From positions 108,652 to 172,651 of the forward strand of contig JBDHWW010000001.1 of assembly GCA_039810425.1 (NCBI GenBank): a stretch of 64,000 bases of DNA. Reading direction: 5' to 3'. The DNA is from Pseudobdellovibrionaceae bacterium. GTDB taxonomy: Bacteria > Bdellovibrionota > Bdellovibrionia > Bdellovibrionales > Bdellovibrionaceae. The notes beneath the pieces are model-generated. The model made no database searches and was not told the DNA's origin. It saw only the letters and a program-made list of their open reading frames with translations. Within the stretch, counting starts at the first letter, position 1. Each line of letters opens with the position of its first letter. Position numbers and translations under genes: made by a program. Positions 1 to 64,000 of the stretch are shown piece by piece.

Positions 1-119
1 CATTTGCACAAGTCGATATTCAATACGATGAGCGTATCGGCGAATCGAAATTGTCGATTTTCTTTGATGGATTTCGCTTTCTCAGAAGTATTTTTTATCA
101 TTCCTTCAGAGATATTTAG
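1..119 (+). CDS. 3' end of a GT2 (DPM1-like) glycosyltransferase, partial
   Basis: Frame 3 reads FAQVDIQYDERIGESKLSIFFDGFRFLRSIFYHSFRDI*, resembling the Y-x-x-R-x-GESK...DG tail of DPM1-like GT2 enzymes. TAG at 117-119 overlaps the next GTG start. Confidence 0.65.
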   Translation, partial: FAQVDIQYDERIGESKLSIFFDGFRFLRSIFYHSFRDI

Positions 120-1015
120 TGCAGCTCACCATTGTCATTCCTTCAGTAGAACTGTCGGCTAAGCAAGAGGATCTTCTGGAATCTTGCCTTTCGCAAACGA
201 TGCCTAAAACGGACTACGAGATCATTGTCGTCTATTCATCTTTAAATTGCCGAAAACAGATTCGAAAATATGACAACGAGCCTATTCAATTTGTTTTCTT
301 AGAGGAAAAAAATGTCAGCAAAGCACGTAACCTGGGGGTCCAGCTATCCAAAGGAACCCGAGTGCTTTTTCTTGACGATGACGTAGTTTTGCCTTCCAAA
401 GAGTATTTAGCGAGTCTTTGTGCTACCGTAAAACAGCTGCCCGTCCAGAGCATTGTGGGTGGTGGCTATGAGACGGCATGGGGTTCATCCTTGGTCTTAG
501 ATGCGAGCAATTCTATTGCGAACCTTTGGATTATTTCGGGACTGAGTCCTTTGGAAGGCGCCAAAAATATTTCGCGGGCGAAATTTCTTGTTGGGGGAGC
601 GCTGACTGCTGATAAAAATACTCTTAGTGAAATTCCTTTTCCAGAGGAAGTTTCGTGGGGTGGTGAAGATACTATTTTTTTACAGCGAGCGATCTCAAAG
701 AATATGTGTGCCTTCTACTGCAGTAGCCTGAATGTCATTCATAACGGCAATTCATCTATAAAGAAATTTGTAGTCCGCTCCTGGCTGAGTGGAAAAACCG
801 TTTCGCGATTCCAGGTGCCCTCAATTCCCTTTGGCAAGAAGCTGGGTCTTCTTTTGGATCATAGAACTAGCCGTCTATTTTTTCAGCTGCCATTGGTGTG
901 GCTACACTTTGTCGTTTTAACGCTTTCAGAATTATTCTACCGATTCCCAAGGTATAACCATAGAGATAGGAAGCCACGGTCCCATTCAAAAATACGATCC
1001 ATGGAAAAAAATTAA
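119..1015 (+). CDS. Glycosyltransferase family 2
   Basis: TIVIP start, YEIIVV, SKARNLG, LFLDDD (DxD) and GGED motifs. Confidence 0.85.
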   Translation: MQLTIVIPSVELSAKQEDLLESCLSQTMPKTDYEIIVVYSSLNCRKQIRKYDNEPIQFVFLEEKNVSKARNLGVQLSKGTRVLFLDDDVVLPSKEYLASLCATVKQLPVQSIVGGGYETAWGSSLVLDASNSIANLWIISGLSPLEGAKNISRAKFLVGGALTADKNTLSEIPFPEEVSWGGEDTIFLQRAISKNMCAFYCSSLNVIHNGNSSIKKFVVRSWLSGKTVSRFQVPSIPFGKKLGLLLDHRTSRLFFQLPLVWLHFVVLTLSELFYRFPRYNHRDRKPRSHSKIRSMEKN

Positions 1016-1955
1016 ACCATTGGGGGCTTAAACTCCAGGTACTGATCGGCACGAGCATGGCTAAGGCCAGCAGTACCAAAGTTGAGGCTTTAGGATAGAT
1101 CAGAATCATGCTCCCTAGCATGAAGACCGCCAGTAAAGGGAGCCAGCGGACGATGCCGACATGCCGAGGATGCATTAAAATAATGTGGGGTTGTGCAGAC
1201 CCGTACTTTGACACCTTCTTAAACCAAACTATAAAATTGGTTTTATCGTAGTGTTCAACCTCGATATTTGGCGCCATGTAAATATCAAATCCATGGATTC
1301 TGAGGCGCATGTTCATTTCTAAATCTTCTCCGGCCCTGCTAAAATCTTCATTGAAGCCTCCGACGGCCTTTAAAGATGATGTTTTGTAGAGAATGTTGCA
1401 AGTGGGCATATGCGACACTTTTTTCAGATGAGATGCCGGCAGAAGTTGGGTGGAACCTAAATAAAGCAGGGGGTTTCGTTTAAGTAGGCGGCAGCAAGTA
1501 TAGAATACGTTATCACTGATATGCGGAGGGATGTTCTCACCCCCCACGGCCGCGAACGCAGCGCTGTCCAGTTGCTCAAACAAATTCAAATAATTTAAAA
1601 GCCAATCTGCCCCTTGCGGGCAGCAATCCGCATCAAGAAAGATCAGTGCATCGTAAGACGCCGCTAGTAGTGCCTTGTTTCTGGCGCGCCCCATGTTGTT
1701 AACATCGGTCGAAATTATTTGATATTGTAGGTTGTTGGTTTGGCAAAACTCCTCAATATAAAATGTGCAATTTAGATCTGAGCAATTATTGATAAAGAGA
1801 AACTCAACTGGGATCTCTGAAGTGAGGCGAAATTTTAAAAGCGAAGGCACGACGGCGCTGAGGCAGCGAATAATATTGGCGCCTTCATTGTGGAAAACGA
1901 TACTGATGGAAACACCTTTTGTTACAGGAGGATCTAGCAGCTTCAATTTTTCCAT
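867..1955 (-). CDS. Glycosyltransferase family 2 with C-terminal TM helices
   Basis: RARNKA, IFLDADC, GGFNEDF..AGEDLE motifs and hydrophobic C-terminus. Start moved to ATG 1955 (MEKLKL) to avoid overlap with the upstream gene. Confidence 0.85.
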   Translation of the reverse strand: MEKLKLLDPPVTKGVSISIVFHNEGANIIRCLSAVVPSLLKFRLTSEIPVEFLFINNCSDLNCTFYIEEFCQTNNLQYQIISTDVNNMGRARNKALLAASYDALIFLDADCCPQGADWLLNYLNLFEQLDSAAFAAVGGENIPPHISDNVFYTCCRLLKRNPLLYLGSTQLLPASHLKKVSHMPTCNILYKTSSLKAVGGFNEDFSRAGEDLEMNMRLRIHGFDIYMAPNIEVEHYDKTNFIVWFKKVSKYGSAQPHIILMHPRHVGIVRWLPLLAVFMLGSMILIYPKASTLVLLALAMLVPISTWSLSPQWFNFFPWIVFLNGTVASYLYGYTLGIGRIILKALKRQSVATPMAAEKIDG

Positions 1956-1965
1956 GCCGTAGTCG

Positions 1966-3120
1966 CTAGAGTTGTGTAGGGGCTTCGGCGTCCGCGAAGC
2001 TCGTTTCCATTGGAGTACTGACGTCAAAGCCAAGGGCGCTCATCACGAGGCTTGCTTGAGAAAGAGCGCCTATAAGATTCTTCTGCGCATTTACGGGGCC
2101 GGAGGCCACCCAAAAGTTGTTCAGACCGGGAAGTGATTGATTGCCATTGAGCTTTAGTTCGCCATTACCCGCGATTTGCGGAGCCACGACGATCCGCTCA
2201 AGCTTAAGGGACTCGAGGGCTTCCGGATAAGCACGTTTAATTTGGCGTTTGATTTTTTTCAAAGCAGCACCGACCACTTCACTGTCTTCCGTCACTTCGT
2301 CTTCAATAAAGGTCATCCATTGGGACGCTTGCAAATTTTGCTCGCCTTCCGTCACCGCCGCAGAGAAACGGCCCACGCAAGGCCCGATTTCATCTTCAGT
2401 TGTACCATTGAGAACGTGCATAGACGTCACCTCAGTGACCGCGCGCGCGTGGCAGATATCAAGGCATAAAGCGGTCCAGTAAGTATTCTTACTGAGTCTT
2501 TGGCGGGAGCGCATAGAGAGGGCATCTTCGGGCAACAAGATTGCGAGTTCCTTTACTGAGCCGCAAAAGATAAAATTATGCGCGCTCAGAGTTTTTGCGC
2601 CGTTGATGGTGATTTGTGTCGCGGTTTCGCCGACAGCATGCACTTTAGTCACATAAGATCTTGGTATAAAATCGCCTTTGAATTTTTCAAACAGCAATTG
2701 CGTCCAAGCATAAGGTTCCAATTTCAACCCAAGGCTTTTGTTGGCTGTGAAGTAGTTCAACTCCTCGTAGAAGGGCGGCGGGTTTTCACCAAAACCAACA
2801 AAAGGTTTGAACGTACCTGAGGCGTAGGTAAGCGGCGGCAGCTCTTGGCTTTCGCCAGCAATTTTCAGTCCCAGAATATTTCCAAGAAAGTCGATCGCAT
2901 GGCGCGCACTTTCGGTGTCAGGAACAAAACGAAGACCGTTGTTGGTAACACCAGTTGGAAATTTAATTGCACGGTTCATTCCACCCGCAACGTCGCCGCT
3001 TTCAAGCAAAGCGATGTTGTCGGTGAAGCGGCTTAGTGCCGCTGCGATACTCAAGCCACTGAGCCCACTCCCGATAATTGCATAATCATAAACGTGATTT
3101 TGAGATTTTTTCTGAGCCAT
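1966..3120 (-). CDS. FAD/NAD(P)-binding oxidoreductase-like protein
   Basis: N-terminal Rossmann motif YDYAIIGSGLSGL...LLE....GG. Confidence 0.7.
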   Translation of the reverse strand: MAQKKSQNHVYDYAIIGSGLSGLSIAAALSRFTDNIALLESGDVAGGMNRAIKFPTGVTNNGLRFVPDTESARHAIDFLGNILGLKIAGESQELPPLTYASGTFKPFVGFGENPPPFYEELNYFTANKSLGLKLEPYAWTQLLFEKFKGDFIPRSYVTKVHAVGETATQITINGAKTLSAHNFIFCGSVKELAILLPEDALSMRSRQRLSKNTYWTALCLDICHARAVTEVTSMHVLNGTTEDEIGPCVGRFSAAVTEGEQNLQASQWMTFIEDEVTEDSEVVGAALKKIKRQIKRAYPEALESLKLERIVVAPQIAGNGELKLNGNQSLPGLNNFWVASGPVNAQKNLIGALSQASLVMSALGFDVSTPMETSFADAEAPTQL

Positions 3121-3173
3121 CTTTCTACCATCACCGCCGACGACAGGCTTTGCAAGCGCAAAGATGACAGAAA

Positions 3174-4004
3174 CTACCTAACGCATTTAATCAAAAGGCG
3201 CAAAAGGCTGCGGACCGCGGGTTTGGCCCAGGAGTGCTTGTCGAGTAAGCAAGCGATCCGGGGTGAAACACGATAGTACCATTTAGTGAAGAAACGCCCC
3301 CATGTGCGCTTTTTCAAGTGATGATCGCGGAAAAAGCGCAGTTGTTGTACCTCCAACGCGTAAGCACTTTCAAATGCAGACGTTGCAACAAAGCAACGTG
3401 GGCGGCTTTCAGAGGACATCTTGAGGAATTGCTTAATGACAGCGGGGTTTTTCGCGGACCTTTGGAAAATCTCTGCTTTACGAATGATGTCTGGATAGAT
3501 AGGGGTGAAACGAATAAAAATCGACAATTGTTTGGCGGCCGCTGACTGGCGCTCAGCATACCGCTCACTGGTGTCGTAAATCCTCAATAGGTCCCAGTAA
3601 ACAGAGGCCACCACGGTCAGTTCTGTGTGGCGGGCGCTTTCTTTGAAAAGTTCGGGTTTGAGTTCGCCTTTTTTGCAATCAAAGACAATCTCCATGATCT
3701 TGATATATTTTTCATAAGCCGCCGCCGCTTCAGAATACATTTTTTGACCCATGCAAGTACGGGCTTGCTTGATCAATTGCACCCGATTTTTCCAGAGGTT
3801 CAGTCGATGTTGTTCTTTCGCGCGCTCTTGCGCCATCAGAACGCCGCCGCTACTGGCAGCGACAATTCTTTGCATCTCTGTAATGCAACCCACGCAAACC
3901 TGCCCCGGCGCGGATTCGCCGGACGCCTGCAGCTTCATTACAATATCACCAGGGACTGGATGTAATTCTGTTACTTGGATTCCACAACGGGGGCATTGGA
4001 TCAT
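3174..4004 (-). CDS. CFI-box-CTERM domain protein with N-terminal Cys motifs
   Basis: C-terminal CFVATSAF...EVQQLRFFRD..L....GRFF..WYY..SP..A is the CFI-box-CTERM pattern. N-terminal CPRC...CVGC; TPR-like middle. Confidence 0.8.
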   Translation of the reverse strand: MIQCPRCGIQVTELHPVPGDIVMKLQASGESAPGQVCVGCITEMQRIVAASSGGVLMAQERAKEQHRLNLWKNRVQLIKQARTCMGQKMYSEAAAAYEKYIKIMEIVFDCKKGELKPELFKESARHTELTVVASVYWDLLRIYDTSERYAERQSAAAKQLSIFIRFTPIYPDIIRKAEIFQRSAKNPAVIKQFLKMSSESRPRCFVATSAFESAYALEVQQLRFFRDHHLKKRTWGRFFTKWYYRVSPRIACLLDKHSWAKPAVRSLLRLLIKCVR

Positions 4005-4016
4005 TCTTTAATGCTA

Positions 4017-6071
4017 CTAAAGTAAATTCATAGGGTCTACATCAAGAAGGATTTTAATACCTGTGGGTAACCATTCTTCATGACCCATCGTTTGTCGAGC
4101 AAACGTATTGATCACATTGGATTGCGGTCCTTTTAGGAGCAAGTGAAAACGGAATTGCCCCCGCAGCTTTGCCAGGGGAGCTTCTGCCGGACCCAGGATT
4201 TCCACGAGTTCATATTGAGGAAACTGGGCCCTCAAAGCTTGAGCGCGCTTAGCCAAAAGTCGAGCGGCATCTTGAACAACCCTCAAGTGGTTTCCTTGAA
4301 TACGGAAACCAATAATTTTTCCTGCGGGTGGATAGCCCAATTGGGACCGGTTTGTTAACTCTTGCTGAGCAAAGCCCTCGAAGTCATGTTTCTGTGCGTA
4401 GATAAGGCTTTCGTGCTCAGGATTGAAAGTTTGGATAATCACGCACCCGGGGCTTTCACCCACTTTGATATGACGGCCGGAGCGACCGCTCATTTGTGTG
4501 ATTAACTGAAAACTTCTTTCAGTCGCACGGAAATCCGGCAAATTAAAACCAACATCGGCAAGGACAAGTCCCACGAGTTTCAACTTCGGAAAATCGAGGC
4601 CCTTTGCGATCATCTGTGTTCCAACCAGAATATCAATTGTGCCGTCCTCCATCTCAGCAATGAGATTTTCAAGATCCGCGCGGTTCTGAATTTCATCGCG
4701 GTCCGCACGAGCCACTTTTTTACCGGGGAAAAGCGCGGTCAGGTCTTTTTCTAAAAGCTCCGTCCCCAGACCCATTGCCTCGAGATGCCCTTCGGAACAA
4801 TCCGGGCATTTTTCTTTGAAACTCTCGTGATAGTCACAGTAGTGGCAGACGAGGTGCGAATGATGATGCAACGTCAGGTTAATATCGCAATTCGGACACT
4901 CACGAGTGTGACCGCATGCCGGGCAGATCACCATCTGTGCAACGCCCCGGCGATTCAGAAACAGTGCCGCCTGGTCGCCGTTTTCTAGAGTGGCTTTCAT
5001 TTTCTCAAATAGCCGCGGGCTCATCCAGAATGGGACTTCAGAGTATCTTTCTTGTTTTTCTTTTTGCGCTTCTTCAGAGGCCTTTTCCCCGCGTAAGTCC
5101 ACCACCAGCATTTCTGGTAGGGACCGGTTCGCGACACGGTTTCTGAGAGTATGAAGGTGATATTTTCCTTCCGTCGCATTTTTCCAAGTTTCCAGGCTTG
5201 GAGTGGCCGAGCCTAAAACAATCGGGCAGTTTGCTTGCTTTGCCAACATCACCGCCGCATCACGCCCGTGGTACTTCAACTTTTCGTCTTGTTTGTAACT
5301 GGGCTCATGCTCCTCATCGACAATGATAAGACCCAGATTTTGAATCGGGCAGAACAGGGCGGAGCGCGCGCCTATCAAAATCGATTTACGCCCTTCGACG
5401 ATATCCCACCACTGAGTCGTGCGTTCACGATCTGTGAGTTGGGAGTGAAGGGCGGCGATCTTGTCGCCGAAACGGCGAACAAAACGCTGAATCAGCTGCG
5501 GCGTCAAAGAGATCTCGGGGACGAGAACGATCCCAATTTTACCCTGCGCCAACGTTTGCTCCAGCAGACGTAAGTAGACTTCAGTCTTACCGGACCCGGT
5601 GACGCCAAAAACCAAGTGCGACGAAAACGCATCGAACCTCGCGATGCCATCGACGGTTTGTCTTTGCTCCAGGGTCAATTCTGGAGGGGTATCCGCTTTC
5701 ATATCCGGAATCACCGGCGGGCGCTTGGATTTGCGAAGCTTTTCTTTTCTTTCTAGCGGCGGGTAAGTCAATTGAACGACTTGGCCGATCGGATGGATAT
5801 AGTAGTGCGCCAGCCACTCCAGCCATTTGATAAAATGTTCCGGCAAAGTTGGATATTCTTCATCCAAACTCGCGATGGCTTTTAACTTAATTTCTGGATC
5901 AAGAGCGGCTGTTGAAGGACCAAGAACGAGTCCCTTGGTGACACGTTTTCCGAGTGGGACGTTCACCAACTGGCCTCTTTGCAGCGGTGGAAGTTCCGGG
6001 GCGTGCAAGTAGGTCAGGGCCTCTGGAAGTGGAGCATCAACAGCGATCTTCCAGAAAGGCGTCTCGGTCAT
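4017..6071 (-). CDS. priA: Primosomal protein N' (replication restart helicase)
   Basis: GVTGSGKTEVY, LVPEISLTPQ, DEEHEPSYKQ, Cys-rich zinc region, GTQMIAKGLDFP, DVDP C-terminus. Confidence 0.97.
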   Translation of the reverse strand: MTETPFWKIAVDAPLPEALTYLHAPELPPLQRGQLVNVPLGKRVTKGLVLGPSTAALDPEIKLKAIASLDEEYPTLPEHFIKWLEWLAHYYIHPIGQVVQLTYPPLERKEKLRKSKRPPVIPDMKADTPPELTLEQRQTVDGIARFDAFSSHLVFGVTGSGKTEVYLRLLEQTLAQGKIGIVLVPEISLTPQLIQRFVRRFGDKIAALHSQLTDRERTTQWWDIVEGRKSILIGARSALFCPIQNLGLIIVDEEHEPSYKQDEKLKYHGRDAAVMLAKQANCPIVLGSATPSLETWKNATEGKYHLHTLRNRVANRSLPEMLVVDLRGEKASEEAQKEKQERYSEVPFWMSPRLFEKMKATLENGDQAALFLNRRGVAQMVICPACGHTRECPNCDINLTLHHHSHLVCHYCDYHESFKEKCPDCSEGHLEAMGLGTELLEKDLTALFPGKKVARADRDEIQNRADLENLIAEMEDGTIDILVGTQMIAKGLDFPKLKLVGLVLADVGFNLPDFRATERSFQLITQMSGRSGRHIKVGESPGCVIIQTFNPEHESLIYAQKHDFEGFAQQELTNRSQLGYPPAGKIIGFRIQGNHLRVVQDAARLLAKRAQALRAQFPQYELVEILGPAEAPLAKLRGQFRFHLLLKGPQSNVINTFARQTMGHEEWLPTGIKILLDVDPMNLL

Positions 6072-6922
6072 CGAAACCTCGAGTAAAAGTCGAGAACGAC
6101 ATCTTTCGCAGGCTGATTGGCTAAACCATCCAGCTTCGCATTGATGTCAAGCGCAGACGATTGGAATGTATGGGCCGGCAAAGCTCCGCGGTGCGAAGTC
6201 ACCCCGATCAAACGGATCGTCACAGTGTTTTGACCCCAGCGGATCGTACGTACTTTTGGATAATTGAGCCCACGTGCATATTGATTATAATTATCCGCAG
6301 TTACTTCCACCTGGCTTGGCAAACGGAACTTACGAATCAAGAATTGATCTTGTTCAATCCAGAATCCCGGATTGCTGCTGCCATCCACCGGAGATGGGAC
6401 GCCAAATGCATAGTTCACAGTGCCGCCAGTGCGAGACAAACGAACGAATTCATCGGGTTCATATTTAAACGCCTCGAGATTTTTTTGCGGAAGCTTTTTC
6501 GCAAAGGCATTTGCCGGCAAGATTTTGAAATTCATCAAGGTGCTTGCCAACTGATCCGTTGAACGGAAGTTAAAATATTTTTCGAGGAAGTCTTCTGCAA
6601 TACGAGAGTTCTGTTTACTGCCGTTGTAAGACCAGCGCTGGCCACCAGCATAGATAAACTGCATTTTGATCTGATCTTTCAGATCTTTTGTTCCCGTTAC
6701 AGTCACTTTCATGGTGCGATCGTTTTCAATCAGCCAGGTTTCTTTCAAAAACAAAGAGTCCTGAGCGTTGTTGAACTGAACTTCTTGCTCGATGGAGTAA
6801 ACACCACTGCCGGCATTTTCAGCTGTTCTTTGCAAAATCATGCGAGCTGGTGGAATGTAGGCAAACGCCACCGGTATAAAAGCGACCAGTGAGACCAATA
6901 GAATTGAGATTTTTTTCATCAT
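6068..6922 (-). CDS. Secreted hypothetical protein
   Basis: Signal peptide (MKKISILLVSLVAFIPVAFA); overlap-coupled between galU and priA. Confidence 0.75.
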   Translation of the reverse strand: MMKKISILLVSLVAFIPVAFAYIPPARMILQRTAENAGSGVYSIEQEVQFNNAQDSLFLKETWLIENDRTMKVTVTGTKDLKDQIKMQFIYAGGQRWSYNGSKQNSRIAEDFLEKYFNFRSTDQLASTLMNFKILPANAFAKKLPQKNLEAFKYEPDEFVRLSRTGGTVNYAFGVPSPVDGSSNPGFWIEQDQFLIRKFRLPSQVEVTADNYNQYARGLNYPKVRTIRWGQNTVTIRLIGVTSHRGALPAHTFQSSALDINAKLDGLANQPAKDVVLDFYSRFR

Positions 6923-7818
6923 GCGAAAGTTCCGTTCTTAAGTTTTTCTGACACCTGCAGAATATAGTCCTTAAGCCCGGCTTGCAATTCTGGATTTCGG
7001 AGTCCCAGCTCTATATTGGCCTGAAGATAACCTAATTTATCACCCGCATCAAAACGGCTGGCCTTAAACGTCATTGCATTGAGGCCCTTTTGATCACAAA
7101 GCACCTTCATGCTGTCCGTGAGCTGAATTTCACCACCCAGGGAGGGTTTTGCGTGCTTCAAAATTTCCATGAGTTCGCCATCAAAAACGTAGCGGCCCGG
7201 CAGAGCCCAACGGCTTTTGGTCTCTGTGGACTTGGGTTTTTCGACCAACGACGTTACTTTAAAAAGGCCTGATTTTTGCTCATCAACTTCCGCGATGCCG
7301 TATTTGGAAACATCTTTTGCTGGAACTTCCATGATCGCAATTGTTGAAGTGTCCGTTTCATTGAACGAGTTCACGAGTTGCGCCGTTACGTTGGGTTCAC
7401 CATGGAAGCCCATAGTGATTTCATCACCGAGTAAAACCGCGAAAGGATCTTTACCGACAATCGGCTGACCCATCAATACCGCGTGACCCAAACCCAGAGC
7501 CTGTTTCTGGCGGATACTGATGATGTTCGCCATGTTACGGATTTTGGTCAGACGCTCAAGCAAATGACTTTTTCCATCTTTGGCCAAGCGGTCCTCAAGT
7601 TCATAGGAAGTATCAAAGAAATCTTCGATGGCGTGCTTTCCGCGCCCTGCAATCAGCACAATGTCTTCGATACCAGCCTTTACGGCTTCTTCGACGACAT
7701 AGAAAATGATTGGGGCATCCACAATCGTGAGCATCTCTTTAGGGACTGTTTTAGTTGCCGGAAGGAAACGAGTTCCTAACCCGGCAGCCGGGATAATTGC
7801 TTTTTTTACTTTAGACAT
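6919..7818 (-). CDS. galU: UTP-glucose-1-phosphate uridylyltransferase
   Basis: KAIIPAAGLGTRFLPATK..PKEML, GLGHAV, VEKP, GGEIQLTD. Confidence 0.95.
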   Translation of the reverse strand: MSKVKKAIIPAAGLGTRFLPATKTVPKEMLTIVDAPIIFYVVEEAVKAGIEDIVLIAGRGKHAIEDFFDTSYELEDRLAKDGKSHLLERLTKIRNMANIISIRQKQALGLGHAVLMGQPIVGKDPFAVLLGDEITMGFHGEPNVTAQLVNSFNETDTSTIAIMEVPAKDVSKYGIAEVDEQKSGLFKVTSLVEKPKSTETKSRWALPGRYVFDGELMEILKHAKPSLGGEIQLTDSMKVLCDQKGLNAMTFKASRFDAGDKLGYLQANIELGLRNPELQAGLKDYILQVSEKLKNGTFA

Positions 7819-7944
7819 GTTTAATAAGTCTCAGACGTTTCATTTTAAGACAAGTCCTAAACCCGCCTGTCTCAATTTGTAGTAGGCGCCGCTTTTTGGA
7901 ACAGCGCTCAGAATGAACGTGTTACTCTGAACTCGGGGGATTCT

Positions 7945-9225
7945 ATGAGGGCCGACGTGCGTAGTTATCTGCTAAAATCGTTATCTGCTGTTTTTGCGTG
8001 CGGAACGCTCGTTTTTGCCTTTCAAAACTGCGGAAAAGCAGGCTTTGATTCGGCAGCTGAGACAACTGAAAATCTTGCTTCTGTGGGTTCAGACAGTGCG
8101 GCTCCTTTCGCATTCAATGCAACTTTTGATCAGATTACTTATAACTCTTGTTTTGGCATAGGCCTTAGCGCAAACCCCGGCTATTTCACAATCAAGGCCG
8201 GATCCTATGATGGCGGGGGTGTGAATTTAACCTCAAACTTCGTTAGCTATGTGAACTCAAAACTCAAACCACAGTATCCTGCAACGACTGTCACCGTTGA
8301 ACAGATGAAGTCCTATGTTGGTGAAACTGTTGAAAACAACTTGGCAACACTGCAAATGGCTCTGCGCACCCGCGGCGCGCCACAACAAGTGCGCAACCCA
8401 ACCGGTTCAAACCCCGCTTTGAATACCGACTATGTGAACCTGATGACCGATTTGACTGATGACCGCATCATGGAGCCTGTGTTCAGATCGATGGGAGCTG
8501 TTGTGAACTACTTCCCATTGGCGGCGACGGCGGCTCAGCGCGTGATGGAAGCTAAAATCACTTACAATGGTGATGAAGGTGTTGCTTATAGCCTTCGCAA
8601 CGATCTTTCCAACAACGGTATGCTTGCGTTGACTTACACAGGCCCTACGGGAACCTCCGCATATGCGGCGAGAATGCCTTCGTCAACTACAGACGCGTCC
8701 ATTGCTTACGGCCGAGGCTATATGATGCAGTTCGCGGCGGATATCGCTCCGTTGACTCAAGCGATCGCTCAAAGCACAGCAGTGGCTCCGAATTCGCGCA
8801 ATCCGAACAATATTCTTGTTGGTATTCAAGAGACGGATCTTGCGAATCCTTCGGCAGTTGGAGCGAGCTGGGACTGTTCAAGCTCGGTGGATGGACGAGG
8901 TGCTCGTCGTTATGCGATCGTGAAACCTGCGGATGCTCCTATTTTTTGTCCAGCGGACTCCATTGATCGTATGGGTAGCCCGAACTATCGCCGCGAACTT
9001 GAAATCATCCGTCGCCATTTGCCGGCTTCCCAATGGGATGTCAGCATTGACCGCCGTTGTGTCGTGCCGAAGTCGGGAACTTGCTATAATAATGCTGCCG
9101 GTACTTCAGAAGACACGGTTGAGTACGACCAAAGAAACGAATGTTATCAAGGTTTGCAAGGTCTTGCGAACCGGGACATTACAAAGCGCTGTGCCCAGTA
9201 TATTTCAATCTGCCTTCGCAACTAA
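7945..9225 (+). CDS. Exported Cys-containing hypothetical protein (FQNC-type signal)
   Basis: Hydrophobic signal ending LVFAFQNCG; Cys-rich C-terminus. Confidence 0.8.
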   Translation: MRADVRSYLLKSLSAVFACGTLVFAFQNCGKAGFDSAAETTENLASVGSDSAAPFAFNATFDQITYNSCFGIGLSANPGYFTIKAGSYDGGGVNLTSNFVSYVNSKLKPQYPATTVTVEQMKSYVGETVENNLATLQMALRTRGAPQQVRNPTGSNPALNTDYVNLMTDLTDDRIMEPVFRSMGAVVNYFPLAATAAQRVMEAKITYNGDEGVAYSLRNDLSNNGMLALTYTGPTGTSAYAARMPSSTTDASIAYGRGYMMQFAADIAPLTQAIAQSTAVAPNSRNPNNILVGIQETDLANPSAVGASWDCSSSVDGRGARRYAIVKPADAPIFCPADSIDRMGSPNYRRELEIIRRHLPASQWDVSIDRRCVVPKSGTCYNNAAGTSEDTVEYDQRNECYQGLQGLANRDITKRCAQYISICLRN

Positions 9226-9240
9226 GCGGTGGCTGCACTG

Positions 9241-10353
9241 TTAGAATTGCGCGACTTTCGCGTGTAATAAATTCTCGGCAAAAACCGGATAAGGGCGTAG
9301 GAACTTGAGCGGATCCACCATGCGTCCTTTTTGTCTGACGGCAAAGTGCAGGTGCGCTTTCGTGCAATAGCCGGTGCAGCCGACTTCGCCAACACGGTCG
9401 CCGGCGTTGAGTTTTAAGCCGAAGCGAATGCGGGCGTCGAGTTTGCGCATGTGATTGTACGAAGTCTCAACGCCGTTCCCATGCATCAGTACAATGTAAT
9501 TGCCGGCCGCCCTGTTCTTACCAAAGCGAACAACCGTGCCGTTGCGGGCGGCATAGATCGGAGTGCCCTCCGGCAGCTCAAAGTCCACGCCTAAGTGGGG
9601 CTGTATTTTACGAGTGATCGGGTGACGGCGATGAGGTTGGAATAAACTTGCCAAGCGAAGATAAGACACCGGCGCATAAAACGGCCGACTCTTCAGTAAG
9701 TCATTTTCCGTGATAAAAACACCGCCGTTTTTTTCGATCGTCACGTATCTTTTTTGAATGTTATTGCCACGTATCGCGAGGGAAGTTTGCAAAACCTCGC
9801 CATAGCGGATGAAGAATGGGCCATCGTATTTTTTCTCAACCGTCAGCCAGAACTTCGCTCCGCGCTCCAGGCCGCGATTCAAGTTGTAATCCATGATGTA
9901 GGCATCCACAAAACGCGATGCCACCCAGTTGCTATTCACCTTATTGAGAATGCTTGCCATCAGCGAGCCGCGGACCTGGCCGTCGTAACGAGCCACACTC
10001 GTTTTGAAAACGGCTTGAGCCTTCTTAGCTTCAAGACCCCGTGCTGACTTCTTGATTACAAAGACGATAGGCTCTTGCGGATCATACAGGCGCATTTCGG
10101 TTGTGCCCCCCTGGGTGCGAACCAGATACCCCACGTCGAGCTGCAAATACAGGTGACGCAGGTCCGGAGCCATCGCCAAGGCCTGGCCCCGCTCCGTTTC
10201 AGTAAAGCCATTGCGTTTCATCAAAGACACAACATTGTCGCCCGTCCGGACTTTTTTTGCGATAAAGCCATTGGCGCCGGCGAAAGCTCTTTGATAGGAT
10301 AACAGCGAAAAAATCATCCAACTCGTGAAGACGAAACGGTAGAGGTACTTCAA
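9241..10353 (-). CDS. M23 family metallopeptidase (peptidoglycan endopeptidase)
   Basis: HPIT...HLGVDF (HxxxD), YNHM, HLHF (HxH). AAAGGA RBS before the TTG start. Confidence 0.92.
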   Translation of the reverse strand: MKYLYRFVFTSWMIFSLLSYQRAFAGANGFIAKKVRTGDNVVSLMKRNGFTETERGQALAMAPDLRHLYLQLDVGYLVRTQGGTTEMRLYDPQEPIVFVIKKSARGLEAKKAQAVFKTSVARYDGQVRGSLMASILNKVNSNWVASRFVDAYIMDYNLNRGLERGAKFWLTVEKKYDGPFFIRYGEVLQTSLAIRGNNIQKRYVTIEKNGGVFITENDLLKSRPFYAPVSYLRLASLFQPHRRHPITRKIQPHLGVDFELPEGTPIYAARNGTVVRFGKNRAAGNYIVLMHGNGVETSYNHMRKLDARIRFGLKLNAGDRVGEVGCTGYCTKAHLHFAVRQKGRMVDPLKFLRPYPVFAENLLHAKVAQF

Positions 10354-11198
10354 TGCTCAATCCTTTAAGCGTGTTAAAACATCCTGTTTTACTGAGCCTT
10401 TATTTTATATCTAGTTTGGCTCACGCCCAAAGTTTTTCTAGCGCTGTTACGGACGGTGTGGCCGGTGCGGGCAGGGCTGCGGTCGAGGCCGGGGATGTCA
10501 ACTACCTGAATCCAGCGGGATTAGTCCACTTGAGGGGAAGATATGTTTATGCGACGGGAAGCAAAGACGATCTATCCTTAAGTCTAAGCGAATCGAGCCG
10601 CGAGGTCGTGGTACCGGCCAGTCTGTCTTATTTGCAGCGAAAAGCAAAGGACCGCTCTGATCAAGAGGTGAAGTGGAAAGACATGCGGTTGTCGCTTGCC
10701 GACTTCGTTGTCGAAAAATTTTCGATGGGGATCACCGGTACGATGAGCACCGTGGATTACAAAACCAGTTCCTACAATCAAACGAACGGGAACTTGGGAT
10801 TGTTCTATACTCCGACGGATCACTTCGGTTTAGCGTACGTTTTTTATAATATATTTGGTGGTAAAGACACAGTGCCAGAAGAGGTTCGCGAAGCATCCCA
10901 AATGGCCGTGGGCCTGAATTTTATCTACAAAAACTTCGTCCGTTATCGTTTTGATGTTCTTTCTGCCAGCAATAACAACTTTGGTAAGCCTGCATATATG
11001 CTGGGGCTTGAGACCTTGCTCAACGAGTGGTTTATTTTCCGTATCGGGTATAAGAACGACATTTTAGCCAGTCAGGAGCTCTTTACTCAGGGCCTTGGCT
11101 TTCACGGCCCGGTCTTTTCGGTGGATTATGCCCACCAGGGATCGGTAAAAGGTGCTAATTTTGATCGTCACTCCATTGACTTGTCCTTTTCCTTTTGA
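10353..11198 (+). CDS. Putative outer-membrane beta-barrel protein
   Basis: Signal peptide, YLNPAGL motif seen in FadL/PorV-like barrels, alternating strands, terminal Phe (DLSFSF). True start may be GTG 10371. Confidence 0.65.
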   Translation: MLNPLSVLKHPVLLSLYFISSLAHAQSFSSAVTDGVAGAGRAAVEAGDVNYLNPAGLVHLRGRYVYATGSKDDLSLSLSESSREVVVPASLSYLQRKAKDRSDQEVKWKDMRLSLADFVVEKFSMGITGTMSTVDYKTSSYNQTNGNLGLFYTPTDHFGLAYVFYNIFGGKDTVPEEVREASQMAVGLNFIYKNFVRYRFDVLSASNNNFGKPAYMLGLETLLNEWFIFRIGYKNDILASQELFTQGLGFHGPVFSVDYAHQGSVKGANFDRHSIDLSFSF

Positions 11199-11233
11199 TA
11201 CCTAACACCATCCGTTAAACTTGGAGATGAAAC

Positions 11234-11362
11234 ATGGCTTCTAAAACAAAAAGAACTGAATACATTCGCGAAAAGAAAAGAACTACTAGCGGTACTAAAC
11301 GTAAAGCAGCTCTTCGCAGCAAAGGTACTACTAAATCTGCAAAGACTCTTTTTAAAGACTAA
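11234..11362 (+). CDS. Unannotated 42-aa highly basic small protein
   Basis: GGAG RBS (11223-11226), ATG 11234, MASKTKRTEYIREKKRTTSGTKRKAALRSKGTTKSAKTLFKD*. 15 of 42 residues are K/R. Followed by a terminator. Confidence 0.8.
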   Translation: MASKTKRTEYIREKKRTTSGTKRKAALRSKGTTKSAKTLFKD

Positions 11363-11390
11363 ATCATTGATTTAATTGATTTTTTAAAGG

Positions 11391-11415
11391 AAAAGCCGGT
11401 AAATCCGGCTTTTTT
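11391..11415. terminator. Bidirectional intrinsic terminator
   Basis: aaaagccgg-taaat-ccggctttttt between convergent genes. Confidence 0.85.
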
Positions 11416-11449
11416 CGTTTGTCTTTATCTTATTGTCTAATAGCCAGCG

Positions 11450-12625
11450 CTATTTTCTTAGCTGGCCGCCGGCTTCCATAGCCTCCCCATTCAGGGTCCA
11501 TTTAAACGGCATTTCCACCCAGCCTTCTTGCCCCGGATAGAACTTCCATTTTTTCAGGGCCGCCAGGGTTTTTCCGTCCAGATTACGGTACCCCGTGGAT
11601 TGGCCGAGTTTAAATTGGGAAAGGCTGCCGTCTTTATTCACGTAAGCATAGAACATCGTCTGACCTTCTTGGCGGGCCAAACGCTCATCTTGAGAGTACT
11701 GAGGGAACTTATTGCCGGGCATTTGGCGGAGCTGTTCGAGCGAGCGAACCCCACCCGGGATCCCCGCAACTTCCTTTGTGGGTGCCGGAGAACCGGAGTC
11801 GCCGGTGCCTTCACCCTCAGTGCCCGTACCTTTGCCGTGTGCTTCTTTAAGTGCGGCGAGGCGGGCATTGGCCTCTTCGCCTTCGCGGGCGATCTGGCCT
11901 TCACGAACTGCCGCTGCGCGGGCTTCAGAAGCTTCGCGATCTATGGCTTGTTGAGCTGCCAAGCGGGCCGCTTTGTCAGCCGCCGCTTTTTCTTTGGCTT
12001 CCGCGGCAGCAATTGCAGCAACGTCGGCTTTACGGCGAGCCTCGTCCGCTTGAGCTGCGGATTTCGCCAGCGCCTGGTTCTCTTGTTCAATTTCGTTCAA
12101 GGCATCGCTGCCATCTTGAGCTGCTTTATCGGCATCGCTCTCGAAGGATTTCTTTGCGGCAATGACTGCGTTGCGATTTTCGCGGTCGACTTTTTCGAAG
12201 TCGTCTTGAAGATCTTTTTCATCCATCTGGGCTACGGCAACTTCGCCAATGTCAGAGGTTTCAAGATCCGGAGCGGAGATATCATCTAAAGTGGCCGGTG
12301 CCGCCGCAACGGCCTTCGCGATTGGTGCTGGAGCCGCCGGTGGCTCGATAGGGGCTGGGGCCGGTGTGGCTTCGCCTTGGGTTTCTGGGGCGTTCGTGCC
12401 GTCAGCAATCGGTTTTGCCGCCGTTGTTTCGCTTTCGACTTCAAACTCAATCACTTCTTTCTTCGGGAACTCAATGGGCGGAATGCTCATAAGTGCAACC
12501 GTCGCGACGAGTGCCGCGTGAAGCATCACTGATAAGGAGATAAAACGCCCCGACTTATTCTCTGTCAAATCAACGGGCAGCGGTGGTAGTTCGTTGTCGG
12601 TTTCTTGTAAGCCTTTAAATTCCAT
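11450..12625 (-). CDS. TonB/TolA-family energy transducer
   Basis: N-terminal TM with SVMLH (SxxxH), Pro/Ala-rich helical linker, TonB_C-like PQYS...RQEG...STGYRNLD...KWKFYP. Confidence 0.8.
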   Translation of the reverse strand: MEFKGLQETDNELPPLPVDLTENKSGRFISLSVMLHAALVATVALMSIPPIEFPKKEVIEFEVESETTAAKPIADGTNAPETQGEATPAPAPIEPPAAPAPIAKAVAAAPATLDDISAPDLETSDIGEVAVAQMDEKDLQDDFEKVDRENRNAVIAAKKSFESDADKAAQDGSDALNEIEQENQALAKSAAQADEARRKADVAAIAAAEAKEKAAADKAARLAAQQAIDREASEARAAAVREGQIAREGEEANARLAALKEAHGKGTGTEGEGTGDSGSPAPTKEVAGIPGGVRSLEQLRQMPGNKFPQYSQDERLARQEGQTMFYAYVNKDGSLSQFKLGQSTGYRNLDGKTLAALKKWKFYPGQEGWVEMPFKWTLNGEAMEAGGQLRK

Positions 12626-12650
12626 GTTCGACTCCTAGATTACTCAGTAA

Positions 12651-12944
12651 CTATTCAGCCTGAAGAATAGCGATCGAAAGATCCATATCAGAAGATTGCA
12701 ACCGGGGTCTTTCACGGCGGATCAGAGCCAAAGCCCGCCTCAAGTCTTCACCACGAGCAGTGCCATCAGAGAAAGTGAATTCCGCAGCGTCACGCTCCGC
12801 AAGTTCGAACACGCGGCGGTTATTTTCAGATTCTTTACGAAGCTGGGTGACTGCCTGGAAAGTCTTAGAAGGTGTTGACGAGGCGGCCATGGCGATGTCT
12901 GCCATCATGACGGCGGCGAAAACCGCGAAGAGAGTCTTTTTCAT
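12651..12944 (-). CDS. Small secreted hypothetical protein
   Basis: AGGAG RBS; signal peptide MKKTLFAVFAAVMMADIAMA. Confidence 0.75.
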   Translation of the reverse strand: MKKTLFAVFAAVMMADIAMAASSTPSKTFQAVTQLRKESENNRRVFELAERDAAEFTFSDGTARGEDLRRALALIRRERPRLQSSDMDLSIAILQAE

Positions 12945-13157
12945 TGAGAGCTCCTATCCTAAGAGATTTAATCCATTGGGAAAGGAGCAAAGTTCTTGCC
13001 AGAATTTTGCAGCTTGAGAGGGCGTTCATTTTCAGCTCATCGAAAGGGAGTGTATCGGTTTTTGTCAGTGTCCAAGGTTTCATGAAGCTTTTACAAACGG
13101 CCCGGGGAGGCCCTTTGTCACCAGACCAAGGCTTGGAATTGTGGAAAGTTGAGACCA

Positions 13158-13361
13158 ATGAGAGAGGTTTTCTGTAAAGAGATCTATGATTTGAAGTCAC
13201 AAAATAAAGCTGTCATGACGGCGATTACGACTCAAGGTTTGCTGGCAGAGTTTGCGACCTTAAGCGGAAAAGTGGGCGATACGGACTTGGCACTTGAAAA
13301 ATTGTCCAATGCCTACGATAGGTCTCATGGTAGCAGCAATGAAAATGGCGCCGCCAAGTAG
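13158..13361 (+). CDS. Possible small hypothetical protein or gene fragment
   Basis: Protein-like 67-aa frame in an otherwise empty gap, followed by a hairpin (gaaaccctgcg..cgtggggtttc). No clear RBS. Confidence 0.3.
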   Translation: MREVFCKEIYDLKSQNKAVMTAITTQGLLAEFATLSGKVGDTDLALEKLSNAYDRSHGSSNENGAAK

Positions 13362-13474
13362 TTGTTAAACTTCTAGTCATTTTGAATTTTATACTGGAGA
13401 AACCCTGCGAAAACCGTGGGGTTTCTTATTCAGGTCAAAAATTTCTGGCAAGGGAGTTGCTTAGTTTTCTCCCT

Positions 13475-14779
13475 ATGAAAACAAAAAATATTTTTTTTGT
13501 GGCCCTGGTGGTTTCTTTTTCAGCAGCTTTCGCCCAAGAGACAGAGCTTATATCTTTGAGTGCCTATGCGCGCATTGCGAACGGGCAATTTCAAGATAAA
13601 TTGCCGGTCGACATCCGGGATAAAGATATTTATTCGCCGAAGTCTGTGCGCTTTTCGACGGATGCCCGCAAGATTTATATCAACTCCCTCGAAGGCGGGA
13701 AGACGGTGGTGTACTCTTGGCCGGAGCTGCAGAAGCTAAAAACAATCGTTCACAAATTCACGGAAAAAGATGCGGCTCTTTTTGAAGGCGAAGTCAGCGT
13801 ATTTGACTATAAGTTCTATTCCCAGCCGCCCACCGGCGATGTGAATCAGTTTGTGGGAAAGCCTGTGGAAAGCGAGCTGTCAGCTGACGGCCGTTATTTG
13901 TGGGTGCCGTACTATCGCCGTGATTGGGACCGCTACGGCCAATCACCCAGCGCAATTTCGATCATTGACACTCGCACGGATGAAATCGTGCGCGTAATGC
14001 AAACGGGGCCGATTCCAAAGTTTGTTGTGGCATCACCTGATGGCCACTATGTGGCTGTGATGAATTGGGGCGATAACACGATTGGCTTGATTGATACTTC
14101 GAGCCGTGATCCTCGCCAGTATCACTATGTGGCTCACATAGTGGTGGAAACACAACTGAGCCAGGATGGACTTGAGGGCACGGACCGTGATTCTACGTGC
14201 GGCTTCTGCCTTCGTGGCAGTCTTTTCACTCCGGATAGCCAATACTTGCTGGTGTCACGTATGGGAAAAGGCGGTATCGCCGGATTTCATATTCCAACGC
14301 GTACTTATTTGGGTTCGGTCATGAATATTGCTTCCACACCAAGGCATATGGTGCTGAGTCCGGATGCTCAAACAATCTACGTGAGTTCGAATTACGCGGG
14401 TGTTGTTTCTAAAGCCCCTTTGTCAGAGGTTGTTAAAGCTTTGATCTCTGCAAAAGGCAAAAGAATCAACGGGCCGAAATGGAAATCAGTTTCCGTCGGT
14501 CAAGGGGCGCGGACATTGGATATTTCTCCGAAGGGCAGATTCCTATTTGTAGCGGTTAACGACACGGCGGAACTTGTAACTTTGGATGCGCAGACGTTGC
14601 AAGTGCTATCGCGTATGAATGTTGATCCGTTCGCGGTAGGCTTAGCGGTGGCACCGGACATGTCGGCGGTGATTGTAACAAGCCAGGGCCGGGCTGGGGA
14701 AGGCGGAGGCAATGCCGTTAACATCATTCGCGTGCGCGCTAACGACGGGCCCGTGCTTTCGACGATTAAGCTTCAATAA
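13475..14779 (+). CDS. Secreted YncE/YVTN-type beta-propeller protein
   Basis: Signal peptide from ATG 13475. Repeated (S/T)PDG-like blades: FSTDARK, LSADGRY, ASPDGHY, FTPDSQY, LSPDAQT, ISPKGRF. Confidence 0.85.
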   Translation: MKTKNIFFVALVVSFSAAFAQETELISLSAYARIANGQFQDKLPVDIRDKDIYSPKSVRFSTDARKIYINSLEGGKTVVYSWPELQKLKTIVHKFTEKDAALFEGEVSVFDYKFYSQPPTGDVNQFVGKPVESELSADGRYLWVPYYRRDWDRYGQSPSAISIIDTRTDEIVRVMQTGPIPKFVVASPDGHYVAVMNWGDNTIGLIDTSSRDPRQYHYVAHIVVETQLSQDGLEGTDRDSTCGFCLRGSLFTPDSQYLLVSRMGKGGIAGFHIPTRTYLGSVMNIASTPRHMVLSPDAQTIYVSSNYAGVVSKAPLSEVVKALISAKGKRINGPKWKSVSVGQGARTLDISPKGRFLFVAVNDTAELVTLDAQTLQVLSRMNVDPFAVGLAVAPDMSAVIVTSQGRAGEGGGNAVNIIRVRANDGPVLSTIKLQ

Positions 14780-15872
14780 GCCCCGGAGGTACTTCCCCTT
14801 TGGCAAGAGCTTGGGCCACTTTCTGGTGGTCCTCGCTACCAACGATCTTCAATGCTTCGTCTAACGGCATTGGGTCGGGGTGGGGAATCTTATCTTTCTT
14901 AACTTCCAGGATTTGCTTATAGCTGACCTCGAGGTCCGCTTTTTTCAGCGTGCCTTGAGCAATTGCTTCGGTAATTCCTTCGATGGCGCGTGGGGGTGAC
15001 AAAGGCTCATTACAATAGAGCAGCACCTGGGCACCGGCTTGCATGGCACGAACTGGAATTTGCTTTGGATCGTAGTGTTTCACCATTGCTTTCATATCGA
15101 GGTCGTCTGTGACGATCAAACCGCGATAGCGGCATTGTTCGCGAAGGATCTTCTTCAGGAAAGTCTCTGACAACGTGACGGGCCAATCCGGGTCGACATT
15201 TTTAAAAAGAATATGAGATGTCATCACCATATCCACACGAGCTTTGAAAGAACGCTTAAATGGAATGAGTTCCAAACTGTCCAGGCGCTTCATATCGAGT
15301 TCTTCAACTGGAAGATCTTCGTGGCTGTCGACAATCGTATTGCCGTGACCCGGGAAGTGCTTGGCGCAAGAGATGATGTTTGATTTGATGTAACCACGAA
15401 CCAGAGCGGAAGTGTGCTTGGCGACCATCTCAGGATCGCTACTGATCGAACGGTCGCCAATAACGGTGTTCTTTGGATTTGTGAAAATATCCACGCACGG
15501 GGCGAAATCCAAGTTGATGCCGACGGCATTGAGTTCCAAGCCCATTTTATTAGAGAAGTGAAAGGTGACTGTGGCGTTGTCGAGATCACCGAGTTTTTTG
15601 AGCGGTGGCCACTGAGTAAATGGTGCCTTTAATCTTGCGACACGGCCGCCCTCCATATCGATACCGATAAAGAGCGGGGCTTTGTCTTGCATTTGACTGC
15701 GCAAAGATTGGATTTCTTTGCAGAGGGCATGAACCTGCTTTGGTTCAGAGACATTGCGGCCCATAAGAATGATGCCGCCGATGTTATTGTTAACGATGAA
15801 TTTCTTTTCGTCCGGAGTCAGAGATTGCCCGGCAATCCCGATAATCATGTGTTGGCCGATCAGTTTATTCAT
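14766..15872 (-). CDS. nagZ: Beta-N-acetylhexosaminidase (GH3)
   Basis: IDMEGGRVARL, KHFPGHGNTIVDSH (NagZ signature), TDDLDM. Confidence 0.93.
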   Translation of the reverse strand: MNKLIGQHMIIGIAGQSLTPDEKKFIVNNNIGGIILMGRNVSEPKQVHALCKEIQSLRSQMQDKAPLFIGIDMEGGRVARLKAPFTQWPPLKKLGDLDNATVTFHFSNKMGLELNAVGINLDFAPCVDIFTNPKNTVIGDRSISSDPEMVAKHTSALVRGYIKSNIISCAKHFPGHGNTIVDSHEDLPVEELDMKRLDSLELIPFKRSFKARVDMVMTSHILFKNVDPDWPVTLSETFLKKILREQCRYRGLIVTDDLDMKAMVKHYDPKQIPVRAMQAGAQVLLYCNEPLSPPRAIEGITEAIAQGTLKKADLEVSYKQILEVKKDKIPHPDPMPLDEALKIVGSEDHQKVAQALAKGEVPPGLIEA

Positions 15873-15895
15873 AAGTAGATCCCCTTTTATCGTCC

Positions 15896-16771
15896 TTATT
15901 TTCCAGCTGGTTTTGTTGCCGGTGGTTCTGCTTTGATTTGAATCCCTTGTCCCTGAGGAATGCCTTCTTGCTTTCCCGGATTTGCGGGCTGCATAGTCGA
16001 ACTTTTTGAAACCAAATTTGTTTTGCCGGCAGGGACATCACTAAAGAGACTTTTTAAAATACCTTGGCTGACAGGAAAGTTCTTTGTCGCTGCGGCCGGA
16101 TCGGCGACGAGCTCGGTGGAAACACCTTGCGCAACAGATGTGGTGCCGAGAACCTCGCCGCGCTCATTCACATAGCTTAAAAATGGAACATCTTTAAACT
16201 TGTTTTGAACCTTGAAAGCTTTCAAACCCAAAAAAGCTTCCTCTTTACCCACGGAAGCCAGGCCTTTGTAGGCCTCAGCATCTTCTTCCGCGATGGCGGT
16301 GTAGTCATAGGCGGAATCGGTTTTCAGACCTTCTTTGCTTTTGAGCATGACATAAACGAGGAACGTGCTAAGAAAAGTGTTCTTTGCAAGATCCTTGCGG
16401 ATCATTTTTGTTTTGCCGGCTTCTTTTACTTCAGCAGTCATTTTCAAGCCGTTGAACTTTGCATCGATCGTTTTTGTCTCTTTGCCAACGATGCTTGTAT
16501 ATGAATAAGAAATCGGGCCTAGATCCGCGCCGGCAAAGGCTTTGAGGCTTTCGGTGATTTCCGCGCCTTGGCCCGTTGTCTTTAAAAAGTAAGTAGAAAT
16601 GAATTTTTTGCTTTTTGCATCGAATTCATATTTTGAAATTGTGTAACCGATGGGATTGCCGGCAGACATAATTTTGTAATAACCCTCAAATAAAACTTCC
16701 GCGTGGGCAAAAGAGAATGAGCACGCGCAGAAAATTGCAACAACCTTCAGTGGAGAGAGTATGCGGACCAT
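15896..16771 (-). CDS. Secreted hypothetical protein
   Basis: Strong AAGGAGGT RBS before ATG 16771; signal peptide ending SFAHA. Confidence 0.8.
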   Translation of the reverse strand: MVRILSPLKVVAIFCACSFSFAHAEVLFEGYYKIMSAGNPIGYTISKYEFDAKSKKFISTYFLKTTGQGAEITESLKAFAGADLGPISYSYTSIVGKETKTIDAKFNGLKMTAEVKEAGKTKMIRKDLAKNTFLSTFLVYVMLKSKEGLKTDSAYDYTAIAEEDAEAYKGLASVGKEEAFLGLKAFKVQNKFKDVPFLSYVNERGEVLGTTSVAQGVSTELVADPAAATKNFPVSQGILKSLFSDVPAGKTNLVSKSSTMQPANPGKQEGIPQGQGIQIKAEPPATKPAGK

Positions 16772-16900
16772 GGTCTGGGACCTCCTTGGGGGTACGGCTA
16801 AAAGTCTCACTTGGCCCCAGAGTGAAGTCAAAGAGTTCAAGGTCGAGTTCTCGACGGAAGTTGCTCCCGGGCAAAGAATCAGCAACAATAGTAGAACACG

Positions 16901-19081
16901 ATGATGAAATCTATTTTTGCACGCATTCGTAATCGTAAGGGCCAGGTGGCCATTTTTATCGCACTGATATTCCAAGTGCTTTTTCTATTTTTTGCGATGA
17001 TCATCAACGTGGGTCTGCTAGTGCATCATAAAATTAATCTGCAAAACTCTGTGGATCTAGCCGCTTACTATGGAGCAATGAAACAAGCTGAGATGATGAA
17101 TGCGGTGGCGCACGTGAATTATCAAATTCGCCAAAGCTGGAAATTGCTCGCATGGAGATATCGCCAGCTTGGAACCGCCGGCGATTACATAGTTCATCCC
17201 TATAACAAGCCACAAAAGAAGATTGATGCTTCGGATATTGAGGGATTACCGGTGGGCTCAACGCCATCCCGTCAGCAGTACTATGATGCTCCGGCATTCT
17301 GTATTACTTATGCGCCTTTTTCCCCGATGCCATCGGCTCGTGAAAGCACTTGCAAGGATCAAAGCGACCAGAAGACGATAAAACTTTTCAACCCTCCGCC
17401 CATTATCGCGGGTTTCTTGAGCATCAATACTGCGATCCATGTGGCGACCACGCGTGCTTTGAACGAAGCCATTCAGCGCTGTAAGTACGTGGGTCAGTTC
17501 AATTATATGATCCTCGCGCGTTTTATTGCGGCTTACAATATCGATCAGGGCGAACGAAAGCAGTTGATTTCGATGCTGTCGCGTGGCCTTAGCGAAAAGC
17601 CGGATGATTTTCGTGATATCTCCGGCGAATTGGCGAGCGAAGGCATTATCAAGACGTTCAGAAATAATCTGACTGAGGCAAATCGAAACTCTATCAAAGA
17701 TGATCAAATCAAAATTATCAACGGGCTTGGTCAGAATGACTGCAATGCTGTCGGCCGAGCAAACACAGATCCGGCGAAATGGCTGTCAGAAGTTAAGATT
17801 AAACCGGCGTTTAACTATATGGACTTTTTGTGTGGATCGGGCAGTCCGCCAGAAGTAAAGCCAGATCCAAAAGAACTGACTCAACAAAATTTGCCGAATT
17901 ACGTAAATGAGCTTCAAGACGATATTTCATATCTTTCCAAGTTAGTTGATCCGCTTCAACCACCCTATAATGCATCCGTTGGCGTAGAAAAAAATCCCTG
18001 GTGTATGGCCTACGTTGGTGTGAGTGCGGAAACCAAGCCAAGCATTCCGTTTGCCCCGCTGGGCGGTGTGACCTTGAAAGCGCGGGGGTTCGCCAAACCT
18101 TTCGGAGGCAAGATCGGTCCATGGTACTACTCGCAATGGCCGCGCGGATCCGATCAATCAAACGGTGGCAAGCGAATAGACGCCTTGTTGCCCTGGCGCG
18201 AAGGCGATAAGTCAAATCAAGCAGACCCAACCGATCCAACACGTGCAGCAAACTACAGCCGTTTTCCAGGTGATAAAGCGGGAATGAAGTCTCGTGCAGT
18301 GATGGGCCAATATGGCCGTGCTATTTACAATTTAAGTCAGGACTGGAGCCAACGGAGGCCCAATCCCGCTATCGATGATTCTCTGCCGGCGCACTGGAGT
18401 CGTTCGGTAGAGCCAAACTTCTATCACTGGAATCACTTGGGCCAGACCTTTACAGCTGAGAAAAGTGGAGACATTCTGGCCTGGGATAGCGTCACCGATG
18501 GTTATCCGCGCATGCGTGATCTGGAACTGATGGCGATTCTTCCAGATATGTTTGACATCACTTACTACTCGATTGATCCGGATTACTATCACAACTATTA
18601 CCTAAAGCTCACCAATGAATATATTAAAAAAGCTCCGGGTAGCTTCAAGTATGTGATTCGCCCTGACTTGGGAGTTCGCATGAACAGTAGTGATAAAGCT
18701 CTTTCAGAATACAGCATTCGCGATCAATACAAGCGCTATGAAAAGGTGAAAACCATGGATCCGCAGGCGGATGAACCAAAAGTAGAGTTTGAAACAAAGC
18801 TTATTTACATAGCGACTTCGGTGTATCAAGTTTTGACATCCTGGATTGGCAAAGACTTGATGGACTACTCTCTGGATGCCGAGAGATTTGGTAAATGCGT
18901 CTCTAAACCTGAAGATCTTTTGAAGGGCGGGCCCACCAGCGGCGACTGTATAAATGGTGGACGCACGGGTTACTCGGTGAAAATGGTTTCGACAGACTAC
19001 CTTCGCTCGCAAGATCTTGATCTCGGTGGCGAAGGTGGTGCGACGGGTGGTATTTTAAACCCTCCAAACAATGATTTCTAG
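16901..19081 (+). CDS. TadG-like Flp/Tad pilus assembly protein
   Basis: RKGQVAIFIALIF...INVG......LQNSVDLAAYYGA matches the Tad N-terminal pseudopilin pattern. Confidence 0.8.
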   Translation: MMKSIFARIRNRKGQVAIFIALIFQVLFLFFAMIINVGLLVHHKINLQNSVDLAAYYGAMKQAEMMNAVAHVNYQIRQSWKLLAWRYRQLGTAGDYIVHPYNKPQKKIDASDIEGLPVGSTPSRQQYYDAPAFCITYAPFSPMPSARESTCKDQSDQKTIKLFNPPPIIAGFLSINTAIHVATTRALNEAIQRCKYVGQFNYMILARFIAAYNIDQGERKQLISMLSRGLSEKPDDFRDISGELASEGIIKTFRNNLTEANRNSIKDDQIKIINGLGQNDCNAVGRANTDPAKWLSEVKIKPAFNYMDFLCGSGSPPEVKPDPKELTQQNLPNYVNELQDDISYLSKLVDPLQPPYNASVGVEKNPWCMAYVGVSAETKPSIPFAPLGGVTLKARGFAKPFGGKIGPWYYSQWPRGSDQSNGGKRIDALLPWREGDKSNQADPTDPTRAANYSRFPGDKAGMKSRAVMGQYGRAIYNLSQDWSQRRPNPAIDDSLPAHWSRSVEPNFYHWNHLGQTFTAEKSGDILAWDSVTDGYPRMRDLELMAILPDMFDITYYSIDPDYYHNYYLKLTNEYIKKAPGSFKYVIRPDLGVRMNSSDKALSEYSIRDQYKRYEKVKTMDPQADEPKVEFETKLIYIATSVYQVLTSWIGKDLMDYSLDAERFGKCVSKPEDLLKGGPTSGDCINGGRTGYSVKMVSTDYLRSQDLDLGGEGGATGGILNPPNNDF

Positions 19082-19087
19082 AGGGAA

Positions 19088-19156
19088 ATGTCTCACTCTG
19101 AGACATCGGAAATTTTAATAACTTTGTTTCAAGACAGCCCGACCTATGTCCGATAA
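19088..19156 (+). promoter_or_regulatory. Palindromic operator plus sigma28(FliA)-like promoter
   Basis: ATGTCTCA-ctc-TGAGACAT (19088-19106), then TCAAG-N15-TCCGATAA (19129-19156), upstream of ATG 19178. Confidence 0.6.
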
Positions 19157-19177
19157 GATAAATACTGGGGATGAATC

Positions 19178-20656
19178 ATGAAATACCTATCTAGCTGTAC
19201 GGTCATCGGGCTTGTTTTGTTAAGTTCTCTTCCTGCGTTTTCAGATTACAGCGCTGAGAAGCCACAGCCTCTTTCGGCGGCGAGTTTGGCCCTCCAACAA
19301 TACCCAGAGCAAGCCAACAACACAAAGGATGGTGGTGAGGGTTATGAACCTGATAAAGTCATCAATCTAACAGTCACAAAATGGATTAATGAATTAGACA
19401 ACTCCATTTGTCCTGTTAGTACGGCGAAGAGCTTAGCGCAAAAAATTAATCAAGATGCGGAAAAATACAAAGCAAGCCAAAAGTCATGTCAAGACCGCGA
19501 GGACAAAGCCAATAAGTTCTGTATGGAAAGTCGCAATCCTGATGTCAAAAACTATCTCATGATTGCACAGATTTTAACGGGTAGCTTGTCGGGCATGGCA
19601 GATGCTTGTAGTAAATTTGGACAAGTGATGGATGCTGCTAATAAAATGCTCACTCTGTATCAAACTGCTTGTAGTTCTTGGCGCGGAGTTTGTATGTCAG
19701 CGTGTGGAGATGCGGTCAGCGCCCTAAAGTCTATAGAAAAAAACAAAGACGCTTTAGTAAAGAATGTAGTGGCAGAGGCAAAAGTGCAAAGTGCGATCGC
19801 GGCAAAGGCGGCGAACAAGGCAACGCAAGCGGCGTGTGATACCTTGGCTGCCAGTTATGCGTCATACGTCAAAAATAACTCAGCAGAAATTACTGCAGAA
19901 CTGAACACAGACGGTAAGGACTATAAAGCTGTGGCCAAAAAACAAGAGACTTGCAAAGGCTACGCAAAAGAGCTGGCGTCGGCAGGTGTGGGGATGATCG
20001 GAGTTCTGAAGTCTTTTGGCCAAGGAAATAAGTGTGAAAACCAAACAACGAATGTGGCGACAGAAACTAACGTGGATTGCACCGTCCCCGCGAATAAGCA
20101 AAACAATATGCAGTGTATCTGTCAGGATTCGCCTCGCACTCCTGGATGCAACAACGGTTTGGATTCAGTGGCTGCGGCTAAAAGTGGTGATACTCTCAGA
20201 GGGGTAGATCCTGGAAGCTATACTCCGGGCGGGGGCTCGGCGGGCAACTTTGGCATCGACGGTGGAACTGATGGGATGGATCTTTCAAGTAAATCTCCTG
20301 ATGGCGGTGGATCTCTGCCAGGCGCGCCTTCGGGTGGTGGCAGCGGTCTTGGTGGCAGCGGCGGCGGTTTTGGCGGCGGCGGCGCCGGCGACGGAGCTCA
20401 AGCGAAGAGAGCGGGCGGGCTTAATACCAATATTCTCGGTGGTGAGGGTGGCGGCGGTGGCGGTGGCAGTTGGGGTGGTTCTAACTATGATAGAGATACG
20501 GCATTGCGCCAGTATTTGCCAGGTGGTGCGAAAGATCCAGCAGCAATGGCTGGAGCGGCATTGAGCAAACAAGTGACTTCTCAGGGTGGTAGATCTAACT
20601 GGGAGAAGGTCAAAGATCGTTATCGCGACAATAAACCAAGTTTGTTGGGGTACTAA
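19178..20656 (+). CDS. Secreted Cys-rich/Gly-rich hypothetical protein
   Basis: Signal peptide, many spaced Cys, poly-Gly tract, C-terminal SNWEKVKDRY. Confidence 0.85.
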   Translation: MKYLSSCTVIGLVLLSSLPAFSDYSAEKPQPLSAASLALQQYPEQANNTKDGGEGYEPDKVINLTVTKWINELDNSICPVSTAKSLAQKINQDAEKYKASQKSCQDREDKANKFCMESRNPDVKNYLMIAQILTGSLSGMADACSKFGQVMDAANKMLTLYQTACSSWRGVCMSACGDAVSALKSIEKNKDALVKNVVAEAKVQSAIAAKAANKATQAACDTLAASYASYVKNNSAEITAELNTDGKDYKAVAKKQETCKGYAKELASAGVGMIGVLKSFGQGNKCENQTTNVATETNVDCTVPANKQNNMQCICQDSPRTPGCNNGLDSVAAAKSGDTLRGVDPGSYTPGGGSAGNFGIDGGTDGMDLSSKSPDGGGSLPGAPSGGGSGLGGSGGGFGGGGAGDGAQAKRAGGLNTNILGGEGGGGGGGSWGGSNYDRDTALRQYLPGGAKDPAAMAGAALSKQVTSQGGRSNWEKVKDRYRDNKPSLLGY

Positions 20657-20658
20657 TT

Positions 20659-21621
20659 ATGCCAAAGCAACTTAAGGCTTCTTTACTTACCGTGGTTTTT
20701 ATTTACACTTCGACAGTCATGGGTGGGGCGATTGAGTCAGGAACCGCAAGGGTCACTCCAACGTCGGCACCAAAAACTTCGGCTCCATCGATTACGGATT
20801 CCTCTCAAGGTGCGGCAAAAGACAATAAGATGGGGCAACTCATGAATATTGCTATTGGTGGCGTGAACCTTGCGACCGGTGCTTATTGCCAGAGTACCTG
20901 CTCAACGGGTAGTGGATGCTGTCCAATGGCACCGCTATTTTTTTTAATGGGCATGCAGAATCTTGCACAAGCAGGAGCCCAGGGTAAATCCGGAGGCCAA
21001 GCGTCGGGAGCCGTCTATTCTACAGATGTAGGCTTGGACTACGGAGGTTATGATCCAAATGCATCGAACCCGTTTGGGGGTGACCCAGAAATGAAAGTGG
21101 GTAAAGACTTTGCGGCCGCTGTGGCCGCAGGAAAGACCGGCTTTACCTATGATCCAAAAACTAATAGTGTTACGACCGCAAAGGGAAACACAATCAAAGG
21201 CAGCGACTTGGGCAACTCTGCAGCGCTAGCCGCTGCGGGCGTGCCTCAATCGGCAATTGATATGATGAAGAGCATGGAAAGCGATGTCGTCGCCAAAGCG
21301 ATGAAAAAAGTCGACAAACTCGGCCTGAACACGAATGTCGTTTCTGGTGAAGAGAGCAGCGGTGGTATGGGCGGTGGCGGCGGGGCGGGCTCAGCCTCAG
21401 GTTCTGGTGACGTGAATCCTTATGGTGCGATGGCGGGAAAAGGTTCTAGCCTTGGGATTGACCGTGATCCAGCGCAAGTTGCAGGTATGCAAAAGAACTA
21501 CAATGGTGAACCTATCGGAGTATCTGGTGACAGCATCTTTAAAATGATGAACCGTCGTTATAAAGTAAAAGAAAGTCAAAGCACATTCTTGGATGAGTCC
21601 GACGTTCCGATGCAAAAGTAA
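20659..21621 (+). CDS. Secreted Gly-rich hypothetical protein
   Basis: Hydrophobic N-terminus, Cys cluster, Gly tract, C-terminal SIFKMMNRRY. Starts 2 nt after the upstream stop. Confidence 0.85.
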   Translation: MPKQLKASLLTVVFIYTSTVMGGAIESGTARVTPTSAPKTSAPSITDSSQGAAKDNKMGQLMNIAIGGVNLATGAYCQSTCSTGSGCCPMAPLFFLMGMQNLAQAGAQGKSGGQASGAVYSTDVGLDYGGYDPNASNPFGGDPEMKVGKDFAAAVAAGKTGFTYDPKTNSVTTAKGNTIKGSDLGNSAALAAAGVPQSAIDMMKSMESDVVAKAMKKVDKLGLNTNVVSGEESSGGMGGGGGAGSASGSGDVNPYGAMAGKGSSLGIDRDPAQVAGMQKNYNGEPIGVSGDSIFKMMNRRYKVKESQSTFLDESDVPMQK

Positions 21622-21623
21622 TT

Positions 21624-22631
21624 TTAATTGTTTTCTAAAAAAATCAAATCAGTGGCGGCTGTATTGGCGGCCACTTTTATTTTTTCCGCCACCACGACAT
21701 TTTCGAGGGCTGAACCAGAGAGAACTTGCGCCTGTGAGCCGAACACACCAAAGCCCTTCAATGTCACCCCAGAGTCAATCTGGGTGCTAGCAGTTTTTAA
21801 AATAGTGGCACCATCCAGAGTCTCAAGCACCGGAGCTTCTTGACTAAAGCGTTCTATAGCCCGGCGAAGATGGCTTTGCTCGTAAGTTTCAGTTTTGCTT
21901 TTCAAAATATCTAGGCAACTGCCGGTCGCTTTCAAAAAATCTTGGGCGTTACCGGTTTCATACCAGTGACAAGGAACTTTGTAGCGTTGGACAAGGTGTC
22001 CTTCTTGAATCCCTGTAGTAACTGCATCGTACAGGATGTTGGCCGGAGTTCCATTCGGCAGGTAATCAAAGATCTTACCTGACAGAATTTGAATACCGAT
22101 AAAGTGCTCGGCCTTCACACACTCAGCACCGGGAGCTGTCTTGCCGAAACCACGAACGCGGTCTTTACTATCAAGCCACACGCCGCCGAACTTAGTTCCG
22201 ACGCCCTCATGATCCATTGTCAGCAAAGTACAAAGAGCCTTATTTTTTTGATGAAGCTCAATCGCTTTTGCGATTACACCTTTCTCCTTCGGCAAAACCA
22301 CTTCATCGGAATTCATCAAGATGAGGTCTTCAGCGGGTTTGAAGTAGTCCCGCGCGGCACCGAGCCCGCCGCCAGTATCTAGGATTTGCGTAATCTCATG
22401 AGAGAAATGTAGCTTTCTTGCCCCATGATTCATGTGGATAAAAAGATCCACGATCTTCGTGGGCAAGTGGAAAGTATTTACGATAAGGCGGTCGACTTTA
22501 AGGCCTTCAAGAAACGCCAGGGGGTAAGAGGCCAGGGGAATATTCAGAAAAGGAATCGCCGGTTTTGGCCGGATCAACGTATATGGCCGCAAACGAGTTC
22601 CTTCACCCGCCGCGAGGAGCATGACATTCAT
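21624..22631 (-). CDS. Sugar-phosphate nucleotidyltransferase (MurU-like)
   Basis: MLLAAGEGTRLRPYT..RPKP, LDTGGGL; coupled to an AmgK-like kinase. Confidence 0.8.
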   Translation of the reverse strand: MNVMLLAAGEGTRLRPYTLIRPKPAIPFLNIPLASYPLAFLEGLKVDRLIVNTFHLPTKIVDLFIHMNHGARKLHFSHEITQILDTGGGLGAARDYFKPAEDLILMNSDEVVLPKEKGVIAKAIELHQKNKALCTLLTMDHEGVGTKFGGVWLDSKDRVRGFGKTAPGAECVKAEHFIGIQILSGKIFDYLPNGTPANILYDAVTTGIQEGHLVQRYKVPCHWYETGNAQDFLKATGSCLDILKSKTETYEQSHLRRAIERFSQEAPVLETLDGATILKTASTQIDSGVTLKGFGVFGSQAQVLSGSALENVVVAEKIKVAANTAATDLIFLENN

Positions 22632-23638
22632 AAAAGCTCGTACTTTCTTTCCAAGGCTCCCGAATCGATCAGTACGTCAGCAAATGGTTTATAGTCAGGA
22701 AACTCAGTTAAGCTTTTGAGAACTCTTCTCAGAGTACCCGATAGATATTTTAAATAGCGCTTGTCTTCACGCAAATGATAGAAGCTGGCAAAGCTGCCGC
22801 AGGCCTTAAAGCAGCGTTGGATACTTTGCAGCTCATAGACTTCATTAAACTGAGTGCGTGAGAAATCTTTTGGCAAGAATTCGCGGGAGCTTTCTAAATA
22901 GTGCTCCATCAGCGTTTTTGTCATTTCATCGTTCATGTTCACATAAGAATCTTTGAACAAGCTGACCAGATCATATTGAATAGGTCCAAGGCGCGCATCC
23001 TGAAAATCGATCACTTTCATTTCATCAAGTTTGATCATCAGGTTGCGCGAGTGGTAATCACGGTGAGCGATCTTTTTGGGTTCACGATCCAGCTTGCTGC
23101 AAATATCTGTGAATATTCTTTGAATCTCACGTGCCGTCTTATCCGTCCATTGGAACTTTAGAATGCCGGAAATCAAGTTGTCTTTTCCATAGTTCATTTC
23201 CCAAAGGAACTTTTCAGTATCAAATTTGATATTGAAGGCCGTGCATGGTCCCGGAGTCGCCGTCGCTTTGTGGTGGATCTTTACAATCTCATCGACGGCC
23301 ATTTTATAGAAATCTAAAGAAGCTTCTTGAGTTTGGCTTTCCCAGAATTTTCTTTCGAGAGTCAGGTCACCCAAGTCTTCGAGCAAGACAAGACCATCAG
23401 CGGGAGTCATCGCAACCACTTCAGGAACGTGAACGCCGGATTTCGCAAAATGCTTGAGAACACTTAAGAAGGGATAGTTATCTGGATCAAACGGTTCCCA
23501 GCGCATGAGAACCCAAGATTGTTGATTCAAAACAACACGATAATAACGGCGATTTGAGGCATCACCAGCTAACGAGTAAATTTTGAAGTCATCACTTTTA
23601 AGAGACTGTTTTAAAAAGTTTTGGATGAATTCTTCCAT
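22628..23638 (-). CDS. Anomeric MurNAc/GlcNAc kinase-like phosphotransferase (AmgK-like)
   Basis: LAGDASNRRYYR, LEDLGD, HRDYHSRNLM, IDFQDARLGP..YDLVSL. Start 23638 or 23647. Confidence 0.85.
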   Translation of the reverse strand: MEEFIQNFLKQSLKSDDFKIYSLAGDASNRRYYRVVLNQQSWVLMRWEPFDPDNYPFLSVLKHFAKSGVHVPEVVAMTPADGLVLLEDLGDLTLERKFWESQTQEASLDFYKMAVDEIVKIHHKATATPGPCTAFNIKFDTEKFLWEMNYGKDNLISGILKFQWTDKTAREIQRIFTDICSKLDREPKKIAHRDYHSRNLMIKLDEMKVIDFQDARLGPIQYDLVSLFKDSYVNMNDEMTKTLMEHYLESSREFLPKDFSRTQFNEVYELQSIQRCFKACGSFASFYHLREDKRYLKYLSGTLRRVLKSLTEFPDYKPFADVLIDSGALERKYELL

Positions 23639-23681
23639 AGAATTCATCCTTGCAGACTAGACCTTAAAAGGCAAGACCACC

Positions 23682-24512
23682 TTAGTGGAGGTCTTGGTTC
23701 TCATCCTTATGAAAGAAAAGGTCCAACAACTCCCGTAGCATCTGAGAATTGAGCGGAGCACGTTCCACTTCCAGGTGGGAGGTTTGGATATCATGATCGA
23801 ATATTGGATTGACTAGGCGACTACTCAGCTCTGTCATCGGCAAAGTAGAGCTCGTCAGTATCAAAGGTTCTGATAGCGAACGCGGAGATTTCAAGTAGTC
23901 CGCAAGCAAAGCCTGATATTCAGCAGAAAGGTTTTCCACGTTCTCCACGAACAGTGTCATGCCACCTAAGTTGCAGATATCGAGGTCCGATTTGAGCTCT
24001 TTAGCGATATCTTCAAAAGGAATGAAGGCCCAACGAGCTGAGAAATCGTGGATTTGCAGAGCCACCTTCTTGATCAACGAACTGTCGCGCCCCTGAAGGT
24101 GCAAAAGTGAAGTGATCATGTGAGCAGGTTGAGTAGTCATTTCTTCTTGCAAATCTGAATCGTCGTCGCCAAAAAGGGTGACGTTCGTTGCGGAGAAATT
24201 CAAAGACTCAATAGTAGCCAAGTTTGTTTCACGACGCTCGAGGTATTCATTGTAGAGCTTTGGTTCCAAGACCATGCGAACCAACTGAGTGACACTTTTC
24301 TTTTTTTCAGAAGAAAGCTCCCAGCCATGAGGAATCACGGCGGTGCCCAGGAACTGTTCCTGCACAACAATGGGAATATAAAGGTCGTTCCCCTGAACGA
24401 CAGGCTCAGAGTCCTCTCTCAGCTTTGAAAGATCCATCATACGACGAAGCTCCAAACCCTTCCCATAGCGACTGCTTAATAACTGCTTCAGCTTTATCAA
24501 TGCTGTGTCCAT
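23682..24512 (-). CDS. Hypothetical protein with a possibly degenerate sigma54-activator AAA-like C-terminal half
   Basis: GMTLFVENVENLSAEYQALL..YL resembles GTLFLDEI..L....Q.KLLR but lacks Walker A and GAFTGA. Confidence 0.55.
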   Translation of the reverse strand: MDTALIKLKQLLSSRYGKGLELRRMMDLSKLREDSEPVVQGNDLYIPIVVQEQFLGTAVIPHGWELSSEKKKSVTQLVRMVLEPKLYNEYLERRETNLATIESLNFSATNVTLFGDDDSDLQEEMTTQPAHMITSLLHLQGRDSSLIKKVALQIHDFSARWAFIPFEDIAKELKSDLDICNLGGMTLFVENVENLSAEYQALLADYLKSPRSLSEPLILTSSTLPMTELSSRLVNPIFDHDIQTSHLEVERAPLNSQMLRELLDLFFHKDENQDLH

Positions 24513-24630
24513 CTATAATCCCTCTGGTCCCCATTTATCGACCGTTCGAAGGATTCCATATTACAAGTCTCATGCCGTAATTTGTCGCTTTCGGCGGGGG
24601 GGGATATATCGAATAAAATCAATGCTTTGT

Positions 24631-24670
24631 AAAAAGAAAGGGGTTCTTTTCATGATCGAAAAGAACCCCT
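24631..24670 (-). terminator. Intrinsic terminator after the sigma54 activator
   Basis: 13-bp stem aggggttcttttc/gaaaagaacccct with a T-run on the minus strand. Confidence 0.8.
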
Positions 24671-24717
24671 ATGTTTTGGTCACTAAAGTAAATCTTTCAG
24701 AGATTTACAAGACCTCG

Positions 24718-26274
24718 TTAGCGTGCAATCTTACGCTTATCGAGACCGTATTTTTCAACTTTCATGATCAAACCGGCGCGGCTGATACCCAGCTCTTTTG
24801 CCAATTTTGATTTATTCCAGCCCGTGCGGCGTAAGCCCTCGCGAATCATTTCGCGCTCGAGGTCTTCCAAAGCGTCTTTCAACTTACCTTGAAGGCGTGC
24901 CCCCTGAACTTTGTTTTTATCGCCGGACTCAAGAACCTTAGGAGAGAGCAATTCAGCCATCAACTTCGTTTCTTCCCCTGACAATACAACGAGTCTTTCG
25001 ATTTCATTTTGTAACTCACGAACGTTACCTGGCCAAGCGTAGTCATAGAGTTTTTCAAGAGCACGCTTTGTCAACAAACGCTTTACGCCACCAGTCGTCT
25101 CGGAGATTTTGCCCAAGAAGAAATCCACCAAGTAAGGGATATCTTCTTTTCTTTCACGGAGCGGGGGGACGCGGATGTTGATAACGTTCAAGCGATAGTA
25201 CAAATCTTCACGGAAAGTACCTTGTTCAACCATCTCTTTGAGATTTCTATTCGTAGCGGCAACGATACGAACGTCAACCTTACGCTGCTCCGTCGCGCCC
25301 ACTGGCGTGAACGTACCTTCTTGTAAAACGCGAAGCAGTTTTACTTGCATTGTCGGTGACGTATCACCGATCTCGTCAAGGAAGAAAGTTCCCTTATCGG
25401 CCATTTCGAAGAGACCCTTTTTGTCTTTCAAAGCCCCAGTGAAAGAACCGCGTACGTGACCGAAGAGTTCCGATTCCAAGAGGTTGTCATTGAATGCAGA
25501 ACAGTTTTGAATGACGAACGGCTTGTCTTTACGATGGGAATTGTAGTGAATTGACTTCGCAATCAACTCTTTACCGGTACCGTTTTCCCCTTGAACAAGC
25601 ACCGTAGAGTCAGCCCCTTTGATTTTATCCAGCAGAGCGTACAGTGATTGCATTGGCTTGGATTTACCGATCATATTGTCGTATTTAAATCTGTTGCCCA
25701 GTTCTTTATTTAATTCTTTGATTCTGTTTTCACGAGAAGTGATTTCCAAGTGAAGAGTTACGATCTCTTGAGCAACAAGTTCGCAAACTTCACAGAAATG
25801 GCCACGATCATGATCGTCAAGGTACTTCAACTTCCCGAGAGATTTTTCGATCGTATCCGCACTCATGCCGAAAGCCGCCAGGCGCTCGCGAATTTCTTCA
25901 AGGCGTGGCGTTGAATTTTGCTCACGGAAGAAACCCGTTGCGACAACCGTTCCAACAAAGTCATTTTCGATCAAGATAGGGAAGACGCCGACATCAAAAC
26001 CGACCATGTCCCACTTCTTAAGTGAGTAGCGGTTTTGAGAGGTTCTCAAATCGTCGATAGTTTTAACAACCATTTCGCCGATGCTGCTTTTAGCGGTTTC
26101 TTTTTGCATCAATTGCGCGACAGCTGGGTTGTTGAATTGAGTTTTCTCGGTATCGAAGCCTTTGATTTGGCCACGTTCATCAGTGAAGATGACGTCGATA
26201 TTCCACCAAGCGCCAAGAATTTGCTTCAGCTTTCTAATGACATGTATATGTTCAAACTCATCCCAATTGATCAT
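24718..26274 (-). CDS. Sigma54-dependent enhancer-binding protein with N-terminal PocR-like sensor domain
   Basis: GENGTGKE, ESELFGHVRGSFTGA, FLDEIGD, REDLYYRL, WPGNVREL, Fis-type HTH. The PocR call for the N-terminus is less certain. Confidence 0.9.
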   Translation of the reverse strand: MINWDEFEHIHVIRKLKQILGAWWNIDVIFTDERGQIKGFDTEKTQFNNPAVAQLMQKETAKSSIGEMVVKTIDDLRTSQNRYSLKKWDMVGFDVGVFPILIENDFVGTVVATGFFREQNSTPRLEEIRERLAAFGMSADTIEKSLGKLKYLDDHDRGHFCEVCELVAQEIVTLHLEITSRENRIKELNKELGNRFKYDNMIGKSKPMQSLYALLDKIKGADSTVLVQGENGTGKELIAKSIHYNSHRKDKPFVIQNCSAFNDNLLESELFGHVRGSFTGALKDKKGLFEMADKGTFFLDEIGDTSPTMQVKLLRVLQEGTFTPVGATEQRKVDVRIVAATNRNLKEMVEQGTFREDLYYRLNVINIRVPPLRERKEDIPYLVDFFLGKISETTGGVKRLLTKRALEKLYDYAWPGNVRELQNEIERLVVLSGEETKLMAELLSPKVLESGDKNKVQGARLQGKLKDALEDLEREMIREGLRRTGWNKSKLAKELGISRAGLIMKVEKYGLDKRKIAR

Positions 26275-26315
26275 AATGAATGCTCCTTCGTAAACTGTCT
26301 AATCTTTCAACTTTC

Positions 26316-26343
26316 ATATCGTCAAAAGATTGGACAAACTTGA
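26316..26343 (-). promoter_or_regulatory. Sigma28-like promoter of the sigma54 activator
   Basis: Minus strand TCAAG-N15-GACGATAT, same spacing as the element at 19129. Confidence 0.5.
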
Positions 26344-26410
26344 GAGCGACTGTCTAAAACCTTGTCTAACTAGACCTTCGTCATGGGAAATCGCTTCTGG
26401 CATCCGTAAA

Positions 26411-28132
26411 TTAAATACGGTGCTGGAGACTGTAAAATCTGAAATATTCACCTTTGGAGTCAAGAAGCTGCTGGTGATTTCCGATTTCAGCAATCTGCCC
26501 GGACTTAAGAACTACAATTTTATCGGCATTTTGAATCGTCGATAGACGATGGGCAATGATAAGGGCGGTACGGCCCTCCATCAAGTGATCTAAACCCTTC
26601 TGAACTTCAATCTCGCTGGCCGTATCGAGCGCACTGGTCGCTTCATCGAGGATCAGAATAGGCGCATCTTTAAACAGGGCACGGGCAATACTGATTCTTT
26701 GTTTCTCACCGCCTGACAGTAGATTACCGCGATCACCGACCAAGCTTTGATAACCGTGAGGCATGCGCATAATAAAGTCATTCGCGTTCGCCATCTTGGC
26801 CATAGCCGGAACGTCGCTCAAACTGCGCTCAAAATTGCCGGCTTGGATATTTCTCTCGATAGAATCACTAAACAAGAAGACGTCCTGATTCACGAGGGCG
26901 ACATTTTTACGCAAAGCTTGAAGGTTGAAGTCGAGGATATTAGTGCCGTCGATAAGGATTTCACCCGAAGTCGCGTCAAAGAAGCGCTCAAGGAGGTTCA
27001 CAATCGTCGATTTACCGCTACCACTTTCGCCGACGAGGGCCACTTGCTCGCCGCGATTGATGATGAGATTCACATTTTTCAGAATCAAGTCCCGCCCATA
27101 CGCAAAAGAGACATCTTTATAGACGATCTGTTTCCAGTCCTTCGGGAACGGCAGATTTTTTTCACTCTCTTTGACGACGTTCGGATTGTCGATCAAAGAA
27201 TAGACGCGTTGAGAGGAGACGATAACTTCCTGGATGCGGACGTAGCTTTCTTGAAACTTCTTAATAGGCTGATTCAAAGCGACAAGAGACGTCACAAACG
27301 CCATAAATGCACCCATCGTTGTTCGCCCATCTGCGATCTCCGTGCCGATATAGAGAAAGAGCCCTAATATCAGTAAGGTTGCAACGAACTCTGATACGGG
27401 ACCCATGATTTCGACACGGGAGTGAATGGTTTTTCGCACTTCCAAGTAGCCATCAGATTCGTCAACGAGCTTCTTAGCCATAGTTTTTTCAAGATTAAAA
27501 GATTGAATTACGCGAACGCCGTCCAAAGATTCTTTGATCGTTGAAGTCATTCTTTCCAAAGCTTCTTGCCCTTGCGGTAAGTATTTACGCAAGCTACGGG
27601 AGATATTCTTTTGGAAGACGCCTATGATAGGAACGATGATGAGTAGGCTTAAGGTCAGTTTCCAGTTGATCAAAATCAAATTGCAGAACAAAAAGACCAG
27701 GAACAGGGGAGCGCTAAAAATATCCGCGACCATACGAAGACCATCTTGAATCACTTTAACGTCATTCAGGATACGAGAAATCAAGCCTCCCGAGCCGGAA
27801 GCATAGGTGTTGTGGAATCCGAGGTTGAGCTTCATGAACTTCTGTTGAAGCTTCTGGCGGATGTTCTGAGTGATGCATTCCGCAACGTAGTTCATCGTAA
27901 AGATGTGGAAGTAGCGGCCGATGCCCACCGCGACAGCTAAACCAAAAATCAAAATTCCTACCCGGAAAGCGCCATCGATGTTCTTAGCCGTTAAAGCATC
28001 CATAAGGAACTGTAGTTGCTTAAAGACAAGTGCCGAGGCCGAAGCATAGATGATTCCGGTAATAGCCACGACGACAAGTTGCTTTTTATAGACTTTTGCT
28101 TCTTCTAAGATGCGCGAGATTTCAGACTTCAT
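26411..28132 (-). CDS. ABC transporter, fused permease/ATPase (MsbA-like)
   Basis: N-terminal TM domain, GESGSGKST, LSGGEKQR, ILDEATSALD, IAHRLST. Confidence 0.9.
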   Translation of the reverse strand: MKSEISRILEEAKVYKKQLVVVAITGIIYASASALVFKQLQFLMDALTAKNIDGAFRVGILIFGLAVAVGIGRYFHIFTMNYVAECITQNIRQKLQQKFMKLNLGFHNTYASGSGGLISRILNDVKVIQDGLRMVADIFSAPLFLVFLFCNLILINWKLTLSLLIIVPIIGVFQKNISRSLRKYLPQGQEALERMTSTIKESLDGVRVIQSFNLEKTMAKKLVDESDGYLEVRKTIHSRVEIMGPVSEFVATLLILGLFLYIGTEIADGRTTMGAFMAFVTSLVALNQPIKKFQESYVRIQEVIVSSQRVYSLIDNPNVVKESEKNLPFPKDWKQIVYKDVSFAYGRDLILKNVNLIINRGEQVALVGESGSGKSTIVNLLERFFDATSGEILIDGTNILDFNLQALRKNVALVNQDVFLFSDSIERNIQAGNFERSLSDVPAMAKMANANDFIMRMPHGYQSLVGDRGNLLSGGEKQRISIARALFKDAPILILDEATSALDTASEIEVQKGLDHLMEGRTALIIAHRLSTIQNADKIVVLKSGQIAEIGNHQQLLDSKGEYFRFYSLQHRI

Positions 28133-28133
28133 T

Positions 28134-31100
28134 CTACTTCTTTCGGCTTTCTTCTTTGCCGCTGTGTTCAGCGATGTAACGCTTCAGATATTGGCCTGTG
28201 AGACTTTTCTTTTCAGCCATCACGTCTTGTGGGGTTCCGTGAGTGACAACGTTGCCGCCTTTTTTGCCGGCCTCTGGACCCATATCGATGATGTAATCAG
28301 CTCCGCGGATCACGTCCTGGTTGTGTTCAACCACGATGACGCTGCCGCCAGCTTCAATGAGTTTATTCAAGACCTTCATCAGCATGTCCACTTCGCGGAA
28401 GTGCAGGCCTGTCGTCGGTTCATCGAGGATGTACAGCGTGGCCTTTTGATTTACGTTTGAAAGCTCTTTGGCGATTTTTAGACGCTGCGACTCCCCGCCA
28501 CTGAGGCTATTTGCCGGCTGACCGATCTGCAAGTAATCGAGGCCGACCTCTTTAAGAACGCTCAGTGGTTTACGAATATTCGGATGAGCCACGAAGAAGC
28601 CCATCGCTTCTTGCACGGTCATCGACAGAATCTCGTGAACATTTTTTCCCTTGTACTGTACTTCAAGAATTTCAGGGCGGTATTTCTTTCCGTCGCAGAC
28701 ATCGCAAGGGATAATCACGTTATCCATGAACTGCATGTCGATTTCTTCGTAGCCGGTTCCCTTACAAGCAGGGCAGCGGCCGCCATCGACGTTCAAGCTG
28801 AATGTGCCGGCTGTGTAGCCACGGACTTTCGCTTCTTCAGTCGATGCCATGATATTGCGGATAAGATCAAAAGCTTTTAGGTAAGTAATCGGCGAGCTAC
28901 GTGCAGATTTACCGATCGCAGACTGATCGATCAAAAGAACGTTCTTAATGTTCTCAACACCTTCGACTTTTTTGTATTCTTGAACTGGAAGATATTCAAT
29001 ATCCAAAGCCCTTGCGAGCGCTGGGTACAAAGTCTTCGTGACCAGGGTCGATTTGCCAGAACCGCTGACGCCGGTGATAACCACAAGACGATTCAACGGG
29101 AAAACGACATCGAGGTCTTTCAAGTTATGGCCTTTAGCGCCCTTCAACTCAATTTTAAATTTATAGCTAGAAAGATCCACAGGTCGAGCTGTGCGCAACG
29201 CCTGGAAATCTTTTGAAGGCATCAAGTAAGGCACGGTCACGGACTTGGTGCTGTCGTAGAATTTCTTCGTCGGACCAGAGTAAACGACTTCTCCACCGAG
29301 ATATCCAGATCCAGGACCCATCTCGATAATGTTTTCGCTATTTTTAATCACATCGTGATCATGCTCAACGATGACAAGAGTATTGCCCAGCTCTTTGAGG
29401 TCTTTCAGAATCTCAATCAAGCGGTCATTGTCGCGTGGATGCAAACCAACCGTTGGTTCATCCAGCACGTAAAGAGTTTGCGATAACCCCATGCCCAGCT
29501 GATTCGCCAGGATCAAGCGCTGATATTCACCGCCCGACAGAGTCCGCGTTTCACGATTCATCGTCAGGTAGTGCACGCCGACGCGCACGAGGAAGTCCAA
29601 GCGCGCACGGATTTGTTTCAGAACTTCGCCCGAGACCTCAACCTGCGCCGGAGACAGTTCGAGCTTTTTAAAGAACCCACAAAGGTCTTCAATTGTTTTG
29701 CTGGAAAGGTCTTCGATATTGGTTTTATCGATGAACACATTCAAAGCTTCTTTACGCAGACGGGCTCCGTGACATTCGGGACACAAGAATGGGCTTCGAT
29801 AGCGAGCGATGAACACGCGCACGTGCATTTTGTATTTAATTTGATCAAGGTACTCGAAAAGACCTTTTACGCCAAAGAACTCTCCGTCGCCATTCCAGAT
29901 TTTTTCCTTTTGCGCTTTTGGCAGTTCTTTCCACGGTGTGTGGGGATCGATCTTGGCTTTCTTCGCATAAGCCATCAATTGACGGCGCTCGTGGGCCGCG
30001 CTCGGCATCGTGAAAGGATGAAGCGCGCCCGCCGCCAAACTCAAGTTTGGGTTGGGCACCACTTTCTTTTCATCGACATCCAAGATATTTCCAAAGCCTT
30101 TGCAAGTAGGACATGCGCCAATCGGGCTATTGAAGCTGAACAAGGCCGACGTCGTCGGCGGAGGAGTGTAATTACAAATCGGGCAGGAAGCCTCTTCGCT
30201 GACCTGCATTTTTTCTCCGTCGGTCGTTAAGATCATCGCGCGGCGGGAAATGACGTTGGTATTGTACTTGATGCTAGCTTCGTAAGCGTTCGTCAAAGAA
30301 TCGGCGATACGGCCTTTTTCGTCCTCTTTGAAAGACATACGGTCAATCACGAGGAAGAAGCGGTCTTTCGGCAGGCCCTTCTTAAGGGCTGCCGGTTCGC
30401 TGATCTCGACGATGTCGCCCATTTCCTCTTTCAGGATCGTTGAAGCAGGCTCTGCTAAAGTCGCTTCAGGAGCTTTTTTCTTAGGCGTGGCTTTTGTAAC
30501 TGCTGCTTTTTTGGCTTTGCCTTTTGCGGGCTTGGCTTCAACCTTGTCGCCACCTTTAGGAACATAGATGCGCAAGTAACCGTCTTGCAAAAGCAAAGAG
30601 TGCAGCTTCTTGCCTTCGGCGACACGCCCATCAGCGGTGATTTCCACCAAGATGTAACCGCGTTTGCTATCAAAGAACTTAATAACTTTGTCGGTTGCTT
30701 CAGTAACGCTTTCTTTTTCACAAGGAACCTTGTGAGTCGGGCAGTAAGGCGTCCCGACTTTTTCAAAGAACAAGCGCAAGTAGTCGATCACCTCTGTGGT
30801 CGTACCCACAGTGGAGCGGCTGCTTTTCACAGTATTTTTTTGCTCAATCGAAATAGCCGGAGGAATATTATTGATGCCTTCAATGTCCGGCTTCGGCGCT
30901 TTGTTCAAGAACTGGCGCGCGTAGTTCGACATGCTTTCGATAAAGCGACGTTGCCCCTCGGCAAAGAGAGTTTCAAACGCCAGAGAGCTTTTCCCTGAAC
31001 CCGAAGGGCCACAAACCACCGTGAGTTGCCCCACAGGAATTTTGACCTCAATATTCTTTAGGTTATTTTGTTTAACTCCCCAAAGATGGATTTCCTTCAT
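28134..31100 (-). CDS. uvrA: Excinuclease ABC subunit A
   Basis: NNLKNI, GPSGSGKSSLAF, AEGQRRF.ES, two ABC ATPase halves, zinc fingers, LSGGE, DEPTTGLH. Start 31100 or 31172. Confidence 0.93.
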   Translation of the reverse strand: MKEIHLWGVKQNNLKNIEVKIPVGQLTVVCGPSGSGKSSLAFETLFAEGQRRFIESMSNYARQFLNKAPKPDIEGINNIPPAISIEQKNTVKSSRSTVGTTTEVIDYLRLFFEKVGTPYCPTHKVPCEKESVTEATDKVIKFFDSKRGYILVEITADGRVAEGKKLHSLLLQDGYLRIYVPKGGDKVEAKPAKGKAKKAAVTKATPKKKAPEATLAEPASTILKEEMGDIVEISEPAALKKGLPKDRFFLVIDRMSFKEDEKGRIADSLTNAYEASIKYNTNVISRRAMILTTDGEKMQVSEEASCPICNYTPPPTTSALFSFNSPIGACPTCKGFGNILDVDEKKVVPNPNLSLAAGALHPFTMPSAAHERRQLMAYAKKAKIDPHTPWKELPKAQKEKIWNGDGEFFGVKGLFEYLDQIKYKMHVRVFIARYRSPFLCPECHGARLRKEALNVFIDKTNIEDLSSKTIEDLCGFFKKLELSPAQVEVSGEVLKQIRARLDFLVRVGVHYLTMNRETRTLSGGEYQRLILANQLGMGLSQTLYVLDEPTVGLHPRDNDRLIEILKDLKELGNTLVIVEHDHDVIKNSENIIEMGPGSGYLGGEVVYSGPTKKFYDSTKSVTVPYLMPSKDFQALRTARPVDLSSYKFKIELKGAKGHNLKDLDVVFPLNRLVVITGVSGSGKSTLVTKTLYPALARALDIEYLPVQEYKKVEGVENIKNVLLIDQSAIGKSARSSPITYLKAFDLIRNIMASTEEAKVRGYTAGTFSLNVDGGRCPACKGTGYEEIDMQFMDNVIIPCDVCDGKKYRPEILEVQYKGKNVHEILSMTVQEAMGFFVAHPNIRKPLSVLKEVGLDYLQIGQPANSLSGGESQRLKIAKELSNVNQKATLYILDEPTTGLHFREVDMLMKVLNKLIEAGGSVIVVEHNQDVIRGADYIIDMGPEAGKKGGNVVTHGTPQDVMAEKKSLTGQYLKRYIAEHSGKEESRKK

Positions 31101-31329
31101 ACGACTGGTTCCCGTGATTTTTAGAGGTTGAATCAACTGATCGAGAGTACTCTTGCCCTGGCCAAATGTCATCTAAGCAGGGGGTGGTTTTGATGGGGGA
31201 CGTCTTAGATCGTAGAACTGCGAAAACCACGCCGAGTCTGAGAATAAGTAAGTATATTCATATGTTTAGGATATGGGCGATGTGTCCAGGTATCACACGA
31301 GACGAGCGTCTAACGGAGTTTCGGGAATT

Positions 31330-31354
31330 AAAAAGCCGCCTTGGCGGCGGCTTT
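31330..31354 (-). terminator. Intrinsic terminator after PBP1A
   Basis: aaaagccgcc-ttggc-ggcggcttt. Confidence 0.8.
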
Positions 31355-31359
31355 GAAGC

Positions 31360-34041
31360 TTAGTTAGCCAAGTCGTCTTTCAGAAAGTCCGTGGCCTCTT
31401 CGGATTTGTTACCCGCCGCCGTCGGCTCCGTGCCCTCAATGAAGGCCTGCCTTAAAACGCTCTTCGTGGTGGCGGTTGCGAGCTTGCCTGAATCGCTATC
31501 GATATTCGCAAACACGATGCCATCCGGGACCGGGAAGGTTGTTTGTGGCAAACCTTCGTGCGCGGTCTTCATGTACTCAACCCAGATTGGCAAAGCGGCC
31601 CGACCGCCGACCTCACCTTTACCGATACTGCGTTCTTTATCGAAGCCAACCCACACACCCGTTACGATTTGTGGAGTATAGCCGATGAACCAAGCATCGT
31701 AGTAACCATTCGTCGTTCCAGTTTTACCAGCAACTTCGCGCCCGATGGAACGAGCGCGCCCACCGGTACCGTTTTTATCTTCAACAACGCCTTTCAACAG
31801 AGTGGTCATGACGTAAGCGGTTTGAGGTTTGATCAATTGATCTTTGTCTTCGAAGAAAAAGTTGTAGTCCGCGCGCTTTTTCTTGTCTTCAATCAAAGCC
31901 TCCGGGGTCATGGTCTTCATCTTTTCCGCCAAAGCGGTACGACGGTCGTCGAACTGTTTGTCAAGGTCTGTGATTTCTTTGTTGAAGCGAACATCGAGGC
32001 TGACTTCGTCGAGGATTTTTTGGCCCTCTTGGTTTAGAACCTGACGAACAATCACTGGGCGGAGACGCTTGCCCAAGCGACCAAACTGACCGAAGGCTTT
32101 TGTCATTTCGTACAAAGTCACGCTGCTCGTGCCGAGCACCAAGGTAAAGTCAGGATTGAGTGGGCTAAAAATGCCCAAACGTTTTGCATAGTCTGACGCC
32201 CAAGGAACGCCGATATCTTCAACGATTTTAACCGAAGGAATATTCAAAGATTTCACGAGCGCATTACGGAAAATAATATCGCCGCCGAAGCTCTTCGAGT
32301 GATTTGATGGTTTCCAAACCTTTGGATCTTCTTGGCCTTCGCTATCGTCTTTATTCGGATCAGATTCTTCAAACACGATCGGAGAATCCATGATCGGGGT
32401 CGCCGGGGTGTAGCCTTTATCGAGAGCCGAAGCATAAACGATGGTTTTAAAAGAAGAGCCGGTTTGACGTGCTGCTTGAAGTGCGCGGTTGAATTCGTTA
32501 CGTGCGTAACTGTACCCACCCACCATTGCAAGAACGTCTTGAGTTTGTTCATCGAAAGAAATCAAAGAACCTTCTACGATCGGCTCTTGATCCAGATCCA
32601 TAGCAAGGAATTTACCAAACTCCGGAAGGCTGCCGGGTACGATCGGCTTTTTGCTGTTCTTACCTGGATTGCTCAAGCGTGAAGAGGCAAATACTTCGCC
32701 TTTGATTTGTACAAGGATTATGTCGCCGGCGCTCACGGCCTCAGATGGTTTCTTAATCGTATCAATGTCCCAGCGTTTGTCTGTGTTAGGCTTACGGGCC
32801 CAGGTCATATCTTCGAAATCAATCAAACCACGGGCATCACCGACACGAACATAGACGAGGCCGTTGGCATCATCGACCTTTTCCACCAGGCCTTCCACGG
32901 CCTGGCCGATTTTCAAATAAGACGGCAAGTTCGGGGACGATTTTTTGCCGTCATTTTCAGGAGTGATGTCATCAAACTTTCCGTCCGGCATAATGATACG
33001 CACGGGGGTGGATTCTGCGATGAGTTTCTTGCGGCCATCAACTAAGAACTTTTCGATCTCTTCTTTAGAGTCCAACTGTCTGAGGGCTCCGCGGTAACCC
33101 TGGCGCTTATCAAGTTCTTTCAGGCCGTTAACGACAGACTCTTGAGCGGCCAATTGCTTGTCGAGTTCAATGCTCGTGTAGATGCGTAGGCCTTTATCCA
33201 AAACTTGCTCTTCACCTAACTGGGCGACAAGCAACTGACGAACCGTTTCCACCACGGAGGGCGCGAACTGAACATAGTTTTCACGGACGTAGACTTTTAC
33301 GGGTTGTTTGACGGCGGCCTCCGCCTCTTCTTTGGGAACAAACCCCACCTCCGCCATGCGGTGAAGGACGTAAGTTTGACGTTCTTTCGCGCGGAGCGGA
33401 TTTGTCACCGGAGAATAACGAGCCGGAGCCTGGGGAAGACCGGCAAGGATTGCCATTTCGGCAAGAGTGAGTTGATCAACAGATTTGTGGTAGTAAGTTT
33501 GTGCGGCCACTTCCACACCGTACGCACCTTGACCAAAATAGATCTGATTCAGGTAGAGATAAAGGATGTCTTCTTTTTTGAGATTCTCTTCCATTTGCTG
33601 AGCAAGCATTGCTTCGCGGATTTTTCTTAAGAAAGTTTTTTCGCGGTCACGAAGGAGCAAAGTCTTGGCAACTTGCTGAGTGATGGTCGATCCGCCCTGA
33701 ACAGTGCGGCCAGCCCGGAGGTTGGCAAGAGTGGCACGCAAGATCGCTTGGTAGTTAATCCCGCCGTGCTGGAAGAACTGATCATCTTCCGCCGCCAGGA
33801 ACGCTTGAACCAAGTGTTTCGGCATTTTTTCGTAAGGAACGACGATACGGCGTTCTTCGCGGGAAAGTTCGCCGATTTTTTTATTCTTACGATCGTAAAC
33901 CTCGGAAACCAACAGTGGTTGGTAATCTTTGACGGTGATGAGTTGCGGAAGGCCCGACTTCACATGATGGATCAAAGCGAAGACGCCTGCGATACCGACA
34001 ATTACCAGAACGACACCGGCAATAATTAACTTTTTCAACAC
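31360..34041 (-). CDS. mrcA: Class A penicillin-binding protein 1A
   Basis: Transglycosylase EDDQF, GGSTITQQ, RKIRE, LYLNQIY; transpeptidase SSFK, SLN, KTG. GAAGGAG RBS before GTG 34041. Confidence 0.92.
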   Translation of the reverse strand: MLKKLIIAGVVLVIVGIAGVFALIHHVKSGLPQLITVKDYQPLLVSEVYDRKNKKIGELSREERRIVVPYEKMPKHLVQAFLAAEDDQFFQHGGINYQAILRATLANLRAGRTVQGGSTITQQVAKTLLLRDREKTFLRKIREAMLAQQMEENLKKEDILYLYLNQIYFGQGAYGVEVAAQTYYHKSVDQLTLAEMAILAGLPQAPARYSPVTNPLRAKERQTYVLHRMAEVGFVPKEEAEAAVKQPVKVYVRENYVQFAPSVVETVRQLLVAQLGEEQVLDKGLRIYTSIELDKQLAAQESVVNGLKELDKRQGYRGALRQLDSKEEIEKFLVDGRKKLIAESTPVRIIMPDGKFDDITPENDGKKSSPNLPSYLKIGQAVEGLVEKVDDANGLVYVRVGDARGLIDFEDMTWARKPNTDKRWDIDTIKKPSEAVSAGDIILVQIKGEVFASSRLSNPGKNSKKPIVPGSLPEFGKFLAMDLDQEPIVEGSLISFDEQTQDVLAMVGGYSYARNEFNRALQAARQTGSSFKTIVYASALDKGYTPATPIMDSPIVFEESDPNKDDSEGQEDPKVWKPSNHSKSFGGDIIFRNALVKSLNIPSVKIVEDIGVPWASDYAKRLGIFSPLNPDFTLVLGTSSVTLYEMTKAFGQFGRLGKRLRPVIVRQVLNQEGQKILDEVSLDVRFNKEITDLDKQFDDRRTALAEKMKTMTPEALIEDKKKRADYNFFFEDKDQLIKPQTAYVMTTLLKGVVEDKNGTGGRARSIGREVAGKTGTTNGYYDAWFIGYTPQIVTGVWVGFDKERSIGKGEVGGRAALPIWVEYMKTAHEGLPQTTFPVPDGIVFANIDSDSGKLATATTKSVLRQAFIEGTEPTAAGNKSEEATDFLKDDLAN

Positions 34042-34214
34042 GGAGATGGCTCCTTCTAACAGATTAAAATCAGCCATCATTTTAGCAGCGCAAGTGGGGA
34101 GGGTCTAGCAATGATAAAAAAAGCCCCCCATGAAGTCGAGCTAGGCTCTGGACCAGGGAGACTTTTAAATAACGGAAAATGGGACGTGAGTCAGGAAAGA
34201 AGCGCTAAATAAAC

Positions 34215-35666
34215 TCAGTTGGCCACTTTGCTTTTTTTCGTCGAACCGCCGCCTGAGCGTTCTTCTTTACCTGCGGCCGCCTTCGCAGTGCCGCTGTCAC
34301 TAAAGAGAGTGTCGTAGTACTCACAGCTTGCCTTATTGGCGGCATCTCGCGCCGCTTTGTAGTCATCAGCAGCGATGGAGACTTCACGGGCGCTAGTCGT
34401 ACTTGCGCGCCCACCGGCTGGAGCCGCACCCAAAGCCACTATTTGATTCGAGAGCTGCTTATATCTCGTCTGCAGTTCGTTAGAGTCGTCGGTGACCGCC
34501 TTGGCTTTCTGTTGGGTCGTTTGCAGCAAACTTTGCATTTCAGAACTGGCTCGTTGAATCTTCTGTTGAAGCGCTTGTTGCTGTTGTGTCAAAGTTGTTT
34601 GTTCATCTTGTTGGGCCTGTTGCTCGAGCGTCGACATTTGGCTCAATTGTGTTTTCAAATTATCAATTTCAGATTGGGCATAGCCGATATCTTTATCGTT
34701 CACATAAATTTTAGCATCGGATTTGCGGATCAAAGACATGCGGGCATTGTAGAACTTGGCCATGCATTGCTTGAAAGACATATTCAGGTAATTACTGTTG
34801 CTGCCGCCTGCTTGTATCAAGGACTTTGTACTGCTTTTTTGACTGGTCACTTTCAGCGCTTCTTTGCGTTTTAAGTAAGCTTCTCGGACGGTGTCCATAC
34901 AAGTGCTATTAGCGACATCCTCGGTCATTTGACCAAGAGAAGAGGCTTTATCAGCATAGATATCGTCTTTTTCCTGCTGCTTTTGCAGAATAGTACTTTC
35001 AAGCTTGCGCATATTTTGGGCCATTTCCGCGGCTTGCTTGGCCTGTTCAGAGGCGCGGTCACGCTGGGCCTTTTTAGTGTCAGCTTCCTTTTCTTGGTAC
35101 TCTTTTTGAGCATCTGCGATGTCCTCTTGAATCTTTTTAAGATCTTTGGTGAAATCCGCATTGATCTCAGCTAATTCCTTTTTATTGTCCTTCAACTTCT
35201 TATTAACGTCGTCGAGCTTATCTTGAATCCGGTCTTTTTCTTCATAGAAACCTTGTCCAGAGTACAGAGTGCACTTTGAGGCTCCCCCTGTATCCGCTTT
35301 GTTTAACGCTGCCAAGAGGCTTTCGGACATATTAAATTCTTCTTCGCCGGCAGTATCGTCACAGGCCGCTTGTTTTTTCTTGCAGCTGTCGGTTCCTTGG
35401 CCAGAAGACTTGCATGCTTTAGTAAACTCATCTTTTTTATCATCCGCACGGCGTTTGAGGTAATCACAGTCGTTGGCAGAGCATTTCTCGCATTTCTCTA
35501 TGTCTGCCGCATTTTTTGTTTTGGAGGAGTCGTTGCAAAAGGTCGTCATTGCTGTTGAACACCCCCCAGCTTGTGCCGACTGAAAGCCCGTGAAAACAAC
35601 CACAAATGTAAGAATGGAGAATAATTGGGCAAATGAATGGAGTCTAAACGCTTTATTCCAATCCAT
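34215..35666 (-). CDS. Secreted Cys-rich/coiled-coil hypothetical protein
   Basis: GGGAGG RBS, signal peptide ending AQA, Cys-rich N-terminus, long Q/E/K heptad region. Confidence 0.8.
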   Translation of the reverse strand: MDWNKAFRLHSFAQLFSILTFVVVFTGFQSAQAGGCSTAMTTFCNDSSKTKNAADIEKCEKCSANDCDYLKRRADDKKDEFTKACKSSGQGTDSCKKKQAACDDTAGEEEFNMSESLLAALNKADTGGASKCTLYSGQGFYEEKDRIQDKLDDVNKKLKDNKKELAEINADFTKDLKKIQEDIADAQKEYQEKEADTKKAQRDRASEQAKQAAEMAQNMRKLESTILQKQQEKDDIYADKASSLGQMTEDVANSTCMDTVREAYLKRKEALKVTSQKSSTKSLIQAGGSNSNYLNMSFKQCMAKFYNARMSLIRKSDAKIYVNDKDIGYAQSEIDNLKTQLSQMSTLEQQAQQDEQTTLTQQQQALQQKIQRASSEMQSLLQTTQQKAKAVTDDSNELQTRYKQLSNQIVALGAAPAGGRASTTSAREVSIAADDYKAARDAANKASCEYYDTLFSDSGTAKAAAGKEERSGGGSTKKSKVAN

Positions 35667-35746
35667 AGGAGTCCTCCCGGATAAGAGTATCAAAGTGCAA
35701 AATTGATTCCCCTATTATGGAGGTAGATTTTCCGAGAGCAAAGGGC

Positions 35747-35763
35747 CGTATCAGTATGATACG
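35747..35763. promoter_or_regulatory. Palindrome similar to the 19088 operator
   Basis: CGTATCA-gta-TGATACG upstream of the secreted coiled-coil gene. Confidence 0.45.
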
Positions 35764-35791
35764 ACCTTTGTCGGGCTAGATTTGCTCCCGC

Positions 35792-36220
35792 CTATTCCAC
35801 AGTGCTTCCGCAGTGGGAACATTTGGTCGCCTTGAGTGGAATCGTCGAAAGGCAGTACTTGCACTCTTTTGTTGCAGCCGGTGCGGCCGCAGGTTTTTGA
35901 ACCTTAGAGGCCATCTTTACGATCAAGAAAACAGCGAAGCCCAAAATAATAAAGTCGATCACGCTATTAATGAAGACGCCATAATTAAGGGTCGGAGCCG
36001 CCATCTTTTTTGCTTCAGCTAACGTCTCGTAATGCTCGCCGTTCAATGAAATAAACAAATTACTGAAATCGACCTTGCCCATACCCAGGCTTACGACTGG
36101 CATCAAGACATCGGCGACAAAAGAAGAGACAATTTTACCGAAGGCTGCCCCGATGATGATACCGACCGCCAAATCAAGAACGTTTCCCTTGCTGATGAAA
36201 GCCTTAAATTCACTCCACAT
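35792..36220 (-). CDS. mscL: Large-conductance mechanosensitive channel with C-terminal zinc-ribbon-like tail
   Basis: EFKAFISKGNVLDLAVGIIIGAAFGKIVSS, NYGVFINSVIDF; tail CKYC...CSHC. Confidence 0.95.
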   Translation of the reverse strand: MWSEFKAFISKGNVLDLAVGIIIGAAFGKIVSSFVADVLMPVVSLGMGKVDFSNLFISLNGEHYETLAEAKKMAAPTLNYGVFINSVIDFIILGFAVFLIVKMASKVQKPAAAPAATKECKYCLSTIPLKATKCSHCGSTVE

Positions 36221-36272
36221 TTTTAAACCTCCCTTTTGATTTCAGTAGGAATCTTATGCTAGACTTCCACAT

Positions 36273-36527
36273 ATGCAAAAAGGTTTTAATTCAGACATAA
36301 CGGTCCGCGGCCAAAAGTTTCATGTGCAAACGGAGGACTGGGGTGCCCGTAATCCATTTTTGGTCAGTAGAATTTTCTGTAATGGTGCTGTCATTAAAAC
36401 TGTAAAGACTCCTTACGAAATCGCACTGAAAGCGCAGTCGATCCGTGAAGAGGACGCCATTAAAACAGCGCTCAAACGCCAGCATTCCGATATCTTGGAT
36501 GTCTTGCTCGCCGGTAAAATGCCATAA
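36273..36527 (+). CDS. Small hypothetical protein
   Basis: 84-aa ORF (GFNSDITVRGQKFHVQTEDWG) upstream of ftsE. Confidence 0.7.
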   Translation: MQKGFNSDITVRGQKFHVQTEDWGARNPFLVSRIFCNGAVIKTVKTPYEIALKAQSIREEDAIKTALKRQHSDILDVLLAGKMP

Positions 36528-36621
36528 GGTTAGCTTCTAAAAAACTTTTCTGGCTGGCCTCTTGTCGAGACTGGACCTGAGTATTCTAGGAAACAGCTCC
36601 TTCATTCCCTAGAATAAGAGG

Positions 36622-37281
36622 ATGATTGAATTTTCCCACGTTTACAAAACATATCCGGGCCCGATCCATGCACTTAAAAACATAGATCTGCAAATTGGCA
36701 AAGGGGAGTTTGTCTTCCTGACGGGGCCCAGCGGTGCCGGCAAAACCTCACTGTTTAAAATGATCTCAGCCTTCGATACGGCGACTTCTGGATTGGTGGC
36801 AGTGTCGGGATGCAATATCAGCCGATTGAGCGAAACAAAAGTGGCAGAGTACCGCCGTCGCATTGGTGTTGTATTTCAGGATTTCCGGTTGCTCAAAGAC
36901 CGTACAATTTTTGAAAACGTCGCTTTGCCGTTACAAATTCGTGGTGATCGCTCAGCCGTGATTCAAAAACGTGTCCAAGAAGTTCTGGAGCAAGTGGGTT
37001 TAACTCATAAGTATGATCAATTCCCGGATTTCATTTCAGGTGGTGAGCAACAACGGACGGCGATTGCCCGTGCGATTGTTCATCAGCCCGGGGTCTTGAT
37101 CGCGGACGAACCGACGGGAAACTTGGATCCCGCACTCAGCGAAGAAATCATGGACCTTTTAGAGCGGGTTTGCGCCCAAGGAACGACTGTGTTTGTCGCG
37201 ACCCATGATCACGAGATGGTGAAACGCCGAAACAAACGCGTGATCCAGTTGAAAGACGGCCTTATTGTGGGAGATCAATAA
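36622..37281 (+). CDS. ftsE: Cell division ATP-binding protein
   Basis: GEFVFLTGPSGAGKT, RRRIGVVFQDFRLL, ADEPTGNLD, ATHD; upstream of ftsX. Confidence 0.93.
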   Translation: MIEFSHVYKTYPGPIHALKNIDLQIGKGEFVFLTGPSGAGKTSLFKMISAFDTATSGLVAVSGCNISRLSETKVAEYRRRIGVVFQDFRLLKDRTIFENVALPLQIRGDRSAVIQKRVQEVLEQVGLTHKYDQFPDFISGGEQQRTAIARAIVHQPGVLIADEPTGNLDPALSEEIMDLLERVCAQGTTVFVATHDHEMVKRRNKRVIQLKDGLIVGDQ

Positions 37282-37282
37282 A

Positions 37283-38203
37283 ATGGTTCGCACACTATTC
37301 CAACAGCGCTTCGGCAGCCTTAAACGCAATTGGACTTTGCAGTTTTCAACGCTCATCGTGGTGACGGCTTGTTACATCGTCGTCTGCGGTTCGTTCCTGC
37401 TATCGCAGAACTTGCAAAAGATTCTGACGGTGTGGGGCGAAGAGCTTCAGATGACCGTTTATCTTTCAGAAAACACCGAGTCTTCGGACGCCGAAGCCTT
37501 GCAAAAAAAAATCGAATCCAGGCCTGGCGTTGGCAAAGTAAAGTATGTCAGCAAGGATCGTGCACTAGACGATTTCCGCTCTCAGATGGCGAGTTATGCT
37601 CCGGACATTGTGAATGAAAAAGATCTTCTCAGCCTGATCCCAGCGAGTTTTCAAGTGTCCCTGAGTGAGTCTTTAAAGGCCGTGGATCATGTTAAAATTC
37701 TAGACGGCCTGGCCGGGGAGCTGAAAGCCGAGAAATCCGTTGCTGAAGTTAGCTATGGTCAAGAGTGGGTGCAGAAATACGGTCAGTTTCTATATTATTT
37801 TGAAAAAGCCTGCCAAGCCTTGGGGATAATCATTTTCTGTGCGGCACTGTTTGTTCTGTCAAACGTGATTCGCGCGTCGGTACAGTCTCGCCGCCAGGAA
37901 ATCGAAGTTCTTGAACTGATCGGTGCGACACCGGCTATGATTCGCCGCCCTTTTATGGTTGAAGGCGCTTTGATTGGCTTTGTTTCGTCTGTGATGGCCG
38001 TTGGAGCTTGTTATTTCTCTTACACAAATGTTCAGCGTTTCTTTGAGAATGAACTTAAGTTTTTACAACTTTCACAGCATTTTCAATTCCTAGGAACTGG
38101 TTTGGTGATTGCATTCTGCCTGGCGGGAACTTTACTGGGCGCTCTGGGTTCTTACATATGTGTTCGTCAGATCAATGATGGCTGGGCGGCCAGCCGCTTA
38201 TGA
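37283..38203 (+). CDS. ftsX: Cell division permease
   Basis: TM1, periplasmic domain, NVIRASVQSRRQEIEVLELIGAT...IRRPFMVEG. Confidence 0.9.
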   Translation: MVRTLFQQRFGSLKRNWTLQFSTLIVVTACYIVVCGSFLLSQNLQKILTVWGEELQMTVYLSENTESSDAEALQKKIESRPGVGKVKYVSKDRALDDFRSQMASYAPDIVNEKDLLSLIPASFQVSLSESLKAVDHVKILDGLAGELKAEKSVAEVSYGQEWVQKYGQFLYYFEKACQALGIIIFCAALFVLSNVIRASVQSRRQEIEVLELIGATPAMIRRPFMVEGALIGFVSSVMAVGACYFSYTNVQRFFENELKFLQLSQHFQFLGTGLVIAFCLAGTLLGALGSYICVRQINDGWAASRL

Positions 38204-39321
38204 GAAAAATTTTTGCGATGGCATTCATGTTTGCATCAATTGCGGGGGCGGAAACGCCACCGGTGGATTCAAGCTTGGAAAAGATCGCAAAGGATTTGCA
38301 AATCGCCAAAGAAAATCTCGAAATCCAAGAGATAAAGCAAAAGAAAGTTCTAACGGCGCTTTATTCCATTAACAAGAACATGAAAAAACTTGTGACAGAG
38401 AAAGCGGATCTCGAGCAACAACGGAGCCTCACCGAGCTTCAGATCCAAGGCTTGACTCAGAAAATCGATGAGAATAGTCAGCAGACTTCGGTGCAACGGG
38501 CCCAACTGGCAGACCGTTTGCGCGCAATTTACAAACTTAAAGGCCCGACACTTGCGCGGTTTCTTTTTGCGGCGAAGAGTTCCTCTGATTTAGAAAGAAA
38601 CCTTAAAATCCTGGGAATCGTGGCAAAGCGTGACGTGGATTTGATTAAGTCCTATCGCGAGTCGGTCAGGGATTTGCACCATCGCCGAGAACGCTTGGAA
38701 CAGAAATTGGCCTCGCTGCAAGAGGTCGAAACAAACCTCAAAGTGCACGAGCGTAAACTTCAAAAAGAGATTTCACAAAAGAATAGTATCCTGGCCGGCA
38801 TTCGCCGCACGAAGATGTTCACGCAAGAGAAGATCAAACAATTAAAAGACAAATCACTCAGCTATGATATTGTGGACACGGGTCTGATGGATTTGCTTTT
38901 GAAACCTTCTTTTGAAAACCAGAAGGGCATTTTGCCTAGACCCGTCGAAGGTCTAGTGGCGAAGAGCTTCGGTCTTATCAAAGCGCCGGATCAGTCTTAT
39001 GTTTTGAGTAATAAAGGTCTTTTTATCTCGGCAAATCCAGGAGCAGCCGTGAAAGCAGTGTTTAGCGGTGTGGTTTCATTCGCCGGAAGTTTACCTGGCC
39101 TCGGACAAGTTTTAATACTCGATCACGGAGATCATTACTATACTGTGTATGGGAATAATGCGAACCTGCGGGTCCAATTGGGCCAGGAGGTCGCGCAAGC
39201 ACAGGTCATTGCAAATAGCGGACGCAGTAGCTTTGACCAGCAAAATGGATTATATTTTGAGGTCCGACATTTTTCAGAGCCCTACGATCCAAAGGAATGG
39301 GTGAAAGGATTCAGCCGATGA
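38200..39321 (+). CDS. envC: Murein hydrolase activator, EnvC family
   Basis: Signal peptide, coiled coil, degenerate M23 domain (NKGLFI, LYFEVR) lacking Zn ligands; follows ftsEX. Confidence 0.85.
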   Translation: MRKIFAMAFMFASIAGAETPPVDSSLEKIAKDLQIAKENLEIQEIKQKKVLTALYSINKNMKKLVTEKADLEQQRSLTELQIQGLTQKIDENSQQTSVQRAQLADRLRAIYKLKGPTLARFLFAAKSSSDLERNLKILGIVAKRDVDLIKSYRESVRDLHHRRERLEQKLASLQEVETNLKVHERKLQKEISQKNSILAGIRRTKMFTQEKIKQLKDKSLSYDIVDTGLMDLLLKPSFENQKGILPRPVEGLVAKSFGLIKAPDQSYVLSNKGLFISANPGAAVKAVFSGVVSFAGSLPGLGQVLILDHGDHYYTVYGNNANLRVQLGQEVAQAQVIANSGRSSFDQQNGLYFEVRHFSEPYDPKEWVKGFSR

Positions 39322-40706
39322 AGGCATTCATACTAAAGTGGAAAACTCTCTTACTGGCACTGATCTTGTTCTTGGCCCTCTTTATCATGGCTGAGACGGG
39401 TTTCCAGATTAAAGCCTTCGCTCAAGACCGTTATGCGGACCTTCAGAATTTCACCAAAGTGCTGAACCTCGTTGAACAATACTATGTTGAAGAGGTGGAT
39501 ACTAAGAAACTGATTTACGGTGCGATCAAAGGAATGTTGCGTGAACTCGATCCGCACACGAACTTTATGCCGCCGGACATCTTTAAAGATTTCGAAACTG
39601 AAACCAGCGGTGAGTTTGGGGGACTCGGTATCGAGATCTCTGTTACTAACGGTATCCTGACGATCATTTCTCCGATCGAAGATACTCCGGCCTGGGAAGC
39701 GGGCATTAAAGCGGGTGACAAAGTGATCGCGGTTGACGGTCATAGCACAAAAGGTTTGAGCCTCGTTGAAGCTTCTCAGCTTATGAAGGGAAAAAAAGGT
39801 ACGAAAGTAGTTTTGAAAATCGTTCGTGATGGCGAAGATGAGCCTCGCGATATCGGTATCGTTCGTGGAAGCGTCAAAATCAAGTCCGTGAAATATACAA
39901 ACTTGGATGACGGCTACGCGTATATCAAAATCACAAGCTTCATCGAGAACACGGCAAGAGATCTCGAAAAAACGATCGATGCACATATTAAGAACAATAA
40001 AAAAGTCGAAGGTCTGATCATTGATATGCGCCGCAACCCAGGTGGCTTGTTGGACCAAGCGGTGAAAGTCAGCGACATGTTCCTCAAAGATGGAACAATT
40101 GTGAGTACCATTGGCAGAAATAAAAAAGAGAAAGAAGTTTCCAGCGCCTCAAAAAAAGGCCGTTTCACTGATTTTCCAATCATCATTCTTGTGAATGAAT
40201 ACACGGCGTCCGCGAGTGAAATCGTGTCGGGGGCCTTGCAAGACAATAAGCGTGCTTTGATCGCAGGGCAGCGCACATTCGGTAAAGGCTCTGTTCAGTC
40301 TGTTGTGAAGCTTGGAGATGGTAGCGGGTTGAAACTCACCGTTGCGCGTTACTATACTCCAAGTGGCGTAAGCATTCAGGCGGAAGGTATTAAGCCGGAT
40401 ATCGAAATCGAGGATGTGGACCCAGACGTGTTCGCGAAATCTGTGTTAAAATCCAAGATTACCCGTGAAAAGGACATTGCCGGCCATCTAAAAGGTGACC
40501 GCGAAAAAGAAAACGATAAAGCTCAAAAAACATTGGACTTGAAGCCGAAAGATTCGGGCAATGCATTGGCTTGGTGGAAAGATATCGGCAACAAGAAGGA
40601 TGAGAATCTGACGGTAAAAGAGAAATTATTTAAGAATGACTACCAGGTGTATCAGTGTTTCTCATACTTGAAAGCTTGGAAGACACTGAAAGCCCTTGCG
40701 CGCTGA
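39318..40706 (+). CDS. S41 carboxyl-terminal processing protease
   Basis: LDPHT, GEFGGLGI (PDZ), DMRRNPGGLL, TASASEI, TFGKGSVQ. Confidence 0.93.
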   Translation: MKAFILKWKTLLLALILFLALFIMAETGFQIKAFAQDRYADLQNFTKVLNLVEQYYVEEVDTKKLIYGAIKGMLRELDPHTNFMPPDIFKDFETETSGEFGGLGIEISVTNGILTIISPIEDTPAWEAGIKAGDKVIAVDGHSTKGLSLVEASQLMKGKKGTKVVLKIVRDGEDEPRDIGIVRGSVKIKSVKYTNLDDGYAYIKITSFIENTARDLEKTIDAHIKNNKKVEGLIIDMRRNPGGLLDQAVKVSDMFLKDGTIVSTIGRNKKEKEVSSASKKGRFTDFPIIILVNEYTASASEIVSGALQDNKRALIAGQRTFGKGSVQSVVKLGDGSGLKLTVARYYTPSGVSIQAEGIKPDIEIEDVDPDVFAKSVLKSKITREKDIAGHLKGDREKENDKAQKTLDLKPKDSGNALAWWKDIGNKKDENLTVKEKLFKNDYQVYQCFSYLKAWKTLKALAR

Positions 40707-40767
40707 GCTAGGTGAGATTGCTATTTTTAGCAAGGTTCATTAGTCTGCGCGAGAACTGAGGCGCTGA

Positions 40768-41325
40768 ATGACGTATGTTATCTCTCTTTTCTTACTCCTG
40801 TTCACTGCGGTGGCCGCGCGCGCAGTCACTCCGGGATTTGCCCATGGTAATCAATTTTTTGCGATTCCATTGCAAGGAAATGTCACCGTCTATTGTGGTG
40901 CGAGTGAGTCGGCTTCTTACACTTGCTATGACTCGGTTCTCGATCCCGCGAGCTACGATTACTTCGTCGGTCCAGAAGGAATCCGTGCTGAGCAAGTGAC
41001 TCTTTCTTGTCTGCGCCCCGACGGCACTCGGCGGGATCGCGCGGAAGATTACGACACGAAAAACACCCGCAGCGTTTATGCCTACAATCTTTGGATCAAT
41101 ACTCCGTTTCAGCGTCCGCTCTTAGGCATGGGCGTGAACAAGATTGATTACAAGATGACGAACATGGGAAAGATCATCCAGCAGGGAACTTTCTCAGTGA
41201 ATGTCTCCCATGGTACGGCTCGCACATGTCCTACGACTCACTACAACTCCACCGATTCAAACGACTGTCAGTCTCCGTACACAGTTTGCCAAAGATACTT
41301 TGAGCAGTATGATTATTGCCGGTAG
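40768..41325 (+). CDS. Secreted Cys-containing hypothetical protein
   Basis: GAGG RBS, signal peptide, several Cys. Confidence 0.75.
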   Translation: MTYVISLFLLLFTAVAARAVTPGFAHGNQFFAIPLQGNVTVYCGASESASYTCYDSVLDPASYDYFVGPEGIRAEQVTLSCLRPDGTRRDRAEDYDTKNTRSVYAYNLWINTPFQRPLLGMGVNKIDYKMTNMGKIIQQGTFSVNVSHGTARTCPTTHYNSTDSNDCQSPYTVCQRYFEQYDYCR

Positions 41326-41922
41326 TTACCGGCTCTGTTTGCTTGAAAGCTTTAAGAAGAAATTCTGAAGCATCATGTAGCTCAAACCCCACAAAATCTC
41401 GCCGTCAGGCATGCGGATCGCAGGCAGCTTGATATTCAAACCCTCGCGCACGAATTCGTAAGTCGTGGAATTTATGGTGTCGGTCAGATAGTCCAACGGA
41501 ATCCAGTAAATCTTGTCCACCTCGCTCGCAGATATTTGCAATGCGGGCTTCTGAGGTAAGTGGAAAACAAAAGGTTCAATGTAGAACCCAAGCAGTATGC
41601 CGCGCTTGCGGGCTTGCGTGTCGTCAAGGGAGCCCATCAAGCGATCTGGTGGGATCCGGTAGCCGATCTCCTCGCTCACTTCGCGAAGGCAGGCAGCCAT
41701 GAGTGATTCATCCGCCTCTTCGCGTTTACCGCCCGGAAAGGCAATCTGGCCGGACCAGCGGTCCGCCGGATTCACAGCGCGTTTGATAAAGAGCAATTCG
41801 AGGTCGTGGTCTTCGCCACAAAGTAAGAGGGCCACTCCCGAGGCCCTCGAAAAGTCTTTCGAGAGATCGATGCGTGGCCCTTGAGAAAGACTGTCCGCAA
41901 TTTCTTTTTTAGTTTTGCTCAT
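41326..41922 (-). CDS. Nudix hydrolase, CoA pyrophosphatase type
   Basis: WSGQIAFPGGKRE...ACLREVSEEIG Nudix box; ILWGLS. Confidence 0.88.
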   Translation of the reverse strand: MSKTKKEIADSLSQGPRIDLSKDFSRASGVALLLCGEDHDLELLFIKRAVNPADRWSGQIAFPGGKREEADESLMAACLREVSEEIGYRIPPDRLMGSLDDTQARKRGILLGFYIEPFVFHLPQKPALQISASEVDKIYWIPLDYLTDTINSTTYEFVREGLNIKLPAIRMPDGEILWGLSYMMLQNFFLKLSSKQSR

Positions 41923-43222
41923 CTTTGAGCTGGTCTGCGCTGACTTCTCTAACCTTTACAGTTTTGTTCAAGAAGCCGATCACTTTCTCTTCAGTGATCA
42001 TATAGCTCAAACGGCTCGTTTGCTCAGGTCGAGAGTAGAATTCACGGATGCGTGCTTCTTCGATGTGAGTTTGCGCGGCGTACTCTTTATACTTGGTCTC
42101 GAGGTCCTCATCTTTCGCGAACAAATCATGCTTCTTCGCGATAGCATCGATTAAGAAGCTGGATTGGATCATTTCAGCAGCGGTCTTTTCGAAATCTGCG
42201 TCCCATTTTTGAACGTAGTCTTTAAAGTCGGCCGGAGACATGCCTTGTTCACTCATTCTCTTTTGGAAGTCAGCGATCAAAGAATTCTTTTGATCCTTCA
42301 GTAAAGAAAGAGGAACTTCTACTGGATTGGCTTGAACAAGCTTTTTCAAAAGACGGTTTTTGAAAGCATCTTCCACGCGTTTTTGCTCAGTCCCTTCCAA
42401 GTCTTCACGGATCGTCTTTTTCAAGTCTTCCAATGAAGTCGGGCCGCCGAGAGTGGCCAAGAACTCGTCGTTGATTTCAGGCAATACCTTCTTCTGCAAC
42501 CTTGCCAGCTTCACTTTAAACTCAACGGGTTTGCCCGCCAGCTCAGCAGAGTGGTATGGAGTCGGGAACTTCAAGTTCAAAGTCTTAGTTCCGCCGACTT
42601 TCATGCCAACGACACCTTCTTCGAAACCTTCGATGAATTGTTTAGCTCCGAGTTCAAGATTATGGTTCGTGCCAGTGCCATTTTCCAATGGCTGGCCATC
42701 AACAAAACCTTCGAAATCAACAACCGCGATGTCGCCCAACTGCGCGGCGCGGTCTTCAAGAACGTCAGCAAAGGTTGCGCGTGAAGTACGGATGTTTTCC
42801 AAAACCTCGTCAACTTTCTTGTCGTCGAAGACAAGTTTTTCTTTTTCAACTTCGATGCCTTCGTACTTGTTCAGTTTCACTTCCGGGCGAACATCAAAAG
42901 AGGCCGAGAACGCAAAATCTTTTGCCTCGTTTGGAATATCGAATTCGAATTCTGGGTTACTGATTGGCTCAAGTTTGTGCTCGGTCAAAGCTTTGATGTA
43001 GTGCATTTGGATGAGCTCTTGCGCAACGTCTTGCTTTACACGGTCCGCGTACATGCTCTTGATTGTAGCAATGGGAGCTTTGCCTTTGCGGAAACCTTTC
43101 ACAGTGACTTCTTTTTGAATGTCGTTGAAGATTCTGTTGAATGCTATTTGCACAACAGTGGCAGGAACTTCGACATTGATTTTGTGATGGAGAGAAGAAA
43201 CTTTCTCGATATTTGTTTTCAT
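41909..43222 (-). CDS. tig: Trigger factor
   Basis: GFRKGKAP ribosome-binding motif; FKBP domain FIEGFEE..VGMK. GAGGAG RBS before ATG 43222. Confidence 0.96.
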   Translation of the reverse strand: MKTNIEKVSSLHHKINVEVPATVVQIAFNRIFNDIQKEVTVKGFRKGKAPIATIKSMYADRVKQDVAQELIQMHYIKALTEHKLEPISNPEFEFDIPNEAKDFAFSASFDVRPEVKLNKYEGIEVEKEKLVFDDKKVDEVLENIRTSRATFADVLEDRAAQLGDIAVVDFEGFVDGQPLENGTGTNHNLELGAKQFIEGFEEGVVGMKVGGTKTLNLKFPTPYHSAELAGKPVEFKVKLARLQKKVLPEINDEFLATLGGPTSLEDLKKTIREDLEGTEQKRVEDAFKNRLLKKLVQANPVEVPLSLLKDQKNSLIADFQKRMSEQGMSPADFKDYVQKWDADFEKTAAEMIQSSFLIDAIAKKHDLFAKDEDLETKYKEYAAQTHIEEARIREFYSRPEQTSRLSYMITEEKVIGFLNKTVKVREVSADQLKDEQN

Positions 43223-43347
43223 AGGGCTCCTCAGGTTTTCCAGTAGCGTCAAAATGAATCGGGATACTAGACAATTGCCCTCTAATAAGCAAGCAATTGC
43301 CGCTGCGCATAATGCCTTCAAATCTAAGCTCAGAGACACTCATACCT

Positions 43348-44220
43348 ATGACTTCAGAGATTCATTTTGTGACTGGAAAAGGCGGGGTGGGAAAATCCAC
43401 GGTTGCCGCCGCTTTGGCTCTCAAAAAAGCTCAATCTGGTCGGCGCACTCTCCTCGTGGAAATTGGCGACCAGTCTTTCTATAAAGACTATTTCCAATTG
43501 CCTGAAGTTGGCTTTGAATCCGTTAAAATACAGGAAAATTTTTCAGTCGCCCTATGGACCGGGGAAAACTGCCTGAGGGAATACATCATTCACCTCATCA
43601 AAGTTGAAGCTCTGTACAAGCTCTTCTTCGAAAATGCGGTCATGAAAGCCTTCGTGAACGTCGCCCCGGCGCTCCCGGAGCTGGCGATCATGGGGAAAGC
43701 CACGAGCGGGCCCCGTCACCATGGACCCGCGCTGCCATTTGATTGTCTGATCGTTGATTGCTACGCGACCGGCCACTTCATGGCGCTCATGGGGGCGGCC
43801 GAGGGCATGGCAAAAGCCGTGAAGGTTGGTCCGATGGGTGAGCAAAGCCGTAGCATTGATAAAATGCTGCGCGATCCGGAAGTCTGCAAGTACTACATTG
43901 TCTGCCTGCCCGAAGAGCTGCCGGTGCGTGAAAGCGAGGAGTTGCACGAAGAGTTGCAGAAACGCTTCGGCGTCAAGGCTCAGATCGTTTTGAATAGATT
44001 CCTGGATGAAGAGATTGCCACGAGTGAATACACCGCGGCGGCTCAGGCCGGTTCGCCGGAGTTAGCCGAGTTTGCAAAAGAGGATCTTAAAAATCGCAGC
44101 ATGCATCACGAGATGAAGAGCCGCCTTAAGAAATTGGACCCCGCGCTCGTGTCCTTACCGACCGTGTGGGATCACAGTGTGCAAAACCTTTTGAAAACCT
44201 TAAGCCAGAGGATGCCATGA
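43348..44220 (+). CDS. ArsA/Get3-family ATPase, subunit 1
   Basis: FVTGKGGVGKST deviant Walker A; LIVDCYATGH; LPEELPVRES. Confidence 0.85.
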   Translation: MTSEIHFVTGKGGVGKSTVAAALALKKAQSGRRTLLVEIGDQSFYKDYFQLPEVGFESVKIQENFSVALWTGENCLREYIIHLIKVEALYKLFFENAVMKAFVNVAPALPELAIMGKATSGPRHHGPALPFDCLIVDCYATGHFMALMGAAEGMAKAVKVGPMGEQSRSIDKMLRDPEVCKYYIVCLPEELPVRESEELHEELQKRFGVKAQIVLNRFLDEEIATSEYTAAAQAGSPELAEFAKEDLKNRSMHHEMKSRLKKLDPALVSLPTVWDHSVQNLLKTLSQRMP

Positions 44221-45281
44221 AGATTCTCGTTTGTGTCGGCAATGGCGGAGTGGGTAAAACCACAATGGCGGCAGCCATGGGCGTGCAAGCGGCTCAGCGT
44301 GGGTTAAAGGTTCTTGTGCTGACGATTGATCCGGCCAAGCGCCTGGCAACGACTTTGGGAATCGAGGGTGAAAAAGATATCGTGCGCGTTCCGAATCAAA
44401 ACTTTAAAGGTGAGCTGTTCGCGTCCGTTGTAGATCATAAAAAAACTTTCGATGATTTTGTCCTGCGGGCAGCGGCCAAGTCTGAAGCGGCAAAAAAACT
44501 TTTTGAAAACAAACTCTATCAGCAGCTTTCCACCAATCTGAGCGGTTCACAAGACTTTACGGCGCTTGAGAAGCTGTATTCCAGCTACGAGTCCGGAGAG
44601 TTCGACCTCATTATCCTGGATACTCCGCCGGCAAAGCATGCGATCGATTTCCTGAATGCGCCTCAAAAGCTGTCAGTGCTTTTCAACGACAAGGTGGCCC
44701 GCTGGTTCCGCGAATCAAACACCAAGTCGGCTGGCGGTTTGCTGCTCAATCTTCTGAACGCCGGTACGAAGCAAGTTCTCAATATTCTGGAATCCGTGAC
44801 GGGCAGTGAACTGCTGCGTGAACTATCGGATTTTTTCATGAGTATTGAGCAATGGCAGGAGCGCCTGGAATCGCGTATCACCAATGTTCATCGCATGATG
44901 GTCAGTCCTGAGACTCAGTTCTGTCTGGTCACGAGCTTTGATCAGGCAAAATTACTCGAAGCCGAATACTTTCTGCGTGAAATCCGCAAGGGCGGGTATC
45001 ACTTGCAAATGCTGCTCTTAAACCGCTCCTACCCAGAATGGTTCAGGGGAGAGACGCCACCTCTGAAAGAACCCCCGGCCGGAGCGGACAAGCTGTACTC
45101 GTTATTTAAGAAAGAAAAGGCTTTTTACCAACAGCGCGACCAAGAGCACGAAGCTTTCGCCAAGAAGCTGGCGAAGGATGTCCGTGTGCTGCGCCTTCCA
45201 GAAGTGACTGAAACGATTTTTGATTTACAGGGTTTGATTCGCATGGCGGAGATTTTGAAAGAAAAAGGGGACTCTAAGTGA
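44217..45281 (+). CDS. ArsA/Get3-family ATPase, subunit 2
   Basis: CVGNGGVGKTT, LTIDPAKRLA, DLIILDTPP..HAIDFLNAP; ATGA-coupled to subunit 1. Confidence 0.88.
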   Translation: MKILVCVGNGGVGKTTMAAAMGVQAAQRGLKVLVLTIDPAKRLATTLGIEGEKDIVRVPNQNFKGELFASVVDHKKTFDDFVLRAAAKSEAAKKLFENKLYQQLSTNLSGSQDFTALEKLYSSYESGEFDLIILDTPPAKHAIDFLNAPQKLSVLFNDKVARWFRESNTKSAGGLLLNLLNAGTKQVLNILESVTGSELLRELSDFFMSIEQWQERLESRITNVHRMMVSPETQFCLVTSFDQAKLLEAEYFLREIRKGGYHLQMLLLNRSYPEWFRGETPPLKEPPAGADKLYSLFKKEKAFYQQRDQEHEAFAKKLAKDVRVLRLPEVTETIFDLQGLIRMAEILKEKGDSK

Positions 45282-46360
45282 GTGGACTTGGCATTTTAGT
45301 TTTTGTGGCACTGGTTTCGGCTTGTTCTATGACTCCAAAGCGCAGCCAGGAAGCGACCCAACAAGCTCCGGAGACGCTGGATTTCCAGCTTCTCGAGAAG
45401 CAGATGAGATCACAAAACTTTGAAGCAGCGGTCGCTACCACAAAGAATTTCAAAGTGGTTTATCCGTATTCGCTGCAATTGCAAAAAGTCCGTTTTTATG
45501 AAGCCAATGCCCTCGAGGAACTGGGCCGTTGGAGCGAAGCGGCCGATACTTACAAAGCAATCTCTACCATCTCTGAAAGAAATCAGCCTGAGATTGCAGC
45601 AATGAGTATTTATCGTCTGTCGTTCGTGTATGAAGCTCTTGGCGACGATCAAAGAGTGATTGCGACCCTGTTTGAAGCGGCAAAATACCACAAAGAACTT
45701 CCGATTGAAGTGATTCAAGCAGAAATCCCTTCGCGCCTGGCGATGGTTTATGCAAAAGAAAACAACGCTAAAGAAGCTGCCAAGTGGCTGGGTGCTGCGG
45801 ATAAAGGTTTGAAGCGCACTCTGGAAAACCGCACGGAGCCTCTATCGCAGACCTACTTGGCGGAGCTTTATTACAATATGGGCTCGATCTCGACGGAGCA
45901 GCTGTCTAACGACAACATCCTCACGATCATCCAAGGTCAGGCGGCCGTGCAAAAATATCTGATCCGCGCTCTTCAATACGGCGATCCGGTTTGGTCCGCG
46001 AAGGCACTGAAGAAACTAAAAAGTACTTACCTAGATTTGTGGAAAGCGATTGAAACTTATCCGGAACCCTCAGGCTATGAACCACTCGTCGCCCAAAAGA
46101 TGAGAAAAGACTCGCAAACTCAACTCGCAGGGCCGTACGCCGATCTTATGCGTGATGCCGAACTGTATCGCCCGGGGGCGGAACAGAAGAGCAATCAGTA
46201 CCAAACAGATTTTTTTAACTTTGTTGAAGAGGTGCAGACGCGGGTACGCACTGTATTGGATAGCGCGGTCTTAACTCCTCTTATGCCGGGTCGGGACAAA
46301 GCTCCACAAAAACCCCGAACTCCTGTTAAGATAGTGCCTTCGGAAGATCCGAATTTATAA
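45278..46360 (+). CDS. TPR-like lipoprotein
   Basis: Lipobox VSAC; helical TPR-like repeats. Confidence 0.75.
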   Translation: MSGLGILVFVALVSACSMTPKRSQEATQQAPETLDFQLLEKQMRSQNFEAAVATTKNFKVVYPYSLQLQKVRFYEANALEELGRWSEAADTYKAISTISERNQPEIAAMSIYRLSFVYEALGDDQRVIATLFEAAKYHKELPIEVIQAEIPSRLAMVYAKENNAKEAAKWLGAADKGLKRTLENRTEPLSQTYLAELYYNMGSISTEQLSNDNILTIIQGQAAVQKYLIRALQYGDPVWSAKALKKLKSTYLDLWKAIETYPEPSGYEPLVAQKMRKDSQTQLAGPYADLMRDAELYRPGAEQKSNQYQTDFFNFVEEVQTRVRTVLDSAVLTPLMPGRDKAPQKPRTPVKIVPSEDPNL

Positions 46361-46384
46361 GCCCAGTACTCAGGGGAGTCATTC

Positions 46385-47635
46385 ATGGTCAAAGACCTAT
46401 TACACAAGCAGACACTGGAACACATGAATGAAATCTGCAAATGGTTTCAGAATAAAACGGGAGGGCTCGCCTACCCAATCTACTCAAGCTACGATATTCG
46501 CGATGCGGGTTACAAAGTTTCTAATGTTGATGCGAACATTTTTCCGGCGGGGTTCAACAACATCTGCCCAGCGGATAAAGAATCCGCCGTGGCTTTGGTG
46601 GCGGGGTATATCAACAAGCACTATGGCGCGGCGGTGAAAAACATTCTGCTCGTGACGGAGGAACACACCAGCAATCCCTTCTACTGGGATAACGTCTACA
46701 CAATTAAGTCCTTGATTGAGCAAGCCGGCAAAACGGTTCGTATTGCGATTCCACGTGAAATGGCGGAGCCTCTAAAAGTTCAAAGTGCGTCGGGTCGCGA
46801 GCTGACCGTGGGCTCTGCGCTTAAAGGCAGCCACCTGATGGCTGAATTCAAACCGGATTTGATTATCAGCAATAATGATTTCTCTGAAGCTTATGAAGAT
46901 TGGGCCAAGACCGTCGAGACCGCGATGAACCCGCCGCGTGAACTCGGCTGGTATCAGCGTAAAAAAAGCCGTTACTTCAAGTTCTACAATCAGCTGGTGA
47001 ATGAATTTTCCGAAGTGGCAAAGATTGATCCATTTTTGTTGCGCGTGGAAACCGAAGAGTATGCACACTTTGATATTAACAGCGAAGAAAGCCGCAACGA
47101 CTTGGCAAACAGAGTCGACGCGATGCTAGCTCGTTTGAAACAAGAATATCAAAAACGCGGTATCACTCAAGAGCCTTTCGTATTCGTTAAAAACAACGCC
47201 GGTACCTATGGCTTGGCGGTGATTCGGGTGGGATCTGGCGATGAAGTTCGCCAGTGGAGCTACAAGTCCCGCAAAAAAATGAAAGCCGCCAAGGGTGGCC
47301 GCGACGTGGAAGAAGTGATTATCCAAGAAGGGATTCCATCGATCGTCCAATCCGACGGCGCATCCGCGGAACCGGTTATCTACATGATTGGTTGTGAGCT
47401 TGCCGGGGGCTTTTTACGCACGCACTCCGAAAAGAACTCGACAGAAAGTTTGAATAGCCCCGGTGCTGTTTATAAACGTCTTTGCGTTTCCGATCTGGGT
47501 GTTCGCGCCGAGGGCTGCCCTCAAGAAAATGTTTATGGTTGGAGTGCAAAGCTAGGTCTTCTCGCGATTGCTTTAGAAGCGGAAGAGATGGATGTGGAAT
47601 TTAAGAACTATAACAAGATCCCTTGTGGCAACTAA
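46385..47635 (+). CDS. gshA: Glutamate-cysteine ligase (ATP-grasp GshA type)
   Basis: PIYSSYDIRDAGYK...VDANIFPAGFNNI, VKNNAGTYG, IIQEGI, AEPVIY, SLNSPG. Confidence 0.85.
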   Translation: MVKDLLHKQTLEHMNEICKWFQNKTGGLAYPIYSSYDIRDAGYKVSNVDANIFPAGFNNICPADKESAVALVAGYINKHYGAAVKNILLVTEEHTSNPFYWDNVYTIKSLIEQAGKTVRIAIPREMAEPLKVQSASGRELTVGSALKGSHLMAEFKPDLIISNNDFSEAYEDWAKTVETAMNPPRELGWYQRKKSRYFKFYNQLVNEFSEVAKIDPFLLRVETEEYAHFDINSEESRNDLANRVDAMLARLKQEYQKRGITQEPFVFVKNNAGTYGLAVIRVGSGDEVRQWSYKSRKKMKAAKGGRDVEEVIIQEGIPSIVQSDGASAEPVIYMIGCELAGGFLRTHSEKNSTESLNSPGAVYKRLCVSDLGVRAEGCPQENVYGWSAKLGLLAIALEAEEMDVEFKNYNKIPCGN

Positions 47636-47808
47636 TCTTAGGTCTATACCGGCCTTTTTAAAGCGGTAAAATTCTACGCGTTTTCGTGCTTCGATTCAAC
47701 AGGCACACGTCCATAGTCCGGGCTAAAGGGCGGTTTTCGTACCAAACACTAAAATTGTGCTAGCATTATTTTAAGCACAATCGCGTGCTTAGGACTATGG
47801 AGGGTCTT

Positions 47809-48444
47809 TTGAAAAAGTTAGGAATGACTTTTTTCTTATTCGCCATCTCATTCAGTGCGGGCTATGGAATCATGTACCGCACGTCTGCATGGGGTCCGAT
47901 CACACGCGATCCTGCGGCTATTCGCCAAGTTTATGATTTCTCAAATTTAAGTGGAAGTGATTTAACCGCCGCGATGAAAAAGCGCCTGCTTGCCGGCTCG
48001 ACCGTAGTTCATGAGCATCAAAGCCTTGGTGTTGAACTCGGTCACTTTGCGCTGGCAAAACTCACCGGTGAAAAGACGCTTGCCTGCCAGGAATTCCAAA
48101 AAGTCACTTTGCACTTCGAAGCAGAAGGTGTCGCGACCAGCGGCGAGCGTCCTGTCATGGAAGTCGAAGGGGCCTGTGAGTTCTCGTCAGACATGACGAA
48201 GATTAATCCGATCCTAATCCCCGTGGATAAAATCATGGCCGAGAAACCTACTGACGGCGAAATCCAATACCGCGAAGGCCATCCAGTGACCTTGCGTTTT
48301 CGCGGTTTGACGGAAGAATGGCCCACGCGCTGGCTGCTCACTGGTGTTCGTCTATCTAATCAAGGCGAGCAAAAAGAACTTTTGATTGACGCGGAAGAAG
48401 TCAGTCAGATTCTGGGACGACCGATGATGGTGAATTTCAAGTAG
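47809..48444 (+). CDS. Membrane-anchored hypothetical protein
   Basis: GGAGG RBS before TTG 47809; N-terminal TM followed by RDPAA. Confidence 0.75.
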   Translation: MKKLGMTFFLFAISFSAGYGIMYRTSAWGPITRDPAAIRQVYDFSNLSGSDLTAAMKKRLLAGSTVVHEHQSLGVELGHFALAKLTGEKTLACQEFQKVTLHFEAEGVATSGERPVMEVEGACEFSSDMTKINPILIPVDKIMAEKPTDGEIQYREGHPVTLRFRGLTEEWPTRWLLTGVRLSNQGEQKELLIDAEEVSQILGRPMMVNFK

Positions 48445-48448
48445 TTCC

Positions 48449-50299
48449 ATGTCCAAATCAGAAGCGAACTCATTTACAAAAAAGCACTACGTGGTGATGC
48501 TTTTTCTTTTTGTCCTCAGTTTTGCGATATATGGCGGCACTTTTTATCATAAGTTCGTGAACTTCGACGATCCGGCCTTAGCCTACGAAAACAAAGATAT
48601 CCGCAGTTTCAACCTCAAGCAGATATTCACAAGCACCGTTGCGGAAGACTATATCCCGTTGACGGCTGTGAGCTACGCGATCGATCATGCCCTGTTTGGC
48701 ATGGATCCTTCGTTTTTTCATCTGCATAATGTGATTCTTCATGGCCTGAATGTCCTTCTGGCTTTTCTACTTGTTTTAATGATTTCCCAATGGAGTCTCG
48801 CAGCGGCGACAATCACGGCACTGCTTTTTGCAATTCATCCGCTGCACGTGGAGTCTGTGGCTTGGGTAGCTGAAAGAAAAGACGTGCTTTCCACTTTTTT
48901 TTCATTGGTCTCGATGGTCTTCTACTGGAAATTTTTGGAAAAACGAAACACGGGCCTTTTTGTTCTTAGTTTTCTTTGCGTTGTGCTGGGGTTGTTTGCG
49001 AAGTTTATGGCGGTTTCCGTCCCGGCGGTTTTAGTGCTGATGGAATTGCAGCGCCGCGAAGACCCTCGAAAGACCGCTCTCCGGATGATTCCGTTTGCGG
49101 CATTGGCGGGAGTTTTTACTTATATCCATCTGACCCTCCACAATAGCGCAACCGCTCAGCTGCCGTGGAGTTTGCAGCGGGGAATTGATTCGCTTGCGTT
49201 TTATCTGGCAAAGACCTTTTATCCAGTGGGACTCAGTGTTTTTTATGAACAAAACGTCGTTCATGTGTTGTGGTGGCAGTACCTCATCGGCGGTGTCATC
49301 CTGCTGGCCTTGGCTGTAGCCGCATGGAAGTTCAAGCAGGTGCGCGCGAAAATTCTATTTGGTGGCGCGTTCTTCCTGCTTTCGATCTTTCCGGTTCTGC
49401 AGATTATCCCATTCGGAAACCTTTTCTCCTTTGGTGACCGCTTCATGTATTTGCCAAGCGTCGGGCTGTTTTACGCCCTCAGTGCCTTAGCTATCGCCTT
49501 GATCGAGCGGCGCCCGCGCCTGCAGAGGCAGGCGCTGATATTTTTGTGGTCTCTGGGGGCCGTGTTCTTGGCGGTTCAGTCCTATGAACGAACTTCGGTG
49601 TGGCAGGATTCAAAAGCGCTTTGGACGGACGCGGTAAAGACTTACCCGAAGAGTGCGGTGGCCTTGAACAACCTTGGTCTTGTTTACCTCGAGGCCGCCG
49701 ACCGCCAGACCGCGATTCCATTTTTCATCCAAGCAGCGCAATTGCGAAATGATTACACCGAGCCTTATGTAAATCTTGGCTTGGCGTACTTGGATCTCAA
49801 GCAACTCAACGACGCATCCGCGGCATTGAAAGAAGCACTGAGAATTGATCCGAAGCTGCCGCGCGCCCACGTGAATATGGCTTTGATTTTCGAAGCACAA
49901 AATCAGCTCGACCGAGCGGGTGAGCACTACCTTCGCGCTTTGGAACTTGATCCGGATTTGACGATGGCCCGTTACAATCTCGGCGTCATTTATTACCGGC
50001 TACAGCAGATCGGGAAAGCCCTGGCGATGTTTCGCGAAACGACTCAGCACGATCCATACCTATCAGAAGCACATCAGGGAATCGGTGTGATTCTCGCGGA
50101 AATGGGCGATACTGCGAACGCTATTCCAGAATTTCAAAAAGCGATCGAATTGGATCCTTTGTACGAGGCACCAAGAATTCAGTTGATCAGCATTTACAAT
50201 AAGCAGGGCCGCACGGATTTGATGGCCCAAGAGGTCGAAGGCTTGCAGCATGCTCAGCGTGAACTGGCGAGCCAGCCTCCCACAAGACCAAGAAGATAA
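48449..50299 (+). CDS. TMTC-like GT-C membrane glycosyltransferase with C-terminal TPRs
   Basis: NFDD in the first loop, Y.PL..SY..D, FHLHNVILH, FAIHPLHVESVAWVAERKDVL, DRFMYLPS, multiple TPRs. Confidence 0.8.
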   Translation: MSKSEANSFTKKHYVVMLFLFVLSFAIYGGTFYHKFVNFDDPALAYENKDIRSFNLKQIFTSTVAEDYIPLTAVSYAIDHALFGMDPSFFHLHNVILHGLNVLLAFLLVLMISQWSLAAATITALLFAIHPLHVESVAWVAERKDVLSTFFSLVSMVFYWKFLEKRNTGLFVLSFLCVVLGLFAKFMAVSVPAVLVLMELQRREDPRKTALRMIPFAALAGVFTYIHLTLHNSATAQLPWSLQRGIDSLAFYLAKTFYPVGLSVFYEQNVVHVLWWQYLIGGVILLALAVAAWKFKQVRAKILFGGAFFLLSIFPVLQIIPFGNLFSFGDRFMYLPSVGLFYALSALAIALIERRPRLQRQALIFLWSLGAVFLAVQSYERTSVWQDSKALWTDAVKTYPKSAVALNNLGLVYLEAADRQTAIPFFIQAAQLRNDYTEPYVNLGLAYLDLKQLNDASAALKEALRIDPKLPRAHVNMALIFEAQNQLDRAGEHYLRALELDPDLTMARYNLGVIYYRLQQIGKALAMFRETTQHDPYLSEAHQGIGVILAEMGDTANAIPEFQKAIELDPLYEAPRIQLISIYNKQGRTDLMAQEVEGLQHAQRELASQPPTRPRR

Positions 50300-50303
50300 A
50301 TAA

Positions 50304-51161
50304 TTAAGTTTGACCGACTAAGAAGCACTCGGCCGTGCCGGCGTTTAATCCGTCCGTGCGATGTGCAAAGTAGCGTTGGAAAAGGTTTTGAGCCGAAACA
50401 TGCTCGGCTTTCTTGAAGCCGGCCTCTTTCGCCATCGCTAAAATCTCGTCAGGCTTAAACAAGCTTAAGAACGGAGTTCCGGATTCGGCAGCACGTTTCA
50501 TCACGAAATCCATCATGCCACGCTCTTTAGGCTCCATCAGATCCAGTGCTAGCATGAAAGTTGTCGCAAAGGTAGAACCCCGAGCAAGCGTCGCCATTTG
50601 CTTAAACGTCGCCATATTCGTTTCGCGGGTGAGGTACATCGTTACGCCTGTTGAAACGACGACCGCAGGCTTGTTCTTATCGAAACCCGCCGCCAACAAC
50701 TGATTCCACCAAGACTGACCGCCTTCGAAATCCACCGGTACGAAATGCAGTCCTGCAGGTGCCGCATAGCCAGTTTCGGCAAGACGTTTTTGTTTCCAAG
50801 CTTGAGGGCCCGGCTGATCGACTTCGAAGATCTGCATACGTGAAGCCAGATCCGGACGGCGTTGGGCAAACGTGTCTAAGCCAGCACCGAGAATCACGTA
50901 CTGGTTGGTGCCAAGTTTGAGCTGTTCTTCGACGAGATCCTCAATGAAGCGCGCCCGTCCGACAACGGAGGCTCGCATGGATTTAGAAAAATCAGGACTC
51001 ATGTCCTGACGATTCTGCCAGCCTTCTTCAGCCACGAGTTTTACGCCTACTTCATCAGTAAAAATATGAGGAGCAGGGTCAAGCAGCACATGGAGAGCGC
51101 GCCACAAGGACACGCGAACCGCCGTGTGTTCCGGAGCGATGGCTTTGTTATCAATTGCCAT
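50304..51161 (-). CDS. SAM-dependent methyltransferase (LCM/DUF-type)
   Basis: RARFIED, QYVILGAGLDTFA.R, FEVDQP...WK, VPVDFE. Confidence 0.88.
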   Translation of the reverse strand: MAIDNKAIAPEHTAVRVSLWRALHVLLDPAPHIFTDEVGVKLVAEEGWQNRQDMSPDFSKSMRASVVGRARFIEDLVEEQLKLGTNQYVILGAGLDTFAQRRPDLASRMQIFEVDQPGPQAWKQKRLAETGYAAPAGLHFVPVDFEGGQSWWNQLLAAGFDKNKPAVVVSTGVTMYLTRETNMATFKQMATLARGSTFATTFMLALDLMEPKERGMMDFVMKRAAESGTPFLSLFKPDEILAMAKEAGFKKAEHVSAQNLFQRYFAHRTDGLNAGTAECFLVGQT

Positions 51162-51171
51162 AGGCGATCCC

Positions 51172-51678
51172 TTACTTATTTACGCACGTCAAAATTTTAA
51201 GGCCAAAGTTATCGGCGACATAGGTACCGCGCAGACCTTGGTGTCCGCTCATGTTCATGATGCGCAGGCTGGGATCATTGACCATGGTCATTGTATAGTA
51301 CTGGCCAAAACCAGACGACTGAGATTGAACAACCCAGATAGAACCGTTTTTCAGGCAGTTATCGATCGGATTGATGCTGAACCACGTTCCGTCTTGGAAG
51401 TTTTGATTAACGGCTTGTTTGATAATGCACTCTTGCGATGAATCTTTGCCGACGAAAGCAAAAATGCGTGAGCGGTAGTTCAATTGCGCGAAGGGAGTAT
51501 CGGTTCCGTTTTGAAGCTCTTGCATTGTTTGATTTTGATTACAGAATTGTTCCGTCGCTTTTTGCAATTGATCTGGATTGATTTTTTCGATGACGTCGCC
51601 ATTTAAGCCAGTGATTTTGCCGCAGGCAGCAGATAGTAAAACGGAACCTAAAATAAGAATGATATTTTTTCTTGTCAT
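51172..51678 (-). CDS. Hypothetical lipoprotein
   Basis: Lipobox-like LSAAC after a hydrophobic stretch. Confidence 0.7.
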   Translation of the reverse strand: MTRKNIILILGSVLLSAACGKITGLNGDVIEKINPDQLQKATEQFCNQNQTMQELQNGTDTPFAQLNYRSRIFAFVGKDSSQECIIKQAVNQNFQDGTWFSINPIDNCLKNGSIWVVQSQSSGFGQYYTMTMVNDPSLRIMNMSGHQGLRGTYVADNFGLKILTCVNK

Positions 51679-51737
51679 AGATCAAGGTTAAGGTGCCGCC
51701 TCGGCTCAGGCAAGGACAAGATGCCTTGGGTCCAGCG

Positions 51738-51770
51738 AAAAAAGCCCGACTTCCGAAGACTGCCGGGCTT
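51738..51770 (-). terminator. Intrinsic terminator after pepA
   Basis: Minus strand AAGCCCGG...TCGGGCTTTTTT. Confidence 0.75.
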
Positions 51771-51792
51771 CATATAAAACAAGCTTTCTAAA

Positions 51793-53298
51793 CTAAACGT
51801 ACTGCTTCGCGATTTCTACGAAGGTGCGGATCATCACGCCACTAGCGCCCTTTTTAGGGCAGTAGTTCAAACGGTTGCCGACAGCCCAGCCGGTGCCTGC
51901 GATATCAAAGTGCGCCCATGGGATGCCTTCACCGACGAACTGCTCCAAGAAAGCGGCAGCCGTTGCGGAACCAGCCCCTTTGCCTGAAGACATGTTAGAC
52001 AAATCGGCGTAAGTGCCTTTCATGTCTTTCACGTGGAAGTCTGTCAAAGGCATGTTCCATACCCACTCACCGGAAGCGGCCGCCGCTTTTTCAACTTTGC
52101 CCTTTAGCGCGTTATTACGAGTGAAGTAACCAGTGTGAGTGTTGCCCAAGGCAACAACCATCGCGCCAGTCAAAGTCGCGGCGTCCACAATCATTTGTGG
52201 CGCCAATTCAGTCGCGTAGCTGAGAGCATCCGCCAAGATCAAACGACCTTCGGCATCAGTGTTGTTCACTTCGAATGTTTTACCATTGCGAGCCGTGTGA
52301 ACATCGCCGGGCTTTGTTGCGGAAGGACCTACCAGATTTTCACTCGAAGACACCAAGCCGACAACGTTTACTTTCAATTTCAATTTTGCAATAGCGATCA
52401 ATGTACCGATGACGTTCGCGCCACCGCACATGTCGTATTTCATTTCTTCCATACCTGCCGAAGGCTTAATGCTGATACCACCGCAGTCGAAAGTCAGACC
52501 TTTACCAACGAATACAACAGGTTTTTTTGTCTTAGCTGCGCCATGATATTCCATGATGATGAAGCGTGGTTCTTGATCGGAGCCCATAGAAACGCCGAGC
52601 AAGCCGCCCATTTTTTCTTTTTTGATTCGAGCTTTGTCCCAAACAGTGACTTTCAAGCCCGTGCCTTTAGCGCCTTCAACCGCCGCATGAGCCAAATCAG
52701 TTGGAGTCATCAAGTTGCCTGGCAAATCACCTAAGCGGCGAGAGAAGTTTACAGTTGAACCAAGGATCACGCCCTCAGAGAAAGCGGCTTTAAAAACTTT
52801 GTCGCCAGACTTGGCAACGACATGCAAAGAGAGGTCTGGGCCTTTTCCTTCTTTCTTGCCTGACGTTTTCAATTCGTCGAAGACATAAGAAGCCAGGGCC
52901 AAGCCTTCTGCCGCAGCTTTCGCAAAGGGGGCCGCGTCTTTCTTATTGGACGACAAACCTTCGAAATAAAGGGCCGCTTCTTTAACGCCAGCGCCTTTTA
53001 AAACTTCAACAGCCGCCGCCACCGCCTGGCGAACCACTTCGTGATCAAGATCTGAGTCTTTGCCTAGACCAATGACGAGAACGTGCCGGAAATTTTTGTA
53101 ATTCAATTCGCGGTAAAGAACAGTCTCGAGGTGCTTACCTGTGATGGTTTTTTCTTCAATGGCATTTGCCAGTTTTTTTCCAAGCTCAGTATGAGTCACC
53201 TTCGCTGATTTATCTTTTTGAGATGCAGCTTTTGAGAACACGACCAAAGCTGGGCATGTCAGCGTTTCGATGTCTTTAGTAATGAGGTCGAAGACCAT
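51793..53298 (-). CDS. pepA: Leucyl aminopeptidase (M17)
   Basis: VGKGLTFDCGGISIKP, MKYDMCG, NTDAEGRL, ATLTGA, HFDIAG. Confidence 0.95.
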   Translation of the reverse strand: MVFDLITKDIETLTCPALVVFSKAASQKDKSAKVTHTELGKKLANAIEEKTITGKHLETVLYRELNYKNFRHVLVIGLGKDSDLDHEVVRQAVAAAVEVLKGAGVKEAALYFEGLSSNKKDAAPFAKAAAEGLALASYVFDELKTSGKKEGKGPDLSLHVVAKSGDKVFKAAFSEGVILGSTVNFSRRLGDLPGNLMTPTDLAHAAVEGAKGTGLKVTVWDKARIKKEKMGGLLGVSMGSDQEPRFIIMEYHGAAKTKKPVVFVGKGLTFDCGGISIKPSAGMEEMKYDMCGGANVIGTLIAIAKLKLKVNVVGLVSSSENLVGPSATKPGDVHTARNGKTFEVNNTDAEGRLILADALSYATELAPQMIVDAATLTGAMVVALGNTHTGYFTRNNALKGKVEKAAAASGEWVWNMPLTDFHVKDMKGTYADLSNMSSGKGAGSATAAAFLEQFVGEGIPWAHFDIAGTGWAVGNRLNYCPKKGASGVMIRTFVEIAKQYV

Positions 53299-53464
53299 AA
53301 ACTGTCCTTTCAATAGCAACTTAATGTGATGCGTTAATAGCCTAAAATCTGATCGCTAAATGACTAACATAATCGCAAATGCCGTCAAAGCCTTTTTAAT
53401 AAAGTCCTGTATTATAATACCGATAGGTAAGATGATGGAATTAACCACCAAGCAGGAGACCACT

Positions 53465-54073
53465 GTGGCACTCATACCTTACGTTGTAGAACAGACCTCG
53501 AAAGGCGAAAGAAGTTACGATATTTACTCTCGCCTTCTCAAAGACCGTATTATCATCCTGGGTACCCAAGTTACAGACGAGGTCGCGAACGCCATTATCG
53601 CACAAATGTTGTTCCTCGAGGTAGACAACCCTGAAAAGGATATCCATCTTTACATCAATTCACCGGGCGGAAGCGTTTCGGCGGGTTTGGCGATTTATGA
53701 CTTCATGCAGTTTGTGAAGTGTGATGTGGCGACTTATTGTATGGGTATGGCGGCGAGCATGGGTTCTTTGCTTTTGCAGGCCGGTACAACAGGCAAGCGC
53801 TTCAGCCTTCCAAACACACGCATCATGATCCACCAGCCACTGTTGTCTGGAGGCGGATTGTCCGGTCAGGTGACTGACATCGAAATCCACGCCAAAGAGT
53901 TGATTAAAACAAAAGAAAAGTTGACGAAAATTTACGAAGTTCACACAGGACAGAAGTACGAGAAGCTTGCGAACCTAATGGAACGTGACTACTTCTTGGA
54001 TCCGAGGGAGGCCAAAGAACTCGGCTTGATAGACACGATCGTTGAATCTCGTAAAGCTTCTAAAAAAGGATAA
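53465..54073 (+). CDS. clpP: ATP-dependent Clp protease proteolytic subunit
   Basis: AGGAG RBS plus GTG 53465; [35 protein letters not shown]. Confidence 0.97.
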
Positions 54074-54076
54074 GCG

Positions 54077-55378
54077 ATGAGCACCAAAGATGCAGGCACA
54101 TTAAGATGTAGTTTTTGTGGCAAAGGCCAAAAAGAAGTTAAGAAATTAATCGCGGGTCCGGGCGTTTATATCTGTGACGAGTGTATCGACCTCTGCAATG
54201 ACATCATTGATGAGGAAAAAGATCGCGAGACGTCGGTGAAGGGCACCTTTAAGGTCCCTAAACCACACGATATCAAAACCTACTTGGATGACTATGTTAT
54301 CGGCCAGCTTAAAGCTAAAAAAGCTTTGGCGGTTGCAGTTCACAATCACTACAAGCGCATTAACGCCATTCAAAATGGGAAAAAAGGTTCGGAAGTTGAG
54401 TTGCAAAAATCCAACATTCTCCTGATTGGTCCTACGGGTTCCGGTAAAACATTGCTGGCGCAAACTATCGCTAAGATCTTGAACGTTCCTTTCGCGATGG
54501 CGGACGCGACGACTCTCACTGAAGCGGGTTATGTGGGTGAGGACGTGGAAAACGTTGTTTTGAATCTCTTACAAGCGGCGGATTACGACGTGGAAAAAGC
54601 TCAAAAGGGCGTCATCTACATCGATGAGATCGATAAAATCTCCCGCAAATCTGAGAACCCTTCCATCACCCGCGACGTGAGCGGTGAGGGAGTTCAGCAG
54701 GCATTGTTGAAAATCCTCGAGGGAACAGTGGCGAACTTGCCTCCCAAAGGCGGTCGTAAGCATCCTCAACAAGAGTTTATCCAGGTTGATACTTCAAACA
54801 TCCTTTTCATCGTGGGTGGCGCGTTCGTAGGCCTTGATAAAGTTATCGAGAACCGCACGACGAACAAGGCAATGGGTATTGGTGCCGACATCCGTACAGC
54901 GGCGGAAAAGGACGCTGGCGGCGAGTACATTTTGCAAAAAGTGGAGCCAGATGACTTGTCGAAGTTCGGCTTAATCCCGGAGTTCATCGGTCGTTTGCCA
55001 GTCCTTGCCGTGTTGGATCCTCTTGAAGAGTCAGCTTTGATGGATATCTTGGTACAGCCGAAAAACGCTGTTACTAAGCAGTACCAAAAACTCTTCAGCT
55101 ACGAGGGCGTAGATCTCAAGTTCACCGAGAAAGCGTTAAAAGCAATCGCTCAGATGGCTTTGAAACGTAAGACGGGAGCTCGTGGTTTAAGAGGCGTTAT
55201 AGAGCAGGCAATGCTTGATATCATGTTTGATATTCCATCCAAACCGAATGTCAAAGAGTGTATTATTGATGAAAAAGTAATCAATGATGGGGCTGCGCCG
55301 AAACTAGTCTACAAGACTGAGGACGAGATGCGGGCTGAGGCCGCGAAAGCCGACAGCGATCCGGCGGAAAGCGCTTAA
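54077..55378 (+). CDS. clpX: ATP-dependent Clp protease ATPase subunit
   Basis: CSFCGK zinc finger, [40 protein letters not shown]. Confidence 0.98.
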
Positions 55379-55401
55379 AATACGAAAGTCAAATCGTGAT
55401 C

Positions 55402-55433
55402 AAAAAAACCCGGGAGAAATACTCGGGTTTTTT
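55402..55433 (+). terminator. Intrinsic terminator after clpX
   Basis: aaaaaacccggg-agaaata-ctcgggtttttt. Confidence 0.85.
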
Positions 55434-55674
55434 CTTTTCCATAAGCAAATCTTATTCGAAATATGACCTAACTTTGTGCTTTGACTTGGTCTGGGTTTTA
55501 ACTCCCCGCTTTAGAAAAAATGACACCACACTAATTTACTTCCCTGAAACCGGACACATACTTATACTTAACTAAGAACTGGGCGGGTTGAACGGAATTA
55601 ACCCCCCATGGATCTCCGGGGTTCTTAGCGATAGACTCAAGGGGATCGAAAAACCACACAGGGAGGGTCTTAAA

Positions 55675-58161
55675 ATGAGTGAGAGCGCCAAAGGATCTGT
55701 TCAACAACTTCCACTTCTGCCTTTAAGAGATCTCATCATTTTTCCGCATATGATGATGCCATTGTTTGTCGGCCGCGATAAGAGTATCAATGCTCTTGAA
55801 GAGGCCATGAGTAAACAGACTGACATCGTTCTTGCGGCTCAAAAAGATGCGAAGACCAACAATCCGGAACCAAAGGACATCTACCAAGTCGGTACGATCG
55901 CCACGATTATCCAACTCTTGAGAATTCCCGATGGCACCGTCAAGGTCCTCGTGGAAGGTAAGCGCCGTGTTCGCATTAAAAACTTTGTCAACAACGACAA
56001 TTTCTTCCAAGTTCAATGTGAAGAAATTCCGGAAGAAGCGGAAAGCCCCGTTGAAGCAGCCGCACTTGTGCGTTCGGTGAAAACGACTTTCGAAACGTAT
56101 GTAAAACTCAACAAGAGAATTCCACCGGAAATCCTGATGAGAGTTTCGACGATCGAAAATCCCGGTGAATTGGCCGACATCATCGTTGCCCAATTGAACC
56201 TGAAACTCGAAGACAAACAGAAAGTTTTAGAGATCAACGACCCTTCAAAACGCCTGGAGCACTTGCTGAACCTCATGACCGGCGAAATCGAAATACTCGA
56301 GGTCGAGAAAAAGATCCGCACTCGTGTGAAAAAGCAAATGGAGCGTTCTCAGAAAGAGTACTACTTGAATGAGCAAATGCAGGCTATTCAAAAGGAACTT
56401 GGCGAGAAAGACGACTATCAGGCGGAGCTTCAGGATTTAGAAGTTAAAACTAAAGCCAAGAAAATGTCCCAAGAAGCTAAAGACAAAGTCATGAAAGAGA
56501 TCAAGAAGCTGAAGATGATGTCTCCGATGTCAGCGGAAGCGACGGTGGTTCGTAACTACATTGACTGGGTGTTGTCTTTGCCATGGGCTGATTACACTGA
56601 AGAAAAACATGACGTTAAGAATGCCCAAAAGATTCTTGATGATGACCACTGGGGGTTGGAAAAAGTTAAGGAAAGAATTCTCGAGTACTTGGCGGTTCTT
56701 TCTATCTCTAAGAACATGAAGGGGCCGATTTTATGTCTGGTGGGCCCTCCAGGGGTGGGTAAAACATCCTTGGCAAGATCCATTGCCGAGTCTTTGAATC
56801 GTCCGTTTGCGCGAATCTCTTTGGGTGGCGTGCGTGATGAAGCTGAGATCCGCGGCCATAGAAAAACATACGTGGGTGCGATGCCGGGCAAAATCCTGCA
56901 AGCTTTACGTAAAGTTGATAAAGGCAATCCGCTCGTGTTGTTGGATGAAATCGATAAAATGGCCAACGATTTCCGTGGCGACCCGGCGGCGGCGATGCTC
57001 GAGGTATTGGATCCGGAGCAAAACTCCGCGTTCCAGGATCACTATTTGGAATTGGAATATGACCTTTCCAAAGTGATGTTCATTGCGACTGCGAACTCCT
57101 TGCATACAGTTCCAAGACCTCTCTTGGATCGCATGGAAATCATCAGCCTCGAAGGTTATATCGAGCAAGAGAAGTTTCACATTGCGAAGAACTACTTGGT
57201 ACCTAAGCAGATCGAAAATCACGGTTTGAAAGAATACAAAGTTTCAATCCCTGAAAAAACGATCCGCGATGTCATCCGCTACTACACGAAAGAAGCGGGC
57301 GTGCGCAGCTTGGAAAGACAGTTTGCGAATGTGTGCCGTAAAGTCGCTAAGGACATCGTGATGTCGCAAGCCATGGCGGACATGAAAGACACGGGTAAGA
57401 AGACTTCTAAGAAAGCCGCGGCAAAAGCCGGGGCCGGTAAAACAGTTCCATACGTGGTGACGCCTCAGAAGCTCGTAGAATTGCTCGGTCCGCACAAGTA
57501 CAAGTTTGGTAAGATCGAAGAGCAAAATGAAATCGGTCTCACAAACGGTATGGCTTGGACGGAAGTGGGCGGTGATTTACTCGCGGTTGAAGCCAGCGTC
57601 GTTCCAGGCAAGGGCAAATTCACAATCACCGGTCAACTGGGCGATGTGATGAAAGAGTCTTGCTCGGCAGCTATGAGCTACGTTCGCTCCCGCGGACCGC
57701 TCTTCGGTTTGGATAAGGACTACTTCTCGAATATCGACGTCCACATCCACTTGCCAGAGGGTGCAGTTCCTAAAGATGGTCCTTCAGCGGGTATTGCTCT
57801 CACAACTTCGATTGTGTCCGCGATCACAAAAATCCCAGTGAAGAGAACTGTCGCGATGACGGGTGAAATTTCTCTTCGGGGCCGCGTTCTTGCGATCGGC
57901 GGTTTGAAGGAGAAAATCCTCGCAGCTCACCGCGGTGGTATTAAGATGATTATCTGTCCTAAAGAGAACGAAAAGGATCTCAAGGACATCCCTAAGGAAG
58001 TGATGAAAGAGCTCAAAGTGATCTTGGTGGACCACGTGGATCAAGTGTTGATCAACGCTTTGGACATCAAAAATCCAAAAGAGCTTTTCAAAATCCAAAA
58101 GGAAACAGACTACGGAATCAAGGCTCAGTACACGGGTCAGACCTTGCATCCACATCACTAA
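55675..58161 (+). CDS. lon: Lon protease
   Basis: LPLRD N-domain, [33 protein letters not shown] before ATG 55675. Confidence 0.98.
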
Positions 58162-58188
58162 TTGCCACTAAAATAGGCGCTATACTCT

Positions 58189-58214
58189 AAGGGGGTCCAT
58201 GGACCCCCTTTTTT
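58189..58214 (+). terminator. Intrinsic terminator after lon
   Basis: Perfect palindrome aagggggtccatggaccccctt followed by a T-run. Confidence 0.85.
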
Positions 58215-58325
58215 TATTCACAAAGTGCTTGAAATTCAGGCAACGCTGGAAGTCAGTGGATTGACGTATTATTAAGAATCTGTCAGAAAGTGGCCTTCGT
58301 TTGATTAATTTCAACTAGGGACCTG

Positions 58326-59435
58326 ATGACCATGACTCAGCATGATCGCACATTTGAAGTAGGCAAGCTCTATTGCGATCGCGGCGATTACAAGCTGGCT
58401 TTGGGTCACCTCGGGGAAGCTGCAAAAGGCTATTTTGCTGATAAGAACTTCTCTGACTACCTCAAGACATTGAACCTCATCCTCCGTATCTATGCGGAAA
58501 TGGAGATGTTTGAGGAAATTCATCAAACCAAAGAAAGGCTCCAAGACCTGGTCTTAAAAGAAGGCTTCGAGCTCAATTCAAAGACTTACTACACTCTCGC
58601 GGTCTGTGCCGCCTTCAAAGATCAAGACGAAACGGCATTGGACTATCTCCAAAAGGCGCTGTCGATTGCTCTTGCGGCAGATAATAAGGAAGACATCTGC
58701 CACGCAATCTTCGGTTTGGCGGCGGTTTACTCCCGTCCATCCATGGGTCGCTACGCAGATGCCTTAAAAGAAATTTATAACTTGGAGGTCTTCTTCCAAG
58801 TTTATAATATGCCGGACTTAAAGGTCTCCTCTCAGATGTTGAATGCGGACATCCTGCGCGGTCTTAAGAAGTACGATGAGGCGATTGAAGTTTTGTGGAG
58901 AGCTTACGATCTGATCAAAGCGACTAAAAACTTGGCTGTGATCGTAAACCTCCAACTGATGCTCGGTCGTTGCTACCTTGAAACCGGCGATAAAGAGATG
59001 GCTCGTCTTTACTTGGGACTGGCAAATCGCTCTGTTGACTCTGAAAACATGGTTCGTTTGGCTAAGCGTATTGAATGGTGCCTCCAACAATTGGGTGGTG
59101 AGCCACAAAACAGCTTTGATTTGATCTTCGATGAGGCATCCAACTCGGTGACAGAACGCAAGATTGGACGCATTGATTTTAAAAACCAATTTATACTTTT
59201 GGATCTTCTGAGACTGTTCATGCAGAATCAGGGGGTCGTTTATTCGAAAGAGTATCTGGTCGAGAATGTTTGGAAACAGGCATACGATCCAGCGGTTCAC
59301 GACAATAAGATTTATGTGACGATTAAGCGCCTCAGAAAATTGATCGAGCCGGACTACGAAAAGCCGAAATACATTTTCCGAGCGAAAAATGGTTACTACA
59401 TGAATAAGGGCGCAAGAGTTTCAATTGAACACTAG
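58326..59435 (+). CDS. TPR plus OmpR-type winged-helix transcriptional regulator
   Basis: TPR-like helices; C-terminal LL.LF.QNQG.VYSKE.L...VW....NKIYVTIKRLRKLIE....GY. Confidence 0.85.
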   Translation: MTMTQHDRTFEVGKLYCDRGDYKLALGHLGEAAKGYFADKNFSDYLKTLNLILRIYAEMEMFEEIHQTKERLQDLVLKEGFELNSKTYYTLAVCAAFKDQDETALDYLQKALSIALAADNKEDICHAIFGLAAVYSRPSMGRYADALKEIYNLEVFFQVYNMPDLKVSSQMLNADILRGLKKYDEAIEVLWRAYDLIKATKNLAVIVNLQLMLGRCYLETGDKEMARLYLGLANRSVDSENMVRLAKRIEWCLQQLGGEPQNSFDLIFDEASNSVTERKIGRIDFKNQFILLDLLRLFMQNQGVVYSKEYLVENVWKQAYDPAVHDNKIYVTIKRLRKLIEPDYEKPKYIFRAKNGYYMNKGARVSIEH

Positions 59436-59451
59436 GTGAGAGGGGCTCCTA

Positions 59452-60024
59452 ATGGTTCGCACAATTAAGCTAATTCAGAAGTGGTTGATCCTCACGAGCA
59501 TTATTTTGGGGACGACGGTCCCTGCTTTAGCTGGTGATGTTTTCTATGATTGTCCACAAGCTACGCGTGGTGGCGGTGGCGGCGGTGGTGATTTCCCGTG
59601 GCCTTGGGGCTTTGAGGTCAAATTTCCTTGGGATGATGTTCAGGGCATCTGGAGAGTCCAAAAGGACGACACGGTTTTATATTTCAGCTTCCGCAGGGTT
59701 CAGGCTAAGCGTATTAAGATTAAGCAAATTGATATCACGACTTGCCAAGTGGTCGGCACGGGCCAAGGTTTGGAGCGTGGAAACACGATTGTTGCTCAAA
59801 TCCGCAATACTTTATCGAACGAGACGTACAATCTAACGATCTACGCCTTTAATGAAGAGGATCTCGAACCTCCTGTATTGAGCCAAGCAGGTTCTGAGCA
59901 CGTAATTGTGGCGCGTATTAACAGCTTGGATCACCAAGCCACTGAATTTGCTGCTCAAATGGTAAGAATTTCTGACCGCCTCGAAGTTAAATGTGGCGAT
60001 CAGGACAAAAAGACGAAGTTTTAA
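59452..60024 (+). CDS. Secreted hypothetical protein
   Basis: Signal peptide ending ALA, poly-Gly, then FPWPW..FPWDDVQGIW. Confidence 0.75.
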   Translation: MVRTIKLIQKWLILTSIILGTTVPALAGDVFYDCPQATRGGGGGGGDFPWPWGFEVKFPWDDVQGIWRVQKDDTVLYFSFRRVQAKRIKIKQIDITTCQVVGTGQGLERGNTIVAQIRNTLSNETYNLTIYAFNEEDLEPPVLSQAGSEHVIVARINSLDHQATEFAAQMVRISDRLEVKCGDQDKKTKF

Positions 60025-60033
60025 AAAATCCTC

Positions 60034-60062
60034 TTGGCAGAGACGATGAATGTTGTTACAAA
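60034..60062 (+). promoter_or_regulatory. Sigma70-like promoter of the original tRNA locus
   Basis: TTGGCA-N17-TACAAA with an extended -10 TG, upstream of the truncated tRNA copy. Confidence 0.55.
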
Positions 60063-60089
60063 AACCGTCTCTTATAAAGAGTGCGACAT

Positions 60090-60130
60090 AGGGAGTTAGC
60101 TCAGTTGGTAGAGCGCCACCCTTACAAGGT
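60090..60130 (+). pseudogene. 5' half of tRNA-Val(TAC), att-like duplication
   Basis: 60087-60130 is identical (44 bp) to 60282-60325 and diverges just after the anticodon loop. Confidence 0.92.
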
Positions 60131-60207
60131 AGCGAGAATTTGTTCTTTGAAAATTGAATAGTGATAAGTTGTTGAGATGATTTTGAAATCATAAACAGCG
60201 ATCAAGT

Positions 60208-60426
60208 AAATGGTAAAAGAGTTTGTGAAATTGGTAAAAAGGTAGAAATACATTTTATCAGCTATGAATTGAAAATTAAATCATAGGGAGTTAGCTCAGT
60301 TGGTAGAGCGCCACCCTTACAAGGTGGATGTCGCAGGTTCGAATCCTGTACTCCCTACCAAGTACTTGAAATCACTATTAAATTTTAATCTTAAAAAATC
60401 AAAAATGGTAAAAACGGTTGGTAAAA
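60208..60426 (+). repeat. Four TGGTAAAA direct repeats flanking the tRNA (candidate integrase arm sites)
   Basis: aaatggtaaaa at 60208 and 60403; ttggtaaaa at 60231 and 60418. Confidence 0.6.
60285..60360 (+). tRNA. tRNA-Val(TAC)
   Basis: 76 nt; acceptor AGGGAGT/ACTCCCT, D-arm, anticodon arm CCACC-CTTACAA-GGTGG, GTTCGAATC T-loop, encoded CCA. Confidence 0.98.
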
Positions 60427-60650
60427 TGGGTCAGGTCTTAGGATTGACCAAGAACAATGATCAGTATGAAGACGTGCCTGATGAATTGAAGTGGGCGATT
60501 CCACTTCATGAACATTTGGTCAGTCCTGAAATGCAAACCTGGTTTGATGAACGCAAGGCTCAGTCTGAGCAACGCGTGGAAAAAGAAATCTTTAGCCTCC
60601 AGCGAGAGGCATCGAAAAAACGTCTAAAAATTCTGGTGCGTGAATCCTGA
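60405..60650 (+). CDS. Possible small hypothetical protein
   Basis: 81-aa frame with a plausible helical middle, but the start lies in the repeats and the end is antisense to the displaced recombinase tail. Confidence 0.3.
   Translation: MVKTVGKMGQVLGLTKNNDQYEDVPDELKWAIPLHEHLVSPEMQTWFDERKAQSEQRVEKEIFSLQREASKKRLKILVRES
60592..60650 (-). repeat. Displaced copy of the recombinase 3' end (direct repeat A)
   Basis: Minus strand encodes RIHAPEFLDVFSMPLAGG*. 60614-60650 matches 62831-62867 at 34 of 37 nt. Confidence 0.9.
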
Positions 60651-60656
60651 CCTTTT

Positions 60657-60688
60657 TAAAAAGAGCCCTGTCTGAGGATGACCAGGGC
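60657..60688 (-). terminator. Terminator of the GNAT operon
   Basis: Minus strand GCCCTG..CAGGGC followed by TCTTTTT. Confidence 0.65.
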
Positions 60689-60711
60689 ACAATAGCTGTT
60701 AACTTCGACTT

Positions 60712-61173
60712 TTAAAGACCGACATTTTTGATCAAGAGCAAGCACGGATTGTGTTCACCCCAAAGAGTTTTAAATTCTTCGACTGGCAAAAAACCAACTC
60801 CAAGGTAAAACTTCCGAGTTCGGTCGTACTCCTCGTTTGACCTTGATTCACTCAGGGTCTTCACGGTCAAGTATTGGTAGCCTTTCTGACGAAGATATTC
60901 CTCAGCGTGAAGAATCATTTGCTGGCCGATTTTTTGGCGATGGAACTGTGGTAGAATACCCATGACGTGGACTTCTGCGGTGTATTTGTTGTGGCGGTTT
61001 AAAGCCAGAAATCCTTTAACACCAGAATCATTTTTCGCCACAAGCATTGGCATATCTTGAACATCTTTGATGTAGTCTAAAATAGCTGATTCAATGCCGA
61101 ACCATTTTGGCAATGAGCGCAGTATTTTTTCGCAGATTTCAGATTTACTCTTTTCTATAAATTCATATTTCAT
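60712..61173 (-). CDS. GNAT N-acetyltransferase
   Basis: ILRSLPKWFG, AEVHVMGI..FHRQKIGQ (motif A), YDRTRKFY...GF. Confidence 0.9.
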   Translation of the reverse strand: MKYEFIEKSKSEICEKILRSLPKWFGIESAILDYIKDVQDMPMLVAKNDSGVKGFLALNRHNKYTAEVHVMGILPQFHRQKIGQQMILHAEEYLRQKGYQYLTVKTLSESRSNEEYDRTRKFYLGVGFLPVEEFKTLWGEHNPCLLLIKNVGL

Positions 61174-61180
61174 TTTTGTC

Positions 61181-61771
61181 TCATTTCTTTGCGTTGTATG
61201 GCTTCTTCGCTTTCAACCCAATGTCTTCTGGATTGGCGACGTAGATCAGGTGATCTGTCCACTTTCCATATTCAAACCAATACCGCTTCTTAATTCCTTC
61301 GCGCTTCATACCAATGGCTTTGGCGAGCTTGATGGAAATTCTGTTGTCCAAGTTGATCGCGGCCTCCAGACGGTTCAAATGCAAATGCTTGAATCCAATT
61401 TTTAAACCAGCGAGAGAAGCCTCAGTGCCGTAACCTTGGCCCCAATGGCGATTATAAATTTGGTAACCAAAATTTGCGAACTGATGTGTACTGCGAACGA
61501 AAACATCAAAATCAATTTGGCCAATGATAGCGCCGGACTTCTTATCAAAAACATAGTAGCGATAATAGTCGTCGTTCTTAGCCAATGACTCGTGCTCCCT
61601 CTTGATCTTCTGAAACCATTTCCTCGTACACTGACTTGGCTTCAATGGGCCTCGGTCCCATTTATTTTGTTTTGTAAGAGCATTGACGTAAGCATCGTAC
61701 CAAACATCATAGTCGCCATTTTCGAGTGGACGTAGAATGAGTCTTTTTGTTTTAAAGGTTAGGCGCTTCAT
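61181..61771 (-). CDS. GNAT acetyltransferase, RimJ/RimL type
   Basis: TKRLILRPL, GYQIYNRHWGQGYGTEA, LNRLEAAI..DN..SIKLA...GM.REG. Confidence 0.9.
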   Translation of the reverse strand: MKRLTFKTKRLILRPLENGDYDVWYDAYVNALTKQNKWDRGPLKPSQCTRKWFQKIKREHESLAKNDDYYRYYVFDKKSGAIIGQIDFDVFVRSTHQFANFGYQIYNRHWGQGYGTEASLAGLKIGFKHLHLNRLEAAINLDNRISIKLAKAIGMKREGIKKRYWFEYGKWTDHLIYVANPEDIGLKAKKPYNAKK

Positions 61772-62559
61772 GATGGCCTCCCGCTTGGGTAGAAGGCCCA
61801 CTCTTCCATTTCACAGAAAACACGGCAGCCATGAGATTCAAACAGTTTTCTCATCGCTTTGTTTTCAGAATGGGTTCCGCCGTGATAGAGCTTGCCGTCT
61901 TGGTCTTTCATCATTGTGAAGCCGTGACGGTGAACCCATTTCCCAAGATGTTTTCCTCGATGACCTGGAATCAAGCCCATATATGAAATACGAGACCAAC
62001 CCGATTCTTTATTGATCTGAGCGACCGCTAAAGCGCATGGTCGATTTTCTTGAAATCCAATGGCAATATATTCAGGGCCACTTGTGTATTCATGGTGCTG
62101 AAGCCAATCTTGAATGAAGTCTTCTAGGCTTTCATTTGGATCGACATCCAATGCTCCCTCAACAACCTCTTTGGTGAATTGGGCAATTTGCTGCTTACTC
62201 CAGTTCAGAGTCTTTGCTGTCTTCCAAACAAGTGGAGTTCCTTGCTCGTCAGGAAGATCTTTAACATCGCATTGATATTCAATTCGTCCTGCTTTTTTAT
62301 GAAAGCCTAAGTCTTGGAAGAGCTTTTTAAAGGTCTCTGCCTCGTACTCAAGACGAATTCTGGTCTCAATGGATTCTGCTCCGAATTCAATAGCGGCAGA
62401 CTTAGCTTGGATTAACAAACCAAGCCAATGCTCTTCATTCAGTCGCTTCTCAGGTCTATTGTATTTAATTGCGTAAACATTCGCCCACAGTTGTTCTGCG
62501 GACGCGACTCCCCAGGAATTACCTAAAGAGTCAGGGTGAACAAATTTTTTGCTGTTCAT
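61768..62559 (-). CDS. GNAT acetyltransferase (probably two-domain)
   Basis: YMGLIPGHRGKHLGK, N.AMRKLFESHG. GGAG RBS before ATG 62559; ATGA overlap with the next gene. Confidence 0.85.
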   Translation of the reverse strand: MNSKKFVHPDSLGNSWGVASAEQLWANVYAIKYNRPEKRLNEEHWLGLLIQAKSAAIEFGAESIETRIRLEYEAETFKKLFQDLGFHKKAGRIEYQCDVKDLPDEQGTPLVWKTAKTLNWSKQQIAQFTKEVVEGALDVDPNESLEDFIQDWLQHHEYTSGPEYIAIGFQENRPCALAVAQINKESGWSRISYMGLIPGHRGKHLGKWVHRHGFTMMKDQDGKLYHGGTHSENKAMRKLFESHGCRVFCEMEEWAFYPSGRPS

Positions 62560-62563
62560 AATT

Positions 62564-62690
62564 CTCCATAAAAGGCCCAAATAAATTGAGCGTAAATTAA
62601 AAGTTTACGCAGCCTTTTAAGGAGTTTTCAGGAACACATATTGTGAATTAAAAATGTGTCTTACGACTACTTCACTGACAAGAAGGCTGC
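62564..62690 (-). promoter_or_regulatory. Candidate translational attenuator with alternative hairpins
   Basis: The RBS-containing arm 62564-62577 pairs with 62611-62624 around an inner GCGTAAA/TTTACGC stem. A competing 8-bp pairing joins 62609-62616 to 62683-62690 inside the leader ORF. Confidence 0.65.
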
Positions 62691-62714
62691 AAAGTCTGAA
62701 TTTAAAGTTTTCAT
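62667..62714 (-). CDS. 15-aa leader peptide MKTLNSDFAAFLSVK
   Basis: AAGGAGG RBS 6 nt before the ATG, directly downstream of a consensus promoter. Confidence 0.7.
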   Translation of the reverse strand: MKTLNSDFAAFLSVK

Positions 62715-62748
62715 AGCAAACCTCCTTAGTTTGATAATTGATGATTCA

Positions 62749-62777
62749 AATCTAGCGCGATGGTCTGTATATGTCAA
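62749..62777 (-). promoter_or_regulatory. Sigma70 promoter of the leader/GNAT operon
   Basis: TTGACA-N17-TAGATT on the minus strand. Confidence 0.8.
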
Positions 62778-62814
62778 ACTGGATTTCGCCTTAAGCCTTC
62801 AACATTACTTGCAG

Positions 62815-63849
62815 CTAACCAATGGACTGGGAGAAAACGTCTAAAAACTCTGGTGCATGAATCCTGATATAGCCCTGCGTGGTTCGGTAATCCTCGTGCA
62901 GACAGCATCGCTGTAAGAAAGCTGGATTTCCTTTGTACATTTTATCAAGATGAATTGCTCCGATGGTCGCATAGCTGTGACGCCAATCAAGCGGAGTAAG
63001 AAATTTGAACCCACATTCTTTGGCAATTCGCCTCCATGTTTTAGAAATCTGGCCAGGTTTATTTGGGTACAGCGGATCTTTGTCTGCGAGATGCTTTTTT
63101 AGATAGCGAGCGACTTCGGTAATTATTTCGACTGAGGGTTGAATCATTTGAACAGCTATCGGTTTTCCCGCTGATGTTTTTGTCGCATCTTTTTGTGTGA
63201 TGTATCCTTTTTTTCCGCGACTGCGGCCACTGATGATATTATCTCTAACCAAGAAATATGGAATCTTCGCATCAGGGAAAAGGTTTTCTGCTTTCATGCC
63301 GGCAAAGTTTCCACGTCTTAAACCCGTAATGACTCCAAAGTAAAGTCCATATGCTAGGAGTTTCATTTCTGACTTTTCTTTATAGGTCCTGTCGATTTTT
63401 ATTTTCATATCTTCAATATCTTTCAGCGAATAAACCTCTTCGGATCGTTTATTTGCAGAGTGGTCGCGTTTTTGCTGCTCAAGAGTCAATGAAACCCAAA
63501 TTTTAAATGTGTCTTCTTTACCAATGTAATCATGCTTTTCGCAAAAAAAGATGAATTGGTTAATGGTGCGGCAAAGGACGTTGTATGTGTTGTGCGAGTA
63601 TTTATCGCCGTTCTTTTTCTTGGCGGTTCTAACGTGAAGTTCGGCTTGATTTCGATACTGCCTGAATTGTTTTGGATGAGTACATCCTTTAGAGAAAAAC
63701 CAAGGTAGCCAAAAGTTTTTCATGTAACTGTAGTAATCAACGGGGATGGCCGTATCATCTTTGAAGGCTTTAAACTCTTCAAGTACAGGTTCAAAATCGA
63801 AGTCCTTGGATTTAAGTTCAATCTTTTCCATCGCTCGATATGAGGCCAA
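62815..63849 (-). CDS. Tyrosine recombinase/integrase (N-terminus uncertain)
   Basis: TGLRRGN (Arg I), LDWRHSYAT (Arg II box), LHEDYRTTQGY (His and catalytic Tyr). Confidence 0.85.
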   Translation of the reverse strand: MASYRAMEKIELKSKDFDFEPVLEEFKAFKDDTAIPVDYYSYMKNFWLPWFFSKGCTHPKQFRQYRNQAELHVRTAKKKNGDKYSHNTYNVLCRTINQFIFFCEKHDYIGKEDTFKIWVSLTLEQQKRDHSANKRSEEVYSLKDIEDMKIKIDRTYKEKSEMKLLAYGLYFGVITGLRRGNFAGMKAENLFPDAKIPYFLVRDNIISGRSRGKKGYITQKDATKTSAGKPIAVQMIQPSVEIITEVARYLKKHLADKDPLYPNKPGQISKTWRRIAKECGFKFLTPLDWRHSYATIGAIHLDKMYKGNPAFLQRCCLHEDYRTTQGYIRIHAPEFLDVFSQSIG

Positions 63850-64000
63850 GGCAAACTGTGAACTCAGTTCTTGTTCAAGGCGATGTTTTAATTTCTTAAA
63901 TTCAGTGTTCTGTTCGGCCTGCTCTTGCCCTCTAAGTCACTATGGTCGAAGCACGCACTAATCCATTGAACAACCAGCGGAGCTGTCCTTACTCGACGAA

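Follow-up and report, generated by a model that had tools for sequence, protein, structure and literature searches.

The window, by which we mean the whole stretch of 64,000 nucleotides that was analysed, carries near its right-hand edge a tyrosine recombinase gene lying beside a tRNA gene. A complete tRNA-Val(TAC) is found at 60285..60360 (forward strand), and a 44-nt 5' fragment of tRNA-Val at 60087..60130 (forward strand). Since the homology with related islands stops at this fragment, we take it to be the left end (attL) of an island inside which the complete tRNA is carried. The att site of the island corresponds to a block of 31-39 nt of tRNA-Val, and 3' fragments or copies of tRNA-Val lie 17.5-19 kb away in three genomes (G040, G384 and G385); in G000, the contig breaks before the far end. 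The island encodes a D5/DnaB-like primase-helicase, as does P4. Judging by these features, the locus is a tRNA-gene genomic island, with an integrase beside the tRNA and tRNA fragments at both ends, and what the window shows of it is the tRNA-Val end, the whole being a P4-like integrative island of about 17-19 kb in a Bdellovibrionales bacterium.

The integrase gene occupies 62815..63923 on the reverse strand and is truncated at its 5' end: the open reading frame called covers 62815-63849, while homology continues as far as 63924. The gene is incomplete, the contig ending in a multi-copy repeat: the first 77 bases of an IS-like repeat (63924..64000) interrupt the integrase, and this repeat is common to five other contig ends and corresponds to a contig of 1683 nt whose depth in the source run is about 6.5 times the local value. 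Relatives of the integrase are about 430 aa long; the window copy is without about 59 N-terminal codons, and a search of the whole assembly did not find the missing first 59 codons. The protein matches PF00589 with an E-value of 2.4e-4 and 21.4 bits, under the curated threshold of 27.1 (a precomputed match to the same family exists for some of its relatives), and the PHROG integrases phrog_216 (2e-16) and phrog_1 (9e-16); its match to the NCBIfam 'integron integrase/XerA' family reaches 29.8 bits, the cut-off being 220. The residues R263, K309, H376, H403 and Y412 (P0002 numbering) are invariant across 22 family members, and the position of the second arginine is R or K within the family pattern W[RK]H; we take the invariant residues to be those of the canonical R-K-H-R-H/W-Y set. 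To all appearances the protein is a tyrosine recombinase, or phage integrase, with a catalytic domain of the Phage_integrase type.

Two direct repeats of 37 nt, identical at 34 positions, lie 2217 bp apart: copy A at 60614..60650, 253 nt from the complete tRNA, and copy B at 62831..62867. A degenerate 34-nt pattern of this repeat, allowing at most three mismatches, matched twice in the window, at these two copies, and in none of 100 shuffles; the 3.54-Mb assembly likewise has two copies, both at this locus. On the reverse strand, copy B consists of the codons IRIHAPEFLDVFS of the live integrase, straight after the presumed catalytic tyrosine: the codon of this residue is 62869-62871 and the repeat begins at the following codon. 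The integrase then ends in TTQGYIRIHAPEFLDVFSQSIG and a stop codon, that is in ...VFSQSIG, the new tail QSIG and its stop occupying 62815..62830 (reverse strand). Copy A, on the forward strand, is made of the last 11 codons of a small conserved ORF and of its TGA stop (60648-60650); on the opposite strand it is the displaced original end of the integrase, which reads IRIHAPEFLDVFSMPLAGG in the integrase frame up to a stop at 60592-60594. The segment 60592..60613 (reverse strand) is a relic of the original tail, MPLAGG and stop, and it reads identically to the tail of P0036, an empty allele to which we return below.

The three mismatches between the copies (CAT/CAC, GAG/GAA and TTC/TTT) fall on third positions and are synonymous in the integrase frame. 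The likeness between A and B ends within one base on either side; the sequence AGCCCTG does occur beside both copies, but at offsets of 3 and 13 bases, and being out of register it does not extend the homology. Inverted repeats were reported neither within copy A or B nor at either end of the cassette. The sequence-only reading had described the repeat with the same coordinates, spacing and synonymous mismatches, and all of this was confirmed; the possibility that it had kept in reserve, of copy A extending into a longer decayed second integrase, was not borne out. Its further claim that both copies had been selected as recombinase coding sequence did not hold either. Judged against four related loci (L028, L030, L043 and L029), all three mismatches are derived in copy B, the one subject to selection on the integrase, and copy A provides the small ORF with its 3' end; in L029, moreover, copy A has changes that are non-synonymous in the integrase frame and the two copies are just 74% alike. 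The final bases of copy B, CTCC, are common to copy B of L029 and not to copy A. One edge of the repeat is the stop codon of the small ORF and the other lies four codons past L421, the last invariant residue of the integrase; the edges stand at these functional limits in two clades of differing sequence.

The small ORF (60426..60650, forward strand) is convergent with the integrase and codes for 74 aa from MGQV, or 81 aa from 60405. It is kept beside the integrase across the family, with D19, W23, A24, P26 and E29 invariant, and matched no Pfam or PHROG family; its product is predicted to fold into a short helix and a long C-terminal helix. Among 61 genomes, this ORF and the spacer beyond copy A are present in two, G000 and G040, which are those carrying this integrase lineage; six others have more distant integrase relatives only. 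ORF and spacer accompany the integrase in hosts with differing flanks.

Between the two copies lies an inserted cargo unit of 2180 bp (60651..62830), read on the reverse strand, with a promoter-like site, a leader ORF, three GNAT genes and a hairpin followed by a U-run. The promoter-like site, TTGACA-17-TAGATT (62777-62749), matches at 10 of 12 positions, in a region where such sites are overall no more numerous than in shuffles; the leader ORF has 15 codons (62667-62714), the GNAT ORFs are at 61768-62580, 61181-61801 and 60712-61173, and the fold of the hairpin with its U-run (60651-60688) does not surpass that of shuffled sequence (z 0.6). Three-gene operons with 72% identity to the operon core (60722-62730) occur in two other genomes, G029 and G031, in which this integrase was not found and whose native operons contain no copy of the repeat. 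On the strength of this likeness, we regard the cargo core as an ordinary operon of the bacterial family. Within the unit we found no transposase, no recombinase and no terminal inverted repeats. None of eight cargo proteins fits a known defence model in PADLOC.

That this 2.2-kb unit was inserted into the 3' end of the integrase gene and swapped its last residues, as had been proposed, is supported by the relatives. The empty allele that the proposal predicted, ending in ...VFSMPLAGG, was found as P0036: compared as a protein, it is 95% identical to the window integrase, ends in ...RIHAPEFLDVFSMPLAGG (that is, ...VFSMPLAGG) and is its sister in the integrase tree (support 100/99). The empty-type tail MPLxGG is carried by 15 of the 17 close relatives, unlike the QSIG tail of the window. 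The locus L029 combines a tail of the QSxG type with a cargo gene different from that of the window; its tail, QSMG, is homologous to QSIG (12 of 15 nt, in register), and the two loci have the identical junction pair and unrelated cargo. They sit on separate branches of the integrase tree, the empty allele being the sister of the window. An allele with other cargo and the same junctions had thus been rightly foreseen; alleles with several cassettes had been expected too, and none of the five filled loci has more than one repeat-bounded unit. Past the new stop codon and before copy A, the cargo units of the window and of L029 are not significantly alike (58 and 255 of 1000 shuffles, respectively). 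A "filled scaffold" shared by these two loci, suggested by a likeness of 93.6% on the tRNA side, was rejected after a sliding-window comparison, as this likeness sits in the tRNA and the spacer and the copy A/small-ORF 3' part is only 83-88% alike.

Nineteen loci of the family show the integrase end together with the small ORF (the small-ORF stop of L031 was read by hand): at 13 the two genes overlap, at one they are separated by a gap of 104 nt, and five are filled with cargo. The overlap is tail to tail and measures 4-59 bases. No two of the five filled loci have related cargo, and each holds one unit: the GNAT operon, a secreted protein of 537 aa, an ORF of 126 aa, a pair of 208 and 212 aa, or a protein of 550 aa. 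At all five the cargo runs in the direction of the integrase. We mapped the junctions onto empty reference alleles. In the window and L029 the B side ends at -22 and the A side starts at -58/-59. The junctions of L031 are at -4 and -34, with a repeat of about 30 nt; those of L033 are at +34 and +27 to +50, the end of the small ORF being rewritten and nothing duplicated; those of L037 are at -9 and +12 to +69, with a deletion and again no duplication. Five filled loci therefore give four distinct junction pairs, of which two lack a duplication altogether. This is not the pattern expected from a site-specific system, and it speaks against the integron-like capture site that the sequence-only reading had postulated. 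The overlap slot is, as far as these alleles can tell, a cargo hotspot, which in related elements either stands empty or holds unrelated sets of genes.

The filled state appears to be stable: the same filled junctions were read, at 90-95% identity, in Logan contigs from three other runs of different studies (X2-X4; four runs in all). Among the joints listed for these contigs none skips 60651-62830, rare forms being invisible in contigs. Scanning metagenome contigs with the integrase alignment gave 595 pattern matches, none of which was confirmed, and a 23-nt degenerate core pattern had no match there; the same alignment gave 23 pattern matches in viral contigs, again with none confirmed.

Several mechanisms could be imagined for the entry of the cargo. 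In site-specific capture, the 37-nt sequence would be a secondary site where circular cassettes, bringing their own copy of it and a QSxG tail, go in and out by means of the island integrase or of another recombinase, as in an integron but with no attC. The empty allele is exactly the one this predicts, the edges of the repeat are sharp, all the cargo is co-directional with the integrase, and the filled state occurs twice in the integrase tree, on separate branches, with the same junctions, different cargo and the common 15-nt tail. Yet L031, L033 and L037 have other junctions, two of them with no repeat, multiple units are found at none of the five loci, the native GNAT operons are without a copy of the repeat, the copies of L029 are 74% alike, the window integrase is itself truncated, and the edges of the repeat are gene limits, for which a recombination site offers no reason. 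Nor does the repeat resemble the att block of the island, and its copies have no reported inverted repeats. The best match between the repeat and tRNA-Val, an 8-mer, is not significant, 231 of 2000 shuffles doing as well or better, and the att site of the island lies in tRNA-Val, so that the idea of the integrase gene itself being the att target is not supported. (A match of the repeat to the T-loop, GAATCCTG, looked suggestive and was dropped as non-significant.) We consider site-specific capture rather unlikely. We hold it unlikely, too, that the overlap is a dedicated docking site, at which the island integrase, perhaps together with the small protein, would insert and excise promoter-bearing units and switch its own tail each time.

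Direct repeats bounding an insert that has no recombinase of its own also recall a target-site duplication, produced by a staggered cut of about 37 nt, insertion and fill-in, in the manner of a transposon or casposon. Here the two copies differ at 3 of 37 positions, copy B shares CTCC with copy B of L029 rather than with copy A, transposase and terminal inverted repeats were not found in the unit, and the length of the repeat falls to about 30 nt in L031 and to zero in L033 and L037, which makes this origin very improbable. Tandem islands at tRNA genes are a known arrangement, with 125 cases in the table of Islander (the part concerned of PMC4383910), and a deletion between two of them could have left copy A as the remnant of a second integrase. 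We give this an extremely low probability: no tRNA fragment, second spacer or second small ORF lies between cargo and integrase, the likeness of the copies stops within one base on both sides, and close relatives join the same sequence directly, as the empty allele. Accretion of the CIME or tandem type, in which a unit without an integrase has the att sites of the neighbouring element at its ends, was also considered and set aside, as the repeat is unrelated to the att block of the island. Finally, the repeat could be the att core of the island itself, placed inside the integrase gene, with host DNA beyond copy A; in Mx8, according to the passages concerned of PMC6070905 and PMC4383910, attP is located within int, which acquires a new 3' end on integration. 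Such a reading deserves next to no credence here and is refuted for this island by the comparison of genomes: of 61 genomes, what lies beyond copy A was found in G000 and G040 only, and it moves with the integrase among hosts with different flanks, the genome has no third copy of the repeat, and tRNA-Val fragments mark the two ends of the island, at a distance of 17.5-19 kb in G040, G384 and G385.

We consider it fairly probable that this P4-like island has a permissive hotspot for cargo, entered without site specificity, the scar being trimmed by selection. The spot is empty or otherwise filled in relatives, which argues for a reused cargo slot rather than for a proven new capture machine. 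In the ground state, the integrase and the conserved small gene converge with overlapping tails, and the overlap zone serves as the slot. In the lineage of the window, a three-GNAT operon of chromosomal type, with its own promoter-like site, now occupies it. The 37-nt repeat would then be the portion of the old overlap needed by both genes: copy B preserves the integrase through ...VFS, before the new short QSIG tail, and copy A the small gene through its stop codon. We infer that the cargo entered by illegitimate recombination or by its homology-facilitated form (HFIR), in which a homologous crossover and an illegitimate one occur as DNA is taken up, and selection and later turnover of cargo may have trimmed the scars to the functional limits of both genes. 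Recombination between the two copies would remove the cargo without a scar and restore the ...MPLAGG allele.

Some observations go against this hotspot reading, which rests on five filled loci. The two events of the duplication type both have an A copy beginning at most 1 nt from the stop codon of the small ORF, which would rarely be expected from random breakpoints. The junctions and tail shared by the window and L029 on different branches would be neatly explained by repeated site-specific insertion, and five co-directional cargoes out of five are what would be expected of a polar site.

The family of islands offers a small readable case of the gene traffic at hotspots of satellites and prophages, and the comparison set includes an empty allele 95% identical to a filled one. 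It suggests a simple route by which an integrase may change its tail without moving, with reversal through loss of the cargo. Were the docking-site reading true, the locus would represent a gene-capture platform of a new, integron-like kind, built into the recombination module of P4-like islands.

Compared with known systems, the locus differs from those of the Mx8 IntP and SSV type, where the change arises as the element itself integrates into the host; here a small internal insertion took place and the att site of the island is in tRNA-Val. Under the site-specific model, it would resemble integrons in having a recombinase gene beside a site of single-orientation traffic of gene units. Integron cassettes, however, enter at an attI upstream of intI, are mostly without promoters and often form arrays. 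Here the unit went into the 3' end of the gene, attC hairpins and arrays are lacking, and the unit has its own promoter-like site. The displaced tips of the Rhs, CDI and T6SS effector loci, for whose orphaned 3' ends the passages concerned of PMC5361080 propose the HFIR model, show the same succession of a new 3' end, cargo and the old tip. Here, however, the gene is a recombinase, the old tip is reduced to 37 nt and a 21-nt tail, and there are no multi-tip arrays; the old integrase tip, which also serves as the end of the gene on the opposite strand, would be kept for that reason. A close likeness exists to the hotspots of P4-like satellites and P2-like prophages and to phage morons: one slot beside the integrase, unrelated gene sets and empty forms. 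The passages concerned of PMC9122126 and PMC13586616 place the cargo hotspot of P4 at psu-int and, more rarely, that of P2 and PICI between int and att, and state that the mechanism of exchange at such hotspots beside integrases is not known; the 2026 survey (the same part of PMC13586616) calls it 'presumably different' from integration and names two conjectural routes, homologous and illegitimate recombination. In those hotspots the cargo comes with a promoter of its own, as may be the case here, where there is a promoter-like site; unlike the defence hotspots of P4 and P2, none of the eight cargo proteins here fits a PADLOC model. The host, too, differs, belonging to the phylum Bdellovibrionota, and the slot is set within the tail-to-tail overlap of two genes, so that filling it duplicates the overlap and rewrites the last residues of the integrase or the end of the small gene, and every filling leaves a scar which can be compared across alleles.

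The window, the final 64 kb of contig C1 (from an assembly of 3.54 Mb in 149 contigs), contains a direct repeat with an identity of 34/37, at 60614-60650 (copy A) and 62831-62867 (copy B). A pattern search located these two copies and no others, in the window as in the genome, and returned no match in shuffled sequences. Copy B is the 3' end of a minus-strand tyrosine recombinase (the integrase), reading …TTQGYIRIHAPEFLDVFSQSIG up to its stop, and copy A translates as …IRIHAPEFLDVFSMPLAGG, also up to a stop. The interval that separates them contains three GNAT genes, a promoter-like site TTGACA-17-TAGATT, a leader ORF of 15 codons, and a hairpin with a U-run whose folding is no better than that of shuffles. 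All that the sequence-only reading had stated about the repeat, the integrase end and the intervening unit was confirmed. Three-GNAT operons are native to two related genomes (G029 and G031), with 72% identity across 60722-62730, leader included; these native operons contain no repeat copy, and no window-type integrase was found in the two genomes. The 15-codon leader ORF (MKTLNSDFAAFLSVK) is accompanied by alternative hairpins upstream of the first GNAT gene (62575-62730, minus strand). As it falls within this 72% homology, the region looks like a conserved attenuator-type leader.

Copy A doubles as the final 11 codons and stop codon of a small ORF on the plus strand (60426-60650), which converges on the integrase. 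This small ORF was found by tblastn beside the integrase in 17 loci in addition to the window. Searches of Pfam and PHROG assigned it to no family; five residues (D19, W23, A24, P26 and E29) are invariant across 14 aligned members, and AlphaFold predicts two helices, a short one and a long one at the C-terminus (mean pLDDT 80). Both gene ends were scored in 19 loci (the stop of one of them, L031, was taken from a manual reading), nine more distinct loci being left unscored because the contig ended or the small ORF was undetected. The two genes overlap tail to tail in 13 of the 19 loci, by 4-59 nt in 12 of those; the overlap reading of L044, whose integrase is broken, is -156. They are separated by a gap of 104 nt in one locus and by cargo in five. 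In one relative, L052 (6371-9036), the overlap is intact, and the 2.6 kb that separate the small ORF from tRNA-Val include a GNAT-like ORF of 184 aa; this interval may be a second cargo slot. The small ORF and its spacer were detected in just 2 of the 61 related genomes, the window's own and G040, both with the window's integrase lineage, and a DNA query gave no match in six other genomes with more distant integrase relatives. This restricted distribution marks them as island DNA rather than host DNA.

The cargo slot with its duplicated overlap is a real feature. Alleles without cargo and an allele with a different cargo had been predicted from the sequence, and both kinds were found: the tails of P0036 (an integrase-family protein), L028 and L030 stand without cargo, and L029 carries an alternative one. 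The integrases of L028 (in G040) and L030 have 76-82% nucleotide identity and tails …VFSMPLFGG or …MPLAAE, and their ends directly join DNA homologous to window 60092-60650. P0036, encoded on a 14.6-kb contig, shares the 90% cluster of the window protein (95% identity across 338 residues), is its sister with support 100/99 in a phylogeny from which the tails were excluded, and has a C-terminus, …RIHAPEFLDVFSMPLAGG, which is the exact reading of copy A. The window allele was shown to be a P0036-like allele plus 2217 bp. Empty-type C-termini occur in 15 of the 17 close-clade members (P0002-P0006, P0036, P0037, P0039-P0045 and L043), and the replacement tail QSxG in the other two, the window and L029; the C-terminally partial P0038, P0032 with its internal deletion and the unrelated 54-aa P0035 were left out of this count. 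In L029 the tail …VFSQSMG is followed by a single 537-aa secreted-protein gene, then by a second repeat copy (74% identity to L029's copy B), then by the small ORF and tRNA-Val, as in the window. G113 contains the A side of the window together with the last GNAT gene at 93-96% identity, broken by an IS, and GNAT-filled junctions recur at 90-95% in contigs of three other sequencing runs from other studies, one record (X2, record 12) spanning both junctions; run X2 is among those that hold the form with an intact integrase. These comparisons show a reused cargo slot in the overlap of the integrase and the small gene.

We also noted some irregular alleles. IS481/IS3-like transposase genes stand directly after the integrase stop in L043 (268-1500) and within the GNAT cargo in L059 (G113:C659, 1167-2400); the small ORF of G113 is also frameshifted. 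P0032, on a 910-nt contig, is an integrase variant with some 70 C-terminal codons deleted whose frame continues into the small-ORF antisense, and hence is a decayed allele. L036 and L053, both relatives from the L031 clade, end in …AFED with a TGA stop, then continue with sequence that does not resemble the antisense of the small ORF; both may represent additional filled alleles, on contigs that end soon afterwards.

At the three mismatches between the window's copies, copy A has the base of L028, L030 and L043 and the base of copy B is new; at the third mismatch, the copy B base is common to the window and to L029's copy B. On this comparison we assign the three changes to the copy still encoding the integrase, copy B, which suffices to explain their synonymy. 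The sequence-only reading had taken this synonymy to suggest that copy A too was selected as integrase coding; it is no proof of this, all three changes being derived in copy B. In L029, copy A has drifted non-synonymously in the integrase frame (IRIQASEFLDAFS), and its small-ORF frame is kept as KKRLKILTLES.

Members of the integrase family are about 430 aa long. The window's integrase is interrupted at 63924, where a repeat begins that is common to five other contig ends (a 1683-nt contig, with a depth in the source run about 6.5 times the local value) and of which the part 63924-64000 forms the contig end; the first 59 integrase codons are absent from the whole assembly. The window's integrase is thus probably inactive. 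Relatives of the integrase converge on a gene for tRNA-Val or tRNA-Gly, and in G040, G384 and G385 tRNA-Val is present again at a distance of 17.5-19 kb, as a second copy or as a 3' fragment; the far copy of G384 is missing its initial 9 bases and has a 39-nt block, from D-loop to variable loop, identical to that of the near gene. In the window, homology between islands reaches left to a 44-nt 5' tRNA-Val fragment (60087-60130), and the complete tRNA-Val (60285-60360) lies inside the island. The 44 nt of the fragment exactly match the 5' half of the complete gene (60282-60325), which lies 195 nt further downstream. Another pair of repeats with equal spacing (60208-60234 and 60403-60429) contains TGGTAAAA motifs, which could serve as arm-type sites for the integrase. 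Although their integrases are only 80% alike, the window and L029 have 97-100% identity across the 151-nt spacer and the complete tRNA; L028 and L030 have a second spacer/tRNA type in common. Judging from its D5-like protein and DnaB-like helicase, the G040 island is P4-like.

We mapped the filled loci onto their nearest empty relatives, with coordinates relative to the reference integrase stop. The integrase-side (B) junction ends at -22 and the small-ORF-side (A) junction starts at -58 in the window, giving a 37-nt duplication; the values for L029 are -22, -59 and 38 nt. L031, of a 49%-identical clade and different in sequence, has -4 and -34, with a duplication of about 30 nt (24/28 identical). 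In L033 (+34; +27 to +50) the duplication is absent and the small-ORF end is rewritten, and L037 (-9; +12 to +69) has a deletion. Five cargoes hence use four junction pairs, within a total span of about 130 nt.

The sequence-only reading had proposed that the integrase gene is itself the att target, capturing cassettes as an integron without attC would. This spread of junctions gives no support to such a mechanism. Against tRNA-Val, the repeat at best matches an 8-mer, GAATCCTG, in the T-loop and outside the att block, and 231 of 2000 shuffles did as well or better; neither copy contains an inverted repeat, and no locus with two repeat-bounded units was found. In favour of capture by the integrase, the duplication edges are exact to the small-ORF stop codon, the window and L029 share a junction with different cargo, and the cargo direction is uniform, all cargo genes at filled loci being co-directional with the integrase. 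We consider this capture unlikely. The reading that we hold to be rather probable is entry through recombination that is not site-specific, whether illegitimate or relying on a homologous anchor in the integrase.

On this reading, cargo would arrive in the overlap by one of these two routes, and selection on both genes, together with later cargo turnover, would trim the scar to the part whose function is shared. In both duplication types copy A starts at most 1 base from the small-ORF stop codon, and copy B ends a few codons past the last invariant integrase residue, L421. The window and L029 use the same junction pair, and their new tails are 12/15 nt identical in register; likeness of their cargoes past the new stop codon and ahead of copy A is not significant. 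Recombination between the repeat copies would remove the cargo and bring back the old integrase tail.

Finally we compared the locus with known systems. Tandem islands followed by deletion, a target-site duplication, and an att site inside int of the Mx8/SSV type, as described in PMC6070905 and PMC4383910, all fail on the tested features. The proposed entry route matches the published model for orphaned 3' tips, as set out in PMC5361080. The exchange mechanism at hotspots of P4/P2-type elements is unsettled according to PMC9122126 and PMC13586616, and it is among these hotspots that we place the window locus.
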